Shown in pieces: positions 1 through 64,000 of a stretch of DNA of 64,000 bases (the first letter of the stretch is position 1; each line of letters begins with the position of its first letter). The stretch covers positions 52,125-116,124 of the forward strand of contig JALMLS010000305.1 of NCBI GenBank assembly GCA_038496445.1. The letters run 5' to 3'. This stretch comes from Trichosphaerium sp. ATCC 40318. Taxonomy: Eukaryota > Protista > Tubulinea. Under the pieces are notes generated by a model. That model was not told the DNA's origin. It made no database searches and saw only the letters and a program-made list of their open reading frames with translations. Position numbers and translations under genes: made by a program.

Positions 1-1177
1 GCACCTCAAGGTGGTGTGGTAAACGCTTTTATTACAGGAATAGACACAGGATTTGAGTATCGGTCGCTCTCAAACACAAGTAATATCTTAGCGTGTACGA
101 TTATGTTTTCAACGATCATCCAACTAATGATACAATAGCATGTAATAATTCCAAGTATGGAGGAGATCCTGTAGCTCTAGAGTATAGTTTTGTACTTGAT
201 AGAGTGTTATACATACCGCATGATAGCAGAAAATTACTCTTAATTGATCCCTACACATGTGAGATTGTACGTCAGTATTTTTAGACTGTCGACGCGGCAG
301 ACACAAAACGCTTCTGTATTCCTGGAACATTCTTCTTCATTTAAATCCAGTTTACTCAGATCTTCTACGCGATACGGTTAAGGCCGCTGTCCGCTTAACT
401 GTCTTTTTAGGACAAGACATGCACGATCATTGTTCCTATGAAAGGATTGATGGTAGATAAAGAAAGTGGCAAAATATACGCTTTAGGGGATAAAGCTTCA
501 CTGTTTGTTTATGAGATAAATGTAGAAAATTGTAAAGTGAGAACAGTTTGTGCTGCTTCTAGATCTTCAAGACTTAGTGGTACGTCTTTTGTGAAACAAA
601 CCAAGAAGATATACTTTCAACAAAAATATAATCTAAAACTTGACAGGAGTGATTGTCAATGGTACTCTGTACCATAGTTCTTGGAAAGATACATTGGAAG
701 TTATGCCAGTTCTTCTACTTGGGTCTTGTCAAGTAGCACAGTCAATTGCAACAGTTAGGTGTCAAATTATTGGTATGTTACAAACACAACCATTGTACTA
801 ATTCAATTCATTCAGGAATGACAGCAATATCAGCAAATACTTTAATTGGTTCGTGCCATAATGACAAATATGTATCTATTGATATTGATACTGGCGTTGT
901 AAATGAGGTGACACCTATTCTTCAAAATAACGGGACCGAAGCACTATCTTCAATTAATTTTATTCCTCCACCAGTGGCACCAACAACAAACACTCCAACT
1001 AATGCAAGTCCATCAACCGCAGCTCCAACATATACACTTACTATTGAACCCACATCAAGCAATACATCAGAACCTACTGCACCAACGAATGCTAGTATAA
1101 AAAGTGCAAGCAATAGTATTGTTATGACTTTTTCGTCACTATTCTTCACTGTTTTGTTGCTCTTGGCACTAAAGTAA
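1..1177 (+). CDS. Secreted, probably GPI-anchored surface protein; 5' end lies outside the window; multi-exon
   Basis: Exons join through GT-AG introns at about 377-410, 579-646 and 773-815. Cys-containing beta-rich region, then a P/T/S-rich stalk (PPPVAPTTNTPTNASPST) and a hydrophobic C-terminus (SSLFFTVLLLLALK*). The model needs one extra T in the T-run at about 278-282. Confidence 0.6.
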
Positions 1178-1579
1178 CGTAAAAAATGACCAGAAAAAAA
1201 CAATAAAACAAATACCTTAGTTTTACGTCTGAAACTTCTTTCTTTCTCAATTTTTTCTTATGCTGGAAGGGAAAAGTCATAGCTCTCTTGTTGGGACGAT
1301 TAGTACTCCAATGTTACTGGAGAATAGAAGATACAATAAAACGGTTTCTCTCAACTAACCAGAGAACAGCTTGAGACATACCTTCAGCCTGGAAAAATTG
1401 TTGCTATCCACGCTTGATAGTTTGTATATACCATGTAAAACGTGTTAAATACAATAATAATTTTAAACGGTTGTCAAATGAAATTCGGTTAACCTACTTG
1501 CAGCGTTCCAAAGCCTCTGTATCTATTATTGGAGCGGTAGTAAACACAATAAAGTATTTAGCGTTGACAATCAAGTGTT

Positions 1580-1885
1580 TTGGTGCCTTTTACAGACTCA
1601 ATGATGAAGAGTGATGTGTACATCCGTAAGGACTTGTATGCTAACATTGTCCTCTCTGGAGGTTGCACAATGATTCATGGTATTGAAGATCGTATGCATA
1701 CGGAAACGATAGATCACGCTGCTCCAGGATACAATATAAGAGTAGTAGCTATGCCAGAGAGAAAACATGCCGCTTGGATTGGCGGTTCCATTCTTGTTTC
1801 TCTTTCTAATTTTCAGGAGAAGTGTATTACCAAACAAGATTACGATGAATATGGGCCATCTATTGTACACAAAAAGTGCTTGTAA
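1580..1885 (+). pseudogene. Divergent C-terminal fragment (~95 aa) of actin
   Basis: [14 protein letters not shown]...[14 protein letters not shown]...[12 protein letters not shown] matches the actin C-terminus. No upstream actin exons are visible. Confidence 0.75.
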
Positions 1886-2182
1886 CGAGTATGCAGAAAA
1901 AAAAACCTGCTACCATCACGTGAATGTAAACTGCTTTCCATCTTTAAGTTCTTTTCGAAACTTGTCTCTGACTTGTTCGCCAACCGCTGTTTGTAAAGTT
2001 TCACGTGTTATTACTTATAAGTCATATCCGTACAGGATCTTTAATTTCTAATTTAACACTAACCCTAGGCATAAGTGTAAGCCCGAGAGTCTCTGATCAT
2101 AGCTAAGTTTGTTGCTAAGGCAGATAGCTGTTTTACTTAAGCGTACAATAGTATTCCTACAACACCATTTGCAGATAAAGCG

Positions 2183-3517
2183 ATGCTACGTTCTTCAAAG
2201 TATGTCTTCTGCCTACGTCTTAGGCTGTTTATCGCTCAATTAAGCAGAAACCCGTTTTATTGCACTGATACTATTCATAGGCCGTTGGTATTGCTTTGGC
2301 TACCGACAGAAATTATATTTTGTATACTGGCGTTATTAGACAAGAAATGCCGTTTATCAGCAACGTTTGTTTGTAAACTGTTCTCTACAATCATTTTAAA
2401 GCACTTGGGGTATTTAACAGTGAACGTCAAGTCAAGAGAAAGTCTGTTCAAACTACATGAAAGTCCTCTTTTAAAAAATACACAAGTGATTATTGATGGT
2501 TTTACAATGACTGAAGATGACTTTAAAAATCTATCTGGTGTTCATCACCTTGAAATAAACATAATTATGTCATTATCAAATGCAATGCTAGAACATATTT
2601 CAGGTATACATCATCTGAAAGTGCACTTATCAAAAAGTGACTGTAGTTTCAAATCACTTCATGGTATTCATACACTAATTACAGCAGGGTATTTTACAGA
2701 TACATGGCTTCAAGAAATTGGTAGCATCCATACAATCAATATTTCAGGGACAAATATAACAGATAAAGGACTTGCGGCACTCTCTGGAGTTCATACTATT
2801 AACTTATCTAATTGTGACAATATCACTGACAAAGGTGTCATTGCCATTTCAGGTAATGTACACAAGATACAGCTGAATAGATGTGATATTACAGATAAAA
2901 GCGTAAAAGTACTAACAAATGCAAGTTTCATATCTTGTTATGGCTGCAAAAAAATTACAGATGAAGGAGTAAAGTATCTGTTAACAAAAAATCAAACAAC
3001 TCACAAAATTAAAAAAATTGTACTAGATGACTGCACTCTAATATCAAACAACGTCTTGAAACTTTTGGCTGGTATACCTTGTATAGAGGTTTGTAATTGT
3101 ATACAACTAAAAGATGATACTTTATCATGTTTGGCAGGTGTACAGCATATTGATTTGAATGGTTGTACTTCAGTAACAAATGACGGGATAAAACAATTGG
3201 CAGGTGTAAAAGTGATTGATATTTCTTATCTTGACTGTGTTGATGATAGTACTTTAAAGGCACTTGCTGGAGTACATACAATCATGCTTGATGGTACACA
3301 TATGACAGATGAAGGTTTAGGATACTTAGTGGGTGTCAAATTCATAAGCCTTCATTATTGTGAAAAGATAACAGACAAAGGAGTGAGCAGTCTTATTGGT
3401 GCTAAGACAACTGGTCTACAACACTGCTCTCAAATCACAAAGACGATGATTAACTATCTAGGATGCAACATATTTAACACAAACTTTTGGCCTGTTTTTG
3501 ACCACACTTGCAGATGA
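2183..3517 (+). CDS. F-box/leucine-rich repeat protein
   Basis: F-box (LLWLPTEIIFCILALLDKKCRLSATFVCKLF) followed by ITDKGLAALSGVHTINL-type LRRs. Probable in-frame 81-nt intron at 2200-2280. Confidence 0.85.
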   Translation: MLRSSKYVFCLRLRLFIAQLSRNPFYCTDTIHRPLVLLWLPTEIIFCILALLDKKCRLSATFVCKLFSTIILKHLGYLTVNVKSRESLFKLHESPLLKNTQVIIDGFTMTEDDFKNLSGVHHLEINIIMSLSNAMLEHISGIHHLKVHLSKSDCSFKSLHGIHTLITAGYFTDTWLQEIGSIHTINISGTNITDKGLAALSGVHTINLSNCDNITDKGVIAISGNVHKIQLNRCDITDKSVKVLTNASFISCYGCKKITDEGVKYLLTKNQTTHKIKKIVLDDCTLISNNVLKLLAGIPCIEVCNCIQLKDDTLSCLAGVQHIDLNGCTSVTNDGIKQLAGVKVIDISYLDCVDDSTLKALAGVHTIMLDGTHMTDEGLGYLVGVKFISLHYCEKITDKGVSSLIGAKTTGLQHCSQITKTMINYLGCNIFNTNFWPVFDHTCR

Positions 3518-4004
3518 AGGCACGATAAGGTTAGACATTTGTGTATGGATAATATGGTACACCTGACTTTTTTCTCAGCCTCTAGGAGGACGTAGATCAA
3601 AATAGGGATTTATGGTTTTGTAGAAGAAGAACGTGATAGTGTTCTTCCAATATGGAATAACATGAATAAAATGTTGAATTAACAAGGTGCAACATCTTTT
3701 TTACAAGGAAAATCACATTAAATTACTCACCAAAATTCATTAAAGAGAATGTTAAACGTGATTTTTTTTTCTGTACGAGAGAGAGATCTTCACCCAACCA
3801 ACTTCTTCTTCTTCAAAAATCTGTTATGTTATTCATGATGAAGACTAAAAAAAACAATTCAAAAGAGGAAAAAAATAGGAAAAAAAACCCCAAAAGCGCC
3901 TCCAACCAAAGTTGCCAATGGCTGTCTGTCGACAAGGAACTTTTTTTTTTCAAGTTAAAATGTATTGAAGCTTTGAGAAGACATTTATTGACAATGAAGC
4001 ACAA

Positions 4005-6303
4005 TTATTCTTCCGTAGAAGTAGCCTCTTTTGGACTGGTTCTTCGTAATACGTAAGGTACAATTGCATGTCTTAACTTTGGCACAAAGAAAATCACAAG
4101 AAGACCAACAACCATCTAAGAGTTGTAAACGGGTTGATTACAACAAGCAAAATACTGACATACCAACACAATAAGACCAAATACAACACCTAATATCATA
4201 CCAACATTCACCTTTTCAGGCCTGCTACCGCAACTATCAGGTCTTGATGCAATGACAAATATGCTTCAGCAAAAACAAAGTTAGTTAGATCACTACTCAA
4301 AAAGAGGGTTAAACGTACGATGAAAGTGTCCTATCAAGCCTGGCTATTACACACTCTTTTGGTTGAACCAGTGTAATATTACCGGTTATGGTGCCTGTGT
4401 TACTTCTCATTACTTCTATGCGCATATCACCAATTGCTGTATCAGCATAATTAAAGAAATCAATGATGAATGTTGTATCTGGTGGTATCACAATATATCC
4501 TACAGTTAATAAATTAAAACAATATCTAACTACATTGATATGTCACCTTCAACTTCAAGAAAGCCTCCTGGTGTAATTGTAGCTGTACCAGAGTGGATGA
4601 AGTCCCCGTCTAATGTTAAAGGACTAGATAGCACTATTTGGTTTGGCAGAGTTCCAGTTGTAGGTGTGGTTGTTGGAGAAACAGAGGGCTCTACTGTATT
4701 TTCATAAGAAAACAGATTTGTAGTTAACAAATACATTACCACAATACGCTTCATTGTCACATGTGACTTGTAAATTTCGTTAGATGCTTTTAATAATGAC
4801 TTTTGAACATTACCAGTTGTGTTGCACTTTTCAAAGAATGTATTTAAATAGCAGTCGCCAAGTCCACATGTGAAATTATTTGGCATGCCAGTACAGGAAA
4901 ATACAGTACCTGTGATTTCTAAAAGTGGGATTAAATCTATGTAAAGGTGTTGTGGATACCATCAAGATGCCCGTTAGACAATTTTGTGTTCCTACAAAGG
5001 AGGTAAATATTGTGCAAAGGAATTCTGATTCTCTCACCGAATTGTAACGTTGGCACTAGCCCCACGCAGCGGAATACCACTTAGAATTGCTGAATTATTT
5101 GTTCTAAATAAGTATTGTAAAAAGGTACTGAGCAGGCAATAATACGTACACACAAGTATTATTCTCAAACACACAAGAGTCTATAACTAACTGATCAGAT
5201 GCAAACACATATTCTATTTTAAGGATAGTTATTACTGATTACTGTAAGTGATAGTACGTTTGCATGTGTTCTCATAAGGTGAGCTCACTTTGTTTCTCAC
5301 AAAAGTACTGTCTGTCATTTCTGTTTCACCTGCGTTTGCGTTCACAATCGCAAGATTAAACACATCAATGTCCTCAATCATACAAGATTTAATAACAGCC
5401 TAATCAGAATGAGATTAAAAATGCAAACACTTAAGTACTCTTTCAGCTTTTCCAGTATGAATGATAGTACCTATACTTGCCATTACTAAAAATCAAAGCA
5501 TAGTTACTCTTTGGTACAAGGTGTAATACATTGTGTCCAGTTGAAAGTAATCCGAGAAAATACACAGTTTTCCAAATGTATTACATCACTTGAAATGGAC
5601 AACGCAAAAGCAGATGGCAAAACCCCTAAAGGAATATATTCAAGAACAATATCTCTAAATGTCACATCTTTAAAAGTCACATTCACGCTATTGAACAGTT
5701 GTAAGCAATGCTCTCAATAATCTTTTGTGGGTAGATGTACCAGCCTAAAGAGGACCAGGCTACACCACGTCCAGTGAATGTCATGTTTCTAAGTGAAATA
5801 TATAAGCGTTGCTTTAAGTTCTTTTGTTGACTTGTACATACGTGATGGTAACATTTCCAAAGTAACGGACTTGTGAATAACAATCTCGAATCGTAAATCC
5901 TGATAATGAGATACTAATATTGTTTCCAGCGTATAAAGAATGCTGTGTATCACACGTGACATTTACATTGTACAAACCTAGAACAATAAATAACAAACGA
6001 TGAAAGTACATACAGCTTACCATAAATGTCAACACTTTTCGTGATGTAGCTAGGTATCCACTTTGTAAGGTTACCAAAAAACAAGTTTGTTGAGTTGAGA
6101 ATAAGCGTTGTGGGTTCTTCTTGTAGATAGCAACTAAGACTATTGCCACAAACGTGTTCACTTGAAGTTACGACTACAACATAAAATTACATGCGACCGT
6201 CACGTTATTATTGGTGATAACTAATATTCGTACTTGTGGTACCGCTAGTGGAGGCCACGATAGAGAAAATCAACAACAAAGCGCGGAAATCAAACAAATA
6301 CAT
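4005..6303 (-). CDS. Single-pass membrane protein with a beta-helix-like (pectin-lyase-type) ectodomain, T-rich stalk and short cytoplasmic tail
   Basis: Signal peptide MYLFDFRALLLIFSIVASTS; repeated xFxxN/CVF strands; PTTTPTT stalk; TM MILGVVFGLIVLV|MVVGLLVIFFVPKLRHAIVPYVL; stop TAA at 4005-4007. Confidence 0.6.
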
Positions 6304-7524
6304 TTCTTATGAAACAGGATAACTCCACGTAATACGAAAAATCCTAGTTATGTAATGTTGAATCAGACGTTACGTGCTGTCACGTGATGTTTGAGAAAAA
6401 CAGTTTGAAAAAAAATGACATCCCAAAGCATTTGTGATTTGCTTATTTGCTTGTTACTATTATTGTAGTGACAACAATTAAAAGCTTGGTAATTACAATG
6501 CGTATTTGGTATCTTAATGTTGGTGTTTCTTGTGCACTGTAACAAACAACTTTAACCCCCCCGTATACAGGCGCACTAGTGTGTTACACGGTATGTATGA
6601 ATATTAGCTCCATTTACCTTCGTAAATCCTTTTAACAGCGAAACGAAGTTTGTATTGTGAAAGAAAAAACAATCAACAACATCAACAGATATACAGTATT
6701 GTGAGGCGATCAGTAGCCATCCGTCTTTTCACATAAAAACAACAGCCTAGACACATTTGATGTACTTCCAAGGCACTGAACAACGACCATTTGACAATGT
6801 GGTATGATTTCGTATACAACCATTTCACAAAGAGTTGTATTTTCGGGTTTTTTTCTGTTGAGTGGCTGACAAGCGTGTATTAGCTTCGCAGGTCACAAAC
6901 AGGTCAGTGCATTTCTATCCGCTGGACGGATTCTCTTGACCACACGAGCGAAGTGTTAAACACTCGGGTATTTATTGTAGTGTCTTTGAGACAGAGATTA
7001 GACACTAGTTTTGTAAAGTGTCATTACTACATTCAGTAACTCAGATCTATCACCAACTCTTCCATATCCTGTAAAGGTTCATAGCAGATTAGTCACTATA
7101 AAGCAAGTCAGGATATTAAGTAAATCCACATGGTTAATGCCAACAAGTGTTCTATGAGGATACCTAACGGGTAAGTCAAAAAGCAATACACGCCCTAATA
7201 TCCAGGATTAAAAGCAAGTAAAAAGTAATAGTATTTGTAAAGCCTGAGCATACCGAACGCTCTTGGTCAAAACAAACTTTATTGGAAGCAATATTGCAAA
7301 GTTGATTTACAGTAAGCTTAAGTTTACAAGGCACTCAGTTTATCAGATCTAACAGATCCTGACCTTGTGTTGCGTCAAAACGTTTCACTAAGCCGTAGTT
7401 GTTGTAGTTGATTTATCACTAAGCACTGACCAAGAACAACACCTGTACAGCCGTGAGATCTAGTCTAAAAAGAAAAGCTTTAAATTACTAATAGGGGCGT
7501 TCAGGGAGTTGTCAAAGTGTTATT

Positions 7525-8484
7525 TTATTCGAAGCCTAATGCAGTTTTATACATGCAACCATCTTGTACTATAGGGTTGAGAACACTTGTATCAATACCC
7601 TATAAAGTCAATATTTTAGATACTTGCTGTACTTAAAGAAAATTAAAATAAGCGTACAAGTCCTTCAATTATGCCTTTTACTTTGGTAATGAGTGCAGCT
7701 GGTGCTTTTGGTTCACGGTAGAATATCCATAAACCGCTATCGTTAATACCATCACCTTGACTGATGTTTAGTTTGAGAACTATTGTTGTTCGCCGCACCG
7801 GTTTTACATAATCCATTTGATGTGTTGATGGATGGTTGACCACCAACAACAACAGCCCATTGGTACACAAAATCTTCAATAGGGCCTGTAGCTACTACCC
7901 AGTATGGTCCGTAGAAGAATTCAGGTAACCAACAAGGTCCAACTATAGACGATAATAAGTAAAAGTAGAGTGGATCATGTGCATGAAATAAAAACTTTCG
8001 AAATAAAGATCTGCGTACCAGAAAGTTTCGAAGATAGCTCTTTGTCTACAACAGCGCACAAGTGAGCCTCGTGGGTGCCTTTGTTTACCTGTACATTTAT
8101 TAGACGCAATGGTTTTTCTGTTTTTCGGGAAAGAAGGAAAGAGATCGTACACCGCCTTGATTAGCATAGTTGTAAACTTTAACATTTCCAACACCTTCCC
8201 CTAAGGAATAATTTGTTGATACGCAATAGATTTCATCCGCAGGCAAATATTCGATAACCATTTGCTCTTGGGCATACCTAGCAGTCACGTGTTAGCTTTT
8301 AAAAAAGTACTAAATGAAGAAATAACTGCAAGACCAAGGAAGGCATAGAAACGCACCATTTGCCAAGGTAAGCGTCTAGCGTGAAGTTTGCTACCGGAGT
8401 AACAGTTTTACATTCGTAAGCATGTGCCACGCTTAAAAATAGTGCAGTTACAATAAAAAGAGAGCAAAGAAGGGAAGACGACAT
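7525..8484 (-). CDS. Secreted lipocalin (Blc/ApoD-like)
   Basis: Signal peptide; SCR1 motif VANFTLDAYLGKW|Y; GPYWVVA; SGLWIFYREP; multi-exon. Confidence 0.8.
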
Positions 8485-9025
8485 GTTTCTTTCGTGTTTA
8501 TCCGGTGTAATGAACACGGAGAAATACAGAAAAGGAGCCTTAAACCTCAACTGACATATAAAGTCGAAACAAAGATTTACCGATGATGTGGCTGAGATAT
8601 TTAACTATAAAATAGATGAGGTCTATTACAATTAGACTAACCGCAATAATGTTACAGCCGGCAATAGAACAGTGCTTGCCAGCATCGTTGATATAGAGCG
8701 TTGATGGCCAAGTGCGGAAAATTATTGGTTAGGCACAAGAATATTCCAAAAGTGTTTCGACGGACAAATTAACACGTGTCGCCTAATTTATACTTTTTTT
8801 CTCGCTTTGGTTACTTTCAAATTCACTGTTGTTCAAAACAAGAAATAATACGAATTTTGGGCTTTTATTCAAGAACAAGAGGGGTTTGGGGCGATTTTTT
8901 GTGTTTTGAATAGCAGACTTGATACCAAAAAAACCAAAACTGCAATTAATCGCAGCATTGCACCCAAAAAAACTGGTCACGTGATAGATCAGGAAAAGTA
9001 TTGAACGAAATTAAACATAAATAAT

Positions 9026-11618
9026 TTACCAATCAATCTTGAGAGGATAGTCGCCTGTGAAACAAGCGCTACAGTGTCCAGTAGACTCTAAAGAACAACT
9101 GTTATGCCAAAAAAAACTGAAGAAAGAAAAACAATGTAGTACCTGATGTTTCGAGGCCTTCACGGACAGCCTTTAGCATACCGTCATGAGATAAGTAACC
9201 AAGAGAATCAGCGCCAATATGTTTAGCTATTTCATCGATTGTTTTGGTGTGAGCGATGAGTTCCTTAAAGATTATTCAGCGAACACAAAAAGTAAACGTG
9301 ACTAATGGTTTCATGTCCATACCTCCTTCTCTGAGATAGCAATACCCATGAAACATGGGTTTGTTACTGGAGGACTTGAAATACGAACATGTACTGATTT
9401 TGCACCTGCTGAACGTAATAACCGACATAGTTTGTTCAAGGTGTTTCCTAAAGTTAAACATCAAAAAAAAAATCCAAAAACCACAAAACTTCGCAGTACC
9501 TCTCACAATTGAGTCATCGATGACAATAATATCTCTTCCCTTTAGATTAGATACTAGTGGATTGTATTTAAGAGATATAGCATTCTTACGAAGCTCTTGA
9601 CCAGGCTATAAAATAACAAACGTTACTTATAATTTTTTTTTGTATTGTACGCTTACTTGAATAAATGTACGACCAATGTATCTGTTTTTACATAAACCTT
9701 CGTTGTACATGATACCTGTTTTTGCTGCATATCCGATAGCAGCTGGAATTGACGAATCAGGAACGCCCATAACCATCTAAAGAAAGAGTAAGATGCTAAA
9801 GTCATCTTTTACAATTTCATAGAAAATAAAATATTGTTTGATTCATAAGGGCGTACCGATACTCCTTTTGGTGGTGGATGTTCAATAGCGAGCTGTATAC
9901 CAAGTCTTTGTCTTACTGTATGTACAAGCTGATTTTCTAGAATTGAATCTGGTCGTGAAAAATAAACATATTCAAAAATGCAGAATGCTGTTTTCTTTGC
10001 AGGCTCTCTTCCAACAAATGACTTCAATCCTAATAAAAACAATCTCTTAGCATGCAAAAATAAAATGAATACCACAGGCAACAGCCTCAAAACAAAAGCA
10101 GCTACATGACACAAGAGAGCTTCGCATCGCGAAATGGTTTTTTGATTCTTTGAAAAGTTCAAATTGAATGCAAGTCTTTTGTCATTGAGCGTACCTGAGC
10201 TGTCTATTTTGAGTATTTCTCCTGGCCTGACCTCTCTTACATACTCAGCGCCTACAGTTTGAATAGCACAAGACTCTGAAGCAACAATGTAGCCTGCATC
10301 TTCAGGTAGACGCCCAATACATAGCGGTCTTAGACCATACATATCACGGGCTGCGTATACGGCATCTTTAGTCAGAACAACGAGTGCGTAGGCACCTGGA
10401 GGTTGTGTTACTGTTTTAAATGTCTCGCAGGGCATGCACTACGGACCATCTGACTCATGCATCAAGGCAGAGATACGTGATACCCAGTCAGGACCGTCCT
10501 TCTCTTTGTCTGGGATTGGTAAAGCCAACAGTTGCGCCATGACCTCAGAATCCGAGTTACGGAACATACCTAAGTAGAGGTTAATTAATACATACATAAG
10601 AACAAGATTTAAAGTAGTAACAGTCGAGGTTTTGCTACGTAAGAAACAAGGGAAAAAATTTTCTTTGAATGTTTTTCCGATACTCTTATCCCGCTATGAC
10701 GTACCAACACCTCTGTTTAGTAGCTTTTTCCTTAGTACATCTCCTTTTGTCAACTATAGTATAGTTATAAGCGTTTTAAAGCGAAAAATACGCAAATCAA
10801 ACAAACTGATGTGACATTTCTTATTTATGGATTAAGAATTTTCCATTGACGTACTTGGCCATTATGAGCTACACCAATACGTCCCCAGTTTGTTTCGATC
10901 AAAAAAGGTTGACAATTTTCAAGGTTAGAAGCACCGAAAGTTGAATATCTCACGTGTCCAATTGCGTGGTTACCAAGCAAGTTCTTCATCTTATCTTCTG
11001 TAAATACCTTGATACAGAGCGTGAGTTTAAATAGGGAAAGGTTGTAGGCCAATATTATGGTTTGAATCGAAATGATAGCGAAAATACGTTTTGGCGTAGC
11101 AAAAGGGTTTTTTGAGTTGGGTGGAGCGTAGTTTAGGTATTTAAAACGAGTTTACGTAAAAAGAAGCCCGAGAAACAAAAAAGGGGCGAGATCTCGAATA
11201 AAATAATACGAAGAGTGGAATTGCCGGTTGCTTGTGTTTTATGGCCACAAACAAGAGTTTGTCGGGCAATTCTTTGGTATTACTCGATTTTTCTTTAAAA
11301 AGTGCTTGAACGCTTTTTTACGCGTTATACCTGTGATACAAGTCCCATTCCGCGTTCGTAAAACATTTCGTCATGGTGTTGTGACGCAATGCCGGCACTT
11401 TCTTGTCCTCTATGCTGTAACGCATAGAGAGCGAAAAAGGTAAGCCTAGCAGCATCTGTATTGTTCGTGTACACTCTACAAAATAAAACGTGTTAAAAAC
11501 TTCTGATTATCGTTGCTAGCCCTTTTGAGCATTACCCGAAAACGCCACACTCATCTTGCGGTTTGTCTTCGTCTGTATAGTTGATAGTTGGCTTTCTATG
11601 TATTTTTACAGACATCAT
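9026..11618 (-). CDS. purF: Amidophosphoribosyltransferase (glutamine PRPP amidotransferase), propeptide/Fe-S type
   Basis: Spliced motifs [62 protein letters not shown] and [11 protein letters not shown]. Confidence 0.95.
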
Positions 11619-12142
11619 GGAATGCTGGAGTGCTTTTATGGCTTCTCAGAGAAGGAGAGAGGTAAAAAAGTCGCCATGTCTGTTTTGGCGGTCACATTCT
11701 TTCTCATACATTTTCGGAAAAAACCGCGCAGTAGCCACTACGTAAACAGTTCAATTCGTACGGCATACGCAATGATGGTACCTAAGGAGCTTAAATAGCG
11801 CTCCATCACAGTGAAGAAAGGTCTTTTCTGTCAAAACGGACTAGGGTGATACCGCGTAAGGGACTGAAATTCGCCACGTCCAGCTGTGGTCAACAACACG
11901 TTAAACTAAATTATTAAAATGAATTTTTTTTGGAGTGCGAAAAAATGACACACCTTCAATTTCGTCAAATTGTAATGTATTGACGATTTTAAAACACTGA
12001 GTTCGTGTCACTAACGGCTTAAATGCCATTTGTCAACTTAAACTCCAAATCATAACTTCTCGTAAAACAATGACGATTTTAATTATTAAGCCTGACTCTT
12101 GAGACATGTCTCAAATTCTCCGCGCTAAAACTGACACTACTC

Positions 12143-13319
12143 GTGCTTCACGTAAAGATAATATGTTTATGCCAATCTCTTTTCCTTCTTCACGTTTCTT
12201 TTGTATCAACTCACTTTTATAAAAGCACCCACGTGGCATGTAAAGGACCAAATATTGTCACAGATTTCCCACCAGAGATTATTATTGCAAGTATTCTAAG
12301 TTATACATCGGACCATGACAGGGTTTCTGTAGCTCAGTCTTGTCATCTAATGGCTGATATTATTCATTATATTGTTGGTTATAAGCAAGTATGTATTTCT
12401 GATGCTACAGATATTTTCTGCATTAGAAAACAAGGTACATGTACCGTTATGGGATACTTATTTGGTTACCGTCAAACTGAAATGCGTGTAATGGAAGATG
12501 CTTACAAAGAACATCCCGACATGGCAGGTATTATGAAAAACAGTGCAATATATGTTGTGACAAGTCTTTGTACTCATTGTTAGCCGGGTGCCATAGCATC
12601 AAACGCCCTGGTGAATGTGATATAACAAACTATGATCTGAGAGCAATTTCAGGTGTGCATACAATTGATTTAACTAGCTGCAAAGAAATATCAGATGCAG
12701 GTGTAAAAGCACTAAAGGATGCTCATAAAATCAACCTTGCTTTTTGTAAAAATATAACAGATGAAGGTATCAAAGCTCTCAAAGGTGTCCATAGTATTAG
12801 TCTTGAATCTACTGATGTAACAGATGAAGGGATAAAAGCACTATCTAGTGTTCATACTATTTGCCTTGAATCTACTGATGTAACAGATGAAGGGCTAAAA
12901 GCGCTATAGTGTTCATAGCATTATTCTTACTTGCTGTCAAAATATTACTGATGGATCAAAGCGCTTTCTGGTGTTCACACCATTGATCTTAGCTCTTGCT
13001 TCAACATTACAGACCAAGGTGTCAAAGCACTCAAGGTGATAGTATTAGTCTTGAATTTACTGATGTAACAGATGAAGGAATAATAGCACTAGCAGGAGTA
13101 CATAAAATTTGTTTGAAGAGACGTGAACACATCACAGATGAAGGCATTAAAGCGCTTAAAGGTGTTCATAGTATAGATGTTTGTAACACTTCAGTAACAG
13201 GTGAAGCCATCAAAGTACTAAAACCTGAGCTTTGCTTATTTGCTGTAAGTTTAGTTACCAAAGATGAAGTTAAAGAACTAAACAAACCGTTTATTTATAT
13301 TGGGTTAGATTATTGTTAA
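12143..13319 (+). pseudogene. Frameshifted F-box/LRR pseudogene
   Basis: F-box DFPPEIIIASILSY, then ITDEGIKALKGVH repeats broken by non-homopolymer indels near 12555, 12907, 12953 and 13038. Confidence 0.8.
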
Positions 13320-13480
13320 AGAGATGAAAGTGTCAGTATAAAAATAGAAAAAAATTCATTCATTAGTGGCAGTCTCAAGTGTGACAGCTAGTGTAGTTCA
13401 ACTGACTAATATAATAAAAAATTTAAGTTAGAATAAGAATGTTAACTAAAATATTGTTTATTGTGATGCACTTGTACGCT

Positions 13481-16400
13481 TCAATCGTCAAGGAACTCTG
13501 TTTCTGACTCCTTACTTATTTTGCTTCTTTTCTCTAACTCACTTCTTACTTTCTCTAGCTCAATTCTTGCTTTGTCGAGTTCTTCTCTTGTTTCAATAAG
13601 TTCTGTTTGAAATGATACATCATTTGGAGAAATGTCGTCAGAATCATCGCGTGATTTATTACTTATTCCTTGCATTGTCTGCATAACCGTTGTTCCCGAC
13701 TTTGTAGAACTATTTATATTTAAGAATATGTTACTATGGTAATAAGACAACATACTTGTTTGCAACATCGTCTTGCTTGTTTGTAAAAATACGCCAAAAT
13801 TTAGGAGCAAACATCATCAGAAGTGTCACTGTTTAAATGATGAGTGTGTTTACATTGAAGAAGATGTGGTTGTACCTGATGCAATGAACCAAATACCAAC
13901 GGATACAACAATACTCACTGTAGAGTACGATGTGGGCGATGTTATGGTGTACCCACAGATGAGCAAGAGCGAGCACCAAATCAAATCGTTGTAGATGGCA
14001 GCACCCATCCATTTTGATTCGTTGTACAATGAAGGTACATTACGAACAGAAAACGCAAAATAGCATCCTGCGAGTACAAGTATGCCCTTGTAGAATATCA
14101 GAATAGAACAGAGCCTAAATGTAATAACGTACTTCATAGGCTAAAGTGAGAATGAGAAATATTTGGCCATGTTCACTTGAACAGTATTTAAGTTTAAATA
14201 GAATACTATCTGGATCGTTCTTGTGGCTAATTGTATTTCTGGATACTGCTGTCCATAAAATCAATATGATCTGGATGGTCAAGGAAGAATTGAATAACGC
14301 AAACAGAAAAAATAGAAACTCAGAAAAAAAAACCAAGGGGATACAAGTTGGAGAAGAATGCCGATAGATGATAACTTTAAGAGCTCTCTAGAAGATATTA
14401 TCGTCTTCGTAATATTCTTTAACTCAAAAACAAGTTTGATTCTGTAAGTCTTTGCCACAAGAGGTCTACAAACAGCGTTAATATCTGACAACAACAGAAT
14501 AACGCTACTGAAACAAAAACATACACAAGCATTGTTACAAATCCCATTGCTGGAAACCAAACTCTAAGCTCACAGAACACGTCTGATACTGGCGCAATCC
14601 TAAGAAGGACATTAAGAAAAGAAACACACGGAGAAAGGATTGTACGTACCACATAAGTGCACCAAAGTATGATATTAAAATACCAAGAAGAATGACAATC
14701 AAAAACTCTCTTGTCGATGCTCGGATTACATCTGCTGACCTTAAAGGAGATTAACACTTGAAGTAGTAATGTAATGTACCAGTAAAGTATAACAAACACA
14801 AGTGTTGCCAAAGTAGCAATGACACCAATGGCAATAAGTAAGATAATAAAAATTATTGATCTGTCGCTCCAGCTGCTCCATTCCCTCACTGCCCTTGGTC
14901 TCTCTTCGACTACAATTGACAACTGGTTTTCGGATAGTCTAGGCACAAGAGCAACGGTGGCTTTTTCTGCGTCTACTACAAAAACATTGTTGAAGGTGCT
15001 ATTATCCAATTGAGCACGTGAGGCATTAGAAAAAGCCATCAATAAAATGTCATCTCCAACTTCCAACTTTGTAAAGTCTTCAACAGATACTTGTACGACC
15101 CCATTAAACACAGGAGTTTTCAACCACGTTACATGTGAAACACCGAGAGTCATTTGAATAGCACTGTCATTATCAAATGTCATATCGCTCAATACATCAA
15201 TAGGTCCCTAATAATAGCGTTATTTTATGAAATCACGTGTCTTTTAAATGGTCGCAAACTCGATCGTACATTAACAAGAAGTGTTGCGTCTTCAAAAACG
15301 AAATACGTTGTTTGGTCCATCAGTTGAACATCTCGTTCAACAATAAAGGTAGCGCCATCGATGTTGTTTATCCTCGTGTTTTGAGAATTCAGTATCCTTT
15401 CATCAACTTCTTGTACTGTTATGATTCCTGTTTTTCGTAAGAAAGGGTATTGTAGAAGAAAACTAAACAAAGAAACAAATAAACCCTACCTTGATTCTCA
15501 ATAACAAGGTTTATCAATGCAATATGTGAAAGTCTAATCCTTGAATCGCAGTCTGCTAGAAAAACAAGATGTGGAGTTGTTTCTTGCTCAATAGCCCTCT
15601 TTGCGGTAGATGTGCCCTTAACAGCGAAATTAGCACGTGTTGTTATTTCAAAACAATAGTGGTATAGAACATACCGATACAGTTCCTTCGTAGAGAGAGA
15701 ACGCCTTTGTAATTGTGATGGATGCATTGGAAAAGATATTGATAGATCCTCCATCCATTCTCACATAATTAGCGTCGAGGTCAAAAGAAACTTGTATCGG
15801 GAGGTCATCAGGAACATTAATATTATCATAGACATTCCCTTTGAACTGAGTGTTAGAGCAAACTAAGAAGATATAAGCGAAACATACCAAAGTTGCCTCC
15901 AGGTAAAAACCCGTTAAAGTCATAAGGCGACGATTCCGAGAAATGACTGTTTGTCACAGATATAAACTCATCTCCATCGATACCTATCAGATGATGTCAG
16001 TCAAACAATTCTAATAAAAGTAGAGCGTACTGTGTTCAGAGTTTGCAATAAAAGTGCATCCATCGACTGTGTTCTCGCCTCTCATGAACAATCCACCACC
16101 GAGTTCTGCTGTGTTGTTCACAAATGTACAATCGCTGAAAATAGCATTGTCTGAATAATCATACAACACTGCACCACCAGTTCTATCAGCTCTATTATTG
16201 CCAAAGTAACAGTTTGAAACAATTGTGTCAAAGTTGTCGATTCGAGAAAAGAAACCTCCACCCTTTACAAACAACTTAGCATTGCAATATACAAGATTGA
16301 AGACAGTCAACGTACACTGTTCACAGCATAGTTGTCAGTAATATTGAGGTTCTTCAATACAATCCCTGTGTTGAAGTCATGAACGTAGATACCTCCAGCT

Positions 16401-18739
16401 AGGTTTCCTGCAGAGTTGTTCTTGAACACAGAATCTGTGATAGTCACACCTTCGTTGGAAAATCGTACTCTAATGCCACCTGCGATAAAATAAGTACTGT
16501 CTGTGATACATTAAAATCAACATACCACCCCTATCTTCGGCAACGTTATCGATAAACCTGACAGACTCAAGCAACACATTTATGTTTCTGTCATTAATTT
16601 GGATTCCTGCTGCGTCGTCATCAGCGCGATTCTTAATGAAATCGGTGTTTCTGATTGTGATATTGACATTGTCATCCTCTATGGCCGCTCCACCAGCATC
16701 ATCTGTTGATGACCAGTTTTCTTCAAATAGTACGTTATCAATAAGCACGTTTTGAGAATCTGTGATGTGTATCCCTCCTCCTCTTCTTGCTGTGTTTCTC
16801 CTAAAACAACAAAGTCAGTATTAACAGACAAGCCTAAGGAAGTACCTTAACGTGCAGTTATTAAGCACTACTCGATTTGTTTCTATCAAATACATTCCTC
16901 CTCCTGTTTTTGGGTGAAAGTAAGTACTTTAAGATGAAATAGAAAGTGAGCAAGTTGTACCATTTGTTGGAGAGCTGCTATCTTCAAATATTGAGTGAGA
17001 AACTGTCAAGTCATTGACGCCTGAAAATCTAATGGAACCGCCTGCTGCATTGCTTTTCTTGTTTCGAAATGAGCAGTACTCGATTGATACATTGTTGCTA
17101 TCGACAACATTTATACCGCTGCTCATATTCCCTTCAAAAGAAACATGTTCAATTCGAATATATGGACTATCATTGACTAAAAGCTCTTCTTCAGAATCAT
17201 CATTAGTGTTGTTTCTTAGGAAATGTTAGTTTAAGCACAAACGCGTTTTACTGGGCTCTTACCTGAAAGAGCAGTTTTGAATACTTCCCTGTGTTGACAC
17301 AGACATAAATACAGCTAAAAGATGTTGATTATTATGAAGTGGTCACAATGTTTTCATGACAGCGTACTTGCAAGGTCAGTTACCATATTGTTCTCAAAAA
17401 CAGAATTTCTTAAATCTATTGTTGACGCGGTTACATCTATGTTATTGTTCTTAGCTTTGTATATTGTCTTTAGTCTGTACGTATTCCTGATCCGCGACGA
17501 GCTACTCCATTTGTAAATGTGCAACCATCCACTACTGCATTAACTTCAGACAGACTAACGATGCCTATGTTCGAATAAGTCACTCTTGAGGTGTACATGT
17601 CGCAGTACCATTCCATAAAATTGAATTTTTATCAAAGGTACAATCCAGTATCTCGACATTTGCATCTCTCGCACGAACAACACCAAGACCTTGCTCAGGA
17701 CTGATTGTATTGTTGAAAAAGACTGTACTATTGAGGCGATTAGAATCCTAAATGAAAGCACAAAAATGAAACCGAACTTTGTCACTGTCAATGATAAACC
17801 AGGTCCTTCAGCGTTCAGAATACCGTTATCTCTAGAATCGCTTCCTGTAACGGCCGCTTCACCACACGTATTATCTGTGAAAGTACAGTCGCTTAAATAA
17901 ACGAATTAACAAACAAAGTTTTGTATCCCAAAACTATTTTCATTTTAAAAACACGTGCCTGAAAAAGACTCTACAAGATCCAGTCACATATAACACAGAA
18001 CCTCCTCTACCGTCCTAAATACGGTTTATGGTGAGCGCTACCAATTTAAAAAATCCCAAAGAGGTTTAAACGCTTACTTGTGTTCCAATAAACCGAGCTG
18101 GGCATGCAGCTCTTGTGAATTTTATATTTTTGAACGAGATAAAAGTGACGCTAGAATTTGTCCCGCAAGATGTCACCAAAAATAAGTATCTTGTATTTTC
18201 GCCATCAATCACTGTTTCTGAGCTTCCCGTTCCTTATTGAAACTTAGAAAAAATAAACGGAATAAAAAATGTTCAAGTTTGTGAAAGAAAAAAAAAAAAA
18301 ACGTGATTTCTCGTAGTTGTAAACCCGGAACTCGCTCATTTAATAAAACCGACAGGATTGAATTGGTACCTTCAATGGTTATGTTATAGAGTGTAGAAGG
18401 ATCAGGCCAGTCGATAAGCGAATTGTTAGAACCTAGTTTTGTTAAAAGACACTAAAAACAGGAGTGATAAGAATGTTAAATACTCACCTGCATAAGTTCC
18501 CGACGCCATTGTTATGACGTCCCCTGACTCAGATACATTTAAAAGAGTGTATCTAATGCTATAACAAGGGTTTAATTCATCTGTACAGTCCCCAGCGTCC
18601 GTTCCTAGCATACGCATTATTTAAAATGTTTTTGGTTATGCTTACCGTTTGTACTGATGAAACGGCGTCTACCTTGTATCCCTAACGAAATAAAGGCCAA
18701 TAGAACGATAACTCCATAAAGGCGGCACACCTTGTCCAT
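13481..18739 (-). CDS. Class C (GABA-B/Grl-like) 7TM receptor with beta-helix ectodomain, copy 1
   Basis: Signal peptide MDKVCRLYGVIVLLAF; GG-x/FxxN repeats; 7tm_3 motifs CELRVW..GF, LVAKTYRI, RNVPSLYNESKW..IYN and FAPKF; C-terminal heptad coiled coil. More than 20 short introns. Confidence 0.85.
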
Positions 18740-19260
18740 TCTTAAGGTACCGTAAAAGTTTACATTCAAAGGGTAAATTATTTCTCCGTGTGTGCACGTG
18801 GACATAAAAGTCGTAGGAACTTTATCCACGGACTGTCACGTCGATAGTTAAATATTGGCGCTAACAGAAAAGTCATAGAAGGCTTGTGGAGTTTAAAAAA
18901 AACATGCGTGACCACGTGTTAATCCTTAGGGATGGCAGAAATGGTCCGGTCCAGTAGGTGGATAATACTGCTACAAAAACCCTGTATGGATCCAGTTTAG
19001 AGCTGACCAAGGAAGACCGGTTTGGAATCACAATACCGGTATTTTGGTTACGTACAATATGGTTTGAATACTTGAAGAACACATTCTACAGCACGCAGTA
19101 TAGATGTATACACAACAGTGGTAACAAGATACCGCTGGTTTTCTGTTGCTATATTCCATATGCAACTTTGCCGTATCAAGCTTTCATTGCAAGTGCTCTT
19201 ACCCAAAATAAAAATGAAACAGTTTTAAATGGACTCTGTTATGTTTTATTCTTGTACATG

Positions 19261-21053
19261 TTAGTTTGGTATATCAGCACTTTTTACTTCCTTGGTTGTT
19301 AATACGTAAGGTAAAATGGCTTCTCTCAACTTAGGCACAAAGCAAGCGATAATCAGAGCTGTAAAAATCTACAATAGAATTTAACATGAATAAGCACAAG
19401 AAAGGCGGTTGGAATGAATATGTTACTGGCACATGTAACTATCAGTGTAAGTAGTAAAAGAAAAATATATTTAATTGTACCATTAGTTTGACAATCTATA
19501 AAGTACTTGGTGGCGTCAGAGTAGGCACATGTGAAATTTGTTGATGTTGAAGGACAATCAAAAACGCCTCCAGTATCTATGTGATAAATTAGTACAATAC
19601 AATTGCTTGTTCGATTACCGTCATTGTGAATGTTGCTAAATGTTGTTGTATTTCTAAACACCATTTTTAGTATTCTTGATGTGTGGACAATAGTGTTGTA
19701 CCTTATTGTAATGTTCATAGAAGATCCAATCAATGCAGGGGATTGTATTATTGTAGTTAGTTTTCTAAACAAGAATTCAGTACAATTAGGTAGGTTACAC
19801 GCATGTAATATTCTCAACTACACATGAATCTATCTCTGCAGATCCATTGCTAGATGTACCGTTCAAAAACAACGCTCCAGCTATTACACAATTAACATGA
19901 CGCTTGGATAGAGTAACACGTATACCAGTACATCTATCCTCGAATGGCTGAGCTTCTTCCATACTGTTCCCAATAAAAGTAGAGTTCAATACTTTAATAT
20001 CAAGTGAGTTTATGTATACAACTGAAGTGGAGTATTCGAGTTGTGCTGTTTACCAATAAGTATATATATAACACGGATACATACCTTTATATGTTGCAAC
20101 TACGTGATTGTCCTCAAACGAACAAGAATTGATTACAACCTAAATTAACTTAGTATTTAAAAACCAAGCCACAAACGTACTCTATCAACACTGATAAACG
20201 TAGCTAGGAATCCTATGGTCAAAGAGTTATAACATAAACAAGTCATGGCTAAGTATTACCTCTATCTTCCATTCTGTTCAGGAAATACCCTCGTTTAAAA
20301 TTATGTTGAAAATGACAATTATTCACAGAAACTGTTTCGGCTGTTTCAATCCATAATCCCAAAGGGTCAGCAAATCTTTCCAAGTCATCGAACAGTTCAT
20401 GGAAAAGTGAATTGCTTACAGCAACATTTCGACTATTTTCACATTAAGGGAGCGCTCCTTAAATACATGACAAATAGAGCTAGAACACGTGTACCTTGCA
20501 ACTACTTGAATATATCCGTCTTCGCCTGTAACTACCATATTCCTAAGCGATCAGTTAATCAATAAAACTAGAGACTCATAACGTGAATGTTCGTAATGTA
20601 CTCTATGGAAACATTTGCAAAGTCGTTCAAGCTCAATTTACAACCATTTAACGTAAATCCTGATAATGAGATATTTATGTTTTGATTCCCGTTCACCGTC
20701 TCCTGTTGAACTGAGCAAGAAACATTTATGCCTTTACTTAACGCTAAATAATATGTTACAGAACCTGTCAAAAGTGTCAACATACCATAAATGTCTATAC
20801 TTCCGGTACGTTGAGCACTAAACGTGTTGAGAGGAAAATTTAATCCAGTAGAATTGAGAATAAGCGTAGTTGCTCCTGTGCTCAAGTAGCACTCCATATC
20901 AGCGCCACAATTGTGGTCACTTGAAGTTACGACTAAGACGTAAAAATTAGTAATCTTCATATCACTCTGAATAGTATTCGTACTTGTGTTACCGTGGGTT
21001 GGTGCTGCAAGAGCAAAAAACAAAAAGGCAGTACAGAAATAACACAAACTCAT
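19261..21053 (-). pseudogene. Degenerate paralog of the 4005-6303 single-pass beta-helix protein
   Basis: Shares the N-terminal exons (NINISLSGFT) and the C-tail FVPKLREAILPYVL. The frame is disrupted near 20445, and the stalk and most of the TM exon appear to be missing. Confidence 0.55.
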
Positions 21054-21577
21054 TTACTACAGCTATCATAAGCATCATTGGGCGTAATGAAGTGTTATTT
21101 AAGGAAATCGTTTTGAAAAACGCACGTGATGCTATCAGAAAGCTATGCTGATGTGTTCTCGATTTTGGTGAAAAATTTTGTTGGTAGCCGCCTGCTGCTC
21201 TTTATCACTCAGTTAACACGATATCTGAGTGTACAAATTATTCTACGTTATGTGAACTTGAAGTGTGAACAACCTGTGTGTTCAAGTTTTCAGCCAGACT
21301 GACTTTTAGCAAAAAAAATTCCAGTTTCTGCCTGATCTGTCTGACGGATTTGACACTTCTGACAGAACCTTGCAAATCTTACTTTTTAAAATGTGATGCA
21401 CTCATATAGTCAAGCGGAAAAGTTTTACCAATCCAACCGTTTAAACCCACCTGATTTAAGGGGTCAGGACCTCTAATTCTATTGGTTAGACTATGCACAT
21501 CCTCTAAGTTTCTGATTTTAAACAATTGGCAGAGTACTTTTCACAGTCCAGTGTTTTACAAAATATTGAAATGGAAC

Positions 21578-21730
21578 TTACCGTTCTGTTAACAGTAATT
21601 TAAACGCAAACAGCCATAGATCCCAATCAGTGAAGGCTATTTGCCGAAATTACCATTCTGTTAACAGTAATTTAAACACAAAAACAGCCTTAGATCCTAA
21701 TCAGTGAAGGATATTTGGCCTAATTACTGT
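21578..21730. repeat. Imperfect direct repeat, about 73 nt x 2, with palindromic core CTGTTAACAG
   Basis: The unit ttacc.ttctgttaacagtaatttaaac.caaa..cagcc.tagatcc.aatcagtgaagg occurs twice. A similar core is present at about 33688-33713. Confidence 0.75.
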
Positions 21731-22119
21731 TACAATAATGCCTCAAACTAGGCCTTCTAATTTAGGACAGCCCCAGCCTTAATGTCGCCTTCTTTTTTGG
21801 GCAGTATTTTTCCGTTTTTAAGCTTATGAGGCGTTTAATGCCATTCTTTATACCTTCAATAACGTTTTTACATGCTTTGACGTGTATGTAGACAGTTGCA
21901 GTTTTGTGTGTCAGTTTAAAGGTAGAAAAAAAAATGTACACGAAGCACAAATATCACACTGTGCTTTTGTGAGAAACTAATGAGAGTGTACCATTTGACG
22001 ACAGATGCAAGGGTACCATCTTACTTAAAGCTTTAATGTAATATGCAACAGAGTAGGTGCACGTGTTTATCGCTTACAAGAGCTATAGTTAATAATTAAA
22101 GAGCCAATTAGAATTACAT

Positions 22120-22240
22120 GTCACCTAGAAATTCAAGAAAGCCACCTGGTGTAATTGTACCAGAGTGGCTGAAGTCACCATCTATTGTTACAGGACTAGA
22201 TCTAGACAAATTGATTTGGTGGACTAACAATTATAGGTGA
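22120..22240 (-). pseudogene. Orphan exon relic of the single-pass beta-helix family
   Basis: aagaaagccacctggtgtaattgtaccagagtggctgaagtcaccatct...ggactagat aligns with about 4555-4630. Confidence 0.7.
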
Positions 22241-22384
22241 GTTGTCAGACAATACCATAATAACCAAAAAAAAAAAATTGTCCATTACCTTTTTCTAAGC
22301 GCCTCCCGCGCTAAACAACATAATGAGGGCGACCTTCGTAGCTAAAAGTAGCATTTTTTATTTCTAGAACTGCGTGACATTGTT

Positions 22385-25300
22385 TTATAGATCTACAGCA
22401 GGCAGTGTATTGTTTAAGTTCCTAGTTTCTCTCTTTTTCTCCAATAAATCTTGCCTACTTCCTGTTTTCTTCTTTTTTCTTGTTTTCTTTTGTAACTCAC
22501 ATCTAACTTTCTCAAGCTCCTTTCTTGTTTCCTCAAGTTCTTCTTTTGTTTCTTCAAGCTCTGCTTGAAAAGCTTTATAATCTGCACCTGCAGATCCAGT
22601 TGTGTCTTTGGTTTCTTGTAATGACGTATTTGATTTATTAGATTTGGCTGATTTGTTTGATAGATTTCCTCGCCTGCTTGCCATTGTTACTGAAGACCTG
22701 TTTAAAGTAAGTGAGTAGTTGTAATAAAAATAGTTTCCAGCGTACAAGGTTACAACATCATCTTGCTTTGTAAATATACACCAAAGTTTAGGAACGAACA
22801 TCATACCCAGTGTCACTGAAGAAAGTAGTCAGCAAGATAATTCACAAAAAAAGATGTGTAAGGATGGTTGTACCTGACGCTATGAACCAAATACCAAGTG
22901 ATACGATGATACTCACTGTAGAGTACGATGACGGGGATGTTATGGTATACCCACAGATGAGCAAGAGCGAGCACCAAATCAAATCGTTGTAGATGGCAGC
23001 ACCCATCCATTTTGATTCGTTGTACAATGAAGGTACATTACGAACAGAAAACGCAAAATAACATCCTGCAAGTACAAGTATGCCCTCGTAGAATGTTAGA
23101 ATAGAACTTTTGTGTGTTCCAACGTACTTCATAGGCTAGAGTGAGAATGAGAAATATTTGGCCATGTTCACTTGAGCAGTATTCAAGTTTAAATAGAACA
23201 CTATCAGGATCGTTCTTGAATCCAATTGTATTCCTGGATACTGCTGTCCATAAAATCAGTATGATCTGTATGGTCAAGGACTAAATACAAGCGAAAGGAA
23301 GTGAAGTTGGTAAAAAAGAAAAGATAAAGGATACGAGTTGGAGAAGAATACCAACAGAGGTGATTTGTAAAAGTTCTGGGAATGAAATGATGGTATTTGT
23401 CAGACTTTCCATGTCAAATATGAGTTTGATTCTGTATGTCTTTGCGACAAGAGGCCTACGTAGAAAGTATGAATACAATGATAACACCAAAACAACATAC
23501 GCAAGCATTATGACAAATCCCACTGCTGGAAACCAAACTCTAAGCTCACAGAACGCATCTGATACTGGCGCAATCCTAAGAAGGAAATTAGGAAAAGAAA
23601 CACACGGAGAAAGGGATTGTACGTACCACATAAGTGCACCCAAGTATGATATTAAAATACCAAGAAGAATGACAATCAGAAACTCTCTTGTTGATGCTCG
23701 GAGGATAACTGATGTATTCCTAAAAGACGGTTATCAAAGATACTCAGGTTAGTATTTGTACCAATAAACGATAACAATTGTTGCTGTTACCAACGTTGCT
23801 ATGACACCAATGGCAACAAGCAAGATAACAATGATTGATGCTGTATCAGTCCATCTGCGCCATTCTTTTACTGCCCTTGGTTTCTCCTCAACTACAATTG
23901 ACAACTGGTGTTCGTTTAAACTAGTTATGAGAGCTATAGTGGTATTGTTTTCGTCAACAAAAACAACACTGAACGTGGTATTATCCAAAAGAGCACGTGA
24001 GGTGTTAGAAAAAGTCATCAATAAAATGTCATCTCCAACTTCCAACTTTGTAAAGTCTTCAACAGATACTCGTATGACCCCATTAAACGCGGGAGTTTTC
24101 AACCACGTTACATGTGAAACACCGAGAGTCATTTGAATAGCACTGTCATTATCAAATGTCATATCGCTTGCCACATCAATAGGACCCTAACAACAGCATT
24201 AGTGTTTTAAGTCTCACGTGATACTTGGAAAACACGTGATAATAATTAAAAAAGACGTACGTTCACAAGAAGTGTTGATTTTTGGAAATAAAAATGAGTT
24301 GTGGTATCCATCAGTTGTATATCTCTTTCAACAATCATAGTCGCTCCATCAACATTATTTATCTTTGTATTTTCTGTATTAAAAACCCGAACATCAATCT
24401 CCCTTATTTGTAACGTTCCTTGCGTAATACTGTCAGTTCAAAGGTACCACTAACTACAAAAAACACACCTTGATTCTCAATAACGAGATTCCTCAATGCA
24501 ATATTTGACAACCTAAACTGTGATATGCAGTCTGGTCCCAATACCAGGTGTGGGTTTGTTTCTAGTGATTGCTTAACCAACCTTTTCGATGTTGGGACAC
24601 CCTAATAGACAAAATCAGTCTTCCTCTAGGACCCCAATTTAAGCGTACAGTGATAGTTCCTTGAGAAAGATTAAACTCGCTGTTGACATTAACAGACACA
24701 CTAGAACGTATTCTAATGTGTCCTGAATTCATATTAAAGACATTGGTATCAAGGTTCTCAACAACTTCAATGGTATAATCAGGGATGTGTATGCTGTCAT
24801 AAACGTTTCCTGTATTTCCAATATTAAACTAAGAGTAAGAAAAAAGTAAGAACATACCAAAGTTGCCTCCAGGAAGAAACCCTTCAAAGTCATAGGGCGA
24901 CGATTCCGAGAAATGACTGTTTGTCACGGATATAAACTCATCTCCATCAATACCTATCAAATGATGTCAGTCGAACAATAGTAGAAATATAGGAACGTAC
25001 TGTGTTCAGAGTTTGCAATAAAAGTGCATCCATCGACTGAGTTCTCGCCTCTCATGAACAATCCACCACCGAGTTCAGCTACGTTGTTCACAAATGTACA
25101 ATCGCTGAAAATAGCATTGTCTGAATAATCATACAACACTGCACCACCAGTTCTATCAGCTCTATTATTGCCAAAGTAACAGTTTGTTATTGTTGAGTTT
25201 TGGTTATTAATGCGAGAAAAGAAGCCTCCACCCTTTAAAAACAACTTAGTATCGCAATATTCAAGATTGAAGACAGTCAACATACACTGTTCACAGCATA

Positions 25301-27211
25301 GTTGTCAGTAATATTGAGGTTCTTCAACAAAATTCCTATGTTGTTGTCATGAACATAGATACCTCCAGCTATGCTTCCTGCAGAGTTGTTCTTGAACACA
25401 GAATCTGTGATAGTCACTCCTTCGTTTCTAAACCGAACTCTAAGACCACCTACGATAACATTAGATTCGTTGAAGCTGAATCAGTTGACAAATAGCTTAC
25501 CTGCTCTGTCTTCTGCTACGTTATTGATGAAACTCGAAGATTCAAGAGTCACATTTGTATTATCATCGTTAATCTGAAGTCCTCCTGCATCATCAACAGC
25601 ATAGTTCTCTATGAACTGACTGTTTCTAATAGTGACATTCACATTGTCATCATTTACTGCTAGTCCACCAGAGTCAACAGTTACTCTGTTTCTCTCAAAG
25701 AGCACGTGATCTATTAGTATGTTTTCACAACTAACCATAAATAATCCACCTCCTCTTCTTGCTATATTTCCTCTGTAGAAAATAAAGAATGAGCACTATG
25801 ATCATCTCTCAGTGCACCTTACCTAAATGTTGAGTTCTTCACAACTATCTCGCTTAAAGTATCCAAGTAAACCGCTTTGAAATAGTCAGTTTGTGGTAGT
25901 CACGTGTCTATGTAAACGTACTTCCTCTACCAGGTTGTGTATTGTTCTCAAACAAGGAATTGTTTATATTTATTGTTGAATCATCAGCATCTAGAAATAG
26001 TTATAATTTGAAGCATGAAAAGTGTTCTTACATATCGCTGCACCACCTTCTGCGCTTCCGTTTGTGAAATTACAAGAATCTATTGTTAAATCAACTCGAA
26101 TCACATTAACTACGCCTACAGTCGAAATAAGAACAGTTGAAAGATAAGATTGGTTGTGTACCAAGTGCGGTTACTTTATTGTTGTTAAAGACACTATTGA
26201 AAACGTTGACAATTGAGTCTCTTGCTCGTATAACGCCATACCCTATCAGAGGGCTTATAGTATTGTCTAAAAACTTGACACTAAACTGATAGTAAGGTTA
26301 AATTTGAGTTAAGGGTAAACTTACTTTGTCAACGTTAATATTGGCCCTTCTACATTCACTATACCATTACGTCTAGGATTAGTACTATCATCACTCGATA
26401 ATCCACACGTATTATCAATAAAAGCGCAATCACTACTCGAAGAGAATTAAAAAAAAAAAAAGGTAACGGAGAAATCAAACCAACCTCCCGTTACCAAGAA
26501 ATATTAAAAAAAACGAACACGTGCCTAAAAAAAATACTACAAGATCCTGACGCATAAAAAACGGAACCTCCTCTACCACGCTAATCACGAGTAAGCAAAA
26601 CCCCAAACTAGAACGAAAAGCCAAATCAAGCGTACCGGTGTATCTGGAAACTCTTCAGGGCATACAGCGTTTTTAAAAATAATATTTTGAAACGAAATAA
26701 AGGTCACGTGATTATCTGTTCCACATTCGGGAGCCAAAAATAAGTAGTTTGCGTTTTCGCCATCAATAATTGATTCGCCGTTGGTTGTTCCTATTACAGG
26801 CGCCTTTATTAACAAACGAACTAGTACATTGTAGCCGTACCTTTAATGGTTATGTTGTTAGGCGTAAAGTCATTTGGCCATTGTAGGCGAGAGTTGTTGG
26901 AGCCTAGTTTATTACCGCATCAAATACGAACATACTCGATAACTGGCAAATTCCTTACCTCTGTATGTACCCTGACCCATTTCTATGACATCTCCAGGCA
27001 CAGATACAGAAAAAAGAGTGTAACGAAGGCTTAGACATGGATTGCTTTCATCCAAACATTCCCCAACGTCCGTTCCTAGCGACTACATTAACCTTTAAAG
27101 TTTTTTCATTTTTGTACCCGTTGTAGTTACGAAACGACGGCTGCACTGTATCTCTAATGTGAACAAAGCCAATACCAAGCCAAGCCAAACCCCGCTACTT
27201 AGTATTTTCAT
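22385..27211 (-). CDS. Class C 7TM receptor with beta-helix ectodomain, copy 2
   Basis: Same architecture as copy 1. Starts MKILSSGVWLGLVLALF; NESKW motif; TM7 ends MMFVPKLW; coiled coil ELEETKEELEETRKELEKVR. Confidence 0.85.
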
Positions 27212-27674
27212 TCTCCACGTGGCCGGTGTACACGTAATGTAATTGTAATGTGTACCACGTTTGACAATCCAAAAACATGTAATCTTACTATGAGATGTAT
27301 GATACGAGCTACATCAAAAATTAGCATTCATTGTCGCATACAAGTGTGAATGGTATAGACAGTTTTTAATATCACACCTATGTGAATAACATGCTGTGTC
27401 TTAGACAAGTTAAACATCACGTGATTATTATAAATAGATAAGCAGTTAATTAGGTTATTATGGTACGCTGGCACGTCCGGAACAAATTTCGGAGCCTGAT
27501 CGTATTTTTTTCGATGTAATAATCTTGTAACTAAAGTGGCAACGGCTCTCGCCTCTTGTTTGAAAAAAAAATAAAAACACGAACTAGCATGCATGCAATT
27601 TTTATCACTGACAAATATTTAGAAGTACAAAACACCAAGTTTCCTTTAATAATATACTACTGCGTGACATTGTT

Positions 27675-30600
27675 TTATAGATCTACAGTATGCATTTTAT
27701 TGTTTAAGCCGCTACTATGTGAAATAGTTTCTCTCTTTTTCTCCAATAAATCTCGCGTGCTTCCTGTTTTCTTCTTTTTTCTTGTTTTCTTTTGTAACTC
27801 ACATCTAACTTTCTCAAGCTCCTTTCTTGTTTCCTCAAGTTCTCGTTTTGTTTCTTCAAGCTCTGTTTGAAAAGTTTTATGATCTACACCTGCAGGTCCA
27901 GTTGTGTCTTTGGTTTCTTGTACTGACGTATTTGATTTATTGGATATATTCGATTTATTGGATTTGCTTGATTTATTTCCTCGCCTGGCTGCCATTGTTA
28001 CTGACCTTGAAGACCTATTTATAGTAGTGAGCAATGTTGTAAATAAAAGTTTTAGTAACATACAAGGCTACAACGTCATCTTCCTTGTTTGTAAAAATAC
28101 ACCAAAGTTTAGGAACGAACATCATACCCATTGTCACTGAAGAAAGCAGTCAGCAAGATAATTCACAAAAAAAAGATGCGTAAGGATGGTTGTACCTGAC
28201 GCTATGAACCAAATACCAAGTGATACGATGATACTCACTGTAGAGTACGATGACGGGGATGTTATGGTGTATCCACAGATGAGCAAGAGTGAGCACCAAA
28301 TCAAATCATTGTAGATGACAGCACTCATCCATTTTGATTCGTTGTACAATGAAGGTACATTACGAACAGAAAACGCAAAATAACATCCTGCAAGTACAAG
28401 TATGCCCTTTGTAGAATGTTAGAACAGAACGATTCTCGTATCAGAATAGAACAGAGCCTAAATGTAATAACGTACTTCATAGGCTAAAGTGAGAATGAGA
28501 AATATTTGGCCATGTTCGCTTGAGCAGTATTCAAGTTTAAATAGAACACTATCAGGATCGTTCTTGAATCCAATTGTATTCCTGGATACTGCTGTCCATA
28601 AAATCAGTATGATCTGGATGGTCAAGGACTAGATACAAAGAAGCGAAACGAAGTGAAGTTGGTAAAAAAGAAAAGATAAAGGATACGAGTTGGAGAAGAA
28701 TACCAACAGAGGTGATTTGTAAAAGTTCTGGGAATGATATGATGGTATTCGTTAGACTTTCCATGTCAAATATGAGTTTGATTCTGTATGTCTTTGCGAC
28801 AAGAGGCCTACGTAGAAAGTATGAATACAATGATAACACCAAAACAACATACGCAAGCATTATGACAAATCCCACTGCTGGAAACCAAACTCTAAGCTCA
28901 CAGAACGCATCTGATACTGGCGCAATCCTAAGAAGGAAATTAGGAAAAGAAACACACGGAGAAAGGGATTGTACGTACCACATAAGTGCACCCAAGTATG
29001 ATATTAAAATACCAAGAAGAATGACAATCAGAAACTCTCTTGTTGATGCTCGGAGGATAACTGATGTATTCCTAAAGGGTTATCAACCGAAATAACACAA
29101 ACAATTGTTTGTACCAATAAACGATAACAATTGTTGCTGTTACCAACGTTGCTATGACACCAATGGCAACAAGCAAGATGACAATGATTGATGCTGTATC
29201 AGTCCATCTACGCCATTCTCTCACTGTCCTTGGTTTCTCCTCAACTACGATTGACAACTGGTCTTTATTTGCCCTAGTTATGAGAGCTATAGTGGTATTG
29301 TTTTCGTCAACAAAAACAACACTGAACGTGGTATTATCCAAAAGAGCACGTGAGGTGTTAGAAAAAGTCATCAATAAAATGTCATCTCCAACTTCCAACT
29401 TTGTAAAGTCTTCAACAGATACTCGTATGACCCCATTAAACGCAGGAGTTTTCAACCATGTTATGTATGAAACACCGAGAGTCATTTGAATAGCACTGTC
29501 ATTATCAAATGTCATATCGCTCAATACATCAATAGGTCCCTAATAATCGCATTAGTTTTGTAAGTCTCACGTGATACTTGGAAAGTGATAATAATTACAA
29601 AAGACGTACGTTCACAAGAAGTGTTGATTTTTGGAAATAAAAATGAGTTGTGGTATCCATCAGTTGTACATCTCTTTCAACAATCACAGTCGCTCCATCA
29701 ACATTATTTATCTTTGTGTTTTCTGTATTAAAAACCCGAACATCAATCTCCTTTATTAGTAACGTTCCTTGTGCGATACAGTTAGTTCATAGCCACAACT
29801 ACAAGCTATATAAAACGTACCTTGATTCTCAATAACGAGATTCCTCAATGCAATATTTGACAACCTAAACTGTGATATGCAGTCTGGTCCCAATACTAGG
29901 TGTGGGTTTGTTTCTAGTGATTGCTTAACCAACCTTTTCGATGTTGGGACACCCTAATAAACGAAATCAGTCTTAAGCGCCCAATTTAAGCGTACAATGA
30001 TAGTTCCTTGAGAAAGATTAAACTCGCTGTTGACATTAATTGACACACTAGAATGTATTCTAATGTGTCCTACTATCATATTAAAGACATTGGTATCAAG
30101 GTTCTCAACAACTTCAATGGTATAATCAGGGACGTGTATGCTCTCATAAACATTTCCTGTGTTTCCAATATTAAACTAAGAGTAAGAAAAAAGTAAGAAC
30201 ATACCAAAGTTGCCTCCAGGTAGAAACCCTTCAAAGTCATAAGGCGACGATTCCGAGAAATGACTGTTTGTCACGGATATAAACTCATCTCCATCAATAC
30301 CTATCAAATGATGTCAGTCGAACAATAGTAGAAATATAGGAACGTACTGTGTTCAGAGTTTGCAATAAAAGTGCATCCATCGACTGAGTTCTCGCCTCTC
30401 ATGAACAATCCACCACCGAGTTCAGCTACGTTGTTCACAAATGTACAATTGCTGAAAATAGCATTATCTGAAAAGTCATATAAGGCCCCTCCGCCAGTTC
30501 TATCAGCTCTATTATTGCCAAAGTAACAGTTTGTTATTGTTGAGTTTTGGTTATTAATGCGAGAAAAGAAACCTCCTCCCTTTAAAAACAACTTAGCATT

Positions 30601-33029
30601 GCAATATACAAGATTGAAGACAGTCAACGTACACTGTTCACAGCATAGTTATCCGTAATATTGAGGTTCTTCAATACAATCCCTATGTTGTCGTCGTGAA
30701 CGTAGACACCTCCACCGATATTTCCCGCAGAGTTGTTTTTGAACACAGAATCTGAAATAGTCACTTGTTCATTTTCAAATCGAAGTCTAATGCCACCTAC
30801 AATAACATTAGATTCGTTGATGCTGAACCAGTTGACAAATAGCTTACCTGCCCTGTCTTCTGCTACGTTATTGATGAAAATCAAAGATTCAAGAGTCACA
30901 TTTTTATTTTCATCGTTAACTTGAAGTCCTCCTGCATCATCAGCAGCATGGTTCTCTATGAATTGACAGTTTCTAACATTCACGTTCACATTTCTATCGG
31001 TAATCTGAAGTCCTCCTGCATCAACAACAGCGTAGTTTCCCTCGAACTGACTACTTTGTATGGCGACATTCGTATTATTTTCATCAATCTGAAGTCCTCC
31101 TGCATTATTACCAGCATGGTTCCCCGTGAACTGACTGTTTTGTATAATGACATTCGTATTTCCTTCGTTAACGTTAAGTCCTCCTGCATTATTATCAGCG
31201 TGGTTCCCCGTGAACTGACTGTTTTGTATAACGACATTTGTATTTCCTTCGTCAATCTGAAGTCCTCCTGCATCATCAACAGCATAGTTCTCTATGAACT
31301 GACTGTTTCTAATAGTGACATTCACATTGTCATCATTTACTCCTAGTCCGCCAGAGTCAACAGTTACTCTGTTTCTCTCAAAGAGCACGTGATCTATTAG
31401 TATGTTTTCACAACTAATCATAAATAATCCACCTCCTCTTCTTGCTATGTTCCCTCTATAGAAAATAAAGAATGAGCACTATGATCATCTCTCAGTACAC
31501 CTTACCTAAATGTTGAGTTCTTCACAACTATCTCGCTTAAAGTATCCAAGTAAACCGCTTTGAAATAGTCAGTTTGTGGTGGTCACGTGTCTATGTAAGC
31601 GTACTTCCTCTACCAGGTTGTGTATTGTTCTCAAACAAGGAATTGTTTATATTTATTGTTGAATCATCAGCATCTAGAAATAGTTATAATTTGAATCATG
31701 AAAAGTGTTCTTACATATTGCTGCACCAGCATCTGCGCTTCCGTTTGTGAAATTACAAGAATCTATTGTTAAATCAACTCGAATCACATTAACTACGCCT
31801 ACAGTCGAAATAAGAACAGTTGAAATACAAGATTGGTTGTACCTATTCCGGTTACTTTATTATTGTTAAAGACGCTATTGAAAACGTTGACAATTGAGTC
31901 TCTTGCTCGTATAACGCCATACCCTATCAGAGGGCTTATAGTATTGTCTAAAAACTTGACACTAAACGAATAAAGTAAGACTACATTATGACTTGGTGAG
32001 CGTAAGGTGTCTATCTACTCCGTATTTTAAGACAGATTTAGATTGACTTAAGGCAAAATAGTGTATTAATTTATCAAAAACTAGTGTGATAGGCGTACTT
32101 GGTCATGGTTAATATCAATAGCGATGAATTCCCTTCGACGTTCACGATGCCATTGCGTCTAGGTTGAGTACTATCATCACTGGATAATCCACATGTATTA
32201 TCAATAAAAGTGCAGTCACTAATCGAAGAGTTAAAAAACGGTAAAGTGGATAAATCTCAACGTGCGCCTACCGCAATGCCAAGACAACAAAAAAAAAAAA
32301 ACTAAACCCGCATACCTGAAAAAAATACTACAGTCTCCTTCCGCGTAAAAAACAGAACCTCCTCTGCCATTCTAATCACAAGTAAACAAAAACAAACCAA
32401 ACGAATAAAAACAATCCAAACCCAAAACTCAAACTCAAAACAACATTAAAATCACGTACCGGTGTATCTGGAAACTCTTCAGGGCATACAGCGCTTTTAA
32501 AAATAATATTTTGAAACGAAATAAAAGTCACGTGATTATCTGTTCCACATTCGGGAGCCAAAAATAAGTAGTTTGCGTTTTCGCCATCAATAATTGTCTC
32601 TCCGTCATTTGTTCCTATTACGGGCGCCTTTATTAAAAAAGAAGCATATTGAATATGTACCTTTGATGGTTATATTGTTAGGTGTATAGCCATTAGGCCA
32701 TTGTAGGCGAGAGTTGTTGGAGCCTAGTTTATTACCATATCAAAATACGAACATACTCGACATGACTATTCCCTTACCTTTGTATGTACCCTGACCCATT
32801 TCTATGACATCTCCAGGCACAGATACAGAAAAAAGAGTGTAACGAAGGCTTAGACATGGATTGTTTTCATCCAAACATTCCCCAACGTCCGTTCCTAGCA
32901 TATACATTAACAATAACGCGTTTTCGGGAAAACCTTACCCGTTGTAGTTACGAAACGACGGCTGCACTGTATCTCTATAAAGAACAAAGCTACCAATACA
33001 ACCCCAACCCCTCTACTTAGTATTTTCAT
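27675..33029 (-). CDS. Class C 7TM receptor with expanded beta-helix ectodomain, copy 3
   Basis: Near-identical to copy 2 over most exons and introns, plus four extra 28-aa rungs. Confidence 0.85.
30860..31340 (-). repeat. Intragenic 84-nt (28-aa) tandem repeat AGGLQIxxxNTNVxIxNSQFxxNxAxxx
   Basis: aagtcctcctgca recurs at 30924, 31008, 31092, 31176 and 31260, an exact 84-nt period. Confidence 0.9.
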
Positions 33030-33979
33030 TCTCCACGTGGTGTGGTGGCCAGGTGTACAAAACTAATGTAATTGATATGTGTACCTAATGTTTGAAAATT
33101 AAAAACGGCATAGAATTTCCATGGCTCGTACGAGACCAGTACAATTTATACTAGCTACATGTTGAATCAAGCGTTCCGCTATGGTTTTTTTTAATGAATC
33201 CATCTTGCCTTCTCCATACCTGTCTCATAAGTGCACACGGATAAATAATTTACCCTTTGGCAGTACACTTTTACGGACAACTTGAGACGCTTGTATCAGG
33301 AACAAATAGAAATAAATTTAATATTTGTGCTTTCGTGCCTTGAGAAAAAAAAGTTATTTTCGCCCTTTTTTCAGATATTCCAAGGTTTTACCTTTTGATT
33401 TAGATTGTTTGGACTGTTTACAGACAACGTGTTTATATAATTATGTCCATGAACTCCGTCGGGCTAGTATTTTTAGCACTCTACTCTTGATTTTAGTCGT
33501 AATCACGTGCAGTTCTGCTGTGCTAGCTTACATTACTCGGGGTTAACTTTCATTGGCTTATATTGACAATCTAGGCTTAAAGCTAAAATATCATACAGTT
33601 TGTTTCAAATTACACCTCTACTTTACGTCTTAGGTGTAATACAAACCACAGGTAGCTAAACATCATAAAATATCACATTCCTTTTAAAATTACTGTTCTG
33701 TTAACAGAAATTATACAGCGTGCCCATGTGGTAGCTACTTTTTAAACTCACCAACCCTTCTATGACTTTTCTGATAACCACAATTGGTAAATACAGCATC
33801 ACCAACGTGAGTGCCGCTTGGTTACAGTTCCTACGACTTTATTTGTCACGTGACACGGAGAAAAAAAAACCCCTTTTGGCTGAACACTTTAACATCACTT
33901 CCTTAGGTGAGGCGTTGAGAACGTAGAAACTGTCTGGTATCTAGATTTAATATTATGTTGGCCGTGGTAAGGATTGCCA

Positions 33980-34900
33980 GCAATAAAATTAATACGCATG
34001 GTAGGAAGAGACGCTGGAGATTGTACAGATGAATTACACCCTTGTCATAGTATTAGATACACTCTTTTAAAGGTATCTGAGCCAAAGGGACGTCATAACT
34101 ATGTCTGGAACATATGGAGGCGTATTTAGCATTCAAAGTACGTGTCTGATGAAAGTATCTTGTTAACCAAACCAACATCATGCGTGAGCAAGGTCTTGTA
34201 TTGAGGTGTACATGTCACCTAGAGTAGTGACTTATTCGAACATAGGCATTGTTAGTCTGAATCAAGTTAATGCAATAGTGGATGGTTGCACGTTTACAAT
34301 GGAGTAGCTCGTCGCGGATCAGGATACGTACAAGAACAATAACATAGATATAACCGCGTCAACAATAGATTTAAGAAATTCTGTTTTTGAGAACAACATG
34401 GTAACTGACCTTGCAAGTACGCTATCATGAAAACATTGTGACCACTTTATAATAATGAACAGCTTTTAGCTGTTTTATGTTATTGCCAACATAGGGAAGT
34501 ATTCAAAACTGCTCTTTCAGGAAAGCAGTAACCCGTTCCTGTTTAGGAGAAACATAGCAAGAGAGGAGACTTCTCAATACGAGGGCACTGTTTGTGGAAG
34601 CAGGTCTCGACCAGACAATGCTGCTGGAGCGGCCATAGAAGGTGACAATGTCAACGTCACAATCACAAAAAACCGATTTCGTTGCGAATCGCACTGATAT
34701 CGACGCAGCAGGAATCCAAATTAATGACAGAAACATAAATGTGTTGCTTGAGTCTGTTAGGTTTATCAATAACATTGCAAGATAGAGGTATGCTGTGTTA
34801 ATGTGTATCACGATAGTACTTATTTTATTGTAGGTGGTATGCTGTAGTAGTAAGATTTTCCAGGAAGGAGTGACTATCACAGATTCTGTGTTTAAGACAA
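33980..34900 (+). pseudogene. Inverted, internally deleted pseudogene of receptor copy 1 (ectodomain only)
   Basis: Successive blocks match the reverse complement of about 18620-18490 (DAGDCTDEL.PC.SIRYTLL), 17700-17230 and 16700-16430. Introns are retained, with frameshifts and large deletions. Confidence 0.85.
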
Positions 34901-35330
34901 CTCTTCCTTCATACACAACACTCACAATAAACCATATTACCTAGACGTGTATGTGGTACCGATACAGGGAAAAACAAAGGCGAAAAGAAGGCCTTAAAGT
35001 TTGAATGATCGTGGCTATTTGTAATCACTTGGAATTCAAATCGCCGGTCTTTTTTTTCTACGCCAACGGCGCGTTAGCCTTAACTTGTCGCTCAATACCT
35101 GAGCTATGTGCTTTTTATGCAAACAAACACTTGAATATAGCACATAAAACAACAAATTATTTAATTTATAAAACTGAGAGGTGGTGGTTAATGTGTTATT
35201 TTGCGACAATTTTTTTTATGTTACAAAGATTTTTTCTCTTTTTTTTTTTGTGTTGTACAAAAAAAACCAAGAAATCATGTTATTACAATTGTGCATTTGA
35301 CAGATTGAGTGTGAGGTAGTTTTTATGATA

Positions 35331-38163
35331 CTAAAATGTTGTATCACCAAAGTTTTCATATTCTAATAGTGCAGACATTAAGTCATCATTAGCAGCATCA
35401 GAATCTTGACCTATTTGGAACACGAAAAAGTTAGAAAAAAACAAGAATCGAAAACAGTTTGAGGGTTTGAGGACTATTCCCTTACCTTGTGGTACTGGTG
35501 GTGGGCTTCTTGGTGGTTTAGGCGGTAGTATTTCGTCTAGAGCATCACGGACAACTGGTTCAGTGTTATCCTAAGAATGAAAATAATTAGGGCTTCATCT
35601 AGTACAAAGTTCTTTTAAACTTACGATTGCTTCATCATTAAAATAATCATCTGAAAGACAATCTAAATCATCAAGTATATTTATAGAACCACTATAGTAT
35701 AGATAGTCAGAAACAAGTAATACTTAGAAAGAGGTAAACGGCAACCCAACAGCAGTAAGGAGGCTCTTCAGAAAAATATCGGAAAAAAAGAAAATAACAA
35801 GAAACAAAAAAGAAAAACAACTGTAAAGCATTTCTTACCGAGTACTTGTCCTCAACAATCCAGAAACCCGTTCTTGTGTTTGCTTATAACCACCTTCTAA
35901 CATATCTTCAAGATCTCTAATCTCATTACTGAGTTCAGAGTCAAAAGTTTTTCGATGCTCTGCACTTATTGATGCAGATGATCTGTTCGACTTTGGCTCA
36001 ACTGGACTTGGTAGCTCATCGCTATGATCAGCCAGGAATTTATTTACAGATTCCATTTTACTCAAAGTATTAGGTGAAGGCCGCAACTAACCACAGAGTC
36101 AGAAAAAGTAATTCAACCAAAAAAACTCCACAAAAAACGGTTCGTGTAGTTATTGTTATCACTACGTGTAGTACGTACAGAATGTGGTCTACGTGTTGGT
36201 ACATTTGTACTAAAAATTAGCTTAGATTGATTGTAAATAGAACAAGGAGGTTTCCTATCTAACGTACTTTGATACTTTCTCTGTGCTACCCATTTCTAAC
36301 TCCAAAAATTTCAACTAGAAAAAATTACTTAAGTTTGCTTCGAAAATGGCTTAGTTAGCTTTTAAATGGTACCTCATCATCTAAGTCACCCAAAATAGTC
36401 AGTTTTCTTTCATGACCATAACCCAATGAAGAATTATTTCCACTTGGTAAACGCGTGTGAGCATTTCCTGGAGTTGGCTTAGAGCTTGGTTCTCGATGAT
36501 TAGCAGCTAGTTTAAGTCAGCGGATAGAGAACGTTTAAGTAATCATAGTTACCTAATGTTGCTCTCATCCCTATTAATGGGTTTGATCTTCTGTCTGGCA
36601 CTTCTTGTTTTGTGATATTATCTTGCTTAGGCTTTATTTCCGGACTCTTCTGTGTCTCTTTCTTATTTGTACCAGCTCTCTTCCTTGGCGGAAGCGTTGG
36701 TGCTGATTCTTCAATATCTTCTTCCACCTCTTGTGTTGGTTGCACTGGCGCTGGTGCTGGCTTATTTTTTTCTGCCTGAAAAAAGCTGTAAGTGATATGG
36801 TTTACGCGCTTGTTGTATAATAAGAAAACCTACTGGTGCGTTTTTCTTTACAGTATGCATCAATACCTGCACTTGACGAGCAGGTTTAACAGAATGTTGA
36901 CCAACTCGTTTAAATACACGAGCTGTTTGTTGCTTAGGCTTGCTGGCAGTTGTTTTGCGGCCTAAGCGAGGTGGAGAGGTAGTTGAAGCCGGATCGTGAT
37001 GAACTCGTCTCTCGCCTCTATCAACTCTACTCTTGTTCGGAGAGTTAAGTATGGGTGATGGTGTTCGCTGTGCCTTCTTTACGAGTGGACTAGTAGGTCG
37101 AGAAGTTTTCTTTGCAGCTACGCGCTTCAACTGTTTCGGTTTTTCTTGATCTGGAGCCGTTGAAGGCTTATGAATAACAGGCTTAGCTGTTGTATTGTTT
37201 GATTTAGTCGGGAAACTGTATTTTGTTTCTGAACTCTTTTCTTTGACTGGCGGTTTGATGACTTCTTTGTCACGTACTGGAACCTTAGATACAGGCTAAA
37301 GGAACTAATGAGTAAAAGAAGGTGACAGCGGGTACGAACAAAAAAGAAAGCAAAGTGTTACCTTCTGTTTGACTGGTGGTTCCGTTGGTTTTGCAGCTTC
37401 TGTTACTACTGGTTTTCGTACTATAGTGCTCCTTTCAAGTTGTGTTGATTTTGCTCTTGGTGCACCATGGTACAGCGTTCCGTTTGTGTTATTGTTCTCT
37501 TGTTGTTGTTCTTTCTGTACAGGTACACTAAACGCTCTTACTTTCCTAAAGCTATCATCCTCATCTTCAAAAACACATAGATCTCTACACTGCTTTAAGT
37601 GTTCGCGACGGTTTGTAGAGCCTGGTTGAGGTGGTTCCTTGCATTGTGCAATAATATCCCAAACGACATTCACAGCCTACAATTAAAGGGTTTAATGAAT
37701 AAGACTACGTAAGGGTATTTATTTATCAAATGGCGACGTTCTTTGGCGGTTAAGGCTGTAAAATCAAAACGTACATTAATTAATGTTGCCAAAAACGTAC
37801 CGAGCGCTGAGTCGCTCGCTTCAATCAATAGCGTCTTTCCTTGCTTGGACATAAGCATTTGTAGCAAAAAAAGAAAAACAAACAAGCATACGCACCAGTG
37901 CTTATTACTTTTACTACGTGAGGCCTCAGGTGCTGTGAAAAAGGTATTATCCACGGTTTTCGTGGCGAGAACCCTATACAGTACTCGACACGTTTAATAA
38001 ATGGAACAACCTGTTGTGAAACCAATATATACTGTTCATAAGTGCCTGTTGTATTTTTGAGCTAAAAATCAATAATATTTCCGCTTCACATACCAGTACG
38101 CGCTGTTGCTGCCACTCGGAACAGTATTTGTACTAACGCCTCGCTGGGCTCCCGAATAGACAT
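35331..38163 (-). CDS. Hypothetical protein: small folded N-terminal region and a long K/P/S-rich disordered region
   Basis: Consistent GT-AG spliced exons from MSIREPSEALVQ to ...LLEYENFGDTTF*. No domain confidently recognised. Confidence 0.55.
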
Positions 38164-38410
38164 ATGCTACTGCTACGCTAGTAGCAGCCCTTTTATGGGT
38201 TAATAAGCGTATGTATGTGACAGTCGCGGTAAGATAGCCGGATTTAAGGCAGGAAATCAGAAACGATATTCTGAGTACACTTCTAACGGATGTACCATAC
38301 GTATCGACGCAGTATTGTTACATTGTATTCTATTGAAGTTCAAGTCATGTGTATGCGCGATACTCAGTTTTATTTCTCGTTCTTACATAATAGTACATGT
38401 TTTTAATTAT

Positions 38411-40712
38411 TTACCGATCTCTGGTGCTACGCTCACGAGAACGTTTTCTCCTTTTACTGTCTTTACGACGTTCACGAGAGTTACTACGTCTAGAGCGTTT
38501 CCTACTGCTCTCTTGTATATCTCTACGTTCTCTACTGTCAAAAGGTTAGTTGTAGAACAAAAAAGATGCTGTTGATACTCCATAGTCTGCTTTTCTTTGT
38601 TTATAACACAAAGTACATGCTACAAGATGCAAAATGCTGGAAAATACAAATACTAACCTGTCTTTACTTGGACTCTTACTCCTAAAGAAAAAAAGGTAAG
38701 TTGCCGAAAAAGGATACAAAATGATTTCAATGAAGCTGACTAGTCGCTGCGTACCTGTTTCTATTTCTTCCTCTAGGAGGTGTACCACTCCTACTAGCTT
38801 ATAAATCTTCATATTATAACGATAAACAAGGAAAACTTACCTGCTTCTACTCTTACTACGTCCACCTCTTGGACTACGATCTCTATACCGTCCACGGTCT
38901 CTGTATCCTTCACTGCTTCTTGGAAAGTAAAATGCAGCAGGATTAGGCGGAAAGTAACCTCCTTTTAAAGAAATAAGTATCAAGCAACACTAAGCAACAC
39001 TACTTACCGCGCATTGGAGGCCAATACGGTGGTGGTCCACCATGAGGTGGCCTTCCATGAGGTGGAGGATTTCCATGATTTCTTCCACCTCTATAGTAAT
39101 TCGGTCCACCGTGAGGCTGCCATTTACCACGTCCTTCTCCTTGATCGCGGCCCTGGAAATTATTTCGATTGTTATGACCGCCTCTATAATTTCCTCTACC
39201 TCTACCTCTGCCTCTACCACGACCTCTGCTAGAGCCTAGACATCGTAAACAAATATTTCTTTGGACTCAGTGTTTCGCGTAGACAGGCTTGTGTAGAACG
39301 TGCCATTTTTCATATCTCCACCTTGCTTTTGCTGCCATTCAAAGCGTTCTTTACGTCCTCTGTTGTGAGTATTTAGTTTCTTAAATGCTTCTGTGGTTGT
39401 CAAGTGCAAACTTAATTCTTTCTCATGGAGAACCCTGAAAGAAATAAGCACGGGCGGGAGTTTTAACATAAAGTTATTTAATGGTTTTTTTACGCACGGT
39501 TTACGTGCTTGCAGAGCGAGTAGCGCTTTTGTCGTTACATTATTTTCTGCAAACTCTACAAAACAAAAGCCACGAGATTTTCCGTTTGTTTTATCCTCAT
39601 GAAACCTCAATTGCTTCAATCGACCAAATTCACCAAGCAGATCGAATATGTTTTGATCAGTTGTCCACTAAAACAAAGCCATTAAACTCTTTGTAAGTAC
39701 GTATACAATAAATTATGAGTTATTTTAACCCATTACCGTTGATTTCAGCTCTTAAAGTGCGTTGGTAAACGTAGAACAACCGTTTTTTTGGAGAAGAAAA
39801 AATTCCGCTTAAAAAATCAAAAGAGTTTCGTTTGTGAAATAAGAATCTTACCCAAGTCAAGTTGCCTATGTACAATGCTTGGTTTCCGCCTTTTATGTCG
39901 GTAAGAACCAAATTGTATTAAAAATTATCACGTAGAGCTATAAGTATGTGCAGTGTGTTTGTACCTCTGAGCAAGAGCCCGTTGAAGGGTTTGCAAGGGT
40001 TTATTTTTTTTTGTTTTTCAAAATTTGAAAAAAAATAAGAGGTAACCAAAGATACGACAATGAACGTGCGTAGTGAATGGTTTTTGTACTTCTCTTGGTT
40101 TTCGAAAAAAAAAAAACCGTCTTGTGGCTTTAAAGTGTCAAAATTAAATTCAAAATTGCTCTCATTATCGCTAGGTGCGATTTTATTCGCCGCTAGGCTA
40201 CAAAGGAGTTTGAGCACACCTGAACCTTTTTCACCGTCTGAATCATATTCAAACACGCGAGGATCTACTTGTGGTTGTGTTTCTGGTACTCTTTCTGGAG
40301 TTCGCTATTGTTTGTGAGTTTTAGCCAAAAAAGTAGTGTAATAGCGCTCAAATGTTGGCTATACCTTCGGAGATTGTTCTGGTTCGTCTTTTTCTTCCTT
40401 TGCTGCTTCATACAAGTCGTTGTTATTATCGTCTGTAGCGGTTACAAGATCATAATCGTCATCTTGCTAGTAACAGTAAACCAACTATCATTTGACACTT
40501 TGCAAATTGTCTGTAAAAGCGCAAAGAGTATTTTGTTGTATTATAAAATTACTGCATGCGAATGTGCATGTCCTGCGTACCTTTTCCTTGTCGTCAGTAA
40601 ATGTAACGTCGTAGTCGTATATATCAACTTCCTCGTCGTCTTTTGGCGGCGATTTGGACTTACGACTACTCGACGAGGGAGAGCGCGAACGGCTACGGCT
40701 TCTGGAGCTCAT
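38411..40712 (-). CDS. CPSF6: Cleavage factor Im large subunit (CPSF6/CFIm68-like): RRM plus RS domain
   Basis: VDIYDYD near the N-terminus; RRM ALYIGNLTW|WTTD...LRFHEDKTNGKSRGFCFVEF; RGG and Pro-rich middle region; C-terminal RS repeats. Confidence 0.85.
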
Positions 40713-41357
40713 TGAGTGGACATTCTACGGTATAAAATTAAAACTTAGTGAGATGATTAAGTAGTCTAAATTTAACTGCTGCACTTTGTAAAGCGCACCA
40801 CGTCGCGCCATCACACTAGTAAACGTGTAAAAAAGATCTAACGTATGTTGTTTTGTTAGCAACGTCTACGAATGGTTGAATGCCGCAACGGATGGTAATA
40901 TGCATACATACAACGCGTTATACAACGGGTACAGTTTTTTTCGGCTCAACCTTCGTATTTTCATTGTCGTGAAGCAAGTGATAAGCCAACGTTCACCTAA
41001 TGCTGTTTTGGTAACGTGAAAAGCCCAATCGTGTATAACGTTTTAGTACTTGTCCACGTGTTTTCGTATACTCGTGTAGGGAAGTCTTGACCGCCGTTAG
41101 CGTAGCTGTAAGCTAGACTTCCGTATAGTGGCATTAAAGTAATGGTTGTCATTAATCGCCTTTAATTTGTGCTCTGTGAACGCACCTTTGTTCACAACTG
41201 TTTTAAGACTGATTTCAATAGGATTAACATACCTTTGCTTTAAAGCTTGTATACTTTATGACATCACAGTACGCTTGTTCTTGTAGCTTTATACACTAAC
41301 GCACTACACTTGGCATACAAAAGCCTGATTTATTGACAGAAATTTAGTGACTTTACA

Positions 41358-44300
41358 TCAGTTTTTACGTTGCACAACTTTTATTTGTCTACCTGCTGGT
41401 ACTGACTGGCTGATATTTATTGTTTGTCTATTAGTTGTGATCTACTGTTTGTCCAGCTATATACTTTACTACAACAATCACAACGCTAATAATTACAACA
41501 GCCAGGACAAGAACAACAATAGGTATTATTGCAAACACTTTCGAGAGCTTTAAAGAAAAAAAAATAGTTATTCAACAAACCGAGTGAGCTAGTGTCTACC
41601 ATACCTTTGGTGTGTCAATACCTATAGGTCTTGAAAAGGTACTTTGGGGTTGTTGTGGTTCAGTTGAGTTATTAGTATCACGTGTGAAACGTTCACCTAC
41701 CAACTGATTTAGAAACTAGACTAACTCTTTAGGGCTTACCAATGCCATAGAATGTCAATGACCATGATTTCAGTGTGATATTTAATGAGTCTCTGCTTTC
41801 AATGCGCATAGTCCAGTTTCCCTAACAAAATCCCGACATTGTAAATATGAGAATAAAGAGAGATTTTTTTGTAAGTACCTTTATATTCATCCCCCAAAAG
41901 GCAAGTGAGTTGAATGTCCAGTCAGGACCAATGTTAGAACCACGGTCATAGCGTCTTTGGATTGCGAGAACTGATGGTGTGTTATCAGGTCCTATCAGGG
42001 TAATTTTTAATGATCCTCTATTTCTATGGATAATCTCTGGAGAGAGTGTCACGTGATGTACAATCATATCATCCTTTGTTTACAAATAAGAATAAAGATG
42101 AAATTGTTAATCCTTGTTGACATACTGGTACAGTGATGACGTTCATAGCTTCTGTTGTGAAAACTGCATTAGGTTCGACTGAGTAAGTTTTGGATGCCTC
42201 CACAATAGTATCTTTCCATACAAGAGCGTTTTGAACAAGCTACCAAACTTTTTAGCTTCTTTGTTCTCCCTTCCACCAATTACTTACCTTTGTTGCATTT
42301 AGAATACCAAAGCCATATTGATTCGAGTGCCAGATTCCTAAACTATTTTAGCTTGACTGAAAGACGCTAAACAAAAACTGTACTTGCCGGCGGAGTTCTT
42401 ATGCCATTCTGATATAGATTGATTTGTGTTTACTGGAGTACTTGACGCTTGAATTAGGTATTGTACCTATGAGATAAAGGCATAAGCAAAATTACTTTCG
42501 TAACGAAAAGCGCACCTCAAGCCAACTCAGGTCGGGATTGGCTTCAAGCATAAGTGCCAACATGCCTGCTGCTAGAGGAGCTGCTGCTGAAGTTCCGACG
42601 AACTTTTCAGTACACTTAAAAGGTTTACCAACCTTGCAAGTAGAAATACCTAAAAACAATGGATCACGTGATTTTGATAAGCCAATGATGAACAGGCAGC
42701 CCGAAAGATGGAAATAACTTACCAAGACCACTTAATGCACCACCAGGAACTACAGCAATGACACTAGAACAAGCCTATTCCGTTAGCGGTGGAAGAGTTT
42801 GTTTCCGAACTTGGTTGTGTACCTCGCTGTATTTCGCTACTGTTTCTTGTGATGTTGACGCGCCAACTGTTATTGTATAGCGAGAAGAAGAATACCCATC
42901 AAAAGCACAGCTGTCGCCACTTAAGGTTGTTAAGAAGCGGGTTATATTGTTTTTAAGGCGTACGATATCTGTTTACCGTTTCCACTAGCCCAAACTAGAA
43001 GTCTACCTTTACCCTTGCGAGCGTTTTTGATAGTATGTTCAATTGCTTCTTTAGCTAGTTTCTGAAGAATGCTTGATTAGATTGATTGAATTGTCTTTAA
43101 CCCAGGATACCTTTGGATTTGCCATTACGGTACCACGGTCACTAGGACCCCAACTACAGCTGAGTATAGGTATATCATCTGGTTTCCATGTGAGTGCAGC
43201 AGCCTGAAGTAAAAATCAACCAGAAAAAAGTTGGTTAGTTTTTTCCCAAGGTACCTCTTCAGCATCAGTTGAGGACTGACCACTGCGTTGTAAAATGGCA
43301 ATACCTGCCAAACGCGCGTTAAAAGCTACTCCAACACCACAACTCTCTTGCGATACAGCTGCAGCCACACCACTGCATTCCGTACCTATCTATATAAGTG
43401 TTTTTTTCAACACAAACAATACTAAGCTCACCGTGATAGTCCCGTGTCCAGCTCTCTGGGTATGGATCACTGTGGTTGTGATTGAAGTTCCAACTCATCT
43501 AAAACTAGCTAAGCATAAAAGGTACTTTTTAAAAAGGAGAGTAGAAGAACAAAGAGTTGTACACCAACATGAAAATGCATTATTTACAACTAACCTCTGC
43601 GTCGTAATTATCCTTTAAATCAGGATGATCATACTGTAAACCATCATCAACAATACCAATAACTATACCCTTTCCTGTGATATCCATACTCCAAACCCCA
43701 GGCGCACTTATCTAATTTTGGAAAGTGACCAACGGTTTTTTCTATAAAAAATTGCGATTTTTACCCCGCCGTTTGTGTTGTGCAGGTGCCATTGTTTGGA
43801 GAATAAAGGGTCTACAGGCATACGTTTACCTTCTAGCCACCACGATCTAGAGCTTTCAGGTCCACGCTTCGAGTGGTGGTTGAGTTGCTTAGAAAAGAGA
43901 TGAGATTGATCCTGACTGCGTGTGAAGGTCGGCAAAGGTACCTGTCGTTGATGAAATATTATTCCATACGCTGTGTGAAGCCCTCTCTTTGGATTTTGAT
44001 CAAACGAAGCCAAAACATCCAAAAACTTTTGATGTTGTTCGGGAAGCATGTCAAAACTTCGCGTAGATTCCCATGGCTCGTGAGATTGTGAGTTCCTGAA
44101 TTTGAACAAATGGTAGTTCTCTAGAGCCCCAACAGAACCCCAATATTTTAATCCGTGCTCTCTAGCAAACGATGAAGCAATTGATGCATCCTAAGAGGTG
44201 GTAAGCTTGTAGGACAAACAGCTGGCAATTCGCAAATACGAAGCAAAGACTTGTACCTCAAACTCGATGACCCATTCGTCTACAAAGGTTCCATCACCTA

Positions 44301-44397
44301 TGGAGGTGTTATAAAACCTTTTGAAATAAAAAGAACCTGTGGTGGTTGCTACAGCTTGTAAACAAACTAAAGATAGCAATAGTAACGTCACTTGCAT
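41358..44397 (-). CDS. Kexin/furin-type proprotein convertase (S8B) with P-domain and C-terminal TM; last exon uncertain
   Basis: Signal peptide; pro-domain ending HHSKR; [10 protein letters not shown]; catalytic IVDDG, HGTECSG, WASGNG and [11 protein letters not shown]; P-domain [14 protein letters not shown]. Confidence 0.92.
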
Positions 44398-44907
44398 TTA
44401 TACTGTTTGATACTGTTTTAGACTGTAACCGATTGGAAAACGTGTCACTACTTTCTGACTTAATCCGCTTTAGTTACAGAAGTACTCAGTATCAGAAATA
44501 ATCTGACTTGATCTGATAATGAGATGTAACCAACTAAGGCCTAAATGTACGAGATTTCGCAGGTAGAGAGATGGACAACATGTTCTTCCAAACTACCTTA
44601 AACCAAAACCGGAAACATGATCTTCATGGCTTTTTTAACAGCGAGCAAAATACAATACAAAGCACTCTTTAGATGCCTTGAGTCCTAACCTTGTTCTTTA
44701 CGCTTTCTTTTTGATTATAGTTTGGTAACATACAGTGGAAGTCTTTGTTACAATAACCTCTGACATTAGTAATATACCTTTTATTCACCGATGTACTTTG
44801 TAACAAGCAATCTTGTTAAAATACACAAAGCTACTATTGACAATATCAGTCTTCATAAATATGCGCCTTTCTGACTAAGAAGCGTTCTAAAGAGTAAGAA
44901 GAATCAA

Positions 44908-47324
44908 TTACTCCTTATCACTCGTTCTTGTGTTCATCTCAATATCATGTGCACTACCAGAGCCTGCTGATTTACCTGTTGAAGATCCGTTGATACTTTC
45001 GTTTTCTGTTACAATCATAGGGTCTTCTTGAACTGATTTTTCACTTGAACTTGATTTGGCTGATACACCTGATCTCCTTGATGTGTTTGACATCGCTGAA
45101 CGTTTTCTCATCGACAATGTGCTTGTTCCACTTTGTTCTCTCTCCAACCACAAAGAATACCTGCAAGTTAGAAAATAGTAGTTTCTTGTCATCAATGTAA
45201 CCATCTCTGGCATTGCTACAGGTGTGTTGTAAGTAAATCACTGATTAGGGAGCTTAGTTATACCACAATAGGAGATGAATGGTACAATACCAGCCGATGT
45301 CATTGCTAATAGTAAAGCACTTGTCATTGAATTTGATAGAGTTGAAGGAAATCGTCCTACCGACAATTATTACAATGGTAGGTGTACTCTTGTGACTTAC
45401 CACAATCGCCTCTACCAGCGTAAGTACAATCAATCCATTGGCTTATCTCTCTGAAGAGAGTATTCTCTGATTTCACACGGCCAATAACAAAAGGTAGTGC
45501 TGTACATAGTACAACCCACATTGCACCCATTAAGTACACCCACATACCAAGTTGAGCACGTAATAGCCTTTTTAGAAACAAACAGTAAGCACGTGTCGTT
45601 GTGAGATTGGTATACCTGTATTTTTTTGCTTTGTTTCTTGTTGATAGTTGTCTGGCTTTCTAAATGAAGTTTTAGTGTCTATTTGTTTTGGTATATTGTA
45701 CCCAATAAGCACATGTTATAGAGTAAGTGATATACCCAACACAAATAATATTGACTACTATTGAGAATACCATTGGTACGCCTGCGTATAGTAATAAATG
45801 TGATCTATCCGGAAGGAATGAAACAAAGCAGGGAGTGACACAAGAAGGTTGTGCGCGTATATTCTCATATGATAAGTTGAGTACTACAAGAGCGAAAGCA
45901 AGGCCACCTGGTACAATATAAAAGCAGTACCTAAAGCACAAGGTAAGCCAAAACCAAAAAAGGTTAACCGCACTTAACAAAAGGACTCCATATTGCCTCT
46001 AGCTTATACAAAGACAAAGCCGTTATGATACCAAGTGCTGCCCAGTAGAAAATTGCACCACAACCTCCAAAGTAAAGCATTGCTCCTATTGAGTTGGTTG
46101 AAAAAGACTGGTAGTAATAGGCTTGTGGTACCTGAGAGTATGCACATGAAGTTAGCAGGTTTATAAGTTGAACGATAAGTCCACTCATTCTCGCACTGAT
46201 AAGAAGCACGTGGTATTATTTGTGATGGTATAACAGACAATGGCGTGATAACACCAGCAAATCTAAGGTAAAGAATCAGCTATATAATAGTAATAGACTA
46301 ACTATCATACACCATAGTACAGTAGTGAAGGCTAAGAGGGAACCTGCGCCACTTTTCGCTTGTGCCAAAAGTAATTAGTGTAAAAACACCTACTGTAAGG
46401 GATATTGGATTTAAAATATTGACCATCTACTAAGCGTCAACCAACTTAGTGATCTTGTATGTACATACCAAGCTCTCTGTTGCACATTCTTCTGACTCAG
46501 GAATAGGACAACGAAGAGCACAAGGTGGGTCTGAAGGTGATGCGTCAAAATTAAATGTGAATGGATATTGACAATCTTCTTCTTCTATTGGAACTCGACG
46601 TTGATTACAAGTTGTGTTTGGTTGATAAGCATTGAATGTAATATCTAATAATCACAATATTAATATATCAGCTAATTAAAACGGCAACAAAGCGCTCAAA
46701 ATTAAAATGTAAAAAAAAAAACTAACTTAGAAATTCCTCTGTTTCGGAACAATTTAGTCTCTTCTCAGGTACTATTTCGAAAAGCCTCGAACAAACGTCT
46801 AGAATCCTCTGACATTGGGAAAGACATGCAGTTTGTGGTAAGCCAGGTACACAAGGTCTAAATACGCGCTTACAGGCTATTTCCTTGAGTTCTTGTCCGC
46901 ATCTAGTAAAAACATGTCAAAAAGCGAACTTCCTCTTCTTTACAAGAACTTCACTACGATATATACGGTATCAATGGCGTATATTCGTGGTTACGGGTTA
47001 ATATTACGTCTGTTTGCGCGTTTTTAGCTACGTTTACGACAAATAAGGAAAAAAACGTTAAACGTACTCTCTGTCAAGAAACAGTGCTGTAGCAATGTCT
47101 GGAGCTATCATTGAATAGTTTTGAAGCAATGTTGACTGCATAGGATAAGGTTGGAAGATGCTTAGTGAATTATCTTCTCCAATGTACGAACACGTCGTAT
47201 TAACTTGTAAAGCAGCGCAATCGAAAAGACCTTGAGCTGATATTGTTTTTAAGCTGAATAAGAGCAATATAGCCATTACTGCTATCCATGACCACGAAAA
47301 CCGCGTCGGAGAGATGTTGCGCAT
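44908..47324 (-). CDS. Frizzled/Smoothened-like (class F, Fsl-type) 7TM receptor
   Basis: Signal peptide; Cys-rich domain (CGQELKEIACKRVFRPC...ACLSQC...C); CALRCP linker; multiple TMs with FYWAALG and PCFV; Ser-rich tail. Confidence 0.7.
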
Positions 47325-48719
47325 CAGTTTAGGGTTACTCTACTGTGTACGTGGTGGAACTACTTCCAAATAAGGCAGTAATGACCAAAAAGGGTTAGCC
47401 TTATTTCCTTTATGCAAAAATACACTACTTTACGTATCAGACGTTCTAGAACATGTATATCTACCTATAATATTGTTACATACAATCTCTGGGAATGAGA
47501 AGTAAAGTGATTAAGTTTTCTGGCAAAAAAGTACTCGGCAAATTTTAAGTTTGTCAACCCATAATGATTACAGTTTAGTGCTAAGTAAATAACTCCCTCA
47601 CACAGCTGAGTATTGGAGAGGCAAAATCCAAGTTGTTGAGGCACACATTTAACAGTTTTTCAATCATTTGATAGCAACAGACAGTTCTGAAAAAAAACAA
47701 AGATAATTTGATTCCACAGTCACCACGTGAGCAGTTTTCAGACATAAATAGAAAGGAATAGATCCTATATTATACACAAAAAATAATGTTGCCAGCTGAT
47801 CAATGTTGGTATGCGTAGAGCACGGAAATATTCTGTTTTTTTAAAACTTGGATATGTTGTAATGTTACGTAATAAATAGTAGTCTTACAACCTCATTTAT
47901 CTCTCATATCAAAGCTCATGTATTTACAATACGTATTGGGTTATCAATGTGCTTAAAGCGCGTACAACAGACTACTCAGGTGTGCAGCCCTTTATTACCT
48001 TTTGTTGAGTTGTAAGCACTAGTGCGCCTAGAAAGACACTTCTAGAAGAGTTGTATGGCTGTACAAATCATACTTTGCTATCTAGCACAAGTGCCTAAAC
48101 TGTATTCACACCGAAAAATGACACTCTTCATATTTTTCTAGTTTTCTTTGGGAACCTTGAGAACCTTTAGCGGATAAAAAAGGTTTACCTCTCGCTGGGT
48201 AAAGTAGAAAAACGGTTTCATAGTACGTTTCTATTCTTGTTCGAGTGGATGTTGTTGTTACTTTAAAATGGTCCTTGCTGAAAACTGACAGCCAAAAAAA
48301 ACAAATCCAAAAATAATTTTGGGAACGTAGTATTAGTAATCATTCAATGTCACGTGTCACGTAGCGACAATTTTTTATTGTGTACATTGTTTTCACTTAT
48401 CGCTTGAAGTGATTTCTAACACAAAAAGGGATTTGTCGTCAAAACTCTGACACGATGAGCAACAGCGTTCTTGGAGATTGTTGCTATTATTATTCGAGCG
48501 AAAACTAAATACTACCCAAAGAACTACAACAATGCACCCTACAACTTACTACATACAACGTGTTGTTCAATATATTGCCTAGGCTATATAAGCGAGCAAC
48601 CTGTCAACTAATCATCGAAGGTACACTAAAAGGAAAATTCACCAGTACACACAACTTAACAATCTACGTTCTGTATCTTCATTTATAACTCAAATACTCA
48701 TCAACAACAACTCATCAGC

Positions 48720-49274
48720 ATGCAATACGGAGAACAGCAACAAATCAGCCCATCCCAGCCTGGATACGGTGGAGGTGCTTGTCACTTTCTAAGATACGAA
48801 TTAAGACCTAAAAACTTGGTATCACGTTTCAATGCAGCCTACTTCTGTACTATCCAGAAGATAGTAATTACCAAAGAACACTTAATAATTACTGTTGACG
48901 TAAAAGGCAACAACAGCATGGGTCCTATTCAGGCACCACAAGGTACAATCAACTTTTTTCGAAGTAAATTGTTAGATTTCTTATGCAGCCACAGCAAGCA
49001 AATTGCGTTGCACTCTTGGGTGCCAAACGCAAACGTGTAAATGGGTAGCTACACGTGGCACCCAAACAAATGTTTGTGGAGACTTGTACTTTGACCTCAA
49101 AGGATATCTGTGTGCCTCACAGCCGATGACTATTAACTTCTACTTTGGATCTTCTGGGTACTTACCTTCCTTTCAGTTTTGTTATCTTTTAATGATTTAA
49201 ATAGCTATGCTCCTGTTCCTATTCTCGCTTATGATCCATGCACCAAGGGTGTCACTATCCTACCACATTGTTAA
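48720..49274 (+). CDS. Small Cys-containing hypothetical protein, 3 exons
   Basis: GT-AG introns at about 48943-48988 and 49158-49204 keep the frame through to ...VTILPHC*. Confidence 0.55.
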
Positions 49275-50449
49275 GTTCGTTATCTTAATAAACTCATGAT
49301 TAGCCTTCATTTCAAATTGTAGTCTGTTTGGTTTTCTTTAAGTAATAAGACTATGATATTTATCTTTATTGGGTGGCTCCTTGTTCTTCCTATTTACTCA
49401 AGGATAGGTTTCTCGGGTGTATTTGGTACAGTTTTTTCAACAAAACCCAGCTGTCACATGTGCATAACGGCTGACTGTTTCAATAGGGTTAACGAGTAAG
49501 TGGGAATTATTCCCAGTTGTGATTTGGTACGGGTTTTGTCTTGGTGCAATACAATCTGTTAGCCGGTAAGAGCTTCAATGCCGTAATTTCTGACACTATT
49601 TTTTTGTATGAATGTTGACTGTTTTTTTTTAGCGTTTTATTTGCAAGTCTTGTTCCTCCTGGCTATGAAAGCGAGTTTTCGGGTTCTTTGAAATTACAAA
49701 TCGCGGAAGTACATGGGTAGGACCTTTTGTTGCTGCTGGATTAAAGGAAGCCACTGGAACACTTAGATGGGCATTTTTATATGTTCTTGTATGCTTTGTT
49801 ACCGAAGCTCTTGATGAAATGTTCACAGTCTATTTAGGTAGCTTTGTTGATATCACTGCCATTAATGTACTTTGTAAATGTCAAAAAGGGTAGGGAACAA
49901 GCCATCAAAGGCGCAAAACAGCTAAACAAGATTGATGATGTTGAGTCTTCAGTCGGGTAATAAACTAGAATTATCGAATATGTACTTTTTCTACTACATT
50001 TTGTGGATAAGTACACTTACTCAACTTCAGTTTACGCCGTTCTTGCACTTTCCTTCTAGCTTAAATTGACTAAATTGCTCCTGCGACTGGCATTGTCACA
50101 CAGCTCGCACTCTCACTTTGTTTCAGTTCAAAGGGTTAACTCAGCTGATTTTTTTTGCACTCAAGAATGTTCAAAGCAAAGAAAGTGTTTGGAGGAGTTT
50201 TTAAAACAAAAGCCGTTACCGCTCTGTACTCAAACAAAAACCCAGCGCTAATAAGTTCTAGGGCTGAGTTGCATAACCAAGGTGGGTTAGCTTTTTGATC
50301 ATCTGAAGCATACGAGATGAAGTTTTCGAGTGTACTACCTGACTTAACACTTTCACAGAATAGCTTTTTGTGTTTTTTCTCGTTAATAAAACACGTGGCT
50401 ACTAATCTCGCTTTACCTTCGTTAATTACGCACTCACGCTACTGATTTG

Positions 50450-51786
50450 ATGCTAAAAAATAGTTTAAACGCTGAAGATCATAGGTAAGCGCTACATTGC
50501 TCTATATCGCATTCTAACGCAATCAAAAGAGCGCAAATAAGCATATTAGACTTCCCAACAGAGATTTTAGCAACCATCTTACGCCAAACTACAAAAGCAC
50601 GTTTTGCAGCTTCTCAAACCTGTCATCGTATTGCCTCTATCATCCATGACATTATAGGATACTCAAAGGTTTGTATTTCAAGTGTTGCGCAGGCAAAAGC
50701 ACTCTTACAACATTCAAGCACTCTTCAGCACACGAAAGTCAAAATTAAGTACAAAAAATTATGGTGTCCTGATGATGTTGTCAAAGCACTTGCTGGCATT
50801 CGTTCAATCGATATTAATTCTTGCAGTGTAACAGATGAAGGCATCAAAGCACTGTCTGGCGTTCATACCATTAATATAAAATTTTGTAATTGTATTACAG
50901 ACAAAGGTGTCAAGGCACTTTCTGGTGTCCACACTATTGGTCTCACTTCTACAAAAATAACAGATGAAGGGTTAAAAGCTCTTTCTGGCGTACACAAAAT
51001 TGATCTTAGGGGATGTAAAAACATAACAGATGAAGGAATAACAGCTCTTTCTGGTGTACACACTATTAATCTCGGTTTACAAAAATAACAGATGAAGGGA
51101 TAAAAGCTCTTTCTGGTGTCCACGCTATTCACCTCGCTGGTACAAAAATAACAGATGAAGGGATAAAAGCTCTTTCTGGTGTCCACACTATTCATCTCGG
51201 TGGTACAAAAATAACAGATGAAGGGATAAAAGCTCTTTCTGGTGTCCACACTATTAATCTCGGTTGTACAAGAATAACAGATGAAGGATTAAAAGCTCTT
51301 TCTGGCGTACATAAAATTGAGCTTAATGGATGTAAAAACATAACAGACAAAGGAATAACAGCTCTTTCTGGTGTACACACTATTAATCTCAGTTCTACAA
51401 ATGTAACAAATGAAGGGATAAAAGCTCTTTCTGGCGTCCACACTATTAATCTCACTTATACAAGAATAACAGATGAAGGGTTAAAAGCTCTTTCTGGTGT
51501 ACATAAAATTGATCTTAATGGATGTAGAAACATAACAGATGAAGGGCTAGTAGCTCTTTCTGGAGTACATGAAATTAACCTGGTGGGTTGTAAAGGTATT
51601 TCAGATTATGGCATAAAGGCTCTTTCTGGTGTACACACTATTGATGTCGGTTTCACAAATATAACAGATGAAGGGCTAGTAGCTCTTTCTAGTGCCCACA
51701 AAATTGGTCTACGAGGGTGTCAAGGCATAACAGATGACGGTGTCATATCTCTTTCTAGTGTACATACAATTACAGGCCGACATTGA
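50450..51786 (+). CDS. F-box/LRR protein with about 15 near-identical 21-22 aa repeats; one 1-nt frameshift near 51077
   Basis: ATG at 50450; intron about 50485-50529; F-box ILDFPTEILATILRQ; 63/66-nt units ITDEGIKALSGVHTIxL. Confidence 0.8.
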
Positions 51787-52150
51787 GTGGTGTTTATGAA
51801 ACGTAGTGTACAGAAGTGCTTACTCCAAATTAGCTTTAAAAAAAATAAAAGATTCCTCTTGCAGACTTGCTATTAAGTCTCTTTTTTATTAAAACCAATG
51901 CGAAGTAGGCTGAGCACGATCATACGCAGTCCAGACCAAACCCTGTTGTGGAATTTGCTGCCTAATGAAGTGTATGTTCAAATCCTTTTATGTTCGCAGT
52001 TGCGCTAACAAAAGGATTCCACTAAAAAAATTGTTGTTCGTGTTTGGCACCACGTATGTATCAGTTCTTGTCTGCTTTCTATAGAAAAACTAAAAATGTA
52101 ACCAGCAATTTAACACGTGTTTTGAAACAACTTAATTCACTGTTCTTCGT

Positions 52151-53241
52151 TTATTGTATTAGCGAGAAATCGTCTACCTTATCATATGCAATTATAGATA
52201 GTAATGAATCCTGTTTTGAAACAGAGATATTAGCAGTGCAAGAGACGTAAGAGCAATAACTTTGTTTTCACCTGATTTTTTAAAGCAAGTTCAATGACAT
52301 CACCAACGTCACCATCATCTACAATACTAACCATAACTTTTCCTACTGGATGAAAATACTTGAAATCCTTTAAATCTGACCATTTTAGCTTTAAACAGCA
52401 ATAGGTGTTGAACCACATAAAGTTTGCATCCGCTAGTAAAAATAAGTGCTACAAGGTTGTATTATTTCGAAGCACGTGTACGCACTGTTTATCTTAAGCA
52501 TATAATTCTTGTTATGATATTTCAGTAAAACATCAACAGTTGTTTTGACGGTGTTTGGAGGAGGGTAAACAGTTGTAAATGAGTCTTCTATCACTATAAT
52601 TTCAACTTCTGTTTCTATTTGCTGTATTGATGATGTTCTCTGGCGCTTTGATGGTCTTTGGTGTTCTGATACATTGGACGTAGACTGCATGTGTGATCTT
52701 TTTTGTGTGCCCTCTTCTCTAAATAGTCTATTGTAGTCACCCAATCTACCCGCCCGATTTAAACATCTTATAGAGTTTACAATAGATTCATCTTGTTGAT
52801 GAGCATCAAATCCTTCGACATTGGAGCAATCAACAATGCAGGTGCCATTCTTCTTCAAGACACTGATAGAAAAACTTCTAAGCTTTCGGAAAAAGTTTTT
52901 ACAGTTTACATCAACTCTCCAATTTGTCTTCAGATAGTCTAGTAATGGTTCTATCTGTGCTGAGAAACTAGGTACCTGTTAAGTGGTGCAAAGCACTTGG
53001 TAGACATTTGTTAAAGGCTTCGTTTTTTTTTTGATCAATAAAAACAACTCACGTTGTGTTTGTCTGCCATACAGCACGTGAATCATTAGGATTTTGAAGT
53101 ACGCGAAATATATGTACCAACAGATGACCTTTTCCTTTATAGCTGCGATGTGAGGAACCTACCAGACAAGTGGTTAGCGACAGTAAACTAAAAACTAAAA
53201 AACAAATAACCTCGCCTGTATCCACTTGTGGTTTCTGTCAT
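52151..53241 (-). CDS. Hypothetical protein with a possible C-terminal PB1/ubiquitin-like domain
   Basis: Spliced exons. FKYFHPVGKVMVSIVDDGDVGDVIELA resembles the PB1 OPCA region. KRPSKRQR-type basic patch. Confidence 0.45.
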
Positions 53242-53420
53242 AATAGGTGGGTAACGGTTTTTTCAGCACAAAATAATCCAAAACTGTCTGCCAGCGACTA
53301 TTATTGACTTGAACACTCCTGACAGTTTTTTTGGACGTTCAAATCATGAATGAGGCACGTGCAGCGTTCTCAAAGAGCACTATAAAAGACCTTTAAGGGT
53401 TTTTTAATACCTTGAAGCTC

Positions 53421-54525
53421 ATGGTGTGTAGGCGGCACGAAACAACGGGTTTTTACAAGCAGGTGGTTTCTGTGTACCGCCTGAAGTACTGGTGATGATA
53501 TTACAACAATGTAACGGTCAGAATATTTTAAAGTGCGTAAACAACTGAATGTGTGCCAAAATACTCATTGATACATCGTTAGCATTCAAAGAGTTTGCAA
53601 AAATTGGAAAAGCGTGAGTGCGCATTGCTACTCATAATGTCTCGTCTCACTCACCATGATAACACTAATTCTATAGTATTGTTGGTATGGCAGGAAATAC
53701 GCAAGCTTCAAGTCCGTTTGGTATGCACGTGTTAAATGTTTGTCACTTTTTTTCTTTCAAATTGTTTTCGATCTTCACCTTACATCTTGACCCATTACCA
53801 CGTACTGTGGCGACACAATTCCCCGGAAATTTTGCAACGACTACTGAGCGTTATTCAAGTGAAAGAGTCTGGTTTGAGTATTGGTTAACTTTTTTTTTCG
53901 CTTTAAGGACTCTATGTGATGAGATGCTATATTGTATTCCTGACGATTCCCTACGCATCCTCGATCTTAATTCTTGCTTGGATATCACGGATGAAGCATT
54001 GGAATATATAGGAACACTACAAACTCTCAGAGCTTTAGTACTCAACAATTGTGGTACACTTTTCTAAATATTGGATGTCTTTGTGTTCTATACTCTTAAT
54101 CTCAATCAACAGATTGTATAACATCTTATGGTTTACAGCATCTTACGTCGCTTGACCTCACGGACTTTCATATTGATAGATGTCATAGAATTAACTCCCT
54201 TGATGTGTTAAGGTCATTCAAACATACACTAACAACTCTGAGCGTATATAGTATTCCAAGACTACACAGTAGAAATAACGGTCCATTATTAAGGCTTAAA
54301 AAACTTGAGAGGCTTAATATATCAAAGACTGATTGTCTTTTAGCTAGAAGAAACTTTAAATATATTAAAAAGTTACAAAATCTAAAGGTGATTGTAGTGT
54401 CTAAATTGCAAAAAATATTGATAACGAAGGCTCTCTCGCTTGAAATGTTTGAAGCATCTCCAGCATTGGTAGGTGAGAAGACTCGTTGGGCAGATGATTT
54501 ACTATATGAAAGCACTCAAACGTAA
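53421..54525 (+). CDS. F-box/LRR protein, multi-exon; start uncertain
   Basis: CVPPEVLVMILQQC...QRVCKNWK F-box; LRRs LRILDLNSCLDITDEAL and LERLNISKT. Confidence 0.7.
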
Positions 54526-54909
54526 AATACAAAGTACAATAGATGAACGGTTGTATATGAACTTATAATTCTGCATGGAGCCTTACTATATATTTCGTGT
54601 TTTACAAATACCACACAGATACCAGTAATTGTAGGAATATTAATAAAACATTTAACACTATTGTGTTTGAACTGGTATACTCAACTACGAATATAAGGAG
54701 GGAGGCGATATCCACCTTTTGAAAAAAAAATCACAGCATTTTTATCCCTTGTGTTGTGTTTTAGTGTTTGCAACATGGGCTTAGCCCCTATGTACTACTG
54801 TAACTTCATGACATAACGTAAGTTAAAATTAAGGGAATTTACCCTTTTGCAGTGAAGGGGAATTAACCGTTACTGTTGATATCTTGCGATGAGAATTTTG
54901 TTTTTTTGT

Positions 54910-56482
54910 TTACTGATTAAACTTTTTTTTTATTATTTTTGCTGCAATAGCATGGAACAATAGGTCAAGGTTTTCATTAGTCTTAGCAGATACTTCAATA
55001 TACTCAAAATCATATTCACATGCTAAATCCTAGTTTGATAAAGTAAACAAAAGGAATACTTTGGTAAAAACAAACTAAAAACTCGAGCTTTGTAAACAAA
55101 ATGCAAGCAATGGAGTTTTTATCAGTGAAATTGATGAGTCAGGCAAAGATGCCAAAAAATCATTAAGTAGGCTCTCAAGTCAAATACTCTAACGTAATAA
55201 AGTATTGGAGGTATAGCCACAATCGGAGTATTTAACTTTGAGAATCTTATAAAGTAGAACGATATTGTTTGTACCCTTGCACGATCTGATGTTATTATTC
55301 TTTCGTTTTCAAGGTCCTAAACATACATAAGCAAACAGAACATTTTATAGCGCATAAAATTCCATGTAGGAGCATACTAATTTGTTTCCAACTAAAAATA
55401 CAGTGCATCTTGGTGCTCCTCTCTCCACTTCATGAATGTGATGCTTTACATTCTTAAAACTTTCCTCCTTTAATTAAATATTAACTGCTTTGTTTTTCCC
55501 AAAAAAAATGGTACGAAAAACGTTTTGAGCACGTGACTGAGGTGTTGATTAAAAAATGTGAAGAAAATCTTTTACGACTCCCAAAAAAAGACTAAAAGCC
55601 ACGTCCTTGAAAATCCACGCTCGTACGTAAAACACTCTTGATAATAGTGAGTTAGACGTACGTGAGTTATATCAAAGACTGTTACAGCAGCATCAGCGCC
55701 TCTGAAATAACTTTGCGTAAGCTCTTTGAATCTATTTAAACTTGCTTAATATAAACTTCTCTTTAAAGAATATGGTCAACCACGGACCGTTCGTGTCCTG
55801 CTGTGTCTCTACAAAACCCATTTAGCTTCACAACTATAACGTACTTAAATTCACGTGCAGTATATTAAATTTTACAATTTTCTCGTCATGTAATGTCATT
55901 ATTTTAGTTCTCTACAGCGTATTAACTCAGTGTCGCCAAAAGGATGTTGAATAGGAACCAAACACTTGATCACGTGATAAGCAAATTTGAAAAATTCCTC
56001 CGGTAATGGCCATGATGAACGCCTAAATATTCCCCGTACCAATTCACCGAGTGTCACATCAGGTTCACCAAACGTTCCATCGCAAAAACGCACTTTGTAT
56101 CAAAGTTAAACTTTTTTTTTCCTTCGCATTTACTGCTATGACATCACGTACTTATAAGACTTGATTTACCTACACCTAAAAAGTGTAAATGTTAGCAATA
56201 ATCTTTAATACCTTAAAAAGCGATATAAATGATCAAAGGATCCATCGACGGCGTAAAAACAGACGTAAAAGTTTTCACGTGTTTTTTAGAGTTTTTTATA
56301 TTTTGGAACCATACCCACTTGTCCATTGAACACAACTTTGATGAGCGTGTCATATTCCGGGCTACTCCTCAAGTATTTAAGCCTGTTGTACACGAAACAA
56401 GCATTTTTTTCGCTTACCGTCCGGCAACATCTTTTTTCTCTATTGCTTCTTGTGTCTCTTGTCGAGAGGTACAACATCCCAT
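54910..56482 (-). CDS. Rab-like small GTPase with N-terminal MGCC and no C-terminal Cys motif
   Basis: Spliced micro-exons give YDTLIKVVFNGQVGVGKSSLIMRF, ILDTAGHERFKELTQSYFRGA, LVGNKLDL and EVSAKT, so G1, G3, G4 and G5 are all present. Confidence 0.85.
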
Positions 56483-57037
56483 CACAAAAAAGGTAATAGC
56501 TGAAAACAAAAAGTCATCATTAGTCAGAGTGTACTGCAATTTTCACTAGCGCAAAGTACCTCCCTCACTTAAGATCAGCAAACTACTTTACTTTTGGTTT
56601 ATTAGAAGATCAGAAGGAGAATCGGAGGACTAGATTTTAAAAGAGTTTTAGATTCACGTGTTCTTGTTAATCTACAATAACAGATTGGAGAATAATCTCA
56701 ATCAGCTTCGATCCCTGGATCACGTAGCCAGAGACCTTCCCAAGCCCATGAAGGCCCTTCTCCAACTGTGTCAATCGTAATCTGCTATTGTACAAAACAA
56801 CTACCTCTCACTTATCAAACTACCTATTATACTTTTTCATAAACAATTATTTGTTCGTTCGTGGTTCATGATGCTAGAGTAACGAGCGACAGTGGTGTAG
56901 CAGTGCTTAAACAAACCGACGACATCACATAACGAACAGAGTCAAATTGGTAAAACAAGTAGCTATACAACTATAAGTAAACTTTTGTTCTGAGGTCATG
57001 AGCGACTCTTACAAACTATTAGCCCATTGAAAGTTCG

Positions 57038-58183
57038 TTACCACTCTGGGCGTTTACTATGAACGTAATGTGGTTGTGTTTCCTCATATCCATCTCTAGT
57101 CCAGTACTTTACCTCTCCTCGCTTTCCATTCTTTTTGTAATAACATTGCATCTTCAATTGTCCATTGGAGTACCACTCTTTACTCTCGCCTTGACATTTG
57201 TTATGCAAATAACAACATTCAACAGCTAATTGTCCATTATCATGCCACTTCTTTAGTTCTCCTTCCAGTTTACCTCTTCTAAAGAAACTGAGTTCCTTTA
57301 GTACTCCATTGGCATTCCAGGTTTTACTCTTTCCTTCTTTTCTACCTTTTACAAAGAATTCTTCAACATGCAGCTGTCCGTTAAAGTGCCATAACCTACA
57401 TTGTCCATGTCTTCTGTTCTTCATGTAGTAGCATTGTTCAATCAGTATACCTTTCATATTCCAAGTTTTACACTCTCCTTCTAGGTTACCATTCGAGTAC
57501 TTAAAATGCTTCGAGATTTGACCGCCCTTATACCATTCTTTGTAATCTCCTGCATACCAACCATTCACACAGTATGATTGCTCTTGCAATTGTCCATCAC
57601 TGTACCTACCCTCATAATAGCCTTCACGTTTACCTTGATTATAAGAAGCACTGATTTTCAACAGCCCATTATCCCAATACTTGTACTCTCCGTGAAGTTT
57701 GCCATTCTTATAGTTACCACGTGCTCGGAACCACTTGAATTCTCCTTCATACAAACCCGAGATATAAAAAGCTTCCATCTTCAGCTTTCCATTCTCGTGC
57801 CAACTCTGCTTCTTCCCTTCTTTAATACCATCTTTGTATATTCTCGTTTCCTTTAATTGACCGTTATCATACCACTCTTTGTATTCACCTTCCATTTTAC
57901 CACAGGAAAAGAAGCACTTCTTCTTCAGTTGGCCATTTTCGTTGAACTGTTTGTACCATCCTTGTTTTTCTAATTTTACATTGAACCTAGTGCTCATAGC
58001 TGCTTGTTTACATAGTAAAGGCCATAAAATAAACACATCAGCGCTTACGTTTATGCTCAGATCAATAATATCAAGTTGTAGCTCAAGTGGAAGCTGTAGT
58101 AAGCGACAAAAAGCCGATTCTTGGGTGCTAGTCTAAATTCGCTTAGAGATAATTTAAAACTACTGGTTTACCTTTGTTGCCAT
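57038..58183 (-). CDS. F-box-like plus MORN-2 (YwqK-like) repeat protein
   Basis: Exon 1 MATK; LLQLPLELQLDII F-box-like segment; repeats EGEYKEWYDNGQLK. Confidence 0.8.
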
Positions 58184-58650
58184 TATGTTAATAGATTACA
58201 GTCACTTGAAATTGTAAACGCCACGCACGTGTACTTAACTTCCTTAAGTCTTACATTATACTCAGTTTCTTCTAGAACTGCAATCGAATTGCGCTTTCCA
58301 ATACTGATATCACGTGGCTAGTGCTAAGAAATTGATGCAAAGCTACTTGTAACGTAGACATTTTTCTTTGTTTAACTGTGGGTAAGTGACTGATTGTAGA
58401 GCGCAGTAGGTTGAAAGAGCAAGTTGTCTTTCTTGACAAATAATTTGCTTAACAGAAGTAGCGAGATTACTGACCCTTTGGGTGTTCTTGGAGCTTCAAG
58501 CTAATTATATTGCATTCAGCTATAATCTATAATTATTGTTCCACTTATACAACCAGTTGATTGTTTCGTATCTTTTGTTGCATCTCATACTTTTAAGTTG
58601 TTTATTATTTTACAATATCTTGTCTTTTTGTGAGATTATTCATCTCTTTT

Positions 58651-61153
58651 TTACACTTTATCCTTTTGTTTGTTACTCTCTACATGACTACTATATGAAT
58701 CTACCATTTCTATCAATGACTTTGATTCAGAAAAAGAAAGTTTCTCGTCGAGAGGTCTACTTTTTCGTGTAATAGACATAGGGGAACTTAGACCGAGTTT
58801 CTTCATGTCTTGTTCCCCAATCAAATGGTACGTAATATCTCTATATACTTTGACTGTTAAAAATGCCTAAAGGGATGCGTAAACATAGGAGGGAATACAA
58901 TGATTCGAAACAAAACTCGTATTGAAAAAAAATAACATGTAAAACAAAAATCAAGTTATCCGCAAAGGCAAGCCAGTAAAAAAACATGACACAATGATTT
59001 TGTAATTAATTAGTACTAATACTAAGTAGATTTTGAAAAGACATATTGTAGGACTTTTTCCTAAGCAAGTATTTCAAGGGAAAGCAAAAAACATAATGTA
59101 AGAAAAAAAGAAAAAAATTTGCTTTTTCAAAAATAAAGTTTTTTGATATCTAGGAAGGCGTACCTTATAAAAACCGTTGAAAACTTCTATAAACTTCTCC
59201 TTAAAGTCTGTATTATAACAAAAAGGTAAAATAGTTGATAACATTTCAGCAGTTGGCTCAAGATCCTTTGTTTTTCTCATTTCTTCAAACTGTTTAAAAG
59301 CAAAATCAATATTCCTAAAATAAAAAAGAATCATAAGTCACCGAGAACCTCTACTATTTTTTGTTCTAAAAATCATTCCTAGCACTAGTAGACAATAGTA
59401 TAACAAACTACATTGTTGCTGAAAAAAAAAAAACCAAAAATGTGTGGCGTACCCACTATGACAATGAGCGTCAACTAAAATTTCAAAAGTATCAGTTGTT
59501 GGTGAGATTCCTCCGTCTACCATTTCCTTATATACAAACTGAGCTCTAGCAGGCTGCATACATGCTGTACACGTCCTCATAAAGCTATTATAAACATCTG
59601 CACTATTTGTCGATATAACAGACTTTAGAGACTCAAAAACACTTGATGCCTCATCAAGTCCTTGAGCGCTTTGAGTTTTACCAAAACTTTCAATGAAATC
59701 TGAAAAGCAATGACCAGGTACTTCTAAGTCTCTTTCTTCAAGCATATCTACTATCTCTAGCATCTCTTTCTTTGTCTTTATACCTTTTGCAAGAGCTACA
59801 AAAGTGCTAGGAGTCGCTTCATCATACATACTTTCCATTTCATTAAAAGTTGCCCAAGCTCTTGTTGCGTCTCCTGCTTTTAAGCAACCATGGATTAATG
59901 TGTTATATATTTCGCCACGTGTATCAAAACCAATACGTTTTTCATTAGCATTGAATATAACAAATGCTCTATCAATCTCAAGATGAATACAACATACTTT
60001 TATGAGTGCTAAATAAACCTTATCGCTTATTTTAAAATCTTTTTTTCCCATATCATTATACAGATTAAAAGCTTCTTTAAAGTCACCACAGTTCGCACAA
60101 GCTTCAATCATACACCCATAAGCCTCCTACAAATAAAGAATGAGATAATTTTTAAACAGTAAATCCGAAAACGATCGAAAAGAGGAAAACGTTAAATAAG
60201 AATAAAATAAGAAAAAATAAAGTTACAAAGATGTTTCAACGTACCGCAATCACAGATGTACCACGATCCTTGTTTATCATATTACGATAAAATTCTTTTG
60301 CTTTTGTTAGTTCACCAAGTTTACCACACGTTCTAATCAATGCAGCATAGGTACGGTATGTTGGTTTGACTCTATTTTTATTCATTGTATCCAATTGACG
60401 TAAAGCCAAATCAAGCTCATTATGCTCCCCACATTTATCAATGAATACGTTAAACGTATACTCACTCATTCTTACTCCTATACAGTCGTTTAATTGAGCT
60501 ACACAGAAAGTGTACAGAGGTGTCAACAGGTTTCGAAAAAAGGAAAATGTTTTTTTTGTTTAGCGTATAACTATGCTTACGATCGATTTTATGAGCTATG
60601 TATACTTCCTTTGCATCATCCATAGTTGGTGCCAACGCCATTAGTGTACCATAGGACTTTGGTTGGAGTTTGACGCGACTTCTTCTTATTTTGTCGTGTT
60701 CTTCTTTAGCGAACTCGAAATCACCTAACCGGGGCATATGTCTCATGTAGGCTATATTGGGACCAATGTCAGGGTCTGTTTTGTCTTTTTCGTAGAGCTC
60801 TTTTTTATCTGATGAATAGTTAATACAAACGATTCCAAGAGCTTTTTAGTGCGTAGGAAACTACAATAATCGTTTTGACAGTAAGTTCAGAAAAATGCGT
60901 GGGAAATGATTTATAAATGATCCACAGTGGTTGCTTTACCTTCTACGACCCTGTCAGTTGGCAATGCCATCCACTCTGAAAACGAAGAGCGATCATCTAC
61001 TTCCACCGCCATATTAGCATCTAATGAGTATTTACGCAGCGCAGATGTGCACATTGGGCCAATTCGTTGTCTAGCGCCTTGATTTGTTCTACACGCTTTG
61101 ACATTTCTCGCACTGGCGCAGCAAAAAGGCCGGAAGCCTCGCATCATTGCCAT
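58651..61153 (-). CDS. Pentatricopeptide repeat (PPR) protein, probably mitochondrial; last exon uncertain
   Basis: R-rich, acid-free N-terminus MAMMRGFRPF; 35-aa motifs TYAALIRTCGKLG, IYNTLIHGCLKAG and VYNSFMRTC. Confidence 0.85.
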
Positions 61154-61380
61154 CGTGATTGTTGCTTCAACTTAAGTTCAACGCACTTTACTTATCTCTA
61201 ACATCAAGATAAACAACTCACGCGCGACCATAATAGTATTAAAAGCCAGTAGCGAACTCTGTACAGCAAAATAATGAAAATAACTACAGAGCGCTAAAAA
61301 GGCATTAAATGCCAACAAAAGCGCGCTAGGAAGTACCATAGTGGTTATAGAGGAAGAAAACTCTCGTGTCAACATTACAC

Positions 61381-63949
61381 ATGAGCGCAGTCGCTAAGAA
61401 AGGCCTGAAGTCGGTGGATGCTAGATTATTAAACAAAACGGTTCAGAATACCGAAAAACGGCCAAAACGGAAGCCAGTAGGTCACTGGGACTCAATACAC
61501 AACATGCACCACATGGTTGAAAGCGTGCTTGCCACAAAGCTCAATATTAAGTGCTGTGACGACTTTTATGACACCACCTACGCACAATGGAGGGCCGCTG
61601 GTGCTAGAGCTGTTTTAGAAAGGTATTCTTTTTTGTTTTGTTTTGTTGAACGTTTTTCTCGCTTATTCTCATCTTGGGGTTTCTCGCGTTTGTCTTGCCT
61701 GAAGGCTGTATATCCTGATTATAAATGGGATGAAAGCAGGTTCAAAGGGTACATTTTGAAGCGTGTTGGACAGTGAATGAGTTATTTACTTTAATATCAG
61801 TACTGGCGATCGTACAGGGCCTTCCATGTATCTTGAATATTTTGATAGAGTGGCAAGGAATGTAGGTGTCATGATTTTGGATGATTGGTATCGTGTTGAT
61901 CTTATAGGGGAAGGCATAGGCAAAAACATTTTGGAGTAAGTGACTTTTTTGCTCTTCTTTTGTCATCTTCGATTACGATCTACTCCGCACAGTGTATACA
62001 CTCTTACAAGACTAATGTGTAACAGCCGATACGGAGGAAGGATAAAGACAATAACAGCGCTTTATCCTGACCATGATTGGCAAGAGGGCAATTTTGTAAC
62101 GTACATGGTTTTTTTGTGAATTTTTTTAAGTTATCTCAATCTCTTCTTTCTTTCATCAACATAAGCGTTGACAAATACTAGGTATTTTCCAAGAGAAAAC
62201 ATAAAGAAAAACAAAGGATCTTGGATAAGTTTGGCATTACAAAGACAGCTCTTCGATAAAATAGCAAAGAAATTGAATCATGATAGCCTTGATTGTTGGT
62301 ACAACACACGAAGAATTGAAGTTGTCAGAAAAGGTGGATCATCTATCATTCAAACGTAAGTATTACAGTCACCCCATGGCATCATTAGTTTATGTTAAAA
62401 TATCAACGCTGTAGGGTGTATGATGGTAGTCTCTACAAAGCTCTAAAGGCCATTTATCCTGAAAAAACATGGTATGCTTGGAAGTTTGTGTACGTTGGGT
62501 TCTAGTACCATTGCTCGTATAATTTGTATGCAGAAAAGCTCAAGCTCGTATATGGACTGATGATAATGTGGTCAAAGAATTTTTAAAGTGTACGTCCTAC
62601 CACAGATAACAACAAAACTCGAGTGCAATCTTCTTTGTTTCTAATACTCGTTTGAAGATGTTGAAGAACAGTTGGGTATTAAAGATCCATCTGAGTGGTA
62701 TGGCGTATCTGGACGAAAGATAGGAAGGTTAGGAGGTACCGGTTTAATGCGTAAGCAAATACTTGGGCATCACTATCCTCACTGCCTTACACTGTTGCAC
62801 CCCGAATATGATTGGGATATGCAAAAATTTCCAAATAAATCTGAAGCTTTCTTGAAGCCAAGGTATCTTCTATTAAACTTTATTGTAATTGAAATATATC
62901 ATAGGCGTAAGCATGGTTTTTGGACTAAAGACGAAAACATCAAGAATTTCCTTAAGGGTACAACCCAATGCAAAAGTTGTTTCTTATTTTTTTCTTAGAT
63001 ATGTCTGTTAAGCTAAATATGGTAAAACCAGAAGACTGGTATCGTGTGTCTATACCTCAATTATTAGCTAATGACGGTGGGGGTATTATATCAAAGTTTC
63101 CTGATTGTCTATCGTTGATACACCCTGAGTTTAAATTTGACAAAAGTCAATTTAAACTAAAGTCAAAAAGAGCGTCACAAAGGTATACCTTCAAAACAAA
63201 TCAATATTAAAAATATCACATGCCATTCATTCGTTCAAACGCTGTTTATCCATATGTATTGCAGTGGCTACCATTTCACTTTTATGAGTGAGATCACTTG
63301 CACAATTTATTTTAGTCTTTTTTATATTCTTCTTTCAGTTTAACAGGTTTACAGAGCTATGCGCATGAGTCTTGAAGTGGTTTTCCCTGAAGAAGAGATA
63401 TTAGAAGATTACTCCATTTCAAACATAGCACCTACTCCTTATCTTAGGATCGTTGTTGACGTGTATATACCTTCTATTAGGCTAGTGGTTGAATATCAAG
63501 GTACATTTTTATTTCAAGTATACCTTCTGCTTTGATTCTAACAAACAATAGGACCTCACCACTTTGAACGGAAAAATATCTACTACTTTGGATCATCCCA
63601 AGCTCAATCGACAAGGGATAAAGAAAAGAAAAAACTATTGGCAGCCGCAGGTACGTTTTGCACTTTTTTTTTTGGAGTGAAAAAAAAGTAAAAAACAACA
63701 GCTATAACCATAAATACAGGTATCTCTGTGGTTCCTATTCCTTATTGGTGGAAAGAAGGAGATGTTGATACCCTAAAATCAACTATAGCTCATTACAGGT
63801 ATGAGCAATAACGTGGGTGTTGAAAAACCAAATTTACTAATACTTTTCTGTTTTTCAGGCCTGATTTGAACCTTCACGTGCCAGAAGGAGTTATGCCTCT
63901 GTTGGACACTAAAGGAAAAGAATACTTAGATTGTGACAATGTAAAATGA
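61381..63949 (+). CDS. Repeat protein with a C-terminal RAP-like PD-(D/E)XK domain
   Basis: Several GxW..N..F...L...P.DWY....GG..L....YP...W repeats, then VVDVYIPSIRLVVEYQG|PHHF...DKEKKKLLAAA|GISVVPIPYWW. Confidence 0.7.
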
Positions 63950-64000
63950 ACGAGATAAACTCGCCTGTAATATAAAAAACTAAAACGGAAAAATTTCTTT

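Follow-up and report, generated by a model that had tools for sequence, protein, structure and literature searches.

Three intact genes (g1, g2 and g3) lie in tandem on the minus strand at 13481-33029 of the window, the 64,000-nucleotide stretch of DNA from the marine amoeba Trichosphaerium sp. ATCC 40318 analysed here, and share one layout: a signal peptide, a cysteine cap, 28-residue POMP/Pmp-type rungs, a beta-helix junction, a class C (family 3, glutamate-receptor-type) seven-transmembrane (7TM) domain and a heptad coiled-coil tail. They are further members of a layout that is already known, and unstudied, from the Dictyostelium receptors GrlP, GrlQ and GrlR. On balance, we think it probable that they are functional, expressed receptors, in which a rod and a class C dimer act as a sensor of extended or multivalent ligands, and whose family grows by tandem duplication.

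Gene structure and expression

The gene models were obtained by protein-guided spliced alignment (Table 1). None of the three contains an internal stop, each has 23-26 spliceosomal introns of 40-137 nt, and all introns are GT-AG except for one GC-AG in g1 and one in g2. A tandem family with these same elements had been proposed in the first-pass annotation, and every element listed there was recovered in all three genes, the interval given coinciding exactly with the g1 stop codon (13481) and the g3 ATG (33029).

The ectodomain and the 7TM domain are encoded as single genes and transcripts. In each gene a single exon crosses the boundary between the ectodomain and TM1. A 2216-nt spliced cDNA contig joins the g1 beta-helix exons to the TM1 exon and matches the g1 boundary exon (14780-15207) with zero mismatches, contradicting the alternative that the two parts belong to separate transcripts. 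The fifteen g1 splice joints listed agree with spliced cDNA contigs from four runs and three studies; these Logan contigs are fragmentary, their longest linkage falling short of a whole g1-g3 mRNA. The layout recurs in full in the transcript-derived paralogs P0006, P0001 and P0060. Of these, the MMETSP ORF P0001 is a chimera put together from g1, g3 and g2 during assembly, carrying g3-specific residues at 781-1200 and g2-specific residues at 1201-1238. Because the listed elements recur in three paralogous copies and 15 splice joints are seen in cDNA, a chance origin is far from plausible.

Table 1. Features of the receptor locus, in window positions
Feature	Position	Strand	Description	Evidence
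g1	13481..18739	-	27 exons, 1271 aa, beta-helix class C GPCR	spliced alignment, cDNA contigs
g2	22385..27211	-	25 exons, 1189 aa, beta-helix class C GPCR	spliced alignment; P0001 residues
g3	27675..33029	-	24 exons, 1331 aa, beta-helix class C GPCR	spliced alignment; P0001 residues
Signal peptide	g3 32939..33029; g1 18646-18739; g2 27118-27211	-	exon 1	N-terminal hydrophobic stretch; alignment
Cys cap	g3 32778..32894; g1 18488-18604; g2 26959-27075	-	exon 2, GTDxGxCxxExxPCxS	alignment
Beta-helix, g3	30348..32723	-	exons 3-12; right-handed, parallel, 28-residue POMP-type rungs	profiles, AF2, VIA, 28-aa register
Beta-helix equivalents	g1 16031-18432; g2 25001-26903	-		as for g3 exons 3-12
Tandem array	30898..31328	-	~5 copies of an 84-nt unit inside g3 exon 11	TRF; alignment
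Membrane-proximal junction	g3 29222..30300; g1 14887-15983; g2 23869-24953	-	~290 aa, predicted irregular beta-helix	AF2, VIA
g3 exon 17	29115..29539	-	last ectodomain rungs, (R/K)EWxxW linker, TM1	open frame across boundary
Exon 17 equivalents	g1 14780-15207; g2 23762-24186	-		open frame; g1 exon covered by cDNA contig
Class C 7TM core	g3 28064..29221; g1 13756-14886; g2 22746-23868	-	TM1-TM7	7tm_3, mGlu2, Foldseek, AF2
Cytosolic tail	g3 27675..28014; g1 13481-13709; g2 22385-22697	-	last exon	21-nt periodic DNA, weak Leu_zip, alignment
Coiled coil, g3 tail	27800-27872	-	~4 heptads, then basic patch	21-nt periodic DNA
Decayed remnant of g1-like copy	33986..34896	+	head-to-head, beside g3	tblastn, spliced alignment

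The 7TM core and cytosolic tail

Judged from profile, helices and switch residues, all of which agree with the class, the 7TM core is a genuine class C domain. The Pfam profile 7tm_3 (PF00003; gathering score 33.5 bits) matched raw exon ORFs (1.3e-08 and 3.1e-09), with single g3 exons alone exceeding the gathering score, and matched P0001 over model positions 2-251 of 251 (7.7e-46, 157.2 bits) as well as P0006 (150.4 bits), neither of which gave a Pfam match to 7tm_2, GPS or GAIN. By sequence, the best solved relatives of the 7TM part are mGlu2 (E 2.9e-25), GPR158 (E 3e-17) and GABA-B2 (E 2e-16), and the best 50 Foldseek matches obtained with it are all class C receptors. AF2 placed seven long helices downstream of residue 923, at a confidence of only 45-65 in this part, and the hydropathy peaks together with the N-terminal signal peptide indicate seven transmembrane helices with the N-terminus outside. 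AKTYRI, the TM3 and ECL2 cysteines, YNESK and PK(L/F)W occur alike in g1, g2 and g3; in the alignment to mGlu2 these cysteines, K3.50 (in KTYRI), E6.35 (in NES(K/R)), W6.50 and the PK of TM7 are kept. The heptad periodicity of the tail is visible in the DNA as 21-nt repeats; the coiled coil itself extends over only ~4 heptads, its 'a' positions are weak, and so is the Pfam match to Leu_zip.

The ectodomain

The cap motif reads GTDAGDCTDELNPCYS in g1 and GTDVGECLDE(S/N)NPCLS in g2 and g3, and is present in the paralog P0006 as well. Behind it, Beta_helix (PF13229) was matched by raw exon ORFs (1.1e-12), by P0001 (3.2e-39) and by P0006 (1.2e-26). P0006 additionally matched Chlam_PMP (PF02415; 8e-08) and TIGR01376 (33.4 bits, cut-off 15), Chlam_PMP being borderline in the exon ORFs of the window genes (19-26 bits against a cut-off of 20.6). 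AF2 modelled the beta-helix at pLDDT > 90, with ~90 or more across roughly 300 residues and a strand pattern of 28 residues, the register that the g3 rungs follow; in the AF2 model and the VIA matches, three-stranded rungs stack as a right-handed solenoid. The best VIA fold matches were phi29 gp12 and AlgE4 (both Z 31.0) and Vag8 (Z 30.3), others at the top being PL6 alginate lyases (Z 26.7-29.1), AlgG and capsule depolymerases. Resemblance to polysaccharide enzymes and tailspikes comes with this fold and is no evidence for a glycan ligand. In sequence, the ectodomain comes closest to outer-membrane repeat and adhesin-type proteins of bacteria (24-28% identity, E down to 1e-38). The rod is acidic and D/N-rich in g1 and g3 (D+N 18-19%; D+E 110-117 vs K+R 56-61), and each protein carries 21-25 N-glycosylation sequons.

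The junction was modelled at pLDDT 71, one 100-residue stretch being left unmodelled in the full-length AF2 run, and in VIA it most resembles the parts of autotransporter passengers nearest their C-terminus (Hap 730-976, Z 14; Hbp 817-1079, Z 13.2). TM1 follows the last beta-strand after only ~10 residues, with neither a hinge nor a cysteine-rich domain between them, and Pfam gave no match to NCD3G. No Venus flytrap (ANF_receptor, Peripla_BP or Bmp) was matched by Pfam in P0001, P0006 or P0060; the more distant 7TM matches P0007 and P0061 do carry ANF_receptor. The autotransporter beta-barrel likewise gave no Pfam match in P0001 or P0006, whose C-terminus is the 7TM core. The first-pass annotation had described an acidic, Pmp-like parallel beta-helix in place of a flytrap, and profile, model and composition all bear this out.

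Duplication and selection

The family grows through tandem duplication, with rod length shifting via gain or loss of 84-nt rung units. The alignment shows five more rungs in g3 than in g2, located at the exon 11 array, which accounts for the difference. Among the genes, dN/dS is 0.10-0.25 in the 7TM part and 0.22-0.40 in the ectodomain, so that the 7TM is the most constrained part of the proteins; it retains 64% identity to the distant paralog P0006. Between g1 and g3, dS declines from 5' to 3' (1.18, 0.68, 0.43), and their introns are alignable in the 3' half only. The similarity of the 7TM half between copies would reflect constraint and probably also gene conversion. Of the diversification annotated at first, only changes in copy number and rung number are borne out; with dN/dS averaging below 1 in both parts, it is not driven by positive selection. 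The decayed remnant beside g3 retains a cap and a few rungs with in-frame stops, and tblastn and spliced alignment found neither junction nor 7TM in it.

Comparison with known systems

Class C receptors are the textbook case of activation through Venus flytrap closure, the flytrap being typical of the class and not universal, as GPRC5 and GPR158 lack it. Among solved structures, the mGlu receptors 2, 3 and 4 come nearest to the 7TM in both sequence and fold; they share the TM3-ECL2 cysteines, K3.50, E6.35, W6.50 and PK with g1-g3, but possess a flytrap and a cysteine-rich domain, neither of which is detectable here. The GABA-B receptor (GB1/GB2) resembles g1-g3 in its class C 7TM, the absence of a cysteine-rich domain, a short stalk to TM1 and a cytosolic coiled coil past TM7, which in GABA-B mediates heterodimerisation; it differs in sensing GABA by a flytrap, and the tails have no detectable sequence relation. 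GPR158/GPR179 and GPRC5 likewise have class C cores without a flytrap, and demonstrate that such a core is able to function with a non-PBP ectodomain (Cache in GPR158) or with hardly any; their ectodomain fold is unrelated, and to our knowledge these receptors occur in animals only. Adhesion GPCRs (class B2) are alike in concept, a large adhesive ectodomain on a 7TM, but have a 7tm_2 core and the GAIN/GPS autoproteolysis domain, absent in g1-g3. The rod itself resembles the passengers of Chlamydia Pmp/POMP proteins and autotransporters (28-residue rungs with GG(A/G/L) and FxxN, right-handed parallel beta-helix), and the junction the irregular C-terminal section of Hap and Hbp. Where those proteins carry an outer-membrane beta-barrel translocator, g1-g3 carry a eukaryotic 7TM core, and unlike Pmp they are eukaryotic genes with spliceosomal introns and a rod bearing N-glycosylation sequons.

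The layout as such has been known since 2007 from a single remark by Prabhu et al. (PMC1885808), according to which D. discoideum GrlP, GrlQ and GrlR (1095-1604 aa) lack a BMP domain and begin with a long region homologous to the polymorphic membrane protein of Chlamydia. Matched to this published description, g1-g3 have the same architecture: a family-3 7TM and a long Pmp-homologous N-terminus without BMP or flytrap, in an amoebozoan. The caveat in the first-pass annotation, that GrlP might already be a precedent for the fusion, was therefore well placed, and the novelty it otherwise implied has to be given up. The Trichosphaerium genes belong to a different amoebozoan lineage; they lie in tandem arrays, vary in rung number and encode a coiled coil in the tail. 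Word-seeded searches and an exhaustive junction-exon search returned no Dictyostelium proteins, and the searchable literature yielded no functional or structural work on the GrlP/Q/R-type layout. Most Dictyostelium family-3 receptors are without homologues in the solitary amoebae sampled in a 2023 survey (PMC10445921); an expressed, expanded tandem family in Trichosphaerium shows that the design either is older and wider in Amoebozoa than published surveys suggest, or arose twice.

Proposed mechanism and alternatives

Our preferred reading is a dimer that senses polymers or surfaces, for which we infer both ligand and mechanism. The signal peptide would send an ectodomain of ~785-915 residues to the cell surface, where it would form one continuous right-handed parallel beta-helix, running from a disulfide-type cap through ~15-20 regular 28-residue POMP/Pmp rungs to ~10 irregular rungs resembling the end of an autotransporter passenger, a rod of ~12-15 nm at ~4.8 A per rung. 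As in GABA-B, the 7TM interface together with the coiled coil of the tail may hold two protomers in a homo- or heterodimer. Ligands that are extended or multivalent, for instance polysaccharides or the surfaces of prey, algae or substrate, could dock along the lateral face of the rods and shift the relative position of the protomers, and the 7TM dimer, so switched, would act on a heterotrimeric G protein. The coiled coil of the tail and the retained switch residues hint at obligate dimerisation and at coupling to G proteins. Sensing of contact, glycans or cations, as first annotated, would be compatible with the fold and is speculative. A rigid rod of this length, joined through ~10 residues, would make activation by flytrap closure impossible for g1-g3, and its exclusion would make the family a natural test case for other ways of switching a class C dimer.

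Several other readings were weighed against this one. That the models are gene-prediction artefacts joining separate ectodomain and 7TM genes, or pseudogenes, would draw on the chimeric nature of the public ORF P0001 and on the decayed remnant adjoining g3; with one exon covering both the ectodomain end and TM1, g1-specific spliced cDNA contigs across that boundary, all three frames intact and selection purifying, it is refuted for practical purposes and almost certainly wrong. It is unlikely, though less so, that the proteins are surface adhesins or test components, serving adhesion to substrate or prey or the membranous test, with the class C core as a mere anchor that does not signal through G proteins. 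The adhesin-type bacterial relatives of the ectodomain, the resemblance of the junction to the end of autotransporter adhesin passengers and the lack of a hinge or flytrap to pass on a conformational change would suit such a role, but an anchor would need neither seven helices nor a conserved cytosolic coiled coil, and it is the 7TM that is most constrained and keeps the class C activation residues.

We hold it to be distinctly improbable that the beta-helix is a working enzyme, a polysaccharide lyase, hydrolase or epimerase that acts at the cell surface on wall polymers of algae or bacteria, with the 7TM anchoring it or sensing its products. The top folds do include the mannuronan epimerase AlgE4, PL6 alginate lyases, AlgG and capsule depolymerases, and seaweed digestion by Trichosphaerium is on record in reports that the genome paper (PMC10521059) cites; but a common fold is no proof of a common function, the sequence matches are to non-enzymatic POMP/Pmp repeats, no CAZy-type Pfam family (Pectate_lyase, Glyco_hydro_28 or similar) was matched at E < 0.001, and adhesin rods typically have just such highly regular 28-aa rungs and lack long loops for an active site. 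Just as hard to credit is self/non-self or mating recognition, in which paralog rods of variable length would bind between cells of a polymorphic, multinucleate, fusing amoeba and the tandem array would supply the specificities: diverged paralogs with varying rung number, and tails that could mediate heterodimers, fit the idea, against which stand a mean ectodomain dN/dS below 1 and the few differences between cDNA runs.

Within the favoured reading of a dimeric receptor, the isolation of the strain from the seaweed Sargassum (PMC10521059) gives a concrete ligand hypothesis, namely algal or bacterial wall polymers, for which Dictyostelium offers a tractable system; the reports cited in the genome paper also include use of macroalgal carbohydrates by Trichosphaerium. 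A more far-reaching version, which we regard as unlikely, would make g1-g3 part of a large family of pattern-recognition GPCRs that was assembled independently, a POMP rod of bacterial origin having been joined to a class C core in an event distinct from the GrlP/Q/R fusion. Such receptors would read polysaccharide or cell-wall surfaces of seaweed or prey, the dimer being activated without a flytrap (for example by ligand cross-bridging or force) and rod length being tuned by rapid gain and loss of rungs.

Layout of the receptor array

Three co-linear series of stop-to-stop open reading frames, all minus-strand and located at 13.4-33.1 kb, were modelled by protein-guided spliced alignment, with GC donors allowed, as three tandem genes, g1, g2 and g3. 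Each encodes a signal peptide, a Cys cap, a beta-helix, a junction of about 290 residues between the regular rungs and TM1, a class C 7TM domain and a coiled-coil tail. The span 13481-33029, proposed for a receptor family in the first-pass annotation, coincides exactly with the g1 stop and the g3 start. All three reading frames are open throughout, and their introns (40-137 nt) are GT-AG, the sole exception being intron 5, which is GC-AG in g1 and g2; in g1 this splice is backed by the transcript ORF P0001. The G+C content of the window (37%) and its short introns fit the values published for the ATCC 40318 draft genome (37.69% G+C, mean intron 75 bp; PMC10521059). The g2-g3 spacing is 463 bp.

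Features of the receptor array and its surroundings (window coordinates)
Feature	Coordinates	Strand	Details
g1	18739-13481	minus	27 exons, 1271 aa (spliced alignment)
g2	27211-22385	minus	25 exons, 1189 aa (spliced alignment)
g3	33029-27675	minus	24 exons, 1331 aa (spliced alignment)
Exon coding last ectodomain rungs, linker and TM1, g1	15207-14780	minus	
Same exon, g2	24186-23762	minus	
Same exon, g3	29539-29115	minus	
Intron 5, g1	17958	minus	GC donor
Intron 5, g2	26524	minus	GC donor
Intron 5, g3	32315	minus	GT donor
Small separate gene	19356-21053	minus	between g1 and g2
Decayed g1-like receptor remnant	33986-34896	plus	head-to-head with g3; in-frame stops

A class C core joined to a beta-helix rod

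The proposal that these genes encode class C receptors is supported by full-length matches to the Pfam 7tm_3 profile in the transcript-derived proteins P0001 (7.7e-46) and P0006 (9.3e-44), and by the switch residues of g1-g3 themselves. The best matches of the 7TM domain among solved structures are mGlu2 (2.9e-25), mGlu3/4/7/5, GPR158 (3e-17) and GABA-B2 (2e-16). Alignment to solved class C receptors shows conservation of the TM3 and ECL2 Cys, the K of KTYRI, the E of NES(K/R), the TM6 Trp and the TM7 PK motif, and each of the three genes carries the whole set. Seven helices are present in the AF2 model, whose best 50 Foldseek matches are without exception class C receptors; feature searches of the ESM Atlas returned only generic 7tm_3 clusters. 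No ANF_receptor, Peripla_BP, Bmp or NCD3G domain was detected in the beta-helix receptor proteins, in which a Beta_helix match takes the place of the flytrap, as had been suggested. More distant 7TM relatives (P0007 and P0061) carry the flytrap.

The linkage of ectodomain and 7TM in one gene, which the first-pass annotation had put forward, is established by an exon spanning the boundary in each gene together with spliced cDNA contigs of g1. In four public runs from three studies, at least 15 g1 introns are absent from the contigs, at exactly the positions of the model; read on the plus strand, the skipped segments begin with CT and end with AC, and are therefore GT..AG on the gene strand. A 2216-nt contig with zero mismatches links the TM1 exon (14778) to the beta-helix exons (17214) across the junction, and additional splice joints connect TM1 with the tail. 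One contig has SMART template-switch sequence at a loose end, so the public runs are cDNA. In run X5, a contig terminates at 18435 in a SMART template-switch oligo, placed as would suit a plus-strand molecule; this end may stem from antisense transcription or, as an artefact, from internal strand invasion.

P0001, an MMETSP0405 transcript ORF of Trichosphaerium sp. ATCC 40318 (CAMPEP_0168523514), was 99% identical to the query in an exhaustive HMMER search with the junction/TM1 exon. Diagnostic sites reveal it as an assembly chimera of g1 (residues 1-780), g3 (781-1200) and g2 (1201-1238), and near residue 52 it differs from g1 by a pair of local frameshifts; it is thus evidence for transcription of all three genes and by itself no proof of linkage. 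The same layout recurs in two independent transcript sequences of complete or nearly complete length, the paralog P0006 (1275 aa) and the putative paralog P0060 (903 aa, 5'-truncated).

In the cytosolic tail, about four conserved heptads begin some 45-60 residues after TM7 and show up in the DNA of g1, g2 and g3 as a 21-nt period; a basic patch follows them in g2 and g3.

Structure of the ectodomain

The ectodomain had been likened to the parallel beta-helices of Chlamydia Pmp proteins, and profile and fold matches agree: Pfam Beta_helix matches P0001 at 3.2e-39, and P0006 is matched by Chlam_PMP and TIGR01376 POMP_repeat. The rung register is 28 residues, of the form xNxAxxDAGGLQIxDxNxNVxIxNSQFx, matching the POMP repeat model in length. 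For P0006 (residues 20-1215), AF2 gave a model with a mean pLDDT of 64.7, its regular rungs being at about 90 or more. In a wide structural search the ectodomain matched phi29 gp12 and the AlgE4 epimerase (both Z 31.0), the Vag8 autotransporter passenger (Z 30.3) and PL6 alginate lyases (Z 26.7-29.1), followed by many tailspikes and depolymerases. Modelled alone, the 290-residue junction is also predicted to be a beta-helix (pLDDT 71); structurally it comes closest to the C-terminal end of two autotransporter passengers, Hap 730-976 (Z 14) and Hbp 817-1079 (Z 13.2), with Z values that are just moderate by repeat-fold standards. Since the junction too is predicted as beta-helix, the models are best read as showing the entire ectodomain as one rod, with about 10 residues between its last strand and TM1. 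The ectodomains of g1 and g3 carry 21-22 N-glycosylation sequons each and are, as anticipated, acidic and D/N-rich (D+N 18-19%; D+E 110-117 vs K+R 56-61).

Beyond Trichosphaerium, the ectodomain is closest in sequence to bacterial proteins of the outer-membrane-repeat, choice-of-anchor-Q and parallel-beta-helix types (24-28% identical, E as low as 1e-38) and to one Gefionella protein; none of these nearest relatives contains 7tm_3. An exhaustive representative search with the junction exon found two true relatives, both from Trichosphaerium, which indicates that the junction module is restricted. The two-domain proteins in word-seeded searches were all Trichosphaerium-type.

Comparison with Dictyostelium receptors

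Previous work has described three family-3 receptors of Dictyostelium discoideum, GrlP (1407 aa), GrlQ (1095 aa) and GrlR (1604 aa), which are without a BMP domain and have N-termini homologous to Chlamydia polymorphic membrane protein (Prabhu et al. 2007, PMC1885808). The beta-helix class C architecture is therefore precedented, as the first-pass annotation had cautioned it might be. We liken g1-g3 to these receptors by their described architecture, and GrlP, GrlQ and GrlR were absent from the matches of the word-seeded searches and of the exhaustive search with the junction exon. A 2023 survey of amoebozoan GPCRs describes GrlP as conserved throughout Dictyostelia and reports that the solitary amoebae it sampled lack homologues of most family-3 receptors; in its text PbH1 appears just in the abbreviation list (PMC10445921). 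Our literature searches found neither functional work on GrlP, GrlQ or GrlR nor a publication combining 7tm_3 with a beta-helix, and GPCRs are unmentioned in the Trichosphaerium genome paper (PMC10521059). We regard g1-g3 as additions to a type of class C receptor that is known but essentially unstudied; they extend it to a new lineage, where it forms an expanded tandem family.

Evolution within the array

The proteins of g2 and g3 share 92% of their helix residues, 93% of the junction and 98.5% of the 7TM, and g1 differs more from both (55-60%, 69% and 81-82% identity, respectively). Five additional rungs in g3 all lie within one 823-nt exon, which includes an 84-nt tandem unit in 5.1 copies. 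dN/dS is 0.10-0.25 in the 7TM, 0.28-0.40 in the junction and 0.22-0.36 in the helix; the g2-g3 tail value of 1.45 is based on very few changes and carries no interpretation. The suggestion that the family is diversifying by duplication thus holds for tandem expansion and rung number, without overall positive selection: as an explanation for the diversity of the ectodomain, positive selection was rejected on average (0.22-0.40, averages over three sequences). Between g1 and g3, dS falls from 5' to 3' (1.18, 0.68, 0.43), being 1.18 in the beta-helix and 0.43 in the 7TM, and introns are alignable only in the 3' half; these two patterns suggest either gene conversion or a shared 3' half of younger age. 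Any conversion looks to be limited to the receptor-core half of the two genes.

Proposed mechanism and alternatives

We propose that the receptor would dimerise via its 7TM domain and the coiled coil of its tail, by analogy with GABA-B, that an extended or multivalent ligand would bind along the rod, and that protomers would then re-position to bring about activation, instead of flytrap closure. ATCC 40318 was isolated from Sargassum, and reports cited in the genome paper describe Trichosphaerium as digesting seaweeds and using macroalgal carbohydrates (PMC10521059). It is therefore reasonable to consider wall polysaccharides as a first candidate ligand class, for which the fold matches alone would be insufficient.

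The rivals to such a receptor are an adhesin whose 7TM serves only as an anchor, an active enzyme and a self-recognition system. Among the observed features, g1-g3 possess the elements of an N-out, C-in topology and an intact class C switch set, their ectodomain is a rigid rod in the models, and the genes are expressed and under purifying selection.

Neighbours of the array

Pieces of the remnant beyond g3 align to g1 residues 26-58 (the cap), 240-293 and 442-523, and neither junction nor 7TM lies downstream of it. The small gene between g1 and g2 encodes an N-terminal signal peptide and a C-terminal hydrophobic anchor, with weak Beta_helix (E 0.006) and Pectinesterase (E 0.1) signals, and from its sequence may be a single-pass beta-helix surface protein. 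The spacer between this gene and g2 holds a 74-nt tandem repeat (21574-21717; two copies, 88% matches). Just upstream of the array lies an RNI-type leucine-rich repeat gene on the plus strand (12083-13316; LRR_6, E 6.5e-14).
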